In this document: piece by piece, positions 1 through 17,081 of the stretch
Position numbering within the stretch: the first letter of the stretch is position 1
How the letters are laid out: every line of letters starts with the position of its first letter
Source: an uncultured bacterium
Lineage (GTDB): Bacteria; Cyanobacteriota; Cyanobacteriia; Cyanobacteriales; Microcoleaceae
Assembly (NCBI GenBank): GCA_964609515.1
Contig: CAZSTZ010000002.1
Coordinates: 37,339 to 54,419, forward strand
DNA length: 17,081 nucleotides
Direction: 5' to 3'
Translations under genes and position numbers: made by a program
The notes under the pieces: model-generated
The model's database searches: none
What the model saw: the letters and a program-made list of their open reading frames with translations, nothing else
Told to the model about the DNA's origin: nothing

Positions 1-37
1 CGCTACGCTACACCCAACCTACAATTAAAATCTACAA

Positions 38-976
38 TTAAAGTCTATTCCTAACATCCAAAAACTTCAACTGTCGATAAAGCAGAGAAATCATCGGCAA
101 ATCTACTCCCGCCTCTTTTGCCATCCCCAAAGCATTACCAACAATTGCTTCAACTTCTAAAGGTCTTTTCCCGTCGTAATCCAATTTCATACTCGTTAAA
201 TAAGGTTTCATTTTTGCCGTGTGGTCGAGCATTTCTTCGATAAAGCGATCGCCTATTATCCGCCCGCAACTCTTCGCCCCCAACTGCACTTCTCTCATTA
301 ATTCTTCTGCTAAAAACCGCGTGTCGGCATTTGCCATTATTTCATCAGTTCTCGCATTTAATACCACCGAAAGACCGTTATAAGGAATATTCCAAACTAA
401 CTTTTTCCACCTTGCCAAAAATAAATCTTCGTTAAGTTGGATAGGAACCCCCGCTGTTTCAAAATCATCGGCTATTTCGCGCATTTTTTCGGTAACGCCA
501 GCAGCTCGATAATTACTAGCATATTGCCCGATGCTAATAGTACCATAATCGATGTGGCGAATATGACCGGGGCCTACTTTATTAGAACAGATAAAACATA
601 AACCACCGATGAGGATTTTGTCTCCGATAATTTGAGTTATTTCTGGTTCGATATTGATGCCGTTTTGTAATAATAAAACTACGGTGTTGTCGTTGATTAA
701 TGGCGGCAATAATTCTGCTAAAAGATGATTTTGCGTCGCCTTCAATGCCACGATAACTACATCGCAACTCGGCATTTTTTGAACATCGTTATAGGCATCG
801 ACTTCGGGTAAGATAATATCGCCATCGACGGATTCTACTATTAAACCATTGGCGGCGACGTGGCGGTAGTCGCTGCGTAATAAAAAGCTGACTCGATGAC
901 CTGCTTTTTGCAGTTTTGCGCCGTAAAATCCGCCGATCGCACCGGTACCGATTATTGTGTAAGTTTTATTTGACAT
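38..976 (-). CDS. panE: 2-dehydropantoate 2-reductase (ketopantoate reductase, ApbA/PanE family)
   Basis: 312 aa ORF. N-terminal Rossmann motif IIGTGAIGGFYGAKL and overall KPR-family architecture (N-terminal NAD(P)-binding domain, C-terminal ApbA_C-like domain). Assigned by family recognition from the translated sequence. Confidence 0.8.
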   Translation of the reverse strand: MSNKTYTIIGTGAIGGFYGAKLQKAGHRVSFLLRSDYRHVAANGLIVESVDGDIILPEVDAYNDVQKMPSCDVVIVALKATQNHLLAELLPPLINDNTVVLLLQNGINIEPEITQIIGDKILIGGLCFICSNKVGPGHIRHIDYGTISIGQYASNYRAAGVTEKMREIADDFETAGVPIQLNEDLFLARWKKLVWNIPYNGLSVVLNARTDEIMANADTRFLAEELMREVQLGAKSCGRIIGDRFIEEMLDHTAKMKPYLTSMKLDYDGKRPLEVEAIVGNALGMAKEAGVDLPMISLLYRQLKFLDVRNRL

Positions 977-1021
977 GGGTTGGGTTTTAGTTGCTTTTTT
1001 AAGAATCGCTAAAGCGATATT

Positions 1022-1177
1022 GTCATTGCGAGGGGGGGTGGGTAAGAGTTAAATTCAGTTTCATCCTTAAACCCCCCCGTGGCAATCTCATAACTTAATT
1101 GTGCGACTGAGATTGCCACGGCTAACTTAATAATTTTCCCACAACCTTAACTCGTTTTCCCGCCGCCTCGCAATGAC
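1022..1177. repeat. MITE-like nested inverted-repeat element with poly-G/C tracts. Outer inverted repeats GTCATTGCGAGG (1022-1033) and CCTCGCAATGAC (1166-1177); inner inverted repeats CCGTGGCAATCTCA (1077-1090) and TGAGATTGCCACGG (1108-1121).
   Basis: Two perfectly complementary 12-14 bp arm pairs read directly from the sequence. G7/C7 homopolymer tracts sit next to the arms. A half copy of the same element is present at 9509-9579. Confidence 0.55.
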
Positions 1178-1206
1178 AGCAGAAAGATTTTTTTTACTAC
1201 TATTTC

Positions 1207-1240
1207 AGAAACCAGGTTTTGCCGAAATTACCTGGTTTCT
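1207..1240. terminator. Dispersed palindromic hairpin repeat GAAACCAGGT-(12 nt loop)-ACCTGGTTTC. It lies immediately 3' of the minus-strand thioesterase gene, so it may act as a terminator.
   Basis: Perfect 10-bp inverted repeat at 1208-1217 and 1230-1239. The same family occurs at 4250-4313, 4692-4729 and 6946-6980. Confidence 0.4.
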
Positions 1241-1247
1241 TGACCGC

Positions 1248-1652
1248 CTATCCAGACAACCACTCCATCATTTCTTCTGAGAAATTTTGTCTCTTTCTCG
1301 TTTCTGGATTAATACAAACGTGGCGAGTCATTGCCTTCACTGCCCATTTGTCTTTAGCATCGGAAATAAAGATTTTATAGGCAATTTCAAACTCGTTATC
1401 GCTTAACTTTTCCGGCGTCAATTCTATTATTAAATCTTCCCCGCAAAACATGGGGCGGCGAAAATCGACGCTGGCATTAACGATGGGAATTGCAACTTTT
1501 GAATTGCTAAAAAACGCTTTCAGGTTAATACCCGATGCCGCTAAAGATGCCTCGTAAGCTTCGTGGCACATTGCCAAAACGTTAGCAAAATAAACCACTC
1601 CTGCGGCATCGGTATCCTGAAAGCGAACCGTTCTAATGTAACTAAAAACCAT
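1248..1652 (-). CDS. Hotdog-fold acyl-CoA thioesterase of the cyanobacterial 1,4-dihydroxy-2-naphthoyl-CoA hydrolase type (4HBT family)
   Basis: 134 aa. Motif RFQDTDAAGVVYFANVL, with the catalytic Asp in the typical position, matches the 4HBT/DHNA-CoA thioesterase family. Its start overlaps the stop of the upstream gene (TAATG), so the two are translationally coupled. Confidence 0.75.
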   Translation of the reverse strand: MVFSYIRTVRFQDTDAAGVVYFANVLAMCHEAYEASLAASGINLKAFFSNSKVAIPIVNASVDFRRPMFCGEDLIIELTPEKLSDNEFEIAYKIFISDAKDKWAVKAMTRHVCINPETRKRQNFSEEMMEWLSG

Positions 1653-2257
1653 TAATTTTTAGCAAAAACTTCATCTTCTCTTTCTTTGAGAGCTCGTCGA
1701 GTTTCCCCATCGAGAATACCATTTGCTTCGAGACCGTTTTCTCTTTGAAATTCTACTAATGCCGCCCTCGTACTTTGGTTAAATTCGCCGTTAATTTCTC
1801 CTTTATAATATTCAAAAACTGCCAGTTGCAGTTGTAATAATCTGACAGCTTCCCCCTTACTTCCCACTCTCAAAGTAGAAGTATTTGCTTGAGTTGCCGA
1901 TGCCGAACTTTCATTTTCAACTACTCCTAAAGCAGCTAAAGTATCGTCGCCGGCAATACCGTCAGCTTTGAGGTTATTATCCCGTTGAAATTTAATTACT
2001 GCTTCTTTAGTTACTCTGCCAAAATAGCCGGTAATTCTGGTGCTTTCTGGGAAGTAACCTAACTCTTTTAACTTGTTTTGAATTTCGGTTACTTCCCTGC
2101 CTCGGTTGCCTTCGCGAATGGCAGACAGGCATGGCATTGCCCCAATAAAAACTGAGGCGGCGATCGCTACTGGCATCAAACAAGTTAGCACTCCCCGCCA
2201 GATTTTACCCTTGTTTTCTTTTACATATTTTTGGTGAGAAGATTTTCTCTTTTCCAT
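1652..2257 (-). CDS. Membrane-anchored protein with two putative peptidoglycan-binding (PG_binding_1-like) repeats
   Basis: 201 aa with an N-terminal basic region followed by a TM helix (VLTCLMPVAIAASVFIGAM). Two repeats of the PG-binding-like pattern: EIQNKLKELGYF...VIKFQRDNNLKADGIAGDDTLAAL and LLQLQL...LVEFQRENGLEANGILDGETRRAL. Confidence 0.7.
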   Translation of the reverse strand: MEKRKSSHQKYVKENKGKIWRGVLTCLMPVAIAASVFIGAMPCLSAIREGNRGREVTEIQNKLKELGYFPESTRITGYFGRVTKEAVIKFQRDNNLKADGIAGDDTLAALGVVENESSASATQANTSTLRVGSKGEAVRLLQLQLAVFEYYKGEINGEFNQSTRAALVEFQRENGLEANGILDGETRRALKEREDEVFAKN

Positions 2258-2286
2258 TGTCTTTATTTGCTAGTATTTTTTGTGGC

Positions 2287-2331
2287 TGCTAATTGCTAAC
2301 TTACAATTAACAATTAACAATTAGCAATTAA
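2287..2331. repeat. Heptamer tandem repeats (TAATTGC / CAATTAA, STRR-like) in the intergenic region just upstream of the minus-strand TerB-like gene
   Basis: taattgc taactta caattaa caattaa caattag caattaa read directly from the sequence. Same heptamer family as 15106-15175. Confidence 0.5.
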
Positions 2332-2774
2332 CCTTTATTCTTGATAGAAATGACATCAATAATTTTACCTGCCATTTCTTCAGAAATCTTTAAGGCTGTA
2401 TAAAGTTCGTTCAAAAGTTCCTCCTCCTCCTCTGCCAAATCTCCATCTGCTAATACCAAATCGGTAGTAACAGCAAAAACCGTCTCTTTCAAATCCTTTG
2501 GCAATGCTTTCACCGCTGCATCGAACAAAGGTTTAATATCTTTGTTCTTAATAATACCCAGCAGCTTATCTGTCATTTCTTTTAGTCCCTCTTCCGAATA
2601 CTTACTAAAAAGTTCCATGCGAGAGAAAAGAGTAGTAATAGCTTGAGATTCGCTAGTAGTAATTATGTCATCGGCAGCTACGGCAATTAAAGCGATCGCT
2701 GCAAAAGCTTCTGCTGGTTCTAGTTTAATATCGCTGGCTTGGAGTTCGCCGCTACCCTGTTGAAATAGACTCAT
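2328..2774 (-). CDS. TerB-like (tellurite-resistance TerB family) small acidic protein
   Basis: 148 aa, helical and acidic, with the pattern AAIALIAVAADDIITTSESQAI...LADGDLAEEEEELLNEL typical of TerB-domain proteins. Family assignment by recognition, not by search. Confidence 0.55.
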   Translation of the reverse strand: MSLFQQGSGELQASDIKLEPAEAFAAIALIAVAADDIITTSESQAITTLFSRMELFSKYSEEGLKEMTDKLLGIIKNKDIKPLFDAAVKALPKDLKETVFAVTTDLVLADGDLAEEEEELLNELYTALKISEEMAGKIIDVISIKNKG

Positions 2775-2845
2775 ATTTAGTTCTCCTAAATTAGAGAGTG
2801 TTTTTACCTAGACCATGATGCCACTACCCGCAGATTTTTTTCAAC

Positions 2846-4165
2846 CTATTTCTGAGCAATTGCTAACTCGGCCCCCAGAAAGTCAACAAACTGCCGCGCC
2901 GTCCGTCCAGAACGCCCGTTATGGCGGGTGGCCCATTGCAAGGCCAAAAATTCTAAATCTTCGGCCTTGAGTTGAATATTTGCTTGTTTTGCCCGGTGGC
3001 GGACGATGTTTAAATAAGTGTTTTGGTCGGCGGGCTCGAAGGTTAAAGTTAAACCAAAGCGATCGCTAAAAGACAGCTTCTCCTGGACGGTATCCCAGCT
3101 ATGAACCTCATCGCCATCCTTGGGACGAGGCCGATCCTCAAAGAACTCTCGGACCAAATGTCGCCGGTTCGACGTAGCATAAACTACCACATTTTCGGGA
3201 CGAGCGATGGCGCTACCTTCTAAAATCGCCTTGAGTGCCTTAAAAGCGTCGTTATCCTCCTCAAAAGAAAGGTCATCCACAAAGATAATAAATTTCTGGG
3301 GCACACCTCGCAACCTCTCCACGATTAAAGGCAAATCGTTTAGATCGGACTTAGCAACTTCAATTAAACGCAAGTTCCGTTCTTGATATTGATTTAACAA
3401 GGCCTTAACTAAAGAAGATTTACCGCTGCCGCGACTGCCATAAAGAATGACATGGAGGGCGGGATAACCTGCTAGGAGGAACTCGGTATTTTTGATTAAA
3501 GTTTCTTTCTGGGACTCGTATCCTACCAATTCCGATAATTCGACGGAATCTGGATCGGAGATACCGACTAACTGGCCCCCCCGCCACTGCATGGCTGGAT
3601 ATCGGGCAAACAAACCGGTCCCAAATTGACGATAGTAATTGCCCAAGTCCTCCACGGCCTCGCCCCAGTCGCCAAGCTGCCGCAATTTGTCCCAGATAGA
3701 CTTTTTGCCGGGGGGCATTTCAGGTTCGGCCCCTCCATGCCAAACCACGGGGGCTTCTTTTAATTGGCCTGCCACCCGCAGCCAACTGCCCAACCGGTCT
3801 TCGCTGCATTGGTAAATAATTTGTAGCCCCTGGAGGTCGTGTTTTGCCGCTGCCACCAAAGCAGGGGGCAATTTGGCAAAGTCGGTTTGTTGGGCCTGTC
3901 GGCTAAAGGGGTTTTCATCGGCGAGAATTTGACCGATTAAGTAATTTTGCCAGTCGGTATTTTCGGCAGCAATGGCTTTAAACCATCCACCGTAGGCCTT
4001 GAGAGATTTCATGCCGGTGATGTCGTTATGGCGGAGAGATTGTAGCAGGTCGAGAAAGGTTTGACCCACCGAGTTTTCTAGAACCGATTGATAGAGCAAG
4101 AGGGATGCTGCTTGTCGTTCTATGGTTTTGATTTGAGCGATCGCTTGAGAGTTTAAATAGGACAT
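2846..4165 (-). CDS. DUF815-family AAA-type ATP-binding protein
   Basis: Walker A ILYGSRGSGKSSLVKAL and Walker B IIFVDDLSFEE. The ORF extends to 4207, but the internal ATG at 4163-4165 (MSYLNSQAIAQ...) is the more likely start. Conserved single-domain ATPase, usually annotated as ATP-binding protein (DUF815). Confidence 0.75.
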   Translation of the reverse strand: MSYLNSQAIAQIKTIERQAASLLLYQSVLENSVGQTFLDLLQSLRHNDITGMKSLKAYGGWFKAIAAENTDWQNYLIGQILADENPFSRQAQQTDFAKLPPALVAAAKHDLQGLQIIYQCSEDRLGSWLRVAGQLKEAPVVWHGGAEPEMPPGKKSIWDKLRQLGDWGEAVEDLGNYYRQFGTGLFARYPAMQWRGGQLVGISDPDSVELSELVGYESQKETLIKNTEFLLAGYPALHVILYGSRGSGKSSLVKALLNQYQERNLRLIEVAKSDLNDLPLIVERLRGVPQKFIIFVDDLSFEEDNDAFKALKAILEGSAIARPENVVVYATSNRRHLVREFFEDRPRPKDGDEVHSWDTVQEKLSFSDRFGLTLTFEPADQNTYLNIVRHRAKQANIQLKAEDLEFLALQWATRHNGRSGRTARQFVDFLGAELAIAQK

Positions 4166-4249
4166 CTTGCCATCTTTCTTTATAAAAGAACGCCCCCATC
4201 TTCTCAAATTTTTAGCTCTTTTTTATGTTAAGTTTTGATAATTGGATAA

Positions 4250-4313
4250 GAAACCAGGTTTTTCAAAAAAACCTGGTTTCTGGGTTTTTTTCAAAAAACC
4301 GGGTTTCTGGGCT
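4250..4313. repeat. Two adjacent copies of the GAAACCAGGTT.../...CCGGGTTTCTGGGCT palindromic hairpin repeat, in a divergent promoter region
   Basis: gaaaccaggtttttc aaaaaa acctggtttc, then gggtttttttcaaaaaaccgggtttctgggct. Inverted repeats read directly from the sequence. Confidence 0.5.
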
Positions 4314-4346
4314 ACCGAATAAGTTATTAACTAAGGAGAAAAACCA

Positions 4347-4679
4347 ATGAATCTAGGAATAATAGCAGCGATCGCCTACGGTATATTAGCAGTAGGCGGC
4401 GGCATTATGGGCTACGTCAAAGCCAAAAGCAAAATCTCATTATTTGCGGGAGTTAGCTGCGGCATTTTGTTAATTATTGCCGGCATTCTGCCGTTGATGG
4501 GAATGAATTGGGGATTGATATTAGCGTCGGTAATAGCAACATTTTTGGTAATTACATTTATTTCCCGACTGATAAAAACCCGTAAATTAATGCCATCAGC
4601 TTTAATGATTGGTGCCGGGCTTGTTTCCGTGGGAATTATGATTTATCAAATCGTTGTTTCCGCTCAATTGGAATTATAA
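4347..4679 (+). CDS. TMEM14-family (UPF0136) small membrane protein, 4 TM helices
   Basis: 110 aa. GxxxGGxMGYxKxxSxxSLxAG signature (GGGIMGYVKAKSKISLFAG) is typical of TMEM14/DUF423-like proteins. Four hydrophobic segments. RBS AAGGAG lies 7 nt upstream of the ATG. Confidence 0.7.
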   Translation: MNLGIIAAIAYGILAVGGGIMGYVKAKSKISLFAGVSCGILLIIAGILPLMGMNWGLILASVIATFLVITFISRLIKTRKLMPSALMIGAGLVSVGIMIYQIVVSAQLEL

Positions 4680-4691
4680 CCGTGGAATTAA

Positions 4692-4729
4692 GAAACCAGG
4701 TAATTTCGGCAAAACCTGGTTTCTGGGCT
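4692..4729. terminator. Palindromic hairpin repeat GAAACCAGGT-(12 nt loop)-ACCTGGTTTC followed by TGGGCT, immediately 3' of the TMEM14 gene
   Basis: Perfect 10-bp inverted repeat. The loop is the reverse complement of the loop in the copy at 1207-1240, so it is the same element in the opposite orientation. Confidence 0.4.
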
Positions 4730-4772
4730 GCGGTTAGAGTTAATCCATTGGAGTTTACAGAGGTAGAATGAT

Positions 4773-5912
4773 ATGTCTAAAACAATTGCTATTCCCAAAG
4801 AAACCAGAATTGAAGAAACGCGAGTCGCCATTACACCAGATGGCGCTAAAAAATTAAGAGCATTGGGTTACAAGGTTAAAGTCCAAAAAAATGCAGGGAT
4901 AAAAGCTGGATTTTCTAACCCAGAATATCTGTTCAGTAACGCGGAAATTATCGAAGAAGTTCCATCTTTGTTGGCGGCAGCAAATATTGTGTTACCCTTG
5001 AAAAGACCGGCGGCAGAAATAGAAAAACAAACCATCGCTACTCTGGTTCCAGAAGCATTAATTGTAGGATTTTTAGATCCTTATTTTCAAAAGGGAAAAC
5101 ATCTACATTTTTATCAAAAACAAAAAGTAACTGCTTTTGCTTTTGAACTTTTACCAAACCTTCCCGAAACCCAGTTATTCGATCCTATGGCTCAGATGAG
5201 TCAAATTACGGGGGAGGTCGTTCTTGATGATTACATCGAGAACTATAACGAAAATCTGGAAGGCAAGAAGATTTTAATAATTGGCTTGGGAAATGTGGGT
5301 TTATCTTGTGCCAAGTATGCCTGGGAAAAAAAAGCTAAAGTTACAACAATTACTCGTAGCGATCGCTATCGAAATCTAGTCGCAAAACAAGGGGGGCGTT
5401 TCCTAAAAATTGAAGGAAATGCTGAATCGAAGAAACGAGAATTTGTGGAAAAGATACTGCTAACAAATTTTTTCGATCTAGTTGTTTGCAGTGCTAGGAT
5501 ACGCTGCCAGCTCGCACCCTTGTTAATTTCTAAATCGGCATTATTAAAATTACAAAAAAAAGTAATAATTTACGATTTAGCAGCAAGTTTGGGAGGAAAT
5601 TGCGAAGCCAGTCAGTACGGTAAAAATACTTCTTGCGGGGGAGCGGATGTGCGAAGCAAAACGGGATATCCTACCTCAAGACCGAAAGAGGCTTCCGAAC
5701 GCTATAGCAGTTGCGTAATAGAATTTTTGAAACATTTATCGCGAGATTCTGACGATTCGATAACGCAGTTGTGTTTGGAAAGCTGCGCGGTATGCAATGG
5801 CATGGTTAACCCAATTTTGGGGTTAAATGAAAATTACCAAATTAACGATGGAATTAAGTTTCGCGATCGCCTCCTTGAATGGCACTCAAACTACCTCAAA
5901 ACATGGCAATAA
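4773..5912 (+). CDS. Alanine dehydrogenase / pyridine nucleotide transhydrogenase (PntA dI-like) family protein, orphan
   Basis: 379 aa. N-terminus IAIPKETRIEETRVAITPDGAKKLRALGYKV, a GxGxxG Rossmann motif IIGLGNVG and DLAASLGGNCE (compare PntA DLAAQNGGNCE) place it in the AlaDH/PNT family. No pntAA/pntB follows. The C-terminal 90 aa are unusually Cys-rich. Confidence 0.65.
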   Translation: MSKTIAIPKETRIEETRVAITPDGAKKLRALGYKVKVQKNAGIKAGFSNPEYLFSNAEIIEEVPSLLAAANIVLPLKRPAAEIEKQTIATLVPEALIVGFLDPYFQKGKHLHFYQKQKVTAFAFELLPNLPETQLFDPMAQMSQITGEVVLDDYIENYNENLEGKKILIIGLGNVGLSCAKYAWEKKAKVTTITRSDRYRNLVAKQGGRFLKIEGNAESKKREFVEKILLTNFFDLVVCSARIRCQLAPLLISKSALLKLQKKVIIYDLAASLGGNCEASQYGKNTSCGGADVRSKTGYPTSRPKEASERYSSCVIEFLKHLSRDSDDSITQLCLESCAVCNGMVNPILGLNENYQINDGIKFRDRLLEWHSNYLKTWQ

Positions 5913-5920
5913 TTTAAAAC

Positions 5921-6868
5921 ATGACTAACAAACTCGCCAAAGCACCACAATCTTTTTTAGACAGCGCCACCTTAACAGCCCTTTTTGCTCTGATATCTGG
6001 CATCAGCATCATCGCTTTTATGCCAATCTTAACCCGATTTAGCGAAAGCGAAATTAGTCCGACAGCGACCATGTTTCATCGCGTCTGGATTGCTACTTTT
6101 TGTTTGGGATTATGGCAAGTAATCGAAAGGTTAAAACCTAAAAAATTTGGAGAAAAACTCGATGCAAAACCAATTTTTTCTGGCAAAATATGCCTATTAT
6201 TATTAGTAACAGGAATTTTTTTTGCCGTTCAACAAGTTATCTGGGCTTGGTCGATTACGGAAACTAGCATTGCCAATTCGGCACTCCTGCACAATTTAAC
6301 CCCATTTTTTACAACTTTAGGAGCCTGGATAATATTCGGTAAAAACTTCGATCGCCGATTTTATTTCGGTCTAGTTATTGCTATTACCGGAGCAAGTATT
6401 GTTGGTATCGACGATTTTTACTACGGATTTGACAAAATTCAAGGAGATATTTTAGCCTTTCTCTCTGCGTTTTTTTATGCAGGATACTTGCTGCTGGCAG
6501 AACAAGTGCGAAAGCAATTGCAAACCACAAAGGCACTGTTTTATTTCTGCGGAATTGCCAGCCTTTTTCTCTTGCCAATCTTACCTTGGAGGGAGGGAAA
6601 TATTTTCCCCACATCTGGGAATGGATGGTTAATTGCTGTAGGATTGGCTATGACTATTGTTGTCGGTCACGGACTGGCGATTTATAGTCTCAATCGACTT
6701 TCTTCGAGTCTAGTTTCTGTAACGATGTTACTCAATCCAGTGCTTAATGGTATTCTGGGTTGGCTCGTGTTTTCGGAAAGTCTCGATTTTTATAATTTAG
6801 TAGCTTTTCCGACAATTTTGCTCGGAATATATCTCGCCACTACCAGCAAATCTGCTATTAAGAAATAG
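5921..6868 (+). CDS. DMT superfamily (EamA-like) transporter, about 10 TM helices
   Basis: 315 aa and highly hydrophobic. Two EamA-like halves, each with a conserved G-rich helix (ITGASIVGID; TIVVGHGLAIYSL). Confidence 0.75.
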   Translation: MTNKLAKAPQSFLDSATLTALFALISGISIIAFMPILTRFSESEISPTATMFHRVWIATFCLGLWQVIERLKPKKFGEKLDAKPIFSGKICLLLLVTGIFFAVQQVIWAWSITETSIANSALLHNLTPFFTTLGAWIIFGKNFDRRFYFGLVIAITGASIVGIDDFYYGFDKIQGDILAFLSAFFYAGYLLLAEQVRKQLQTTKALFYFCGIASLFLLPILPWREGNIFPTSGNGWLIAVGLAMTIVVGHGLAIYSLNRLSSSLVSVTMLLNPVLNGILGWLVFSESLDFYNLVAFPTILLGIYLATTSKSAIKK

Positions 6869-6900
6869 TAAGCGATCGCCTGATAGAGTTAGTAGTTAGT

Positions 6901-6922
6901 AGGGTGCGCACCGCGCACCAAA
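6901..6922. repeat. GC-rich palindrome / tandem heptamer AGGGTGCGCACCGCGCACCAAA upstream of Uma2 copy A. Repeated at 8750-8771 upstream of copy B; degenerate copies lie downstream of each gene at 7626-7640 and 9424-9438.
   Basis: GGTGCGC and GCGCACC are reverse complements, and GCGCACC is tandemly duplicated. It stands out in an AT-rich intergenic context. Confidence 0.5.
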
Positions 6923-6945
6923 TAAATTTTTGTTAAAATAATATC

Positions 6946-6980
6946 AACCCGGTTTTTTTGAAAAACCGGGTTTCTGGGCT
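6946..6980. repeat. Palindromic hairpin repeat CCCGGTTTTTTT-G-AAAAACCGGG followed by TTTCTGGGCT (same family as 4250-4313)
   Basis: Inverted repeat and shared TTTCTGGGCT tail read directly from the sequence. Confidence 0.5.
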
Positions 6981-7000
6981 AAAGACGTAGGGAAAAAACC

Positions 7001-7621
7001 ATGACTCAAGCAATAGAAAAACCCCAACTAATGACTCTAGACGAATTTCTGGACTGGTATCCAGACGACGGGAAAATTTACGAACTACATAAAGGAGTTA
7101 TTTTTGAAATGGAACCAACTGGAACTCACCAACAAGTTATTGGTTTTCTTGTAACTAAATTTGCCGTGCAACTTGAAAATCTCCAACTTGCATACTTGCT
7201 AGTAACTCAATGCATCATCAAATCAATTAGCACGGACAATTCTGGATTCAATCCCGACGTAACAATTCTCGATAAAAACGTTTTAGAAAACGAGCCGATG
7301 TGGAAAAAACGTTCCACAATTACCAACGGAGAAACTGTCAAGTTAGCCCTTGAAGTTGTCAGCACTAATTGGCAGCATGATTATTTAATGAAACTGTTTG
7401 AATATGAAAATCTAGGAATTTATGAATATTGGATAGTTGACTATTTAGGATTAGGTGGAAGGCGATTTATTGGCAGTCCCAAACAGCCGACTATTTTTGT
7501 TTATGTAATGGTGGATGGCGAATATGAAGTAAAAACGTTTCGAGGTAGCGACAGAATCGAATCATCAATTTTTCCCGAATTAAATTTAACGGCGGAACAA
7601 ATATTTGCAGCAGGTAGTTAA
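7001..7621 (+). CDS. Uma2-family (DUF820) restriction-endonuclease-fold protein, copy A
   Basis: 206 aa. Hallmarks of cyanobacterial Uma2/DUF820 proteins: N-terminal MTLDEFLDWYPDDG...YELHKGVI, and the PD-(D/E)xK-like core NPDVTILDK...LALEVVS. Nearly identical over its 5' about 140 bp and its 3' about 415 bp to copy B at 8798-9418. Confidence 0.85.
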   Translation: MTQAIEKPQLMTLDEFLDWYPDDGKIYELHKGVIFEMEPTGTHQQVIGFLVTKFAVQLENLQLAYLLVTQCIIKSISTDNSGFNPDVTILDKNVLENEPMWKKRSTITNGETVKLALEVVSTNWQHDYLMKLFEYENLGIYEYWIVDYLGLGGRRFIGSPKQPTIFVYVMVDGEYEVKTFRGSDRIESSIFPELNLTAEQIFAAGS

Positions 7622-7675
7622 AACGTAGCACCGCGCACCAGTATAATTATTGAAGGAAAAAAAGTAGAGAATAGA

Positions 7676-8122
7676 ATGAGTCAGTCGCAGTTATTACTGC
7701 CACCCTGGAGAAGTCCAAATTTAGGAATGGGTCGGATATTTAGCCATTTTACTAACTCTGAGGGAGCTACTGGAATTACAGGAATTATTGGGGATAGTCT
7801 CGATATAAATCAGCAGGCGATCGCCACTAAACTGCAATTCGGACAAGGTTCAAATCCCTTTTATGCTAACGCTTCAGGAGATATATTTGTAACAGAACTT
7901 GACGTGGAAGCAACTGTAGGTGATTTGAATTTAATTGGTGTCTTTGGCGACAAGCAAATGTTTCTAATTCAATTCTCAGAAGAAACTGCTTTAGTCTTAA
8001 ATAAGATTAGAGTCAGACCGGTGAAAATCTCTTATAATGTATTGACATCGGGCAGCAGTATTTACACTATCCCTGGTGGCACTACGCTCGTAGGTAAATT
8101 TCTCGTAACGAGGGTTAGATAA
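7676..8122 (+). CDS. Hypothetical protein (148 aa, Gly/Ser/Thr-rich, predicted beta-rich), first gene of a two-gene cassette
   Basis: ORF of 148 aa with no family I can recognise. Its stop overlaps the start of the next gene (TAATG at 8119-8124). Sits between the two Uma2 copies. Confidence 0.5.
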   Translation: MSQSQLLLPPWRSPNLGMGRIFSHFTNSEGATGITGIIGDSLDINQQAIATKLQFGQGSNPFYANASGDIFVTELDVEATVGDLNLIGVFGDKQMFLIQFSEETALVLNKIRVRPVKISYNVLTSGSSIYTIPGGTTLVGKFLVTRVR

Positions 8123-8739
8123 TGAATAAATTAGACCTTTATCAAACTGTCGAAAATTTAGAGTCTGGCGAACTAGAAAAACAAGTTTGTGCGCTAGAAG
8201 GCGCAGTAGAAATAGTTAACTTACTCGCCTTTAAAACTGTTGAAACATTCGAGAAAGCTTCCCACAAATTTCCCATCGCCGATCGCCTTTATCGCTTTGG
8301 TTCGATTATGGTACCCCACCTAGAACAATTGCTCGAAAAAACAGAAGATTTAGAAACCCAAATTCTAGCAGCAGTCGTACTGTTAAGATTGGGTTCCCAG
8401 GTAGGAGTTGATGTTTTATTAAATGCCATCTCCCGCGACAAACAATATCCCTGTTTGGCAGCAAGCTGTTTGGCAGCAGCGGGCATTAAAATAGCAATTA
8501 ATCCTATAAGCGATCGCCTCAGAAACGCCAGTTTTGAAGAGATAGATTTAATCGTCGGTTTGCTAACTGCTTTGGAAGAATTAAACGGCGAAATACCTCC
8601 CGATATCTATCGACTTTTTACAGTTGCCGATGCCCCGTGGCAAATTAAAGCTATAATTCAAGATAGGGAATTAAGCGGCGATCGAAAGTTAGTTTTAGAC
8701 AGCTTTACGTCTAACTATGTTAGGGAGATTAACTATTAA
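8122..8739 (+). CDS. Hypothetical alpha-helical protein with HEAT/ARM-like repeats (205 aa), second gene of the cassette
   Basis: Repeated helical hairpin pattern (AAVVLLRLGSQVGVDVLLNAISRD...CLAASCLAAAGIKIAINPISDRL) resembles HEAT-like repeats. Translationally coupled to the upstream ORF. Confidence 0.5.
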   Translation: MNKLDLYQTVENLESGELEKQVCALEGAVEIVNLLAFKTVETFEKASHKFPIADRLYRFGSIMVPHLEQLLEKTEDLETQILAAVVLLRLGSQVGVDVLLNAISRDKQYPCLAASCLAAAGIKIAINPISDRLRNASFEEIDLIVGLLTALEELNGEIPPDIYRLFTVADAPWQIKAIIQDRELSGDRKLVLDSFTSNYVREINY

Positions 8740-8797
8740 CTGTCCTAGTAGGGTGCGCACCGCGCACCAAAAAAATATTTAAAAAAAGGAAAAAACC

Positions 8798-9418
8798 ATG
8801 ACTCAAGCAATAGAAAAACCCCAACTAATGACCCTAGACGAATTTCTAGCCTGGTATCCAGAAGACGGGAAAATTTACGAACTACATAAAGGAGTTATTT
8901 TTGAAATGCAACCCACAGGCACTCACCAACAAATTGCTGGCGAACTTTCTGGGGAATTGTTCTTAGAAATTCGGCGCTTACATCTTCCTTACACTATTCC
9001 CAGTCAATGCATCGTTAAGTCAATTAATACAGACAATTCTGGATTCAATCCCGACGTAACAATTCTCGATAAAAACGCTTTAGAAAACGAGCCGATGTGG
9101 AAAAAACGTTCCACAATTACCAACGGAGAAACTGTCAAGTTAGCCCTTGAAGTTGTCAGCACTAATTGGCAGCATGATTATTTAATGAAACTGTTTGAAT
9201 ATGAAAATCTAGGAATTTATGAATATTGGATAGTTGACTATTTAGGATTAGGTGGAAGGCGATTTATTGGCAGTCCCAAACAGCCGACTATTTTTGTTTA
9301 TGTAATGGTGGATGGCGAATATGAAGTAAAAACGTTTCGAGGTAGCGACAGAATCGAATCATCAATTTTTCCCGAATTAAATTTAACGGCGGAACAAATA
9401 TTTGCAGCAGGTAGTTAA
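8798..9418 (+). CDS. Uma2-family (DUF820) restriction-endonuclease-fold protein, copy B (mosaic paralog of copy A)
   Basis: 206 aa. Identical to copy A at residues 1-40 (a few substitutions) and at residues 80-206. Residues 41-79 are divergent (IAGELSGELFLEIRRLHLPYTIPS versus VIGFLVTKFAVQLENLQLAYLLVT). Confidence 0.85.
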   Translation: MTQAIEKPQLMTLDEFLAWYPEDGKIYELHKGVIFEMQPTGTHQQIAGELSGELFLEIRRLHLPYTIPSQCIVKSINTDNSGFNPDVTILDKNALENEPMWKKRSTITNGETVKLALEVVSTNWQHDYLMKLFEYENLGIYEYWIVDYLGLGGRRFIGSPKQPTIFVYVMVDGEYEVKTFRGSDRIESSIFPELNLTAEQIFAAGS

Positions 9419-9448
9419 AACGTAGCACCGCGCACCAGTATAATTATC
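9032..9448 (+). repeat. Direct repeat of about 415 bp, nearly identical to 7235-7650 (1 substitution, 1 single-nucleotide indel). It covers the 3' two-thirds of the Uma2 gene plus a 27-bp downstream tail.
   Basis: Base-by-base comparison of the two segments within the window. Confidence 0.9.
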
Positions 9449-9508
9449 CTTCCACTCCGTTCCACCCAACCTACTTTTGCCTCTTGCCTTTTACCTCTTG
9501 CCTTCTCC

Positions 9509-9579
9509 TGAGATTGCCACGGGGGGGTTAACGAAAATCGACCCAAATTAATCGGTTTCCCACCCCCCCTCGCAATGAC
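9509..9579. repeat. Half copy of the MITE-like element seen at 1022-1177. TGAGATTGCCACGG (9509-9522) and CCTCGCAATGAC (9568-9579) with the same 70-bp spacing and G7/C7 tracts.
   Basis: Exact match to the right-hand arms of the element at 1108-1177. Confidence 0.55.
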
Positions 9580-9698
9580 ATATTGCCAACCTCCATCGCC
9601 CACCACCAACCCATCCGCTACAAACCAATCAAAACTTTTCCTCTGGCTCCCCCCTTTTTAAGGGGGGCGGGGGGGGGATCGATCCGCTACAAACCAAC

Positions 9699-12413
9699 CT
9701 ACTCATCCTCCCCAGGATTAGGATTAATCAAACCTTTCGCAGTGCCAAACAAATTAATCGGACTCTTGCCATCAGTAATCAACACGCTTTCAATACCCAG
9801 CCCCTCCAACAGTCGCGCCTGCATTTCTGGGCCGGCTTGAGCGATCGCCCTGATAGTATCCGCCCCCAAAGCCTGAACCTTCTCCCGAAACTCCGCCGCA
9901 TTCATCCCCGCCAGACGCCTCGCCTTCTCCAACTCCAAACTATCGAAAGCCTGCTTGCGCTCAATCTCCGCCTCCTGACGCGCCCTGATAATAGCCGACT
10001 CCGCCTCAAAACGGATCCGCGCCGCCTCCGCTTCCTGCTGGGCTAACATAATCGTCGCCTCCCCGCGAATTCTCGCCGTTTCTGCCTTCGCCCTCGAATC
10101 CGCGTTCGCCCTTCCAGTAGCTTCAATAGCCGCATTTTCAGCCTGCAACTCCAGTAAACTTCTGCGTTCCGTTTCTGCCGCGCTTTCATCGACAATTCCC
10201 TGCCTTTCCAAACGCGCTTTTGCCTCCTGTTCGATCCGTTTGGCATCGTTTCTGGCAGCCGCTTCTTGAGCGTCGGTGGTAATCTTTATCGCCAACTGTA
10301 CCGATTTTTGCAAGCTCTTTAAAGTCTCCTCGTCAACCGGTTCCACCGACTGAATATCGACGTTAGTAATTACCAGATTGTTAGTTCGGAAGCGAAACTC
10401 CTCCCGCAGATTTCCCCCTTCATCCAACCCGAACACCGCCTCCCGAATAATCTGCGCCGACTGGCGGTGGAACTGCTCGAAACTGACACCGGCAACAGTC
10501 CCCCGAACTTGAGAAGCGATCGCCTTGCAAGCAGTATTGACAAAATCGGGAACCTGAAACAACTTCGCCGCTTCCTCTTGGCTGTTCTTGTCAACATCAA
10601 AATACCAATTATAAGACAACCGCAACTGCAACCGGGCGTGGTCTAAAGTTTCCACCGCAAACATATCCGTCATAAAATCCGGCCCCAACAGCAAAGCCAA
10701 AGACTTAATAACGTGAGGTCTTTTCGGCACCGAACCCGACAAACTCAACACCGTCACTTCCTCTTCCGGTCCTAACATTACCAAATCTGGACCGAAGACA
10801 ACGCGAGCAGTTCTCTCTTTGTAGTTATGAACCTGCACCGCCCCATTTTGGGGAACCTGGAAAACAACCGCCCTAGTTTTATCCCGCTGGTTTGCCGGGC
10901 CCCCGTAGGGATTGCCATGCCCCCCTCGGTAGCGCCCCCTGTCCGCCAAGGGGTCGATTTTTTTCATCAATATTTCTTCAACCGCCGGCGGAATTTCCTT
11001 TTCCCAAAGTTCCTGGTAAGGAGTTAATAAATATGCTTGCGGTCCGCGAATTAAACTTAGTTCTCCCGTCTGGATGTTGCGCACATAAATTCCCTCGTTT
11101 TGGTCTAAAGGAATCGCTTCGCGTTTTTCCACAACCTCCACTTCCAACGGAGGCACATAATCCCGAGGACCGTAAATCGTCCACAAATCCCCCGGTTGTC
11201 GTCGCACAGCGTTAGTACCCTCGCCCTCGGTAAACCGTTCCGTTGCCCGCAGCAACAGAGCTTCGCGCTCTCCCAGAACGTAAACATCTCGAATGCCTGT
11301 TTGGTAGTTATACTCGGGTTCTAAATCTAAACCTAGCTCTAGTTCTTGGAATACATCGTCAAAGGTTTCGCTATTTTCTTCGCTACCCTCGATATACTCT
11401 CCCGGATGCAAGAAAAAGGAAGTGCGACCTTGACGAATTTCTCGCCTGCCCAATTGGGGTTTGCCGTTGTCATCCACCGGGTTAACGATAACGCACCATT
11501 GGCGATCGCTTAAAGTAACTACTCCCACTTCGCCGATGACTTCTTCATAAACATCGGGTATGTGAGTTTCCGCATCTTCGTAAGTTACCAACCACTCGTC
11601 TCCCGCCTTGCGATACCGACCGAATATATCCGTAAAAGTTCGCCTCGCCTGTAAATGTAATGCTTTTTGTTCCGTTAAAACGTAAGCTTCTACTACTACT
11701 CCCACTTCTTCTTCCACGCCCGGCAAATAGGCCCCCACTTCTCTTACCAACCATTCCTCGCCAGCGATGCGAGGGTTGCCCTGGCGGTCTATACAGTCTC
11801 GCCGCGCCTGCAAGCATAACGCCTGGTTCGGTTTGATAATCGTCGCGTTTACTACTTGTACTACTTCAACTTCAATTCGAGGAATATAAGTTCCCGGACC
11901 CTCAAACAGCCATTCGTCTCCCGCCAAACGTTCCATAGGTTCGGCTTCCGTTGCCGTAGTTTCTGTAGCGAGGGGTGCCGTCGTCGTTCTAGTGGTTTCT
12001 GTAAAATCGCGAATCGCCCTCAAACGGAGAGCTTGATTTCTTTTTACAACCTGTAGCTCTTTAATATCTCCTAATAGTTCTTCCCCGGGATATAGTGGGA
12101 AAGGTTCTTGCTCGAAACGATATTCGCGATCGCCATAATGCAACCTCACCTGACCGTAAGCGTCCGCCAGCGGTTCTCCCCGACTGTCGCGCATCACTGG
12201 GTTAGCAATTAAACAATAATGCCTCGGCGGCACTATTATCATCTGTTGGGGTGCTAAAACTAGACGTTCGCCCTGACCTAAAGTTACCGTCCGCGGACCT
12301 ACTTCTAGTCTGGTGACTCCACTATTATTATCTAAAATGTGGATATACTGTTGGGGTTTGAGTCTAATTACTCCCCCAGTTTCTAATGATTCCTGAGTTT
12401 GACCTTTATTCAT
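9699..12413 (-). CDS. MVP: Major vault protein (MVP) homolog, full length (904 aa from the ATG at 12411-12413)
   Basis: Very strong similarity to eukaryotic MVP along its whole length. N-terminus IRLKPQQYIHILDNNSGVTRLEVGPRTV...MIIVPPRHYCLIANPV versus human [28 protein letters not shown]...MVTVPPRHYCTVANPV. Repeat domains GDEWLFEGPGTYIPRIEVEVV, GEEWLVREVGAYLP and GDEWLVTYEDAETHIPDVYEEV. Shoulder region RAVVFQVPQNGAVQVHNYKERTARVVFGPDLVMLGPEE...TVLSLSGSVPKRPH...LLLGPDF, and the cap-helix coiled coil. The track ORF starts at 12464, but the ATG at 12413 is preceded by GAGGAGGTG 7 nt upstream, a strong SD. The stop is at 9699-9701. Confidence 0.95.
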   Translation of the reverse strand: MNKGQTQESLETGGVIRLKPQQYIHILDNNSGVTRLEVGPRTVTLGQGERLVLAPQQMIIVPPRHYCLIANPVMRDSRGEPLADAYGQVRLHYGDREYRFEQEPFPLYPGEELLGDIKELQVVKRNQALRLRAIRDFTETTRTTTAPLATETTATEAEPMERLAGDEWLFEGPGTYIPRIEVEVVQVVNATIIKPNQALCLQARRDCIDRQGNPRIAGEEWLVREVGAYLPGVEEEVGVVVEAYVLTEQKALHLQARRTFTDIFGRYRKAGDEWLVTYEDAETHIPDVYEEVIGEVGVVTLSDRQWCVIVNPVDDNGKPQLGRREIRQGRTSFFLHPGEYIEGSEENSETFDDVFQELELGLDLEPEYNYQTGIRDVYVLGEREALLLRATERFTEGEGTNAVRRQPGDLWTIYGPRDYVPPLEVEVVEKREAIPLDQNEGIYVRNIQTGELSLIRGPQAYLLTPYQELWEKEIPPAVEEILMKKIDPLADRGRYRGGHGNPYGGPANQRDKTRAVVFQVPQNGAVQVHNYKERTARVVFGPDLVMLGPEEEVTVLSLSGSVPKRPHVIKSLALLLGPDFMTDMFAVETLDHARLQLRLSYNWYFDVDKNSQEEAAKLFQVPDFVNTACKAIASQVRGTVAGVSFEQFHRQSAQIIREAVFGLDEGGNLREEFRFRTNNLVITNVDIQSVEPVDEETLKSLQKSVQLAIKITTDAQEAAARNDAKRIEQEAKARLERQGIVDESAAETERRSLLELQAENAAIEATGRANADSRAKAETARIRGEATIMLAQQEAEAARIRFEAESAIIRARQEAEIERKQAFDSLELEKARRLAGMNAAEFREKVQALGADTIRAIAQAGPEMQARLLEGLGIESVLITDGKSPINLFGTAKGLINPNPGEDE

Positions 12414-12545
12414 ACCGCACCTCCTCAAATAATTAATAATTAACAATTGCTCTTTTCTCAGCAATAATTCATCTGCTACGTCTGTTGCAAAATTTGCTGT
12501 TAACTAAGCTTTTTATCGCGCTCCGCGATTACTACGAACAATTCA

Positions 12546-15083
12546 TTACTGCCTCCACAACTTAATAGTATTGTCTTTGCTGCCGCTGGCAATAGTCTTA
12601 CCATCGGGACTAAAAGCAACGGTATAAACCTCATCAGTATGTCCCTCTAAGGTACTAAATAACTCCCCAGTTTCTAAATCCCAAATTTTCACCGTATTGT
12701 CCTTGCTGCCGCTAGCAATAAACTTACCATCCGGGCTAATATCCACGTCAATAATATCATTAGAATGCCCTTCTAAAGTATTAATTAATTCTCCAGTTTC
12801 TAAATCCCAAATTTTAAGAGTATCGTCATAACTGCCGCTGACTAATTTAGTAGAGTCGGGACTAATAGCTAAAGTTCTAACGCCTTCAGTATGACCTGCC
12901 AAAGAATGAATTAAACCCCCCGTTTGTAAATTAACAACTTTAATAGTAGTATCCTCGCTGCCCGTGGCAAAAGTTTCACCGTCAGGAGCGATCGCCACCG
13001 CATAAATAATATTAAAATGATAGAAAAGATTGTAAATAAGAAAACCCGTATCCGTATCCCAAATTCTAACTACGGTATCCCCGCTACCGGTAATAGCTGT
13101 TCTGCCATCAGGACTAACAGCAACGGACCAAACGGGACCGTAATGGTCTAAAGAATACAAAAACTGTTCTGTTTCTAAATCCCAAATAAGTAGCCGCCAA
13201 TCGTAAGTAGCGGCAGCCAGTTTTTGCCCGTTATTAACATTAACATCAAAAGACCAAATAGGAGAACCATCGCCAAAAAAAGTTTTGCTAGATTCGCCGA
13301 TGGGCAATTCTAAAACTTCAAGAGAATTATTTTCACCGTTGCTAATAATTAATTCACCTTGAGGACTAAAAACAACATTTCTGACTATGCCATAATTGTC
13401 GCTTAAGTCTTCAACAGTGGCATTTTTCCAATTAAGAGCCTCTTGGCACTCTTGCAAGACGTTTTGACTTTCAGCAAATTTACTCGAAGATTCGGGGACT
13501 TCTGCCGCTTCTTCGATGCAGCGATCGTAATTTCTATTCTGATAAAAACCATCAATTGTAGCAAATTCTCTCGCCTCTCGTGCTAACAGTTCTTCTCGTT
13601 GTTTTTCTAACCTTACTCTTTCCTGTAAATTTTGCCATTGAATGTAAAGATAAAGAGCAGCTATTAAAGCTAAAATTCCCGTAATGCTAACTCCCAACAA
13701 CCACCATTCTAAAGAACGTTTTTTTCTACTTCTTCGCTGCCGGAGTGTTTGAGAATTATTAGAATTATTAGAATTATTAGAATTATTAATCGCTGCCGGT
13801 TGCGACTTTAACCTCATCGTCGCTGCTTCCCGCTCTCTGGCACTAGGTAAGTTATAAATAAACTGAGATTCCTGCAAATCTTGAAGAAACTTCTTCAACT
13901 TTATAGAGAAAGATTTAGGCGCCAATCGTTCTTCAATTAAAGCGCTATCTTCATCGGAAACTCCGAGAACTTGCTGCAAGCGAATTAACTCTTCCCGAGT
14001 TTCTTTAGTAAAAGGATATCCATTATTCATCTCCTTTAATAAAGCTTGTTCGTATCGTTCCCCCTTTTCTCGATATTTTCGGTAAGGATTTAAAATCTCA
14101 TCTTCGATCGCCTCCGTCTCTTCTATGTCTATTTCTAAACTATCTCGTAATGCGTCTAAAATTTCTCTACCCACCACAGAAATATCTCCCCGGTGACTCG
14201 AAAGACGCACTACTTCTTGTCGATAGGTCATTTTTTTATCTATCGCTAATTGGGGAGACTCTTTTAATTTTTTTAGCTCCGCTAAGACTTCGGCAGCAGA
14301 CTGGTAGCGATCGTGGTAATCGTAGCAAACCATCTTATCTAAAATCTCTGCAAACCCCGGAGAACATACCGCTAAATGACGCCAAACAATCTCTCGTTTG
14401 TGCCCTTTTTTATAATCTTTTAGTTTTGATAATTCCTCCGGCGGCAAACCCGTTAATGCCTGAATGCCAATCATCCCCAAAGCATAAATATCGCTGTTTA
14501 ACTGGGGATTGTATTCAAACTGTTCGATCGGCATATATTCAATAGTGCCAATTCTCACCGTTCGCGGACTTTGACCTTGACGACCGTTCAGTTCTTTAAC
14601 CGCACCAAAATCGATTAAAACTAACTTGTCATCCGTATCCCGTCTGATTAAATTGCTTGGCTTAATATCTCGATGAATTACCCCATTTCCGTGAACGAAA
14701 ACTAAAATTTCTAAAACCTCGTTGAAAATCTCAATTACTTGGTCTTCCGACAGCGGTTTACCTGCTATTATCTCCTTTTCTAATGGGGTTCCCGTCACAT
14801 AAGATTCAACTAAGAAAAATTCTTTATTTTCTTCAAAATAAGCGTAAAGTCTAGGGATTTGATTGTGTTGAGAAAGCTTTTCTAAAGTCTGGGCTTCTTG
14901 TTGAAATCGACGTCTAATAATCTCAATTAAACGCGGGTCGAAATTTCCCGGTTGTAAGTGTTTTACAAAACAGCGCGGTTCTCCAGGCCGACGAGTATCT
15001 TTAGCCAGATAAGTTCTGCCAAATTCGGCTGATTCTATGACTTCAAGGATTTGATAACGTCCGTCTAAAAGTCTGCTAACCAT
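12546..15083 (-). CDS. Receptor-like Ser/Thr protein kinase: N-terminal Hanks-type kinase domain, a single TM helix, a coiled coil, and a C-terminal WD40 beta-propeller (about 7 repeats)
   Basis: 845 aa. Kinase motifs GRTYLAKD...VKHL, HRDIKPSNLI and DFGAVK. A basic stretch RRSRKKRS precedes the TM segment LEWWLLGVSITGILALIAALYLYI. C-terminal repeats of ...GH...VxxVAxSPDGxxxASGSxDxTIKxWDLETG... (WD40). Same strand as MVP and immediately upstream of it. Confidence 0.9.
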   Translation of the reverse strand: MVSRLLDGRYQILEVIESAEFGRTYLAKDTRRPGEPRCFVKHLQPGNFDPRLIEIIRRRFQQEAQTLEKLSQHNQIPRLYAYFEENKEFFLVESYVTGTPLEKEIIAGKPLSEDQVIEIFNEVLEILVFVHGNGVIHRDIKPSNLIRRDTDDKLVLIDFGAVKELNGRQGQSPRTVRIGTIEYMPIEQFEYNPQLNSDIYALGMIGIQALTGLPPEELSKLKDYKKGHKREIVWRHLAVCSPGFAEILDKMVCYDYHDRYQSAAEVLAELKKLKESPQLAIDKKMTYRQEVVRLSSHRGDISVVGREILDALRDSLEIDIEETEAIEDEILNPYRKYREKGERYEQALLKEMNNGYPFTKETREELIRLQQVLGVSDEDSALIEERLAPKSFSIKLKKFLQDLQESQFIYNLPSAREREAATMRLKSQPAAINNSNNSNNSNNSQTLRQRRSRKKRSLEWWLLGVSITGILALIAALYLYIQWQNLQERVRLEKQREELLAREAREFATIDGFYQNRNYDRCIEEAAEVPESSSKFAESQNVLQECQEALNWKNATVEDLSDNYGIVRNVVFSPQGELIISNGENNSLEVLELPIGESSKTFFGDGSPIWSFDVNVNNGQKLAAATYDWRLLIWDLETEQFLYSLDHYGPVWSVAVSPDGRTAITGSGDTVVRIWDTDTGFLIYNLFYHFNIIYAVAIAPDGETFATGSEDTTIKVVNLQTGGLIHSLAGHTEGVRTLAISPDSTKLVSGSYDDTLKIWDLETGELINTLEGHSNDIIDVDISPDGKFIASGSKDNTVKIWDLETGELFSTLEGHTDEVYTVAFSPDGKTIASGSKDNTIKLWRQ
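13752..13787. repeat. 9-bp in-frame microsatellite (AGAATTATT)x4 inside the kinase gene. It encodes (NNS)4 just N-terminal to the TM segment.
   Basis: Four perfect tandem 9-mers read directly from the sequence. The protein shows NNSNNSNNSNNS. Confidence 0.85.
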
Positions 15084-15105
15084 ATTTATAATTCTACTTC
15101 GCCGC

Positions 15106-15175
15106 AGTTGTTGGGAATTGCTAATTGCTAATTGCTAATTGCTAATTGTTAATTGCTAATTGTTAATTGTTAATT
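15106..15175. repeat. Heptamer tandem array (AATTGCT/AATTGTT) x10 (STRR-like), 23 bp upstream of the kinase start codon
   Basis: aattgct x4, aattgtt, aattgct, aattgtt x3, aattagc read directly. Same family as the repeats at 2287-2331. Confidence 0.85.
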
Positions 15176-15519
15176 GTTAATTAGCCATTACCTATCCAAC
15201 GGCTTTTCAGTAATCAAACGAGCCCCGCCCTCTCGGGTAAAATAACTCCACGCCCACTGAATCATCACTATCAATTTATTATCAAATTCGATGACGTAGT
15301 AGATGTGGACAAATACCCACGAAAAAAAAGAATGGAAGAATGGGAGCCGCGACGTTTTAACTCGCGGAGGGAATTATACTCAGGCGGTTTCAACCGCCGT
15401 GGTTTAAAAGGGTGGGAGGATTTTTCCTCCCTAATCTTCTACCGCCTTGGCCTTACTAACGACGGTGACATATTGCATTTGTCTTTCGTCCAGGCAATTA
15501 TGAACTCATGCTTTTAGGC

Positions 15520-15790
15520 TGTACGCATAAAAGTTAAACTCTCATTTCTGAGGTAATCTTCGCCTTGGCAAAGTTATCGGTCGGTACTTTCTTAGTTGCA
15601 CTGTTTTACCCCTCGTAGAACTGTTTAACAACTAAGTTTTAGCAGCCCAGAACTGGCGAGGCATTCTAAGGTAAGAGCTTCAACGCTTACCGATAACGTA
15701 GTCCTCTAGGGACTTAGCTCTTCTTCAGCATATCTAAATTAACGAGGCACGAAGCCCCGCTCTTCAGAGCGGGGTGCTGACGGCTTGGTT
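15520..15790. other. Highly structured non-coding segment of about 270 bp (multiple nested stems) that replaces the 3' end of the ndh gene. Candidate small RNA or decayed MITE/insertion remnant.
   Basis: No credible ORF on either strand. Stems: gttatcggt (15575-15583) with accgataac (15681-15689); cttagttg with caactaag; ggtaagagc with gcttacc; ccccgctc-ttca-gagcgggg (15755-15774). The ndh reading frame ends inside the last hairpin. Confidence 0.3.
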
Positions 15791-16892
15791 GCGACCGATT
15801 ACGGCTAAACTTCCATAGTCAATATACTTGAAAGGCGGCGAAGTTTGATTTTTAAGTCGGTTTTTGATGACCTTGGCCCCATAAGACCCCTCCTCCATGG
15901 CTACGGGGGCCACTCCTGGTAGGGGCTTTTCTTCTTGGTGGGGATAATTTGCTAAATCTCGCAAAAATCTTCGCGTGGCCCGGTACGCTCAAGTCCTTTT
16001 CTACCACAACTCGTCCGGCCCGGTCGAGGCTGGCCCCCGTCTTACGAGCGATCGCCTCTCCCATCCCCGATGCCTTCACCCCGGCGGCCCACAATACCGT
16101 CTCAGCCTCTATTTCCTCGGTTTCGTCCCCACTCCGGACTGTCACTTTACCATCTTCTATATTTGTCACCAGACTTTTAGTCCGTATCGTTACTCCCAAA
16201 TTTGTCAAAGCTGCTGCTGCTTTTGCCGATAATTCTGGTGGGAAAGGTGGCAAAATTCTGTCCACTCCTTCTATTAAAAAAACGCGGGTCTCGCTAGTAT
16301 CAAAATTCCTAAAATCTGGCTTAAATTTCTTATAAGCTAACTCTGCTAAAGCCCCCGCTAATTCCACTCCCGTCGGTCCGCCGCCCACGATAACAAATGT
16401 TAGCAAAGCCCGTCTTTTCTGGGGGTCGCTTTCTTTCTCCGCTTCTTCAAAAGCTCCTAATATTCGCCTCCGCATTTCCAAAGCATCTTCTACTGTTTTT
16501 AACGGCGGCGCTTTTTCTTGCCATTCGTCGCGACCGAAGTAAAAATCTTTGACTCCCGTAGCTACAATTAAACTGTCGTAAGTTAGGTCGCGATCGCGCC
16601 AAATTAACTTATTTTCTTCGGGCTGAATATCTATCGCTTCCCCTAACAAAACTGTGGTATTTTTATTACCTTTTAAAACTCCCCGCAGGGGCGAAGCAAT
16701 ATCTCCTGGAGACAAACTACCCGTCGTCACTTGGTAGAGCAAAGGTTGAAATAAATGGAAGTTTCTTTTATCAATTAAAGTAACTTTTACATCGGCTTTT
16801 CCTAATTCTTTCGCCGCATATAGTCCGCCAAATCCGCCGCCGACTATTACTACATGATGGGGTGTTTTTTTAGGGTTTTCTTCGGTTTTCAT
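15764..16892 (-). pseudogene. ndh: Type II NADH dehydrogenase (NDH-2, FAD-dependent pyridine nucleotide-disulfide oxidoreductase), apparently disrupted. A frameshift near 15965-15980 (about 5 bp missing at ...IFA|IGDLANYP...) splits it into ORFs 15852-16892 and 15764-15964. The C-terminal membrane-anchor region after GRNQAV is absent.
   Basis: N-terminus HHVVIVGGGFGGLYAAKEL (first FAD-binding GxGxxG) and a second GxGxxG motif VIVGGGPTGVELAGALAE. The expected IFAIGDLANYP becomes IFARFSKLS..., with DLANYPHQ...LPGVAPVAMEEGSYGAKVI...PFKYIDYGSLAVIGRNQAV continuing in the -1 frame. A stop follows directly after GRNQAVSTPL. Confidence 0.55.
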
Positions 16893-16923
16893 AAGAGTTT
16901 TTTTATGTTGTAGTTAATCTTTT

Positions 16924-17081
16924 TAGTTAATCTTTGTAGGTTGTGCGGACCTCCGTGGAAGCCAACAAAATATGTTTAGTTAATCTTTGTAGGTTGTGCG
17001 GACCTCCGTGGAAGCCAACAAAATATGTTTAGTTAATCTTTGTAGGTTGTGCGGACCTCCGTGGAACCCAACAAAATACGT
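16924..17081. repeat. 53-bp tandem repeat (TAGTTAATCTTTGTAGGTTGTGCGGACCTCCGTGGAAGCCAACAAAATATGTT), at least 3 copies, running off the window end. A 12-bp partial unit lies at 16909-16920. Located upstream of the ndh start.
   Basis: Copies begin at 16924, 16977 and 17030, with period exactly 53. Copies 1 and 2 are identical. Copy 3 has 2 substitutions. Confidence 0.85.

Follow-up and report, generated by a model that had tools for sequence, protein, structure and literature searches.

Two Uma2 genes with alternative centres bracket a putative toxin-immunity cassette in a variable cyanobacterial island

The repeat and its genes

The window analysed here is a 17,081-nt stretch of cyanobacterial DNA (contig CAZSTZ010000002.1). 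It holds two intact Uma2 (DUF820) genes, copies A and B, in direct repeat at a fixed offset of 1,797 bp. As an earlier note on this DNA had proposed, the two paralogues bracket a two-gene cassette, orf148-orf205, and we confirmed both Uma2 reading frames and their PF05685 matches. The features of the region are, in order:

6899-6920, + strand: 22-nt hairpin motif GTAGGGTGCGCACCGCGCACCA of the 'upstream type' at the start of unit A; stem 6903-6909/6913-6919, 7 bp
6946-6972, no strand assigned: perfect 12-bp-stem hairpin AACCCGGTTTTT..AAAAACCGGGTT within a 52-bp segment particular to copy A; a dispersed repeat, second copy at 4252-4278
7001-7621, + strand: Uma2 copy A, 206 aa, A-type centre, PF05685
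7136-7216, + strand: divergent block of copy A, aa 46-72, VIGFLVTKFAVQLENLQLAYLLVTQCI
7282-7650, + strand: first copy of the perfect direct repeat, 369 nt, made up of the 3' 340 nt of Uma2 A and 29 nt downstream
7618-7647, + strand: promoter-like site TTAAAA-18-TATAAT (a 10/12 consensus match only), spanning the stop codon and the shortened motif, 29 nt upstream of orf148
7625-7640, + strand: shortened hairpin motif GTAGCACCGCGCACCA after the Uma2 A stop; counterpart in copy B at 9422-9437
7676-8122, + strand: orf148, small protein with a predicted ADP-ribosyltransferase (ART)-superfamily fold, candidate toxin
8122-8739, + strand: orf205, HEAT-like alpha-repeat protein, candidate immunity or partner protein, coupled translationally to orf148 by an ATGA overlap
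8748-8769, + strand: second copy of the 22-nt hairpin motif, at the start of repeat unit B
8798-9418, + strand: Uma2 copy B, 206 aa, B-type centre, PF05685
8933-9013, + strand: divergent block of copy B, aa 46-72, IAGELSGELFLEIRRLHLPYTIPSQCI
9079-9447, + strand: second copy of the perfect direct repeat, 369 nt, containing a shortened motif (9422-9437) and a promoter-like site (9415-9444)

Compared segment by segment, copies A and B are 94.5% identical over the 145 nt at 6991-7135 (10 nt of leader and gene nt 1-135), in line with the near-identical 5' ends of about 140 bp described before. Identity falls to 49.4% at 7136-7216 (gene nt 136-216), rises to 89.2% at 7217-7281 and reaches 100% over the remaining 369 nt (7282-7650 and 9079-9447), which end 29 nt beyond the stop codon. 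Chance cannot explain this pattern. The 3' stretch, which the earlier note gave as about 415 bp of essentially identical sequence with 27 bp past the stop, is perfectly identical over 369 nt, 29 nt of them past the stop. The centre had been described as about 40 codons that are completely different; the dense block is in fact confined to aa 46-69, about 24 codons (27 if counted to aa 72), and its two forms share 30% protein identity and conserve their hydrophobic positions. The repeat units exceed the genes (6897-7650 for A, 8746-9447 for B). Each begins with the 22-nt motif upstream of its Uma2 copy, and the extra 52-bp segment with its hairpin lies upstream of copy A and not of copy B. Between the units lies an insert, 7651-8745, that holds orf148 and orf205.

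Both Uma2 copies match Pfam PF05685 with 99 bits (cut-off 27) over profile positions 2-171 of 172, and the AF2 model of Uma2 A (pLDDT 87) matches the DUF820 structures 6okh, 3ot2, 9y1l and 1wdj with a Foldseek probability of 1.00. The PD-(D/E)XK residues D86, E118 and K131 are present in Uma2 A, and P85-D86, E118 and K131 are invariant in 62 homologues. Both copies are thus predicted nucleases of the PD-(D/E)XK fold with the PD-EXX-K active-site arrangement defined for the Uma2/DUF820/COG4636 family (PMC551604); Uma2 A also matches the PADLOC defence candidate PDC-S03 (E 1e-90). The family is among the most expanded in cyanobacteria and accounts for >2% of Gloeobacter violaceus genes (PMC551604), is highly multi-copy in cyanobacteria (PMC551604, PMC9403480), and has been proposed to undergo tandem duplication and to play a recombinogenic role (PMC551604).

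For orf148, profile searches (Pfam, NCBIfam, PADLOC, PDB) were negative or marginal, with a single weak match to Tox-ART-HYD1 (E 0.13); fold comparison alone was informative and predicts an ART fold. Candidate conserved residues in its family are R20, H24 and E102, which are nearly invariant, and the invariant S101, R112, S128 and R146; ART toxins are marked by an H-Y-E, R-S-E or R-E-S catalytic triad and NAD-dependent activity. A weak HEAT_2 match was obtained with orf205 as a single sequence. Its homologues form 279 cluster representatives at E<=1e-3, and the family profile matches alphaRep/HEAT-repeat PDB chains (E 1.5e-23 to 1e-6) over 3-5 matched stretches. The orf205 gene is always paired with an orf148 homologue, and a gene overlap of 1-4 nt is kept in three contexts. 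The likely roles of the two products are those of toxin (orf148) and immunity protein (orf205). ART-fold toxin-immunity and toxin-antitoxin (TA) modules such as DarTG, RES-Xre, Tre/Tri and Tne2/Tni2 are similar in the predicted fold, the small size and the overlapping partner gene, and orf148 likewise lies in TA/defence islands, in three different contexts. Unlike these modules, orf148 has no significant sequence match to any ART family, and its partner is a HEAT-repeat protein instead of a macrodomain or Xre protein.

The two forms of the central block

What is the nature of the divergent centre? Homologues fall into a few discrete, old block types, chiefly 'GE..EL.LEIRRL' (the B form) and 'FL..K/E..Q/E.I.' (A-like), with the same boundaries across genera. 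Eight homologue pairs of different lineage origin, Planktothrix among them, show 91-97% identity in the flanks and an exchange of the block (aa 46/48-68/72). Both forms recur across genera, in 12 of the 23 multi-member flank clusters, and both are found within the species P. agardhii. In a seven-gene matrix, centres group by type (A-type centres are 75-86% identical to one another, B-type centres 88-91%, and A versus B 44-51%), whereas 3' segments group by lineage: the identical window copies (100%) with the gene of related locus L013 (94%), the B-type gene of L011 with the A-type gene of L017 (98%), and the B-type gene of L012 with the A-type gene of L016 (94%). The genes are phylogenetic mosaics, in which the flanks track lineage and the block tracks type.

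Within the B form mean identity is 67%, against 44% between types, and the block region has the highest column entropy of the family (1.49 versus 0.8-1.0 bits). The small number of 5' differences that separate A from B is type-linked as well (D18/D22/E38 versus E22/Q38). On these alignments, the block is a discrete, old, two-state module and not a hypervariable one. The earlier suggestion of a variable segment holds in so far as the variation is localised and its evolutionary history differs from that of the remaining gene; the expected hypervariability gave way to a few discrete old types. Ancient paralogy and recent conversion, named beforehand as opposed outcomes, both apply, with ancient centres and recent ends. 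A block that flips repeatedly between two conserved states in many genera, while the rest of the gene stays >90% identical, marks where selection or recombination acts.

On the AF2 model, the block maps onto a predicted long helix (41-61), which follows the conserved PTGxH motif and falls mostly within the block, and onto the strand after it (65-68). Buried positions are retained in the block and other helix positions differ. It is this position in the predicted structure that suggests a 'specificity segment', possibly exposed at the surface. Several Uma2/DUF820 crystal structures exist; we found no demonstrated function in the literature and solved structures, and the searched literature, which speaks of predicted or putative endonucleases, demonstrates no activity for any Uma2 protein, so that any role for the block is conjecture. 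It is conceivable, and in our estimate quite unlikely, that a balanced, trans-species choice between two states of the block on the main helix determines compatibility or specificity (for a partner, dimer mate, inhibitor or DNA feature), with the conserved gene ends as recombinase-free handles for exchanging block and toxin/defence cargo. If true, Uma2 expansions would form both a polymorphic defence/toxin system and a scaffold for homology-driven cassette exchange; if the block is neutral and the cassette incidental, the locus would reflect ordinary island plasticity.

Related loci and the cassette elsewhere

The orthologous locus lies downstream of a Tmemb_14 gene, and related genomes carry there a single Uma2 gene of either form. 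The related loci are 82-93% identical and therefore come from other species. Gene orders are:

L012: Tmemb_14-Uma2(B)-ParE TA-MVP-kinase
L011: Tmemb_14-HicAB-Uma2(B)-NUDIX
L016: Tmemb_14-Uma2(A)
L017: Tmemb_14-CdiA_C/imm-Uma2(A)-NUDIX

A remnant of a second Uma2 3' end is present in L016, 185 nt past the intact gene. Over the last 340 nt of the gene, copies A and B are 100% identical to each other, 94% identical to the nearest relative and 84-86% identical to the genes of the orthologous locus. Compared with the L011 gene, copy B is 98% identical over its 5' 135 nt and 91% in the centre. The 3' values support a recent sharing of the A and B ends, presumably by duplication or gene conversion. 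In contig L003, a short-read contig across a repeat where assemblers can mix copies, nt 51 and 53 of copy B show the A state; L117V is present in both copies in JGI samples, with the same reservation about short-read contigs across the repeat. Such population variants are consistent with conversion in the direction from A to B. A metagenome contig scan with copy A returned distant Uma2 loci only (38-68% identity) and no population variants, and none of the 37 fetched loci, all searched by tblastn with copy A, gave a second close tandem pair. Like tufA/tufB-type concerted evolution, the A/B pair combines long identical stretches with orthologues that differ by 6-16%, and the variants common to both copies in a population are consistent with conversion. 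Unlike in that type, homogenisation stops at an internal block that is 49% identical and common across genera.

The cassette is found without the repeats. On another contig of a related genome the same two genes, at 84% nt identity, end exactly at the cassette boundaries 7670-8739, and no Uma2 gene lies within 10 kb on either side. Elsewhere the orf148-orf205 pair occurs in a NACHT/PemK/SbcC/RM island, and also beside a PDDEXK_2 gene and double-GTPase genes. Of the earlier view of a recombination-delimited cargo module, the cargo part is supported: the cassette is a movable unit that has been relocated with sharp boundaries. Because it also occurs without Uma2 flanks, the Uma2 repeats are not needed for its mobility, and its place between two Uma2 copies may be incidental. 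Viral contigs had no cassette and only distant Uma2 genes, and plasmids had only Uma2 (66-74% identity), so there is no evidence for a phage or plasmid vehicle. Among the contigs and related loci compared, we found no excised circle, deletion variant or same-species cassette-free allele.

The 12-mer core of the 22-nt motif occurs four times in the window versus 0.03 expected. All copies of the motif in the ~324 kb of fetched loci are confined to one island, where the motif, with its palindromic core, sits at module junctions. The window and L011 each have four copies and L016 has an inverted doublet; L017 also has the motif at a junction, and L012 has a degenerate form. In the shortened version after each Uma2 stop, the hairpin stem is lost. 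The 12-bp-stem hairpin also lies upstream of Uma2 genes in L011 and L013, with further matches elsewhere in L013, L015 and L017. A search of 6,800-9,700 against Rfam gave no match.

Several classes of element were considered for these structures. Integron arrays are expected to have an IntI tyrosine recombinase and an attI site beside the array, and REP/REPIN elements are short extragenic palindromes that are dispersed genome-wide, often as inverted doublets, and go with a RAYT transposase. We rejected an integron array, as no integrase was found among the larger window ORFs or the annotated L011/L012 genes; attC sites, too, are imperfect palindromes of 60-140 bp, one at the 3' end of each cassette, whereas here the 22-nt hairpin has a 7-bp stem that is lost after the Uma2 genes. 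A composite transposon or IS-bounded module was rejected because 6,800-9,700 holds no transposase, inverted terminal repeats were not found, and the repeats are direct and coding. Nor is a reading of the 22-nt motif as a terminator supported: the scan made no call, and terminator-like sites in the region were no commoner than in shuffles.

Origin of the arrangement and its parallels

How did the two copies come to flank the cassette? The best explanation, to which we give a probability of about 0.6, is an old two-form Uma2 subfamily in a variable island, with tandem forms whose 3' ends were homogenised, a mobile cassette, and recombination across the conserved Uma2 ends. The region would be part of a variable toxin-antitoxin/defence-type island downstream of the conserved Tmemb_14 gene in a filamentous cyanobacterium, probably one of the Microcoleaceae or Oscillatoriales. 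Its Uma2 subfamily comprises at least two old forms differing only in a block of ~24-27 codons, the rest following the host lineage. Duplication or gene conversion (concerted evolution) may have kept, or recently made, the 3' 369 nt identical, with 5' ends staying slightly lineage-specific and the centre (49% nt identical) not homogenised. The orf148-orf205 module, a likely toxin with its likely immunity protein, would travel in one piece from one defence island to another. Portable homology would be provided by the conserved Uma2 ends, no dedicated recombinase being needed, and RecA-type recombination across them could re-assort the block, duplicate or delete copies and carry neighbouring cargo. 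If a deletion arose by crossing over in the 3' repeat, one A-type gene would remain; crossing over in the 5' homology would leave one B-type gene instead. Relatives show these two states at the orthologous locus. The locus would then illustrate how the conserved ends of a multi-copy gene act as portable homology for shuffling TA/defence modules without a dedicated recombinase, and it bears on the turnover of defence islands.

Alternatively, the repeat could have been made in one step by a recent import, in which a fragment from a related strain (A form plus cassette) recombined with a resident B-type gene, either by a single crossover of the Campbell type within the 5' homology or by homology-facilitated insertion; we hold this possible and somewhat doubtful. 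The identical 3' ends would then be same-species alleles and not the product of later conversion. In relatives, the alleles of this locus are essentially alike outside the block, so that two alleles of one species would be nearly identical at their ends from the start. The region upstream of copy A, hairpin included, is orthologous to that upstream of the L011 resident gene, the similarity of copy B to the same resident (5' end 98%, centre 91%) is as expected from a 5' crossover, and the cassette is located elsewhere in related genomes. However, the 1.8-kb circle or fragment is hypothetical and no donor was found; the identical 3' sequence has a signature in common with the A-type gene that a relative carries at a different locus (L013, 94%), whereas its last 29 nt, past the stop, look like the motif found downstream of B-type residents, which points to more than one event.

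We consider unlikely a plain tandem duplication followed by short patch conversion of one centre from a third, dispersed paralogue, with independent insertion of the cassette and a block that is merely a structurally tolerant helix of no special function. Donor sequences would be abundant because Uma2 is so highly multi-copy in cyanobacteria (PMC551604, PMC9403480), and the entropy peak in the block is what a tolerant segment should give. Yet, given the type-linked 5' differences, the lineage difference is not limited to the centre, the same pair of states, identically bounded, turns up again in about half of the flank clusters across genera, and the conservation of the B form is unexpected under neutral drift.

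A site-specific cassette system, with the 22-nt motifs at every module junction as recombination sites (integron attC or REP/REPIN-like) and a recombinase, encoded elsewhere, that puts Uma2 and cargo cassettes together, seems very improbable. It would accommodate the restriction of the motif to island junctions (window, L011, L016) and the common orientation of all island genes, but no integrase, RAYT or transposase is encoded by the larger window ORFs or the syntenic annotated genes of L011 and L012, the motif does not flank the cassettes in L014, L015 and L028, whole-unit duplication alone accounts for two of its four copies in the window, and the shortened downstream motif has no hairpin.

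Scarcely credible is an assembly artefact, in which a single chromosomal Uma2 was misjoined through the 369-bp repeat to a second copy and cassette from a separate 1.8-kb circle or another strain: short-read graphs alone cannot separate X-R-C-R-Y from X-R-Y plus a circle (R-C), and contig L001 (1,914 bp = 1,797 + 117) has overlapping ends, as in a cycle, but contig L034, equivalent to window 8574-9661 (99.6%), runs from orf205 through all of copy B with its own centre into unique downstream DNA, the full-length A-type gene (P0147) and the orf148 product (P0143) from JGI each have a longest contig of 2,293 bp, probably one and the same, and a 1.8-kb circle has no replication function. Nor can the arrangement be put down to a single assembly: ten metagenome contigs (99.5-100% identity) have the same cassette next to Uma2 sequence, which adjoins it on one side or on both. 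The 1,914-bp contig was rejected as an excised circle and is uninformative on excision, since a tandem repeat yields an identical graph.

The tandem, homology-driven arrangement that we favour has partial precedents. Described Uma2/DUF820 cassettes (Feder & Bujnicki 2005, PMC551604; Makarova et al. 2009, PMC2701414) belong to the same family, PF05685, with the same PD-EXX-K residues, and adjacent co-oriented paralogues are typical of them, as at the present locus. The family has been linked to TA loci (PMC4963859); a solo toxin or a recombinogenic selfish nuclease has been proposed. The present locus differs in two respects, neither of which we found in the literature searched: (i) a two-state block re-assorted against lineage-tracking flanks; and (ii) a pair that shares 369 nt of perfect identity and encloses a foreign module of two genes.

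In type I restriction HsdS genes, TRD shuffling likewise involves conserved segments that flank a variable block, and homologous recombination in the conserved parts, by exchanging blocks among copies or alleles, gives mosaic genes with sharp, recurrent boundaries. Uma2 has no sequence or fold relation to HsdS, its block is a helix and strand of the nuclease core and not a DNA-recognition domain, and the locus has neither inverted-repeat switching nor, among the larger ORFs scanned, a recombinase. In polymorphic toxins (CDI/Rhs), homology in a conserved gene segment likewise provides the landing pad. Incoming toxin-immunity tips recombine there, the cargo travelling with the segment and older modules being displaced, and the event leaves tandem duplicates behind, whether whole or partial. 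In contrast to CDI/Rhs, neither Uma2 copy is an orphan, each being complete and apparently functional; the variable part lies inside the gene instead of at its C-terminal end; and no fusion joins the cargo to the conserved gene. Toxin and immunity genes of the CdiA_C type are present in the same island in relatives.

Two Uma2 genes with shared ends and different centres

Two co-oriented Uma2 genes, each an intact ORF of 206 aa, flank a cassette of two genes, orf148 (predicted ADP-ribosyltransferase fold) and orf205 (a HEAT-repeat protein):

6897-7650, repeat unit A
7001-7621, + strand, Uma2 copy A
7651-8745, insert between the Uma2 units
7676-8122, orf148
8122-8739, orf205, overlapping orf148 by ATGA
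8746-9447, repeat unit B
8798-9418, + strand, Uma2 copy B

Both copies match the Pfam family Uma2 (PF05685, 99 bits, cut-off 27) and the PADLOC candidate defence system PDC-S03 (E ~1e-90), and each repeat unit exceeds its gene. We compared the units segment by segment at a fixed offset of 1,797 bp.

Identity of unit A segments to their copy B counterparts
6991-7135: 94.5%
7136-7216 (divergent block): 49.4%
7217-7281: 89.2%
7282-7650: 100% over 369 nt, the final 29 nt lying beyond the stop codon

The two proteins are 88% identical, and 19 of their 25 differences fall within aa 46-69. An earlier note, made from the sequence alone, had described a mosaic pair, which is correct, but it had put the block at about 40 codons when it spans about 24-27.

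Ten metagenome contigs (JGI 33000407xx and SRR74281xx) match the window at 99.5-100% and include the cassette, flanked by Uma2 sequence on one side or both. Several of the JGI contigs stop within the repeat, as is typical of short-read assembly; contig L034 spans orf205, the whole of copy B including the B centre, and unique downstream DNA (window 8574-9661, 99.6%). The ends of one contig of 1,914 bp (1,797 + 117) overlap. We rejected this contig as evidence of an excised circle, because a tandem repeat yields the identical assembly graph.

Where does the block lie within the fold? The AlphaFold2 model for copy A (pLDDT 87) has structural matches in four DUF820 crystal structures, 6okh, 3ot2, 9y1l and 1wdj. 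In this model, the block spans three quarters of a long helix (41-61), which comes after the invariant PTGxH43, together with a loop and the strand 65-68. The helically spaced positions 46, 50, 54, 58 and 61 are hydrophobic in both forms of the block, A and B (V/I, L/L, F/L, L/I, L/L), and most intervening positions change character (F49E, V51S, T52G, K53E, Q57E, E59R, N60R). We infer that the modelled helix may keep its packing face and switch its surface face between forms. Both copies retain D86, E118 and K131, the residues of the PD-EXX-K site described by Feder and Bujnicki (PMC551604). In this Uma2 subfamily the conserved EYWIVD strand is also followed by a glycine-rich insertion, GLGGRRFIGSPKQ, of ~12 residues (7448-7486 and 9245-9283, aa 150-162 of both copies); it is missing from the solved homologue 9y1l, and the model pLDDT is <50 at residues 153-159.

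The two-state centre block and its separate history

Uma2 genes at related loci carry one or the other centre, B in L011 and L012 and A in L016 and L017. A segment-by-segment identity matrix of seven Uma2 genes gave a different grouping for each part of the gene. The 3' 340 nt cluster by lineage: the two window copies are 100% identical and both are 94% identical to L013, L011 (B) and L017 (A) share 98%, and L012 (B) and L016 (A) share 94%. The centre clusters by type, with 75-86% identity among A-type genes, 88-91% among B-type genes and 44-51% between A and B. The 5' 135 nt are mixed (copy B with L011, 98%; copy A with the A-type gene of L013, 96%; L012 with L016, 96%). As between ancient paralogues and recent conversion, both apply: the centres are ancient and the ends are recent.

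The 120 closest homologues include eight pairs, each from a different lineage and four belonging to Planktothrix or close relatives, that combine flanks of 91-97% identity with a dense block of differences. The block limits are alike in all eight (aa 46/48 to 68/72), and in each pair one member has a 'GE(L/I)..EL.(L/V)EI(R/W)RL' form and the other a 'FL..(K/E)(L/F).. (Q/E)I' form. When flanks were clustered at a threshold of at least 90% identity, both forms were present in 12 of 23 multi-member clusters; within P. agardhii, many strains have a non-B form and strain NO976 has the B form. Column entropy peaks in the block (1.49 bits vs 0.8-1.0 elsewhere). Despite this peak, the block varies among a few conserved types, which is not hypervariability.

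Uma2/COG4636 genes have undergone a massive expansion in cyanobacteria, occur there as 'cassettes of paralogous genes', are TA-associated and have been considered candidates for a solo toxin or a recombinogenic nuclease (PMC551604, PMC2701414, PMC4963859, PMC9403480). It is thus no surprise to find a tandem pair in a TA island. The literature searched did not describe an internal block with two states and recurring boundaries that is re-assorted against flanks tracking the lineage. The locus behaves like HsdS domain shuffling without belonging to the HsdS family, resembles polymorphic-toxin loci in its module displacement and resembles concerted evolution in which one segment is protected; it lies outside those families.

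The cassette and the variable island

Neither orf148 nor orf205 has a significant family in Pfam, NCBIfam or PADLOC, and the pair, with overlapping stop and start codons, is conserved in other cyanobacteria. The genome of L012 has the pair on a separate contig, L014, with 84% nt identity; similarity stops exactly at 7670 and 8739, and Uma2 is absent within 10 kb on either side. There (L014 8431-15657) the pair is directly 3' of a PDDEXK_2/DUF4351 gene (Rpn-like recombination-promoting nuclease) and is followed by a 248-aa gene, two double-GTPase conflict-system genes (DO-GTPase1/2) and an 800-aa gene. The cassette is placed after a PD-(D/E)XK-fold gene in both the window and L014. In GCA_949128025.1 the pair has an SbcC-like gene on one side and Phd/RM genes on the other, with NACHT and PemK genes nearby, and L015 holds a degraded copy. 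The likeliest reading of orf148-orf205 is a putative toxin-immunity (TA-like) module. A promoter-like TTAAAA-18-TATAAT, a consensus match only, occurs in the 29 nt past each Uma2 stop, the one behind copy A lying 29 nt upstream of orf148.

Four related loci (L011, L012, L016, L017) share the left flank (ApbA, 4HBT, PG_binding, TerB, DUF815, Tmemb_14), the right flank (major-vault-protein homologue, kinase-WD40 gene, NDH-2-like gene) or both, with nt identities of 82-93%; gene content between the flanks varies:

L012: Tmemb_14 - Uma2 - ParE-like TA - MVP
L011: Tmemb_14 - HicAB - Uma2 - NUDIX - distant Uma2
L016: Tmemb_14 - Uma2 - remnant of second Uma2 3' end
L017: Tmemb_14 - CdiA_C toxin + partner - Uma2 - NUDIX

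Thus, the Uma2 site is a hot spot for TA-type modules. In the window, the Uma2 array is separated from Tmemb_14 by alanine-dehydrogenase/PNT-like and EamA transporter genes (4773-6868), which are missing there in all four relatives, where the island begins directly past Tmemb_14. This difference is another rearrangement of the island. In L016 (1691-1931), an intact A-type Uma2 gene is followed by an inverted pair of a 22-nt motif 56 nt apart (REPIN-like), behind which a second copy of the final ~55 nt of Uma2 and downstream sequence runs to the contig end. This partial 3' end is the stump of a former second copy.

Further features lie to the right of copy B:

9699-12464, - strand, 921-aa bacterial homologue of eukaryotic major vault protein (Vault E 2e-67, MVP_shoulder E 5e-51, Vault_2/3/4)
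12546-15083, - strand, 845-aa Ser/Thr kinase fused to WD40 repeats, adjoining the vault homologue
15553-15781, - strand, full-length HEARO RNA (Rfam RF02033, 119.9 bits vs gathering 83, model positions 1-211/211)

The vault and kinase-WD40 pair is kept in L012 (898 aa and 838 aa). HEARO RNAs go with IscB/HNH endonuclease elements; the next ORF on the minus strand here is the kinase-WD40 gene, and there is no IscB-like ORF behind the RNA on that strand.

Proposed recombination between the copies, and associated repeats

What built the pair? Perfect identity over 369 nt, against 6-16% divergence from orthologues, indicates recent duplication or gene conversion; the few 5' differences are type-linked, and homogenisation was therefore chiefly 3'. 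In one metagenome contig, nt 51 and 53 of copy B are in the A state, and JGI samples have L117V in both copies, where both window copies have L117. These population variants point to continuing exchange between copies, with the caveat that copies of a repeat can be mixed during assembly. The structure was probably built, and could be undone, by homologous recombination at the conserved ends of the Uma2 genes: crossing over within the 3' repeat would remove the cassette, with a single A-type gene left, and crossing over within the 5' homology would leave a single B-type gene. Single-copy A and single-copy B states both occur at the locus in relatives, and the stump in L016 also counts towards homologous recombination. 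The pair may be a long-standing A-B tandem that undergoes concerted evolution, or may have arisen by recent import of the alternative allele and cassette through homologous integration, or by duplication followed by patch conversion.

The 22-nt hairpin motif, GTAGGGTGCGCACCGCGCACCA, starts each Uma2 unit, and a shortened form ends each unit directly past the stop codon. Its 12-mer core has four copies in the window (0.03 expected), none outside the units. The motif also occurs at island junctions (four copies in L011, the inverted pair in L016, L017, and degenerate in L012) and nowhere in the remainder of the ~324 kb of fetched DNA. An integron-like site-specific system using this motif is nevertheless unlikely, because the larger window ORFs scanned and the annotated genes of the syntenic L011 and L012 loci include no recombinase, other cassette copies lack the motif and its downstream form has lost the hairpin.

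The sole length difference between units is a 52-bp segment upstream of copy A, not B, with a perfect hairpin, AACCCGGTTTTT..AAAAACCGGGTT. This dispersed repeat recurs in intergenic DNA of L011, L013, L015 and L017 and resembles a small repeat of mobile or terminator type. The window holds these repeats, including unusual G7/C7 runs between copy B and the vault-protein gene:

6946-6972 and 4252-4278, dispersed perfect hairpin, 12-bp stem, intergenic
9474-9504, 7/14-nt tandem repeat
9480-9690, inverted repeats of G7/C7 runs, CACGGGGGGGTTAACG...CCCACCCCCCCTCG and CCCCCCTTTTTAAGGGGGGCGGGGGGGG
13752-13788, AGAATTATT x4.1, within the kinase-WD40 gene
15116-15182, heptamer AATTGCT x9.6, with a match also in L015
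16922-17078, 53-bp unit x3, 99% identity, at the window end

Follow-up and report, generated by a model that had tools for sequence, protein, structure and literature searches.

What is the function of two overlapping genes, labelled 'hypothetical' throughout in public sources, that lie between two Uma2 repeats in a cyanobacterial genome of the Microcoleaceae? The genes, hereafter referred to as A and B, were analysed within a stretch of 17,081 nucleotides (the window), for which a sequence-only reading had guessed a module of the toxin-antitoxin (TA) or defence type, consisting of two proteins of no nameable family. The latter statement holds at the thresholds of Pfam, NCBIfam and PADLOC. The former was examined through the relatives of the two proteins, their predicted structures and the loci in which they occur. 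The features discussed below are collected in Table 1.

Table 1. Features of the A/B locus and of the flanking Uma2 repeats in the window
Feature	Position	Strand	Details
Uma2 repeat copy 1	6897..7650	+	gene 7001..7621; PF05685 E 1.9e-28; 12-mers at 6908 and 7628
Promoter-like TTAAAA-18-TATAAT	7618..7647	+	consensus match only, 10/12; 29 nt upstream of the A start
Gene A	7676..8122	+	148 aa, ATG start (ORF list)
HFT motif, codons H24-F25-T26	7745..7753	+	closes predicted strand 1; H24 as candidate NAD+-binding His (ART motif 1)
I70-F71-V72-T73-E74, 'IFVT[ED]'	7886..7897	+	candidate second ART motif, aromatic on strand
GAGGG Shine-Dalgarno of B (8110-8114) and TAATG stop/start (8120-8124)	8110..8124	+	sequence
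Gene B	8122..8739	+	205 aa, ATG start (ORF list)
Uma2 repeat copy 2	8746..9447	+	gene 8798..9418; 12-mers at 8757 and 9425; repeat analysis

The gene pair and its Uma2 flanks

The junction of the two genes, read from the DNA as GAGGGTTAGATAATGAAT, places the TAA stop codon of A at 8120-8122 and the ATG of B at 8122-8124, an overlap of 1 nt inside TAATG. The overlap of the two ORFs by TAATG, from which an operon had been proposed, agrees in both coordinates and sequence and is conserved as a 4-nt ATGA overlap in 12 other independent loci. Judged from the sequence of the junction, A and B are translationally coupled. Comparison with the closest ortholog pair (L003) gave dN/dS values of 0.17 for gene A and 0.24 for gene B; both are real genes under purifying selection. 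The promoter-like site of A falls within the 3' flank of the Uma2 repeat unit, and an identical element recurs after Uma2 copy 2 (9415-9444); it is therefore part of the repeat.

The pair is indeed carried between Uma2 repeats, as had been noted. Both Uma2 genes match PF05685 (E about 2e-28) and form a direct repeat with a spacing of 1797 nt, the units being bracketed by GCACCGCGCACC 12-mers. Copy 2 is identical to copy 1 over the 3' ~450 nt and ~93% identical in the 5' part, with a block of ~70 nt that has fully diverged. A search for an empty site or a recombined single-Uma2 allele found none, the contigs with the identical EamA neighbour all breaking ~465 nt into the first Uma2 copy, where the identical repeat begins; two junction patterns gave 0 matches each in metagenome_contigs. 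In other A/B loci Uma2 is either missing or no closer than 3 kb, and direct flanking is peculiar to this genome. Thus, the nuclease-flanked, potentially mobile context does not serve as a ground for the module idea, and the Uma2 repeats are context rather than a conserved part of the module. Uma2 was also considered as a functional partner of A/B and rejected because it is directly adjacent in this window only.

The product of gene A and its relatives

The protein encoded by gene A is roughly Gly/Thr/Ser-rich, as described earlier (G 10.8%, S 8.8%, T 8.1%; pI 6.6), but it is not beta-rich in the sense proposed, the model being alpha+beta and not purely beta. According to its predicted structure, which has the split beta-sheet alpha+beta core of the superfamily, A is a cytoplasmic protein of ~16 kDa with an ADP-ribosyltransferase (ART) fold. 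The N-terminus is short, variable and of low model confidence and carries no hydrophobic signal segment. When the A model was compared with the PDB by Foldseek, only noise was returned (tankyrase at rank 41-45, TM 0.33-0.35), and sequence and profile searches of the PDB with the A1 and A5 alignments and with the most HYD1-like member matched no ART structure, nor did any other solved structure match by sequence. PADLOC-DB v2 gave no match for A, and a weak match to DUF3947 (E 0.02; 15.6 bits, cutoff 25) was rejected as chance.

Key residues were examined in 67 family members. The HFT motif lies within a strand of the model (residues 21-26) and is nearly invariant, with H24 in 66/67, F/Y25 in 67/67 and T26 in 66/67 members; the Tox-ART-HYD1 model begins aligning at LYHYT, the equivalent of this motif. 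H24 is thus presumably the structural equivalent of the ART motif-1 His, and in both sequence and model this candidate takes the place of the His/Arg that ends strand 1 and contacts NAD+. The IFVT[ED] motif, on a strand of residues 70-73, is conserved at T73 (67/67), F71 (60/67) and position 74 (E in 31 and D in 28, 59/67); we take it to resemble the 'YSTD' of DT and the 'YFAD' of PARP, and hence to be a candidate second ART motif. Candidates for ART motifs 2 and 3 are F71-V-T73-[ED]74, F55, F62, [FY]96 and E103 (48/67) or E102. Among the 67 members, no strictly conserved Glu/Asp stands out as the catalytic residue on the late strand where it would be expected, [ED]74 and E103 being the candidates with the above frequencies.

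A profile search of 1.84e9 representatives identified 142 relatives of A. The domain forms the extreme C-terminus in 87 of the 89 full-length matches, mostly Rhs/PT-HINT polymorphic toxins, and Pfam searches of the long relatives detected RHS_repeat (16), PT-HINT (5), RHS, DUF6531 and SpvB/TcdB. The N-terminal regions of 41 out of 58 relatives cluster together, and five of these inspected by eye all terminate with the Rhs core motif YDPxxGRFxxxDP. The homologs are thus C-terminal toxin domains on Rhs/YD proteins, and A of the window is the domain alone (148 aa). Judged by GC content (0.59-0.69), the Rhs-fused relatives examined belong to high-GC organisms; the standalone loci have a GC content of 0.37-0.51, except for one Capsulimonadaceae locus (0.635).

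With regard to named families, Tox-ART-HYD1 (PF15633) is weakly matched by 12 of the 67 members (best E 0.0033), every other Pfam family being matched by at most two. The best member scores 18.5 bits, below the gathering threshold of 25 bits, and A of the window has no match to PF15633 at E <= 10. By these profile scores the A family is a sister or outlier of Tox-ART-HYD1 and not a member of it, and A-type domains constitute a family new to annotation, absent from Pfam, NCBIfam and PADLOC, with Tox-ART-HYD1 as the nearest named relative.

The HEAT-like partner and the linkage of the pair

Gene B had been described as encoding an acidic, all-helical, HEAT-like repeat protein, and each part of the description is supported. 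The protein has a pI of 4.7 (31 D+E vs 20 K+R) and its AF2 model (pLDDT 81) is all-helical with ten helices; the B family profile matches alphaRep/HEAT chains (E 1.9e-7), and Foldseek aligns the model to alphaRep and CpcE/F with prob 1.0 and TM 0.5-0.69. B thus has, in its predicted structure, the stacked-helix alpha-solenoid and the similarity to HEAT_2/HEAT_PBS that characterise the HEAT/PBS-lyase HEAT-like proteins. The score of the single sequence against Pfam HEAT_2 is sub-threshold (14.8 vs 27.7 bits), and PADLOC-DB v2 gave only a partial match of 11.4 bits to a generic HEAT-ARM model. A DNA-binding domain of the usual autoregulatory type was found neither by Pfam nor in the AF2 model.

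The association of B with A extends to the Rhs toxins. Each of the three Rhs toxins inspected (L027, L028 and L029) is followed by a homolog of B that overlaps its stop codon, with hmmsearch E-values of 8e-24 to 6e-32 and hhalign at 98.1%, and a fourth contig carries a faint HEAT_2 gene at the B position. The divergences of A and B are correlated (Mantel r 0.91, 0/5000 permutations). A co-varying gene directly downstream, as is the rule for immunity genes of Rhs-type toxins, is therefore seen behind these Rhs toxins and the standalone A genes alike, and B is predicted to be the cognate immunity protein or antitoxin of A.

The genome loci gathered with the A1 alignment comprise standalone cyanobacterial-type copies only, and in 13/13 of them A is followed by B. 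A stop-start overlap, ATGA or TAATG, is present wherever both genes are intact; decayed copies of the pair occur in L013, L009 and L026. The neighbourhood comparison that had been proposed as a check was run on these 13 loci and revealed a variable context, the neighbours differing unrelatedly from locus to locus. They include a PemK / Phd / PIN / BanI restriction-modification (R-M) / NACHT island, DO-GTPase conflict genes and two VapBC-like PIN pairs with an AAA_21 ATPase; in one genome the pair lies between kdpA and kdpB, and elsewhere it adjoins genes for a Mur ligase, an MgtE-like protein or ATP synthase. The window and the 13 loci with their 6-kb flanks contain no Rhs, CdiA or PT-HINT gene, and neither a trafficking or secretion domain nor linkage to a secretion system was detected for A of the window or the 13 standalone loci.

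Probable role and comparison with known systems

Because the A domain tips Rhs toxins, a homolog of B follows it and the divergences of the two track each other, the pair is very probably a toxin-immunity cassette of the kind known from polymorphic toxins but standing on its own, made up of an ART-fold toxin and a HEAT-like immunity protein. In other bacteria the same cassette tips large Rhs toxins, and the locus would therefore be a new, unannotated example of a well-known module type. The guess of a TA or defence-type module is thereby supported, A being homologous to Rhs C-terminal toxin domains and B to the gene directly behind them.

We infer for the pair toxicity, the use of NAD+, a mode of neutralisation and a TA or defence role in cis. 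Translational coupling would ensure that B is produced along with A, and B would most likely bind A 1:1 and block the NAD+/substrate cleft. Since B has no hydrolase-like domain, neutralisation is expected to occur through binding and not through reversal of the modification. If B were lost or titrated, A would ADP-ribosylate an essential target or deplete NAD+, leading to growth arrest. Given that an Rhs shell, a trafficking domain and conserved neighbours are all lacking, A of the cyanobacterial copies would not be deliverable to other cells; the lack of a trafficking domain and of conserved neighbours, the TA/R-M islands and the kdpA-kdpB site point to a TA-like selfish or defence module, which most likely persists through addiction or abortive infection. 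In relation to type II TA systems, the operon structure, the coupling, the variable context and the decayed copies are observed for the pair, and toxicity and neutralisation are predicted. As PADLOC gave no match, there is no sign of a recognised defence system. A bolder and only tentative proposal is that A/B is a new TA or abortive-infection system of filamentous cyanobacteria, domesticated from an Rhs toxin tip, whose toxin would ADP-ribosylate a nucleic-acid or translation target once the HEAT partner disappears or is titrated by, for instance, a phage product. If true, it would represent an ART-based defence family distinct from DarTG and a new immunity fold for ART toxins.

Other readings differ in how far they depart from the cassette. 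That A is an NAD-depleting NAD+ glycohydrolase like Tne2, RES or TNT, and not a transferase, would leave the toxin-immunity pair otherwise unchanged and appears rather unlikely. Less probable still is an orphan or displaced cassette, which would not act autonomously but form a silent reservoir for recombination into a complete Rhs or other polymorphic toxin gene at another site of the genome. Standalone toxin cassettes are known to diversify polymorphic toxins by recombination (PMC3482391), A retains the Gly-rich linker (NLGMG-RIF) found ahead of the domain in fused toxins, and L029 has arrays of extra cassettes behind its Rhs gene. However, A starts at an ATG of its own behind a plausible promoter, its ORF is intact and under purifying selection, it has no stretch of Rhs core usable as a recombination handle, the Rhs, CdiA and PT-HINT genes are absent from the window and the 13 loci as described above, and the standalone loci differ in GC content from the fused relatives, apart from the one Capsulimonadaceae locus.

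T6SS and contractile injection systems are known to use small effectors that stand alone and have an immunity gene downstream (compare Tre1-Tri1), a precedent for A as an exported effector loaded non-covalently on a secretion or injection machine, with B protecting the producer of this inter-bacterial weapon. Such a role is very unlikely, since none of the loci has secretion, adaptor, VgrG/PAAR or injection-system genes as conserved neighbours of the pair and the N-terminus of A has the unpromising features noted above. A housekeeping role, with A as a Tpt1/KptA-like RNA 2'-phosphotransferase or some other harmless enzyme that depends on NAD, and with B as an unrelated scaffold, is disfavoured to the point of near-exclusion: the family is tiny (the 142 relatives among 1.84e9) and patchy, its domain tips Rhs toxins, the same co-diverging partner always lies behind it, the gene sits at different genome sites and decays, and no match to Pfam PTS_2-RNA was obtained.

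Under the favoured reading as a toxin-immunity cassette, a concrete function can be proposed for a gene pair so far called 'hypothetical', and an ART-fold toxin family is defined outside the coverage of Pfam, NCBIfam and PADLOC. The polymorphic-toxin reference survey (PMC3482391) lists no ART toxin whose immunity protein consists of HEAT repeats, and an Rhs toxin tip would persist as a free two-gene module in cyanobacteria. These findings may be useful for the annotation of cyanobacterial genomes and for searches for new NAD+-dependent toxins and their targets; the understanding of toxin-immunity systems of this type is left unchanged.

Among the known systems, Tre23-Tri23 of Photorhabdus laumondii comprises an Rhs C-terminal ART-HYD1 toxin, which modifies 23S rRNA and requires His8 for toxicity, and its immunity protein (PMC8661411). 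It resembles A/B in having a small toxin domain with an ART fold of the H-Y-[EDQ] type at an Rhs C-terminus and an immunity gene directly downstream, and Tri23 acts by complex formation, as is predicted for B. The N-terminal His motif is LYHYT in Tre23 as against RIFSHFTN in A. Tox-ART-HYD1, the family of Tre23, is the sole Pfam family repeatedly matched by the A family, but with at most 18.5 bits (threshold 25) and with ~16 additional residues separating the His motif from the later ones. In all loci the partner of A belongs to the HEAT-like repeat proteins and is not Tri23 or Imm-My6CBD, the immunity protein associated with Tox-ART-HYD1 (PMC3482391), and A of the window stands alone, without an Rhs shell, PAAR or T6SS, unlike Tre23.

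TreTu of TreTu-TriTu is the C-terminal ART toxin of Salmonella Rhs1 (PDB 7ZHL/7ZHM; PMC9825190); like Tre23, it is neutralised by binding of the downstream immunity protein (PMC8661411, PMC9825190). Neither TreTu-TriTu nor TreX-TriX (PDB 8S2M) has detectable sequence similarity to A/B, and TriTu, a beta-sheet lid, differs in structure from B, which is predicted to be an all-helical solenoid. DarTG, ParST and RES-Xre are ART-fold TA systems in which DarG is a macrodomain hydrolase and ParS and Xre are HTH proteins; B is neither, searches with PADLOC and Pfam did not link A/B to any of these families, and the relatives of A are secreted Rhs toxins, unlike the TA toxins of these systems. For B, the likeness lies with Imm-HEAT, HEAT-repeat proteins encoded right behind polymorphic toxins and proposed to be immunity proteins (Zhang et al. 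2012, PMC3482391). They have been reported with Tox-REase-7 and Ntox34 and not with an ART toxin (PMC3482391); compared by description, they share with B both the HEAT repeats and the position behind the toxin.

The gene pair and its setting in the window

The sequence-only reading had described two overlapping ORFs lying between Uma2 repeats, and both points were confirmed: genes A and B, on one strand, share a single base, and a Uma2 gene borders the pair on either side. The two are real genes, with dN/dS values of 0.17 (A) and 0.24 (B) against the closest ortholog pair, at locus L003. The product of gene A comprises 10.8% G, 8.8% S and 8.1% T (pI 6.6), and that of gene B is acidic (pI 4.7; 31 D+E vs 20 K+R). 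The GC content of the pair (0.40) is near that of the whole window (0.43) and HIP1 sites are present within both genes; the pair has therefore been long resident in cyanobacteria. The Rhs-fused relatives examined come from organisms of high GC content (0.59-0.69).

Coordinates of features in the window and, where a locus is named, on other contigs
Feature	Position	Strand	Description
Gene A	7676..8122	+	ORF, 148 aa
Gene B	8122..8739	+	ORF, 205 aa
Stop of A / start of B	8120-8122 / 8122-8124	+	TAA / ATG, one shared base within TAATG
Shine-Dalgarno	8110-8114	+	GAGGG
Uma2 copy 1	7001..7621	+	PF05685, E about 2e-28; unit 6897-7650
Uma2 copy 2	8798..9418	+	PF05685, E about 2e-28; unit 8746-9447
Diverged Uma2 block	about 7140-7210 vs 8937-9007		copy 1 vs copy 2
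GCACCGCGCACC	6908, 7628, 8757, 9425	+	12-mer
MVP homologue	9699..12464	-	921 aa
NDH-2-like gene	15852..16892	-	Pyr_redox_2 oxidoreductase
DUF815 AAA ATPase	2846..4207	-	453 aa
TerB-like gene	2328..2774	-	148 aa
L017 ORF	5581-7509		CAITND010000194.1, uncultured Oscillatoriales; 642 aa
L024 context	4107-9321		JANNOF010000007.1, Gloeobacteraceae MAG
L029 small genes	11067-14167		beyond Rhs toxin

The Uma2 genes are direct repeats with a spacing of 1797 nt and are mosaic: the 3' ~450 nt are identical and the 5' ~140 nt are ~93% identical, with a wholly different ~70-nt block between them encoding residues ~47-70. Gene conversion, or a targeted variable segment, seems to account for this mosaic better than a simple duplication. 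Four copies of GCACCGCGCACC (0.03 expected) mark exactly the borders of both Uma2 units and are found nowhere else in the window; the upstream-edge version contributes to a short hairpin, GGTGCGC-ACC-GCGCACC, and the downstream-edge version bears a TATAAT box. The 3' edge element contains a promoter-like site, TTAAAA-18-TATAAT, 29 nt 5' of gene A, and this site recurs after Uma2 copy 2. Uma2 genes flank the pair directly in this window only, and at the other loci they are either missing or no closer than 3 kb; the flanking is therefore a matter of local history, and Uma2 was ruled out as part of the module. Cyanobacteria carry many Uma2 paralogs, and duplication or gene conversion among them is the most likely origin of the flanking. 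Such long identical repeats would permit deletion of the pair by homologous recombination; no deleted or ancestral allele was found when metagenome contigs were scanned for the junction patterns.

Immediately right of Uma2 copy 2 lies a full-length Major Vault Protein (MVP) homologue with Pfam matches to Vault repeats (E 1.9e-67), MVP_shoulder (5.4e-51) and Vault_2/3/4; its host genome is evidently cyanobacterial and, to our knowledge, MVP homologues are uncommon in bacteria. The final ~35 residues (ARFSKLSPPRRKAPTRSGPRSHGGGVLWGQGHQKPT) of the NDH-2-like oxidoreductase appear out of frame, which could reflect a pseudogene or frameshift, or else an error in the sequence at around 15.9 kb. The DUF815 ATPase, the TerB-like protein and a peptidoglycan-binding protein follow one another in a block kept in metagenome contigs carrying an identical EamA gene.

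Fold and family of gene A

Searches of Pfam, NCBIfam and PADLOC gave no credible match for gene A, the sole line returned being a chance-level match to DUF3947, and gave for gene B sub-threshold HEAT_2 and HEAT-ARM matches and nothing else. Word-indexed homologue searches retrieved ~22 clusters for A and ~11 for B, without exception cyanobacterial or metagenomic and labelled 'hypothetical', the homologues of A and B sharing the same small contigs.

The AlphaFold2 model of A, based on a 22-sequence alignment, is confident (pLDDT 80.6, pTM 0.78) and alpha+beta with six main strands. Its structural neighbours are all ADP-ribosyltransferase (ART) fold proteins, namely Agrobacterium 6b (score 6.7; 101 residues, 2.6 A), Tpt1/KptA (6.2, 6.1), OspC3 and CopC (6.0 and 5.8), AvrPphF (5.6), the Rhs toxin TreTu (5.1) and DarT (5.0), with Tne2, TreX, RES toxins, diphtheria toxin, PARPs and C3/iota/pertussis toxins ranked lower. 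By this model, A has the ART fold. Conserved polar residues of the family are H24 and T26 (66/67 each), N60 (59/67), T73 (67/67), [ED]74 (59/67), [KR]93 (64/67), Q94 (56/67), S101 (58/67), E103 (48/67) and [RK]146 (65/67); the copy in the window retains every one and thus shows no sign of inactivation. By analogy with the 'YSTD' of diphtheria toxin and the 'YFAD' of PARP, the aromatic-strand motif is probably IFVT[ED] (70-74). H24, positioned at the end of predicted strand 1, fits ART motif 1; in the ART-HYD1 toxin Tre23, His8 is needed for toxicity (PMC8661411).

A profile search over 1.84 billion representative proteins identified 142 relatives of A, in which the end of the domain coincides with the last residue of the protein in 87 of 89 whole-domain matches, at protein lengths of ~130 to 2454 aa. 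Pfam domains of the longer relatives (n=83) include RHS_repeat (16) and PT-HINT (5), together with RHS, DUF6531 and SpvB/TcdB. One BLAST cluster holds 41 of the 58 N-terminal regions, and the Rhs core-end motif YDPxxGRF(L/I)xxDP directly precedes the domain even in short 'domain-less' relatives. This layout is the C-terminal domain signature of polymorphic toxins as Zhang et al. 2012 (PMC3482391) define it, and the relatives of A are Rhs toxin tips.

Linkage of gene B and genomic context of the free pair

Gene B is always 3' of gene A, translationally coupled to it and co-diverging. It follows immediately in 13/13 loci of species-representative genomes (Oscillatoriales, Nostocales, one Gloeobacteraceae MAG and one Capsulimonadaceae), and examination of the A stop and B start in intact pairs showed an ATGA overlap in 12 other independent loci. 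The stop codons of three Rhs toxins ending in the A domain, of 1680 aa (L027, with RHS and PT-HINT), 1150 aa (L028) and 2454 aa (L029), are likewise overlapped by B homologues of 174-184 aa (hmmsearch E 8e-24, 6e-32 and 8e-24, respectively; hhalign, 98.1% over 142 columns), and on a fourth contig (P0034) a 180-aa 'HEAT_2 (faint)' gene occupies this position. In a comparison of 16 pairs, the pairwise divergences of A correlate tightly with those of B (Mantel r = 0.91; 0/5000 permutations as high), with faster divergence in B. Constant linkage and co-divergence thus make B the cognate downstream partner of the A domain, fused and free, and its position and behaviour are those of an immunity protein.

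The earlier description of B as HEAT-like was correct: its AlphaFold2 model (pLDDT 81) has ten stacked helices and a disordered tail, the family profile matches alphaRep/HEAT-like chains (E 1.9e-7), and in Foldseek it matches alphaRep proteins and the phycocyanin lyase CpcE/F with probability 1.0 and TM 0.5-0.69. B lacks a macrodomain, an ADP-ribosylglycohydrolase domain and an HTH domain.

Beyond the toxin and B-like gene of L029, which has an ISL3 transposase upstream, lie small gene pairs (265+140 aa; 232 aa with a SMI1_KNR4/SUKH protein), typical of an orphan toxin-immunity cassette array.

The neighbours of the standalone pair are not conserved between loci. They include a NACHT / PemK / SbcC-like / Phd or PIN / BanI R-M / Uma2 island (L005-L009), PDDEXK_2 and DO-GTPase conflict-system genes (L003), a DUF7380/EMARD protein (L010), two VapBC-like PIN pairs with an AAA_21/AAA_15 ATPase (L015), and Mur ligase, MgtE-like, oxidoreductase/ABC and ATP-synthase genes (L023, L025, L017 and L021); at L024 the pair is inserted, in the same orientation, into a potassium-transport ATPase operon, with kdpA (601 aa) on one side and kdpB (690 aa) on the other. 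Decayed copies occur at L013 (A lost, B split), L009 (B split) and L026 (fragments only). None of these standalone-pair loci contains an Rhs gene or secretion genes. The free pair, lacking a delivery apparatus, moves around genomes as an autonomous, scattered and occasionally decaying two-gene unit, partly within TA/defence islands, a pattern resembling the behaviour of toxin-antitoxin-like selfish modules. The L017 ORF joins a B domain to a C-5 cytosine DNA methyltransferase, and is either a true fusion of immunity protein and methylase or the result of a deletion that brought B into line with the methylase of an adjacent R-M system, such a system being present also in L005 and L009.

Proposed mode of action and comparison with known systems

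Gene A would bind NAD+ through the H24/T73 cleft and then ADP-ribosylate an essential macromolecule or hydrolyse NAD+. Its characterised structural and sequence neighbours target 23S rRNA, EF-Tu, ssDNA and caspases. B most likely binds A stoichiometrically and blocks the cleft, and does not undo the modification, by analogy with Tri23 (PMC8661411) and TriTu (PMC9825190), which neutralise their cognate toxins by binding and blocking. With no means of exporting A, the free pair would serve as an in-cis addiction or abortive-infection-type module. There are rival explanations: the pair might be an orphan recombination cassette, or A might be an NADase instead of a transferase, a non-covalently loaded effector, or a benign Tpt1-like enzyme.

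In the preferred reading, gene A represents an ART toxin family not yet annotated, its immunity partner is of HEAT type, and the window holds the free-standing cyanobacterial form. The A family lies outside Pfam Tox-ART-HYD1, because its score is below threshold and its immunity family is different, and the pair is in no PADLOC or NCBIfam model. Polymorphic toxin systems are known to include HEAT-repeat immunity proteins, for which Tox-REase-7 and Ntox34, and not ART toxins, are given as the partners (PMC3482391). The pair is useful for annotation and well suited to a search for toxin targets, though a specialist would not find it surprising. By analogy, it would work in the manner of Tre23-Tri23 and TreTu-TriTu, both of them Rhs ART toxin-immunity pairs; in its free form it would resemble DarTG, ParST and RES-Xre.

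Follow-up and report, generated by a model that had tools for sequence, protein, structure and literature searches.

An intact major vault protein orthologue in the chromosome of an uncultured, Okeania-related filamentous cyanobacterium

The MVP gene and the modules of its product

The stretch of DNA analysed here, referred to as the window, comprises 17,081 nucleotides from an uncultured cyanobacterium of the Microcoleaceae. A list of open reading frames with their translations places a frame at 9699-12413, on the minus strand, that encodes a major vault protein (MVP) of 904 amino acids; the original prediction had described this gene and given no strand for it. The gene, the modules of its product and its upstream neighbour are arranged as follows:

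9699..12413, minus strand: MVP coding sequence, 904 aa plus stop (stop codon 9699-9701)
9702..9866, minus strand: cap-ring and C-terminal tail, aa 850-904 (rat alignment)
9867..10334, minus strand: cap-helix, aa 694-849 (rat alignment)
10335..10682, minus strand: shoulder (SPFH-like) domain, aa 578-693 (PF11978)
10683..12374, minus strand: nine N-terminal beta-repeat domains R1-R9, aa 14-577 (Pfam and rat alignment)
11304..11387, minus strand: acidic insertion of 28 aa at the R6/R7 junction, aa 343-370 (break between two HMMER domains)
11943..11993, minus strand: Thr/Ala/Glu-rich insertion in the R3 loop, aa 141-157 (17-residue gap in rat, HMMER)
12420..12426, minus strand: Shine-Dalgarno-like GAGGAGG, 6 nt 5' of the ATG (read from the sequence)
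12546..15083, minus strand: Ser/Thr kinase-WD40 gene (Pkinase and WD40), directly upstream of the MVP gene with a 132-nt spacer

The ATG start codon of the MVP gene occupies 12413-12411. A longer version of the frame, which is the one called by JGI, begins at a TTG, reaches 12464 and encodes 921 amino acids; the ATG is preferred because the N-termini of homologues agree with it. Scans for promoters and terminators gave little information: there are 15 promoter-like sites where 9.8 +/- 3.5 are expected, no terminator was found 3' of the stop codon, and a G/C-rich hairpin downstream of the gene has a z of -1.6. The product has a computed mass of ~101 kDa and a pI of ~4.95. It is a soluble, acidic protein without a transmembrane segment, since its maximum Kyte-Doolittle value over 19 residues is only 1.18.

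The search proposed in the original prediction, against the Pfam vault, MVP shoulder and repeat-domain models (PF01505, PF17794, PF17795, PF17796 and PF11978), returned every model above its gathering score: Vault in four stretches (223.6 bits), Vault_2 in two, Vault_3, Vault_4 and MVP_shoulder. MVP chains in the PDB were matched at E = 4e-279 to 7e-277 (rat 7pkz and 4v60 among others, and the 893-aa chain 11dr). Residues 14-897 were aligned by HMMER with residues 6-850 of rat MVP, at 55% identity over 835 aligned positions. The window MVP is collinear with rat and human MVP across all twelve structural modules; the vault models and the full-length alignment bear out its description as a whole MVP rather than a domain fragment, and it is almost certainly a true MVP orthologue in a bacterial genome. 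Identity to animal MVP had been called very high, which is overstated for 55% to rat, although the value is strong for a bacterium-animal pair. The near-identical blocks GDEWLFEGPGTYIPR (aa 165), VPPRHYC (aa 61) and LLLGPDF (aa 574) occur as quoted, but the quoted RPKRPH is the rat sequence and the window MVP has VPKRPH instead.

Many homologues are named 'colicin uptake protein' or 'colicin transporter' by NCBI, and the cap-helix, rich in Glu, Ala and Arg, has a low-complexity likeness to domain II of TolA (bioRxiv 10.1101/872010; PMC3762200), so that the product could be read as a colicin uptake protein of the TolA type or as an SPFH-family protein with a membrane anchor. This is very improbable: Pfam at E ≤ 0.01 gives vault families only and no TolA family, NCBIfam gives zero matches, the hydropathy maximum of 1.18 leaves no hydrophobic anchor segment, and the MVP alignment spans the whole length and not the coiled coil only. 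Neither an N-terminal membrane anchor nor the central and C-terminal domains of TolA were found by Pfam, NCBIfam and hydropathy.

In eukaryotic vaults, R1-R9 form the wall of the barrel. The repeats of the window MVP, eight of which are matched in Pfam, are collinear with rat residues 6-519 at 47-65% identity per repeat; their boundaries, which we take to be the rat boundaries of Tanaka et al. 2009, are approximate. Conservation was followed in an alignment of 17 MVPs, made up of the window MVP and 16 database homologues that are all cyanobacterial but for one mislabelled MAG. The window MVP keeps the exact rat length in its repeats, apart from R3, R8 and the R6/R7 junction. Its insertions of 17 and 28 aa both lie in loops. 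The R3 loop, of variable length throughout the cyanobacterial homologues, is longer in the window MVP than in any of them. The R6/R7 insertion occurs only in the clade of the window, in Okeania (longer) and in the homologue P0009 (a short version), and 12 of the 17 cyanobacterial MVPs in the alignment do not have it. The shoulder matches PF11978 with 172 bits over profile positions 1-118 of 118, and is 62% identical to its rat counterpart and 11 residues shorter. For the cap-helix, 156 residues align with rat 647-802 with zero gaps at 47% identity, and a low-confidence AlphaFold2 model shows a near-continuous helix over aa 695-835 (monomer on the 17-sequence alignment, poor at pLDDT 51.7 and pTM 0.27). 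The cap-ring (aa 850-897) is 65% identical to rat 803-850 and, together with the N-terminal R1 strands, is among the most conserved segments of the 17-MVP alignment; its motif GPEMQ...LITDG..PINLF is invariant in all 17 sequences and is included in a total of 320 invariant positions.

In human MVP, an NAD+/ADP-ribose pocket in the shoulder comprises R504, K506, R507, P508, H509, R511, P565 and K573 (PMC12280208). Six of these eight residues (K506, R507, P508, H509, P565 and K573) are conserved in the window MVP, and two of the three basic keyhole-loop residues are lost (R504V and R511I); among cyanobacterial homologues the motif differs (PKRPH, PKRPN, PKKAN and PKQMH). The partly conserved basic pocket suggests, as a tentative prediction from these residues, that the window MVP might bind an adenine nucleotide (NAD+ or ADP-ribose).

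Chromosomal setting, selection and neighbouring genes

The genes that flank MVP are of cyanobacterial type, including Uma2 and the kinase-WD40 gene, and the HIP1 element (GCGATCGC) occurs at 18 sites in the window against 0.21 expected, with four of them inside the MVP gene. The block kinase-WD40 / MVP / Tmemb_14 / DUF815 / TerB is common to a Cyanobacteriota MAG and two Okeania genomes. An independent metagenome contig (L001) is 100% identical with the same junctions between gene and flanks, two further loci (L004 and L005) are syntenic with the window, and the junctions recur in relatives with shared synteny, whose nucleotide identity is 92% and 82%. Homologues also lie on multi-megabase cyanobacterial contigs, for example in Calothrix NIES-2100 and Oscillatoria PCC 10802. 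The similarity to animal MVP, very high for a bacterial protein, and a gene GC of 51%, ~10 points above the flanks, could be taken as marks of eukaryotic contamination or of a chimeric assembly. Against this stand the four HIP1 sites within the gene, the uninterrupted reading frame with its Shine-Dalgarno-like sequence, and the repeated recovery of the same junctions. The assignment to a cyanobacterial chromosome, made in the original prediction from the flanking HIP1-rich genes, is thereby upheld by internal HIP1 sites, flanking genes and shared synteny. The synteny held in common with Okeania implies long residence of MVP at the locus: the gene has been at this chromosomal position since before the split between the window lineage and Okeania.

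Base composition points the same way across lineages, as the GC3 of MVP follows that of the host in 59 loci, which again argues for a long-resident gene. In the window lineage itself, the GC3 of MVP is 0.51 against 0.30-0.43 in the flanks and climbs from 5' to 3', from 0.40 to 0.61 in full 100-codon blocks. Recent acquisition was considered as the cause of the high GC and rejected, as neither the conserved synteny nor the HIP1 sites within the gene agree with it. A related reading takes MVP as a recently acquired, functionless passenger that is now decaying; the elevated GC3 and its gradient would fit this, as would disrupted-looking orthologues elsewhere (two ORFs in L060, a truncation in L064). 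Yet dN/dS is 0.127 and 0.118 in comparison with relatives that are 93% and 82% identical, and a value of ~0.12 indicates purifying selection on a functional gene. With the residence implied by the Okeania synteny, the HIP1 sites and an intact frame of 904 codons, the passenger reading is highly improbable. The gene is thus, as had been proposed, an intact and unfragmented copy with a Shine-Dalgarno-like GAGGAGG, and is very probably expressed and functional.

The kinase-WD40 gene scores above the gathering cut-off for the TEP1 beta-propeller model, and was weighed as a TEP1-like partner. This candidate was dropped: the match reflects generic cross-matching among WD40 sequences, and the gene adjoins MVP only in the window, in L004 and L005 and in two Okeania loci. 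These loci also share their wider gene order, and the adjacency is therefore explained as inherited synteny. The kinase-WD40 gene is not considered part of the MVP system. In all-against-all clustering of the open reading frames of 69 MVP loci, at most 8 loci shared any one neighbour family, and in a Pfam search of the 121 upstream proteins nearest to MVP, any one domain occurred in 6 proteins at most (among the 25 most frequent families listed); single TROVE, DUF4062, PARP or vWA proteins may be present among the upstream neighbours. Vault RNA (RF00006) gave no match in the window at E ≤ 1, and the association with TEP1, PARP4/vPARP and vault RNA that marks a complete eukaryotic particle was not found at the locus. 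The idea of a defence island was likewise set aside, as PADLOC gave no match for MVP and only generic family matches for its neighbours (the kinase to PD-T4-6 models, Uma2 proteins to PDC-S03). In searches for mobile carriers of MVP, tblastn returned zero matches in 72,556 plasmids and in 50,697 phage records, and none was found among IMG/VR viral contigs.

Distribution and phylogeny of bacterial MVPs

MVP was recovered in 70 bacterial species genomes, in some of them on contigs of 7-10 Mb. The best 120 of 2359 database matches are all 65-100% identical to the window MVP, and those among the 120 that carry an organism name are all cyanobacterial but for one mislabelled MAG. The description of bacterial MVP homologues as rare thus holds in relative terms, but has to be set against these 70 genomes and 2359 matches. 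Among the 70 genomes are those of giant sulfur bacteria and filamentous Chloroflexota, at loci from which HIP1 is absent; the searchable literature yielded no mention of high-identity MVP in Thiomargarita, Parabeggiatoa or Anaerolineae. Many genera with a eukaryote-like bacterial MVP are known gliders.

The bacterial copies all group together in a single clade (100% bootstrap), and no eukaryotic MVP exceeds 55% identity. With orthologues in so many bacterial genomes and a bacterial clade of its own, the contamination reading is effectively refuted. Each named eukaryotic MVP is nearer to the bacterial clade than to the MVPs of other eukaryotic supergroups, and Anaeramoeba appears as sister of the bacterial clade with only 23% support. 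The most divergent sequences, tried as an outgroup, turned out to belong to Intoshia linei, a fast-evolving animal, and the tree is therefore effectively unrooted. The phylogeny suggested for dating the transfer thus delivers a single bacterial clade, but no direction of transfer.

Cyanobacterial MVPs have already been described, modelled and discussed as horizontal transfers by Daly et al. 2013 (PMC3762200) and Sokolskyi 2019 (bioRxiv 10.1101/872010), contrary to the novelty that the original prediction implied, and a member of the 90% cluster of the window MVP carries the JGI label 'major vault protein'. The statement that bacterial MVPs lack functional characterisation stands, as no functional study of one was found in the searchable literature. 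A recent paper on vaults still states that they are absent from prokaryotes (PMC9778704). Prokaryotic MVP is accordingly under-appreciated rather than new.

Proposed assembly and comparison with known systems

The eukaryotic MVP particle is hollow, with 78 subunits and D39 symmetry, and in insect cells and yeast MVP by itself is enough for vaults to form. In E. coli, human MVP alone forms vault-like nanoparticles (PMC9778704), so that assembly in a bacterial cytoplasm is feasible. With good confidence, the locus can be read as an intact, chromosomal MVP orthologue of an uncultured, Okeania-related filamentous cyanobacterium that belongs to the described eukaryote-like bacterial clade, for which we infer self-assembly from MVP only. 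The protein would assemble without any other component, as eukaryotic MVP does: bundled cap-helices would give half-shells of 39 subunits, laterally packed repeat domains would make up the wall of the barrel, and docking of two such halves at their N-terminal waist would enclose a hollow cytoplasmic cage. As no TEP1, PARP4 or vault RNA gene lies alongside MVP, the particle would be MVP-only or would hold unknown cargo. By analogy with eukaryotic vaults, closed, MVP-only vault-like particles probably form in vivo, and our best guess for their role is a cage for sequestration or storage that would benefit very large filamentous cells.

Alternatively, the window MVP may be a true homologue that does not close into a 78-mer, and instead forms open half-shells, rings, another oligomer or a soluble scaffold with a role other than encapsulation. 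Residues of the waist, D39 among them, are implicated in the docking of half-vaults. In the window lineage D39 is replaced by Q47, the aspartate being kept in most cyanobacteria, and position 6 is Gly, not Ala or Phe. The lineage-specific insertions in R3 and at the R6/R7 junction also favour this alternative, as do the lack of any report of a vault particle in a bacterium in the searchable literature and the differing cage geometries built by the related SPFH fold (PMC12624060). On the other side, the repeats of rat length outside R3, the R6/R7 junction and R8 and the gapless cap-helix of 156 residues would be hard to account for without a constraint on particle geometry. The cap-ring and the R1 strands rank with the best-conserved segments, and MVP alone suffices for assembly even in E. 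coli. We therefore regard an open or non-encapsulating oligomer as unlikely, and retain the closed cage as the preferred reading.

A broader reading, which falls a little short of probable, holds that bacteria make real MVP-only vault cages, that the bacterial clade is slow-evolving and near-ancestral, and that it spread horizontally among large filamentous Cyanobacteria, Beggiatoaceae and Chloroflexota. If true, it would offer a partner-free and genetically minimal system for finding out what vaults are for, and would raise anew the question of the direction in which the vault passed between bacteria and eukaryotes. To our knowledge, the function of vaults is still unsolved ~40 years after the discovery of the particle. 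Bacterial MVP, without TEP1, PARP4 and vault RNA, is perhaps the simplest system for the function of the shell alone, notably in cyanobacteria that are culturable and perhaps open to genetic manipulation, and is relevant to how a signature structure of eukaryotes arose. This significance is not specific to the window, and Moorena, Okeania, Planktothricoides, Calothrix NIES-2100 and Nostoc sp. T09 are better-placed experimental hosts.

Among known systems, encapsulins and bacterial microcompartment shells are self-assembling cytoplasmic cages of bacteria, like the proposed MVP cage; the likeness is a functional analogy only, and their folds are unrelated to that of MVP. Encapsulin and microcompartment shell genes lie beside the genes for their cargo; in contrast, no neighbour of MVP is conserved across the 69 loci. 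The SPFH-family cages (HflK/C, stomatin, flotillin and prohibitin) share an SPFH-like fold with the MVP shoulder and, like vaults, are large, domed oligomeric assemblies (PMC3762200; PMC12624060). Unlike the window MVP, which has no hydrophobic anchor and aligns with MVP over its full length, they are membrane-anchored and have no nine-repeat barrel.

Divergent MVP-like proteins with a predicted MVP fold are known from Myxococcota, Bacteroidota and Herpetosiphon (Saprospira H6L4P8, Microscilla A1ZGE7 and Plesiocystis A6FXM1; PMC3762200; bioRxiv 10.1101/872010), and others have been reported from phages (bioRxiv 10.1101/2023.11.10.566534). This group, reported mostly from gliding bacteria, is ~16-25% identical to cyanobacterial and eukaryotic MVPs, with a band-7 domain in some members (PMC3762200). 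By these published descriptions it is set apart from the window MVP, which is eukaryote-like.

Rat and human MVP (PDB 4V60, 7PKZ, 4HL8, 6BP7 and others) share with the window MVP 55% identity, collinear R1-R9, shoulder, cap-helix and cap-ring, an identical cap-helix length and six of the eight NAD+-pocket residues. In contrast to them, the window MVP has two loop insertions and a shoulder loop shorter by 11 residues, does not conserve R504, R511 and D39, and has no TEP1, PARP4 or vault RNA encoded nearby.

The closest counterparts are the published cyanobacterial MVPs of Moorena producens/Lyngbya majuscula (F4Y3B4), Oscillatoria acuminata (K9TKX8) and Microcoleus (Allocoleopsis) PCC 7113 (K9WB38) (PMC3762200; bioRxiv 10.1101/872010). 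They belong to the same clade (100% bootstrap) and length class, have the full domain set, are 67-72% identical to the window MVP, and are also misnamed 'colicin uptake protein'. In comparison, the window falls in a distinct sub-lineage with L004 and L005, and its MVP has the longest R3 loop, the acidic R6/R7 insertion of 28 aa, Q at the D39 equivalent and a GC3 that is unusually high relative to the flanks. The window MVP is one more orthologue of an already known family, from an uncultured lineage.

Identity of the gene and its product

The major vault protein (MVP) gene of the window is a single long open reading frame on the minus strand, extending over 9699-12464 from its first TTG or 9699-12413 from an ATG that agrees with the N-termini of homologues. 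The original prediction had placed a whole MVP with a strong Shine-Dalgarno sequence at 9699-12413, and a Shine-Dalgarno-like motif is indeed found at this start:

12413, minus strand: ATG start of MVP, with GAGGAGG six bases 5'

The 904-aa product exceeds the Pfam gathering scores of Vault (four stretches), Vault_2 (two stretches), Vault_3, Vault_4 and MVP_shoulder, with no match to any other Pfam family at E<=0.01. In a PDB search, rat, human and other MVP chains match at E = 4e-279 to 7e-277; residues 14-897 align with rat residues 6-850, and 55% identity is counted over 835 positions of this alignment. All twelve structural modules are present when aligned to rat MVP, using the approximate rat module boundaries of Tanaka et al. 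(2009). The vault models, the PDB chains and the complete set of modules thus establish a whole MVP. The motifs quoted in the prediction also occur in the protein, except that its RPKRPH reads VPKRPH here.

Identity of the MVP modules to those of rat MVP
R1-R9: 47-65%
Shoulder: 62%
Cap-helix (156 residues, without gap): 47%
Cap-ring: 65%

In comparison to rat MVP, the protein carries an extra 17-aa Thr/Ala/Glu-rich loop in R3 and an extra 28-aa acidic insertion at the R6/R7 junction, R8 is four residues longer and the shoulder loop is 11 residues shorter. At the same junction, two MVPs of the cyanobacterium Okeania (P0007 and P0014) have an insertion of about 60 aa, aligned to window residues 343-370. 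Part of this insertion nearly repeats the R6 motif just ahead of it (KEVRQGKTSFFVE after REVRQGRTSFFLHPGE), pointing to a partial internal duplication. Homologues are named "colicin uptake protein" at NCBI and "major vault protein" at JGI, and one member of the protein's own 90% cluster already bears the latter name. The membrane-anchored, TolA-like reading implied by the NCBI name can be ruled out, since no hydrophobic segment was found in the sequence of this acidic protein (pI ~4.95).

Cyanobacterial host and locus

The host is a cyanobacterium. The HIP1 site (GCGATCGC) occurs 18 times in the window against 0.21 expected, including four sites within the MVP gene, and the flanks are ordinary bacterial genes (PanE, thioesterase, peptidoglycan-binding protein, TerB, DUF815 ATPase, Tmemb_14, AlaDH/PNT, EamA, two Uma2 nucleases, Ser/Thr kinase-WD40 and flavoprotein oxidoreductase). 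An independent ENA metagenome contig is 100% identical to the window over 7.9 kb, a second contig from a metagenome-assembled genome (MAG; L004) shows 92% nucleotide identity, and a Cyanobacteriota MAG (L005) shows 82-87% over the whole block. Two Okeania genomes retain the order kinase-WD40, MVP, Tmemb_14, DUF815, TerB, with MVPs about 67% identical to that of the window; the thioesterase and PanE each have a match there, in one genome or in both. Eukaryotic contamination, the alternative raised with the original prediction, is excluded by the HIP1 sites, the bacterial flanks, the identical contig and the Okeania synteny. The common gene order further implies that MVP occupied its present chromosomal site before the two lineages split. 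Other features of the locus are as follows:

4773-6868: AlaDH/EamA
7001-9418, plus strand: Uma2 cassette, two 206-aa Uma2-family nuclease genes, 88% identical to each other
9560-9698, directly 3' of the MVP stop: G/C-homopolymer-rich stretch with a CCCCCC/GGGGGG hairpin and two copies of TTGGTTTGTAGCGGAT
12546-15083, minus strand: kinase-WD40 gene, 845 aa, Ser/Thr kinase domain and WD40 propeller
12562-12839: tandem repeat, 126-nt unit, 2.2 copies, reflecting the WD40 repeats
15116-15182: heptamer AATTGCT, 9.6 copies, just upstream of the kinase gene start
15553-15781, minus strand: full-length HEARO RNA (Rfam RF02033), 119.9 bits against a gathering score of 83, E = 9e-25
16922-17078, at the window's end: 53-bp unit, 3.0 copies, 99% identity

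MVP and Tmemb_14 are separated by the Uma2 cassette and AlaDH/EamA. Okeania has no nucleotide match to this region, of which only a single Uma2 copy is matched in L005. The two Uma2 genes share an identical 293-nt stretch reaching from each 3' end into the sequence just downstream, and their products score about 300 bits against the PADLOC candidate system PDC-S03; the bracketed reading frames 7676-8122 and 8122-8739 have no match in Pfam, NCBIfam or PADLOC. The HEARO RNA, of the IscB-associated omega-RNA family, lies between the oxidoreductase and kinase-WD40 genes. As no reading frame of at least 80 aa follows it, it is an orphan copy without an IscB/HNH gene.

Purifying constraint on the MVP gene is seen in dN/dS values of 0.127 against L004 and 0.118 against L005, and 320 positions are invariant across 17 aligned MVPs (the window's and 16 database homologues, all cyanobacterial but one from a mislabelled MAG). 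Across 59 loci, third-codon-position GC (GC3) of MVP follows that of the host (mean difference -0.02), which fits long residence rather than recent import. The window's lineage is an oddity, with an MVP GC3 of 0.51 against 0.30-0.43 in most neighbouring genes and, in 100-codon blocks along the gene, a rise from 0.40 at the 5' end to 0.61 in the last complete block. This excess recurs in L004, L005, L062 and an Okeania locus (L065); in most other genomes MVP is in line with its flanks. Three orthologues look disrupted: in Hormoscilla (L060) the gene is split into two overlapping reading frames, in Moorena bouillonii (L064) the frame is truncated and the tblastn match is about 300 nt longer than is typical, and the frame of L054 has a late start. 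Frameshifts, insertions or errors of assembly could lie behind these cases.

Distribution and phylogeny of bacterial MVPs

A scan of one genome per GTDB species placed MVP in 70 loci, and a word-indexed protein search returned 2359 proteins at E<=1e-10. Bacterial MVPs are therefore rare, as had been claimed, only in relative terms; the family itself is sizeable. Among the best 120 of the 2359 proteins (65-100% identity), all organism names are cyanobacterial except one "Actinomycetota" MAG (protein P0065, locus L071). With 0.62 HIP1 sites/kb and an MVP grouping with Calothrix and Nostoc copies, this locus is almost certainly cyanobacterial, its contig having been assigned to an actinomycete MAG by mis-binning. 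The majority of the 70 loci belong to filamentous cyanobacteria (Moorena, Okeania, Symploca, Laspinema, Microseira, Oscillatoria, Calothrix, Nostoc, Aulosira, Tumidithrix). Four belong to Thiotrichales, giant sulfur bacteria (Thiomargarita, Ca. Parabeggiatoa; L040, L049, L053, L067), and five to filamentous Chloroflexota (Anaerolineales, Chloroflexaceae, Oscillochloris; L046, L047, L050, L059, L070), with 56-64% identity to the window in the best tblastn segment. Mis-binning does not account for these nine, since HIP1 is essentially absent (0-0.04 sites/kb; cyanobacterial median 0.72).

The phylogeny suggested with the original prediction was built by neighbour-joining (64 full-length sequences, 823 columns, 100 bootstraps), with seven of the nine Thiotrichales and Chloroflexota loci included and L059 and L070 left out. 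All 21 bacterial eukaryote-like MVPs form one clade with 100% support and short internal branches, in which the Thiotrichales and Chloroflexota copies group together beside the cyanobacterial ones. The clade is placed among long-branched sequences. Ten of these can be traced by name or accession, and all are either eukaryotic or metagenomic without assignment (those with names are Anaeramoeba, the sponge Corticium, the diplonemid Lacrimia, Trypanosoma, the ciliate Platyophrya and the orthonectid Intoshia). Since the intended outgroup proved to be Intoshia, the tree is effectively unrooted, and the nearest neighbour of the clade, Anaeramoeba, has a support of only 23%. Identity is 64-95% within the bacterial clade and 27-55% between bacteria and eukaryotic representatives, and every named eukaryotic MVP resembles the bacterial clade more than it resembles MVPs of named eukaryotes from other supergroups (the sponge MVP, for example, is 50% identical to bacteria and 40% to other eukaryotes). 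On these identities, the clade behaves as a slow-evolving lineage placed close to the middle of the eukaryotic radiation. No obvious recent donor was seen among the sampled eukaryotes. When 1.84 billion 50%-identity representatives were searched exhaustively with HMMER, the best of 3513 matches at E<=1e-3 was only 53% identical. The shallow divergence across three phyla implies a likely horizontal spread within bacteria, and no match to a mobile vehicle was obtained in PLSDB plasmids, INPHARED phages or IMG/VR contigs.

Assembly, partners and relation to known vaults

MVP alone suffices for vault building in heterologous eukaryotic hosts. Human MVP also yields vault-like nanoparticles in E. 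coli (PMC9778704), so the bacterial cytoplasm does not forbid assembly. In the window MVP, repeat lengths are kept exactly in most modules relative to rat, and the N-terminal R1 strands and cap-ring are almost invariant among the 17 aligned MVPs; together with the gapless cap-helix, this suggests that particle geometry is under selection. Taken with the self-sufficiency of MVP, such conservation makes it rather probable that the protein would assemble into vault-like cages. Caveats are a Gly at position 6, the R3 and R6/R7 insertions and the equivalent of D39, a residue implicated in half-vault docking (PMC12280208), which is Gln in the window's lineage and Asp in most cyanobacteria. The AlphaFold model of the monomer was too poor for use. 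Nucleotide binding is possible but uncertain, as six of eight residues of the human NAD+/ADP-ribose pocket are kept (K564, R565, P566, H567, P622, K630), two basic residues of the keyhole loop are not, and cyanobacteria differ in the motif.

Clustering of reading frames within 10 kb of MVP in 69 loci gave no neighbour family in more than eight loci, and among the 121 products of the two closest upstream genes, any one Pfam domain was present in six proteins at most. Outside the window's clade, the upstream kinase-WD40 gene was found again only in Okeania, within the shared synteny. No vault RNA was found in the window with Rfam, and no PADLOC or NCBIfam model matches its MVP. The gene is thus regarded as solo, and if a particle is built, it would therefore be MVP-only or have cargo encoded elsewhere. 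The kinase domain matches a PADLOC PD-T4-6 model at 310 bits and the propeller matches a TEP1 beta-propeller model at 94.1 bits, just above the Pfam cut-off of 89; both are probably generic family matches.

Three cyanobacterial MVPs were described previously, with the "colicin uptake" misannotation pointed out, folding and docking modelled and a eukaryote proposed as the transfer source (Daly et al., 2013; PMC3762200). A later analysis of bacterial MVPs pointed out their link with gliding bacteria and put forward a transfer in the reverse direction (Sokolskyi, 2019; bioRxiv 10.1101/872010), and MVP-like proteins of phages were reported in a 2023 preprint (bioRxiv 10.1101/2023.11.10.566534). 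Our literature search found no experimental study of a bacterial vault and no paper on MVP in Thiomargarita, Beggiatoa or Anaerolineae. Vault formation in bacteria, and its purpose, is a real and testable question that was not raised by this window and for which cultured strains are better suited. With the reading frame, the vault domains and the cyanobacterial host, the original observation is confirmed and its interpretation supported. The finding of MVP in cyanobacteria was already known, and the gene is one more orthologue of a known kind, set apart only by its lineage-specific loop insertions and compositional anomaly.

Follow-up and report, generated by a model that had tools for sequence, protein, structure and literature searches.

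A three-fragment NDH-2 pseudogene and a putative HEARO-bearing mini-transposon in a cyanobacterium of the Microcoleaceae

Described omega-RNA elements and the NDH-2 locus

HEARO RNAs are the omega RNAs of IscB nucleases and are bounded by the right end of IS200/IS605-type transposons (Meers et al., bioRxiv 10.1101/2023.03.14.532601). As described there, the guide of an IscB omega RNA sits just outside the transposon boundary and transcription enters from the flanking DNA, while elements that carry iscB are biased to the orientation of the gene upstream (bioRxiv 10.1101/2023.03.14.532601). PATEs, e.g. those related to ISGst1 and ISGst5 of Geobacillus stearothermophilus, are presented as protein-less derivatives of IS200/IS605 elements that often encode omega RNAs needing a nuclease in trans (Meers et al. 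2023).

We analysed a 17,081-nucleotide stretch of DNA (the window) from an uncultured bacterium of the Microcoleaceae (GenBank assembly GCA_964609515.1, contig CAZSTZ010000002.1, positions 37,339 to 54,419 of the forward strand). By sequence comparison, the locus under study reads as a pseudogene in three fragments, orthologous to a conserved cyanobacterial type II NADH dehydrogenase (NDH-2) gene, together with a HEARO-bearing mini-transposon (Table 1). Taken as a whole, it is in our judgement very probably an NDH-2 ortholog recently inactivated by three lesions, one of which would be the insertion of an IS200/IS605-type omega-RNA element mobilised in trans. For annotation this means one three-fragment NDH-2 pseudogene plus a HEARO mini-transposon, and not a truncated gene or a sequencing error.

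With the described HEARO/OMEGA systems the window shares a match to the full RNA model, covarying helices, a 5' end of the RNA at the element boundary and the orientation of the upstream gene; it differs in having no IscB ORF and, in its place, about 230 nt of tail that is non-coding, conserved and structured, followed by the other transposon end. Like a PATE, the element is short and ORF-less, with subterminal hairpins, a motif adjoining its end and no inverted repeats, and it occurs at unrelated loci. However, the omega RNAs of PATEs are tied to TnpB in the description of Meers et al. 2023, whereas the RNA at the right end of the window element is of the IscB type (HEARO), and unlike PATEs as described there, the element retains 79-85% identity among several cyanobacterial genomes. 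We therefore classify the insert as a putative non-autonomous, PATE-like element of the IS200/IS605 type, because it is a discrete recurring unit with subterminal hairpins, without inverted repeats and with GTG by one end. The event is of a known kind; new are only this cyanobacterial family of IscB-type omega-RNA mini-elements and the datable insertion.

Table 1. Features of the NDH-2 locus and its insert, in coordinates of the window.
Feature	Position	Strand	Basis or remark
NDH-2 fragment 1, codons 1-309 (M...VPGHAKI)	15966..16892	-	ORF list; Pfam; ortholog alignment
Frameshifting delins, ATTTTCGTTATCGGAGA in orthologs, ATTTTTGCGAGA in the window, net -5 nt	~15956..15969	-	blastn and MAFFT against L001, L002 and L004; same in L017-L024
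NDH-2 fragment 2, 59 codons (DLANYPHQ...GRNQA), shifted frame	15782..15958	-	translation; protein alignment
Candidate guide, the 16 nt of the NDH-2 gene immediately 5' to the omega-RNA scaffold, CGGTCGCAACCAAGCC	15782..15797	-	position relative to HEARO start; putative role
461-bp ORF-less element, putatively non-autonomous and of IS200/IS605 type (PATE-like), with IscB-type omega RNA	15321..15781	-	absent in L001 and L004; recurs elsewhere
HEARO RNA (Rfam RF02033), IscB omega-RNA scaffold, 229 nt	15553..15781	-	cmscan
Subterminal hairpin CACCCCGCTC-TGAAG-AGCGGGGC, first HEARO helix, holds the TGA of the shifted frame	15754..15776	-	sequence; cmscan structure line
Conserved structured tail after the Rfam model	15435..15552	-	alignments and RNAalifold
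Terminator-like hairpin GGGAGG-AAAAAT-CCTCCC followed by ACCCTTTT	15406..15431	-	alignment; conserved in copies
Two subterminal hairpins, GGCGGTT-GAAA-CCGCC and CCGCGA-GTTAAAAC-GTCGCGG	15347..15398	-	compensatory changes in L008, L009 and L016
GTG adjoining the element end	15318..15320	-	copy alignment; L016; empty site of L001
NDH-2 fragment 3, last 43 codons (WVFVHIYY...ITEKPLDR) and native stop (15190-15188)	15188..15317	-	translation; ortholog alignment

The 461-bp element and its copies

Scanning with the Rfam models (cmscan) yielded a HEARO match that scores 119.9 bits, where the Rfam gathering score is 83 (E = 1e-25), and covers model positions 1-211 of 211, position 1 lying within 2 nt of the insertion junction. 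Across eight HEARO copies, 20 of the 50 RNAalifold consensus pairs show double compensatory changes. The RNA is oriented sense relative to the NDH-2 gene, and an IscB-type omega-RNA element lying in the sense direction within a transcribed gene is the arrangement proposed to be necessary for guide RNA production. The first HEARO helix may be read as the right-end hairpin of the transposon. Beyond the scaffold, a vestigial Shine-Dalgarno sequence (SD) and ATG (15543-15526) are followed by a stop after four codons in four of five copies; the sequence around the ATG pairs with an invariant block, GCCAAGGCGGTAGAAGA, at 15451-15435. Over tail and hairpins together, 18 of 61 pairs are compensated. 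The conserved tail is probably a 3' extension of the omega RNA, and the two hairpins beyond it may be read as left-end hairpins, in which case the element has covarying subterminal hairpins at both of its ends as PATEs do. The copy alignment shows no inverted repeat between the termini (GTCAGCAC... and ...TTTTTTC). No RRXRR, HNH or transposase domain was found in any ORF of the 17-kb window, which holds neither tnpA nor iscB; in particular, the HEARO scaffold is followed not by an iscB ORF but by 232 ORF-less base pairs, after which NDH-2 resumes. Neither a second copy nor a fragment of the element was found elsewhere in the window.

While an exact 23-mer from the HEARO core had no match in the genome contig collection, a search with a degenerate two-block HEARO pattern yielded ten cyanobacterial loci. 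Three of these match the complete insert of about 460 bp over its entire length, namely those in GCA_964619285.1 (L013; 85% identity), Roseofilum halophilum BLCC-M91 (L009; 81%) and a tar-biofilm MAG (L008; 79%), with unrelated flanks in each. A metagenome scan with two invariant tail blocks added one further, partial copy (L016), of which only the 3' end is seen, and in the plasmid collection only Nostoc and Scytonema matched the HEARO core, and these distantly (72-74%). The insert is hence a discrete unit with fixed ends at unrelated loci. Its copies begin with GT(C/T)AGCAC and end with ...CCCATCYTTTTTTC, and each of the five is bordered at this end by GTG (CAC in reverse complement, with a Y before it), which is also present in the empty site of L001, the contig with the closest ortholog. 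We regard this GTG as a putative TAM and, read as YCAC on the opposite strand, a putative target motif, on the basis of five copies and one empty site. Short Logan contigs break within the element (at 15430, 15598, 15600 and 15635), which suggests, but does not prove, further copies in the same genome. As an ORF-less unit recurring in several cyanobacterial genomes, the element offers a small and well-delimited family for testing omega RNAs in trans.

Of seven related complete HEARO loci, six are without iscB. The exception, L007 of Microseira sp. BLCC-F43, is a full-length iscB insertion sequence (ISC, IS200/IS605) encoding an IscB with RRXRR and HNH domains that is itself split into two ORFs. 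Its HEARO scaffold is homologous to that of the window and in both an SD and a start codon follow directly, but L007 encodes IscB while the window element does not, and the 232-bp tail shows no similarity to the L007 element past the SD region. We looked for iscB remnants in the tail and recognised no degraded iscB coding sequence there; its reading frames run into a stop at codon 5 in four of five copies. A related proposal, that a full-length iscB insertion sequence landed here and lost its ORF only afterwards, by internal deletion, leaving the insert as its remnant, draws on the usual position of HEARO ahead of iscB and on the vestigial SD and ATG, but we hold it improbable: the same architecture with the same ends is present in three other genomes and partly in one metagenome contig, and the tail resembles neither the ORF nor the end of the L007 element. 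Since the unit of about 460 bp stands at unrelated sites, the ORF-less form would pre-date the insertion in the window and would itself be the mobile unit.

If the insert is such a trans-mobilised mini-element, we infer that it would have arrived by single-strand "peel-and-paste" through a TnpA encoded elsewhere, landing beside a YCAC/GTGR motif. Transcription that starts at the NDH-2 promoter and runs on into the element would then produce an omega RNA with the adjoining NDH-2 sequence CGGUCGCAACCAAGCC (15797-15782) as its 5' guide, and an IscB supplied in trans could use this RNA to cut the element-free allele, with GTGG as TAM, which would favour retention of the element. More tentatively, the ORF-less HEARO unit might, rather than being debris, represent a selected, long-lived cyanobacterial family of guide-RNA-only mobile elements that use both TnpA and IscB in trans. 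In such a family a conserved structured RNA would have replaced the iscB ORF, and every insertion into a transcribed gene would direct a resident IscB to element-free alleles, which would be cut and thereby converted. The conservation of the whole unit at 79-85%, the compensatory changes in scaffold and tail and the prevalence of related loci without iscB point in this direction, and we nevertheless consider it rather doubtful. The copy in the window scores lower than those of R. halophilum (148.6 bits) and the tar-biofilm MAG (146.5 bits) and contains several non-canonical pairs; it may be decaying.

Three lesions in the NDH-2 gene

The minus-strand ORF beginning at 16892 tracks NDH-2 orthologs until ...VPGHAKIF, as seen by translation and alignment. 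Fragment 1 contains both Rossmann motifs of an NDH-2, GGGFGG and GGGPTG, and matches the Pfam domains Pyr_redox_2 (1e-47) and Pyr_redox (6.5e-17). Used as a protein query, the joined fragments retrieved the intact orthologs P0001, P0002 and P0003 (432-433 aa) at 93%, 91% and 85% amino acid identity, respectively; P0001, of 432 aa, has Pyr_redox_2 and NDH2_C domains and matches solved NDH-2 structures (2e-116 to PDB 9mqy). We compared the locus with cyanobacterial Ndb proteins and with solved NDH-2s (PDB 9mqy, 4nwz, 5na1 and yeast Ndi1, 4g9k), and unlike these the window copy is frameshifted, interrupted and partly deleted. It is NDH-2 by descent, yet a pseudogene in which the conserved motifs are no longer all intact. 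L001 is a JGI metagenome contig with about 91% DNA identity to the window on either side of the insert and with the same gene order, i.e. NDH-2, a Ser/Thr kinase with WD40 repeats and a major-vault-protein homolog. Its homology (blastn/MAFFT) runs in the window from 16951 to 15780, breaks, and resumes at 15319 into the kinase gene.

The first lesion is a delins in which, compared with L001, L002 and L004, 8 nt are swapped for 3 nt, ATTTT(CGTTATCG)GAGA becoming ATTTT(TGC)GAGA. Substitutions are clustered directly upstream of it (CATTCTAAT to CACGCGAAG). Where the orthologs P0001-P0003 read H(S/P)N(I/L)FVIGDLA(S/N)Y, the window reads HAKIFA-RDLANY, and with the removal of V-I-G the conserved FAD-binding motif F-V-I-G-D is destroyed. 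The stop codon of the shifted frame, TGA (15766-15764), is part of the loop of a hairpin, CCCCGCTC-TGAAG-AGCGGGG. The initial annotation, made from the sequence of the window, had proposed a frameshift of 5 nt, a continuation of the protein (DLANYPHQ...GRNQA) in another frame and a stop of that frame inside a hairpin, and all of this is borne out by translation and by alignment with the three orthologs.

It had also allowed for an indel in the assembly, and for orthologs that naturally end after GRNQAV. One assembly alone cannot exclude an indel; however, 17 public contigs carry a call for exactly this frameshifted product of 346 aa, and the eight of them that were fetched (L017-L024) match the window at 99.9-100% identity over the delins. 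Three of the eight come from JGI metagenomes (samples 3300040790, 3300040792 and 3300040795) and five from SRA runs assembled separately (Logan assemblies SRR7428110, 114, 116, 117 and 118). Moreover, a complex delins with neighbouring substitutions is not a homopolymer slip. As to the protein end, all close orthologs in the alignment run about 60 residues further and this continuation is present downstream in the window. An indel from sequencing or assembly, in an otherwise normal short NDH-2 ending after GRNQAV, is accordingly a very unlikely source of the frameshift, and we prefer a true lesion in a longer gene.

The gene has likewise been described as truncated at its 3' end with loss of the C-terminal membrane anchor, which does not hold. 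NDH-2 homology ends at 15782 and restarts at 15317, with the C-terminal end and native stop preserved; fragment 3 encodes WVFVHIYYVIEFDNKLIVMIQWAWSYFTREGGARLITEKPLDR* and has 91% DNA identity to the ortholog. What was taken for a truncation is an interruption, with most of the C-terminal domain located 460 bp downstream. The insert splits the NDH2_C domain, which in P0001 spans residues 362-416. Between the homologous flanks, 460 bp in the window stand against 49 bp in L001 (GTGGTTAAC...GATAGCC, encoding VNLNFWRFSGFLAWIA). Thus only some 16-17 codons (VNLNFWRFSGFLAWIA; 49-51 nt) are deleted, the range reflecting the assignment of 2-3 nt shared at the junctions, and this deletion of about 50 nt sits at the 5' edge of fragment 3, between two TGG triplets. 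Neither L001 nor L004 has the insert at the orthologous position, and the site that it occupies reads CAAGCC^GTGGTT in its empty form in L001. Because the deletion of about 50 nt adjoins the element, the original junction is hidden and absence of a target-site duplication is not cleanly readable. The net -5 delins, the 461-bp insertion and the deletion of about 50 nt are three independent lesions.

Age of the inactivation and a second interrupted ortholog

We obtained a dN/dS of 0.13 for the window against L001, compared with 0.12 between the intact genes of L001 and L004. On the window lineage 23 synonymous and 14 non-synonymous changes were counted, on the L001 lineage 27 and 14. By neither dN/dS nor lineage counts is a relaxed constraint detectable, and the inactivation is therefore recent relative to a dS of 0.25. 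Together with an empty site in a relative at 91% DNA identity, this makes the locus a clean, datable case. Pseudogene, as the initial annotation put it, is the right term given three lesions, but "decaying" overstates its age, since the dN/dS matches that of the intact lineage.

A dN/dS as low as in intact orthologs and fragments that are otherwise undamaged could also be expected of a locus that still functions, through frameshift recoding or as a split protein. We give this even less credence than an assembly indel: the frame runs into the element and stops, the 16-17 codons of NDH2_C are gone, fragment 3 has neither a start codon nor a ribosome-binding site, and recent inactivation explains the low dN/dS equally well. 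Recoding at the frameshift was considered and rejected, as a +1 slip would still lack the V-I-G of the FAD-binding GD motif and the downstream lesions would remain. Weakest of all, with practically negligible probability, is an ordinary terminator and spacer with a coincidental HEARO match, which could point to the stop codon in a GC-rich hairpin and to promoter and terminator scans that were uninformative (giving no strong call, the simple terminator scan missing even the hairpin at 15406-15431) but which has to face an E-value of 1e-25 over the full model, coding sequence at this place in orthologs and an NDH-2 C-terminus that resumes after the insert.

In GCA_964619285.1, an unrelated sequence that contains a hairpin interrupts the ortholog P0005 (324 aa) immediately after GACTTAGCAAGTTAC, and the contig (L002) ends 51 nt further on. 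These 51 nt had no match among the loci compared. TTAC is the target motif of IS608, and the interruption of P0005 after TTAC looks like an independent insertion-sequence event in the same gene. This further interruption suggests that the clade can dispense with this Ndb paralog.

Interrupted NDH-2 ortholog in a related MAG

In the related MAG GCA_964619285.1, the ortholog of the type II NADH dehydrogenase (NDH-2) pseudogene is broken off immediately 3' of ...GCAAGTTAC and continues into GAGAGAAAGACGAGAGTTTGAAAGCCGTGTCTTTTTAAAGCACGGATGAAA, after which the contig ends. This break is probably the result of an independent insertion, at a TTAC site, of a different mobile element. Elsewhere in the MAG lies a copy of the HEARO mini-element (L013).

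Features of the window and of related contigs (window coordinates unless a contig is named).
Feature	Location	Strand	Details
Uma2-family (putative restriction endonuclease) paralog 1	7001-7621	+	206 aa
Uma2-family (putative restriction endonuclease) paralog 2	8798-9418	+	206 aa
Major-vault-protein homolog	9699-12464	-	921 aa; Vault repeats and MVP_shoulder
Ser/Thr kinase	12546-15083	-	845 aa; WD40 repeats
Heptamer repeat AATTGCT	15116-15182		9.6 copies
53-bp tandem unit TTTAGTTAATCTTTGTAGGTTGTGCGGACCTCCGTGGAAGCCAACAAAATATG	16922-17081, running past the window end		at least 3 copies, 99% identity
Interrupting sequence GAGAGAAAGACGAGAGTTTGAAAGCCGTGTCTTTTTAAAGCACGGATGAAA	L002 6954-7005, and L003 (GCA_964619285.1 / SRR7048222)		hairpin-containing
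TnpB gene fragments	L001 16389-17722		HTH_OrfB_IS605 and Cas12f1-like_TNB, each in an ORF of its own
IscB ORF, split in two	L007 4332-5885 (Microseira sp. BLCC-F43)		385 aa with RRXRR and HNH, then a 105-aa C-terminal piece

IscB and TnpB genes on related contigs

Among the HEARO loci found, an IscB ORF accompanies HEARO solely in the Microseira locus (L007), and its division into two ORFs suggests that this iscB copy is frameshifted as well. A match to the CRISPR-DR28 repeat lies approximately 2.9 kb away. On L001, the metagenome contig with the closest intact NDH-2 ortholog, TnpB fragments were found about 7 kb downstream of NDH-2; thus elements of the IS200/IS605 type are present in this lineage.

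Repeats flanking NDH-2

A short way upstream of the NDH-2 start lies the array of 53-bp tandem repeats, of which the L001 ortholog matches just part of one unit in the DNA alignment. Additional copies past the window end were found in the longer public contigs L017 and L018, and the short Logan contigs begin at 16951-16960, slightly upstream of the NDH-2 start. On the other side of the gene, the spacer that separates the NDH-2 stop from the start of the kinase gene holds the AATTGCT repeat. The L001 ortholog has this repeat too, with another number of copies and with variant units.

Neighbouring genes

The kinase adjoins the major-vault-protein homolog, and the synteny of this pair is kept in L001 and L004, two contigs with an intact NDH-2 ortholog. 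Homologs of vault proteins are uncommon in bacteria. The two Uma2 paralogs, spaced 1.2 kb apart, share 88% identity at the protein and 91% at the DNA level, and the two ORFs between them (7676-8122 and 8122-8739) gave no match in Pfam.
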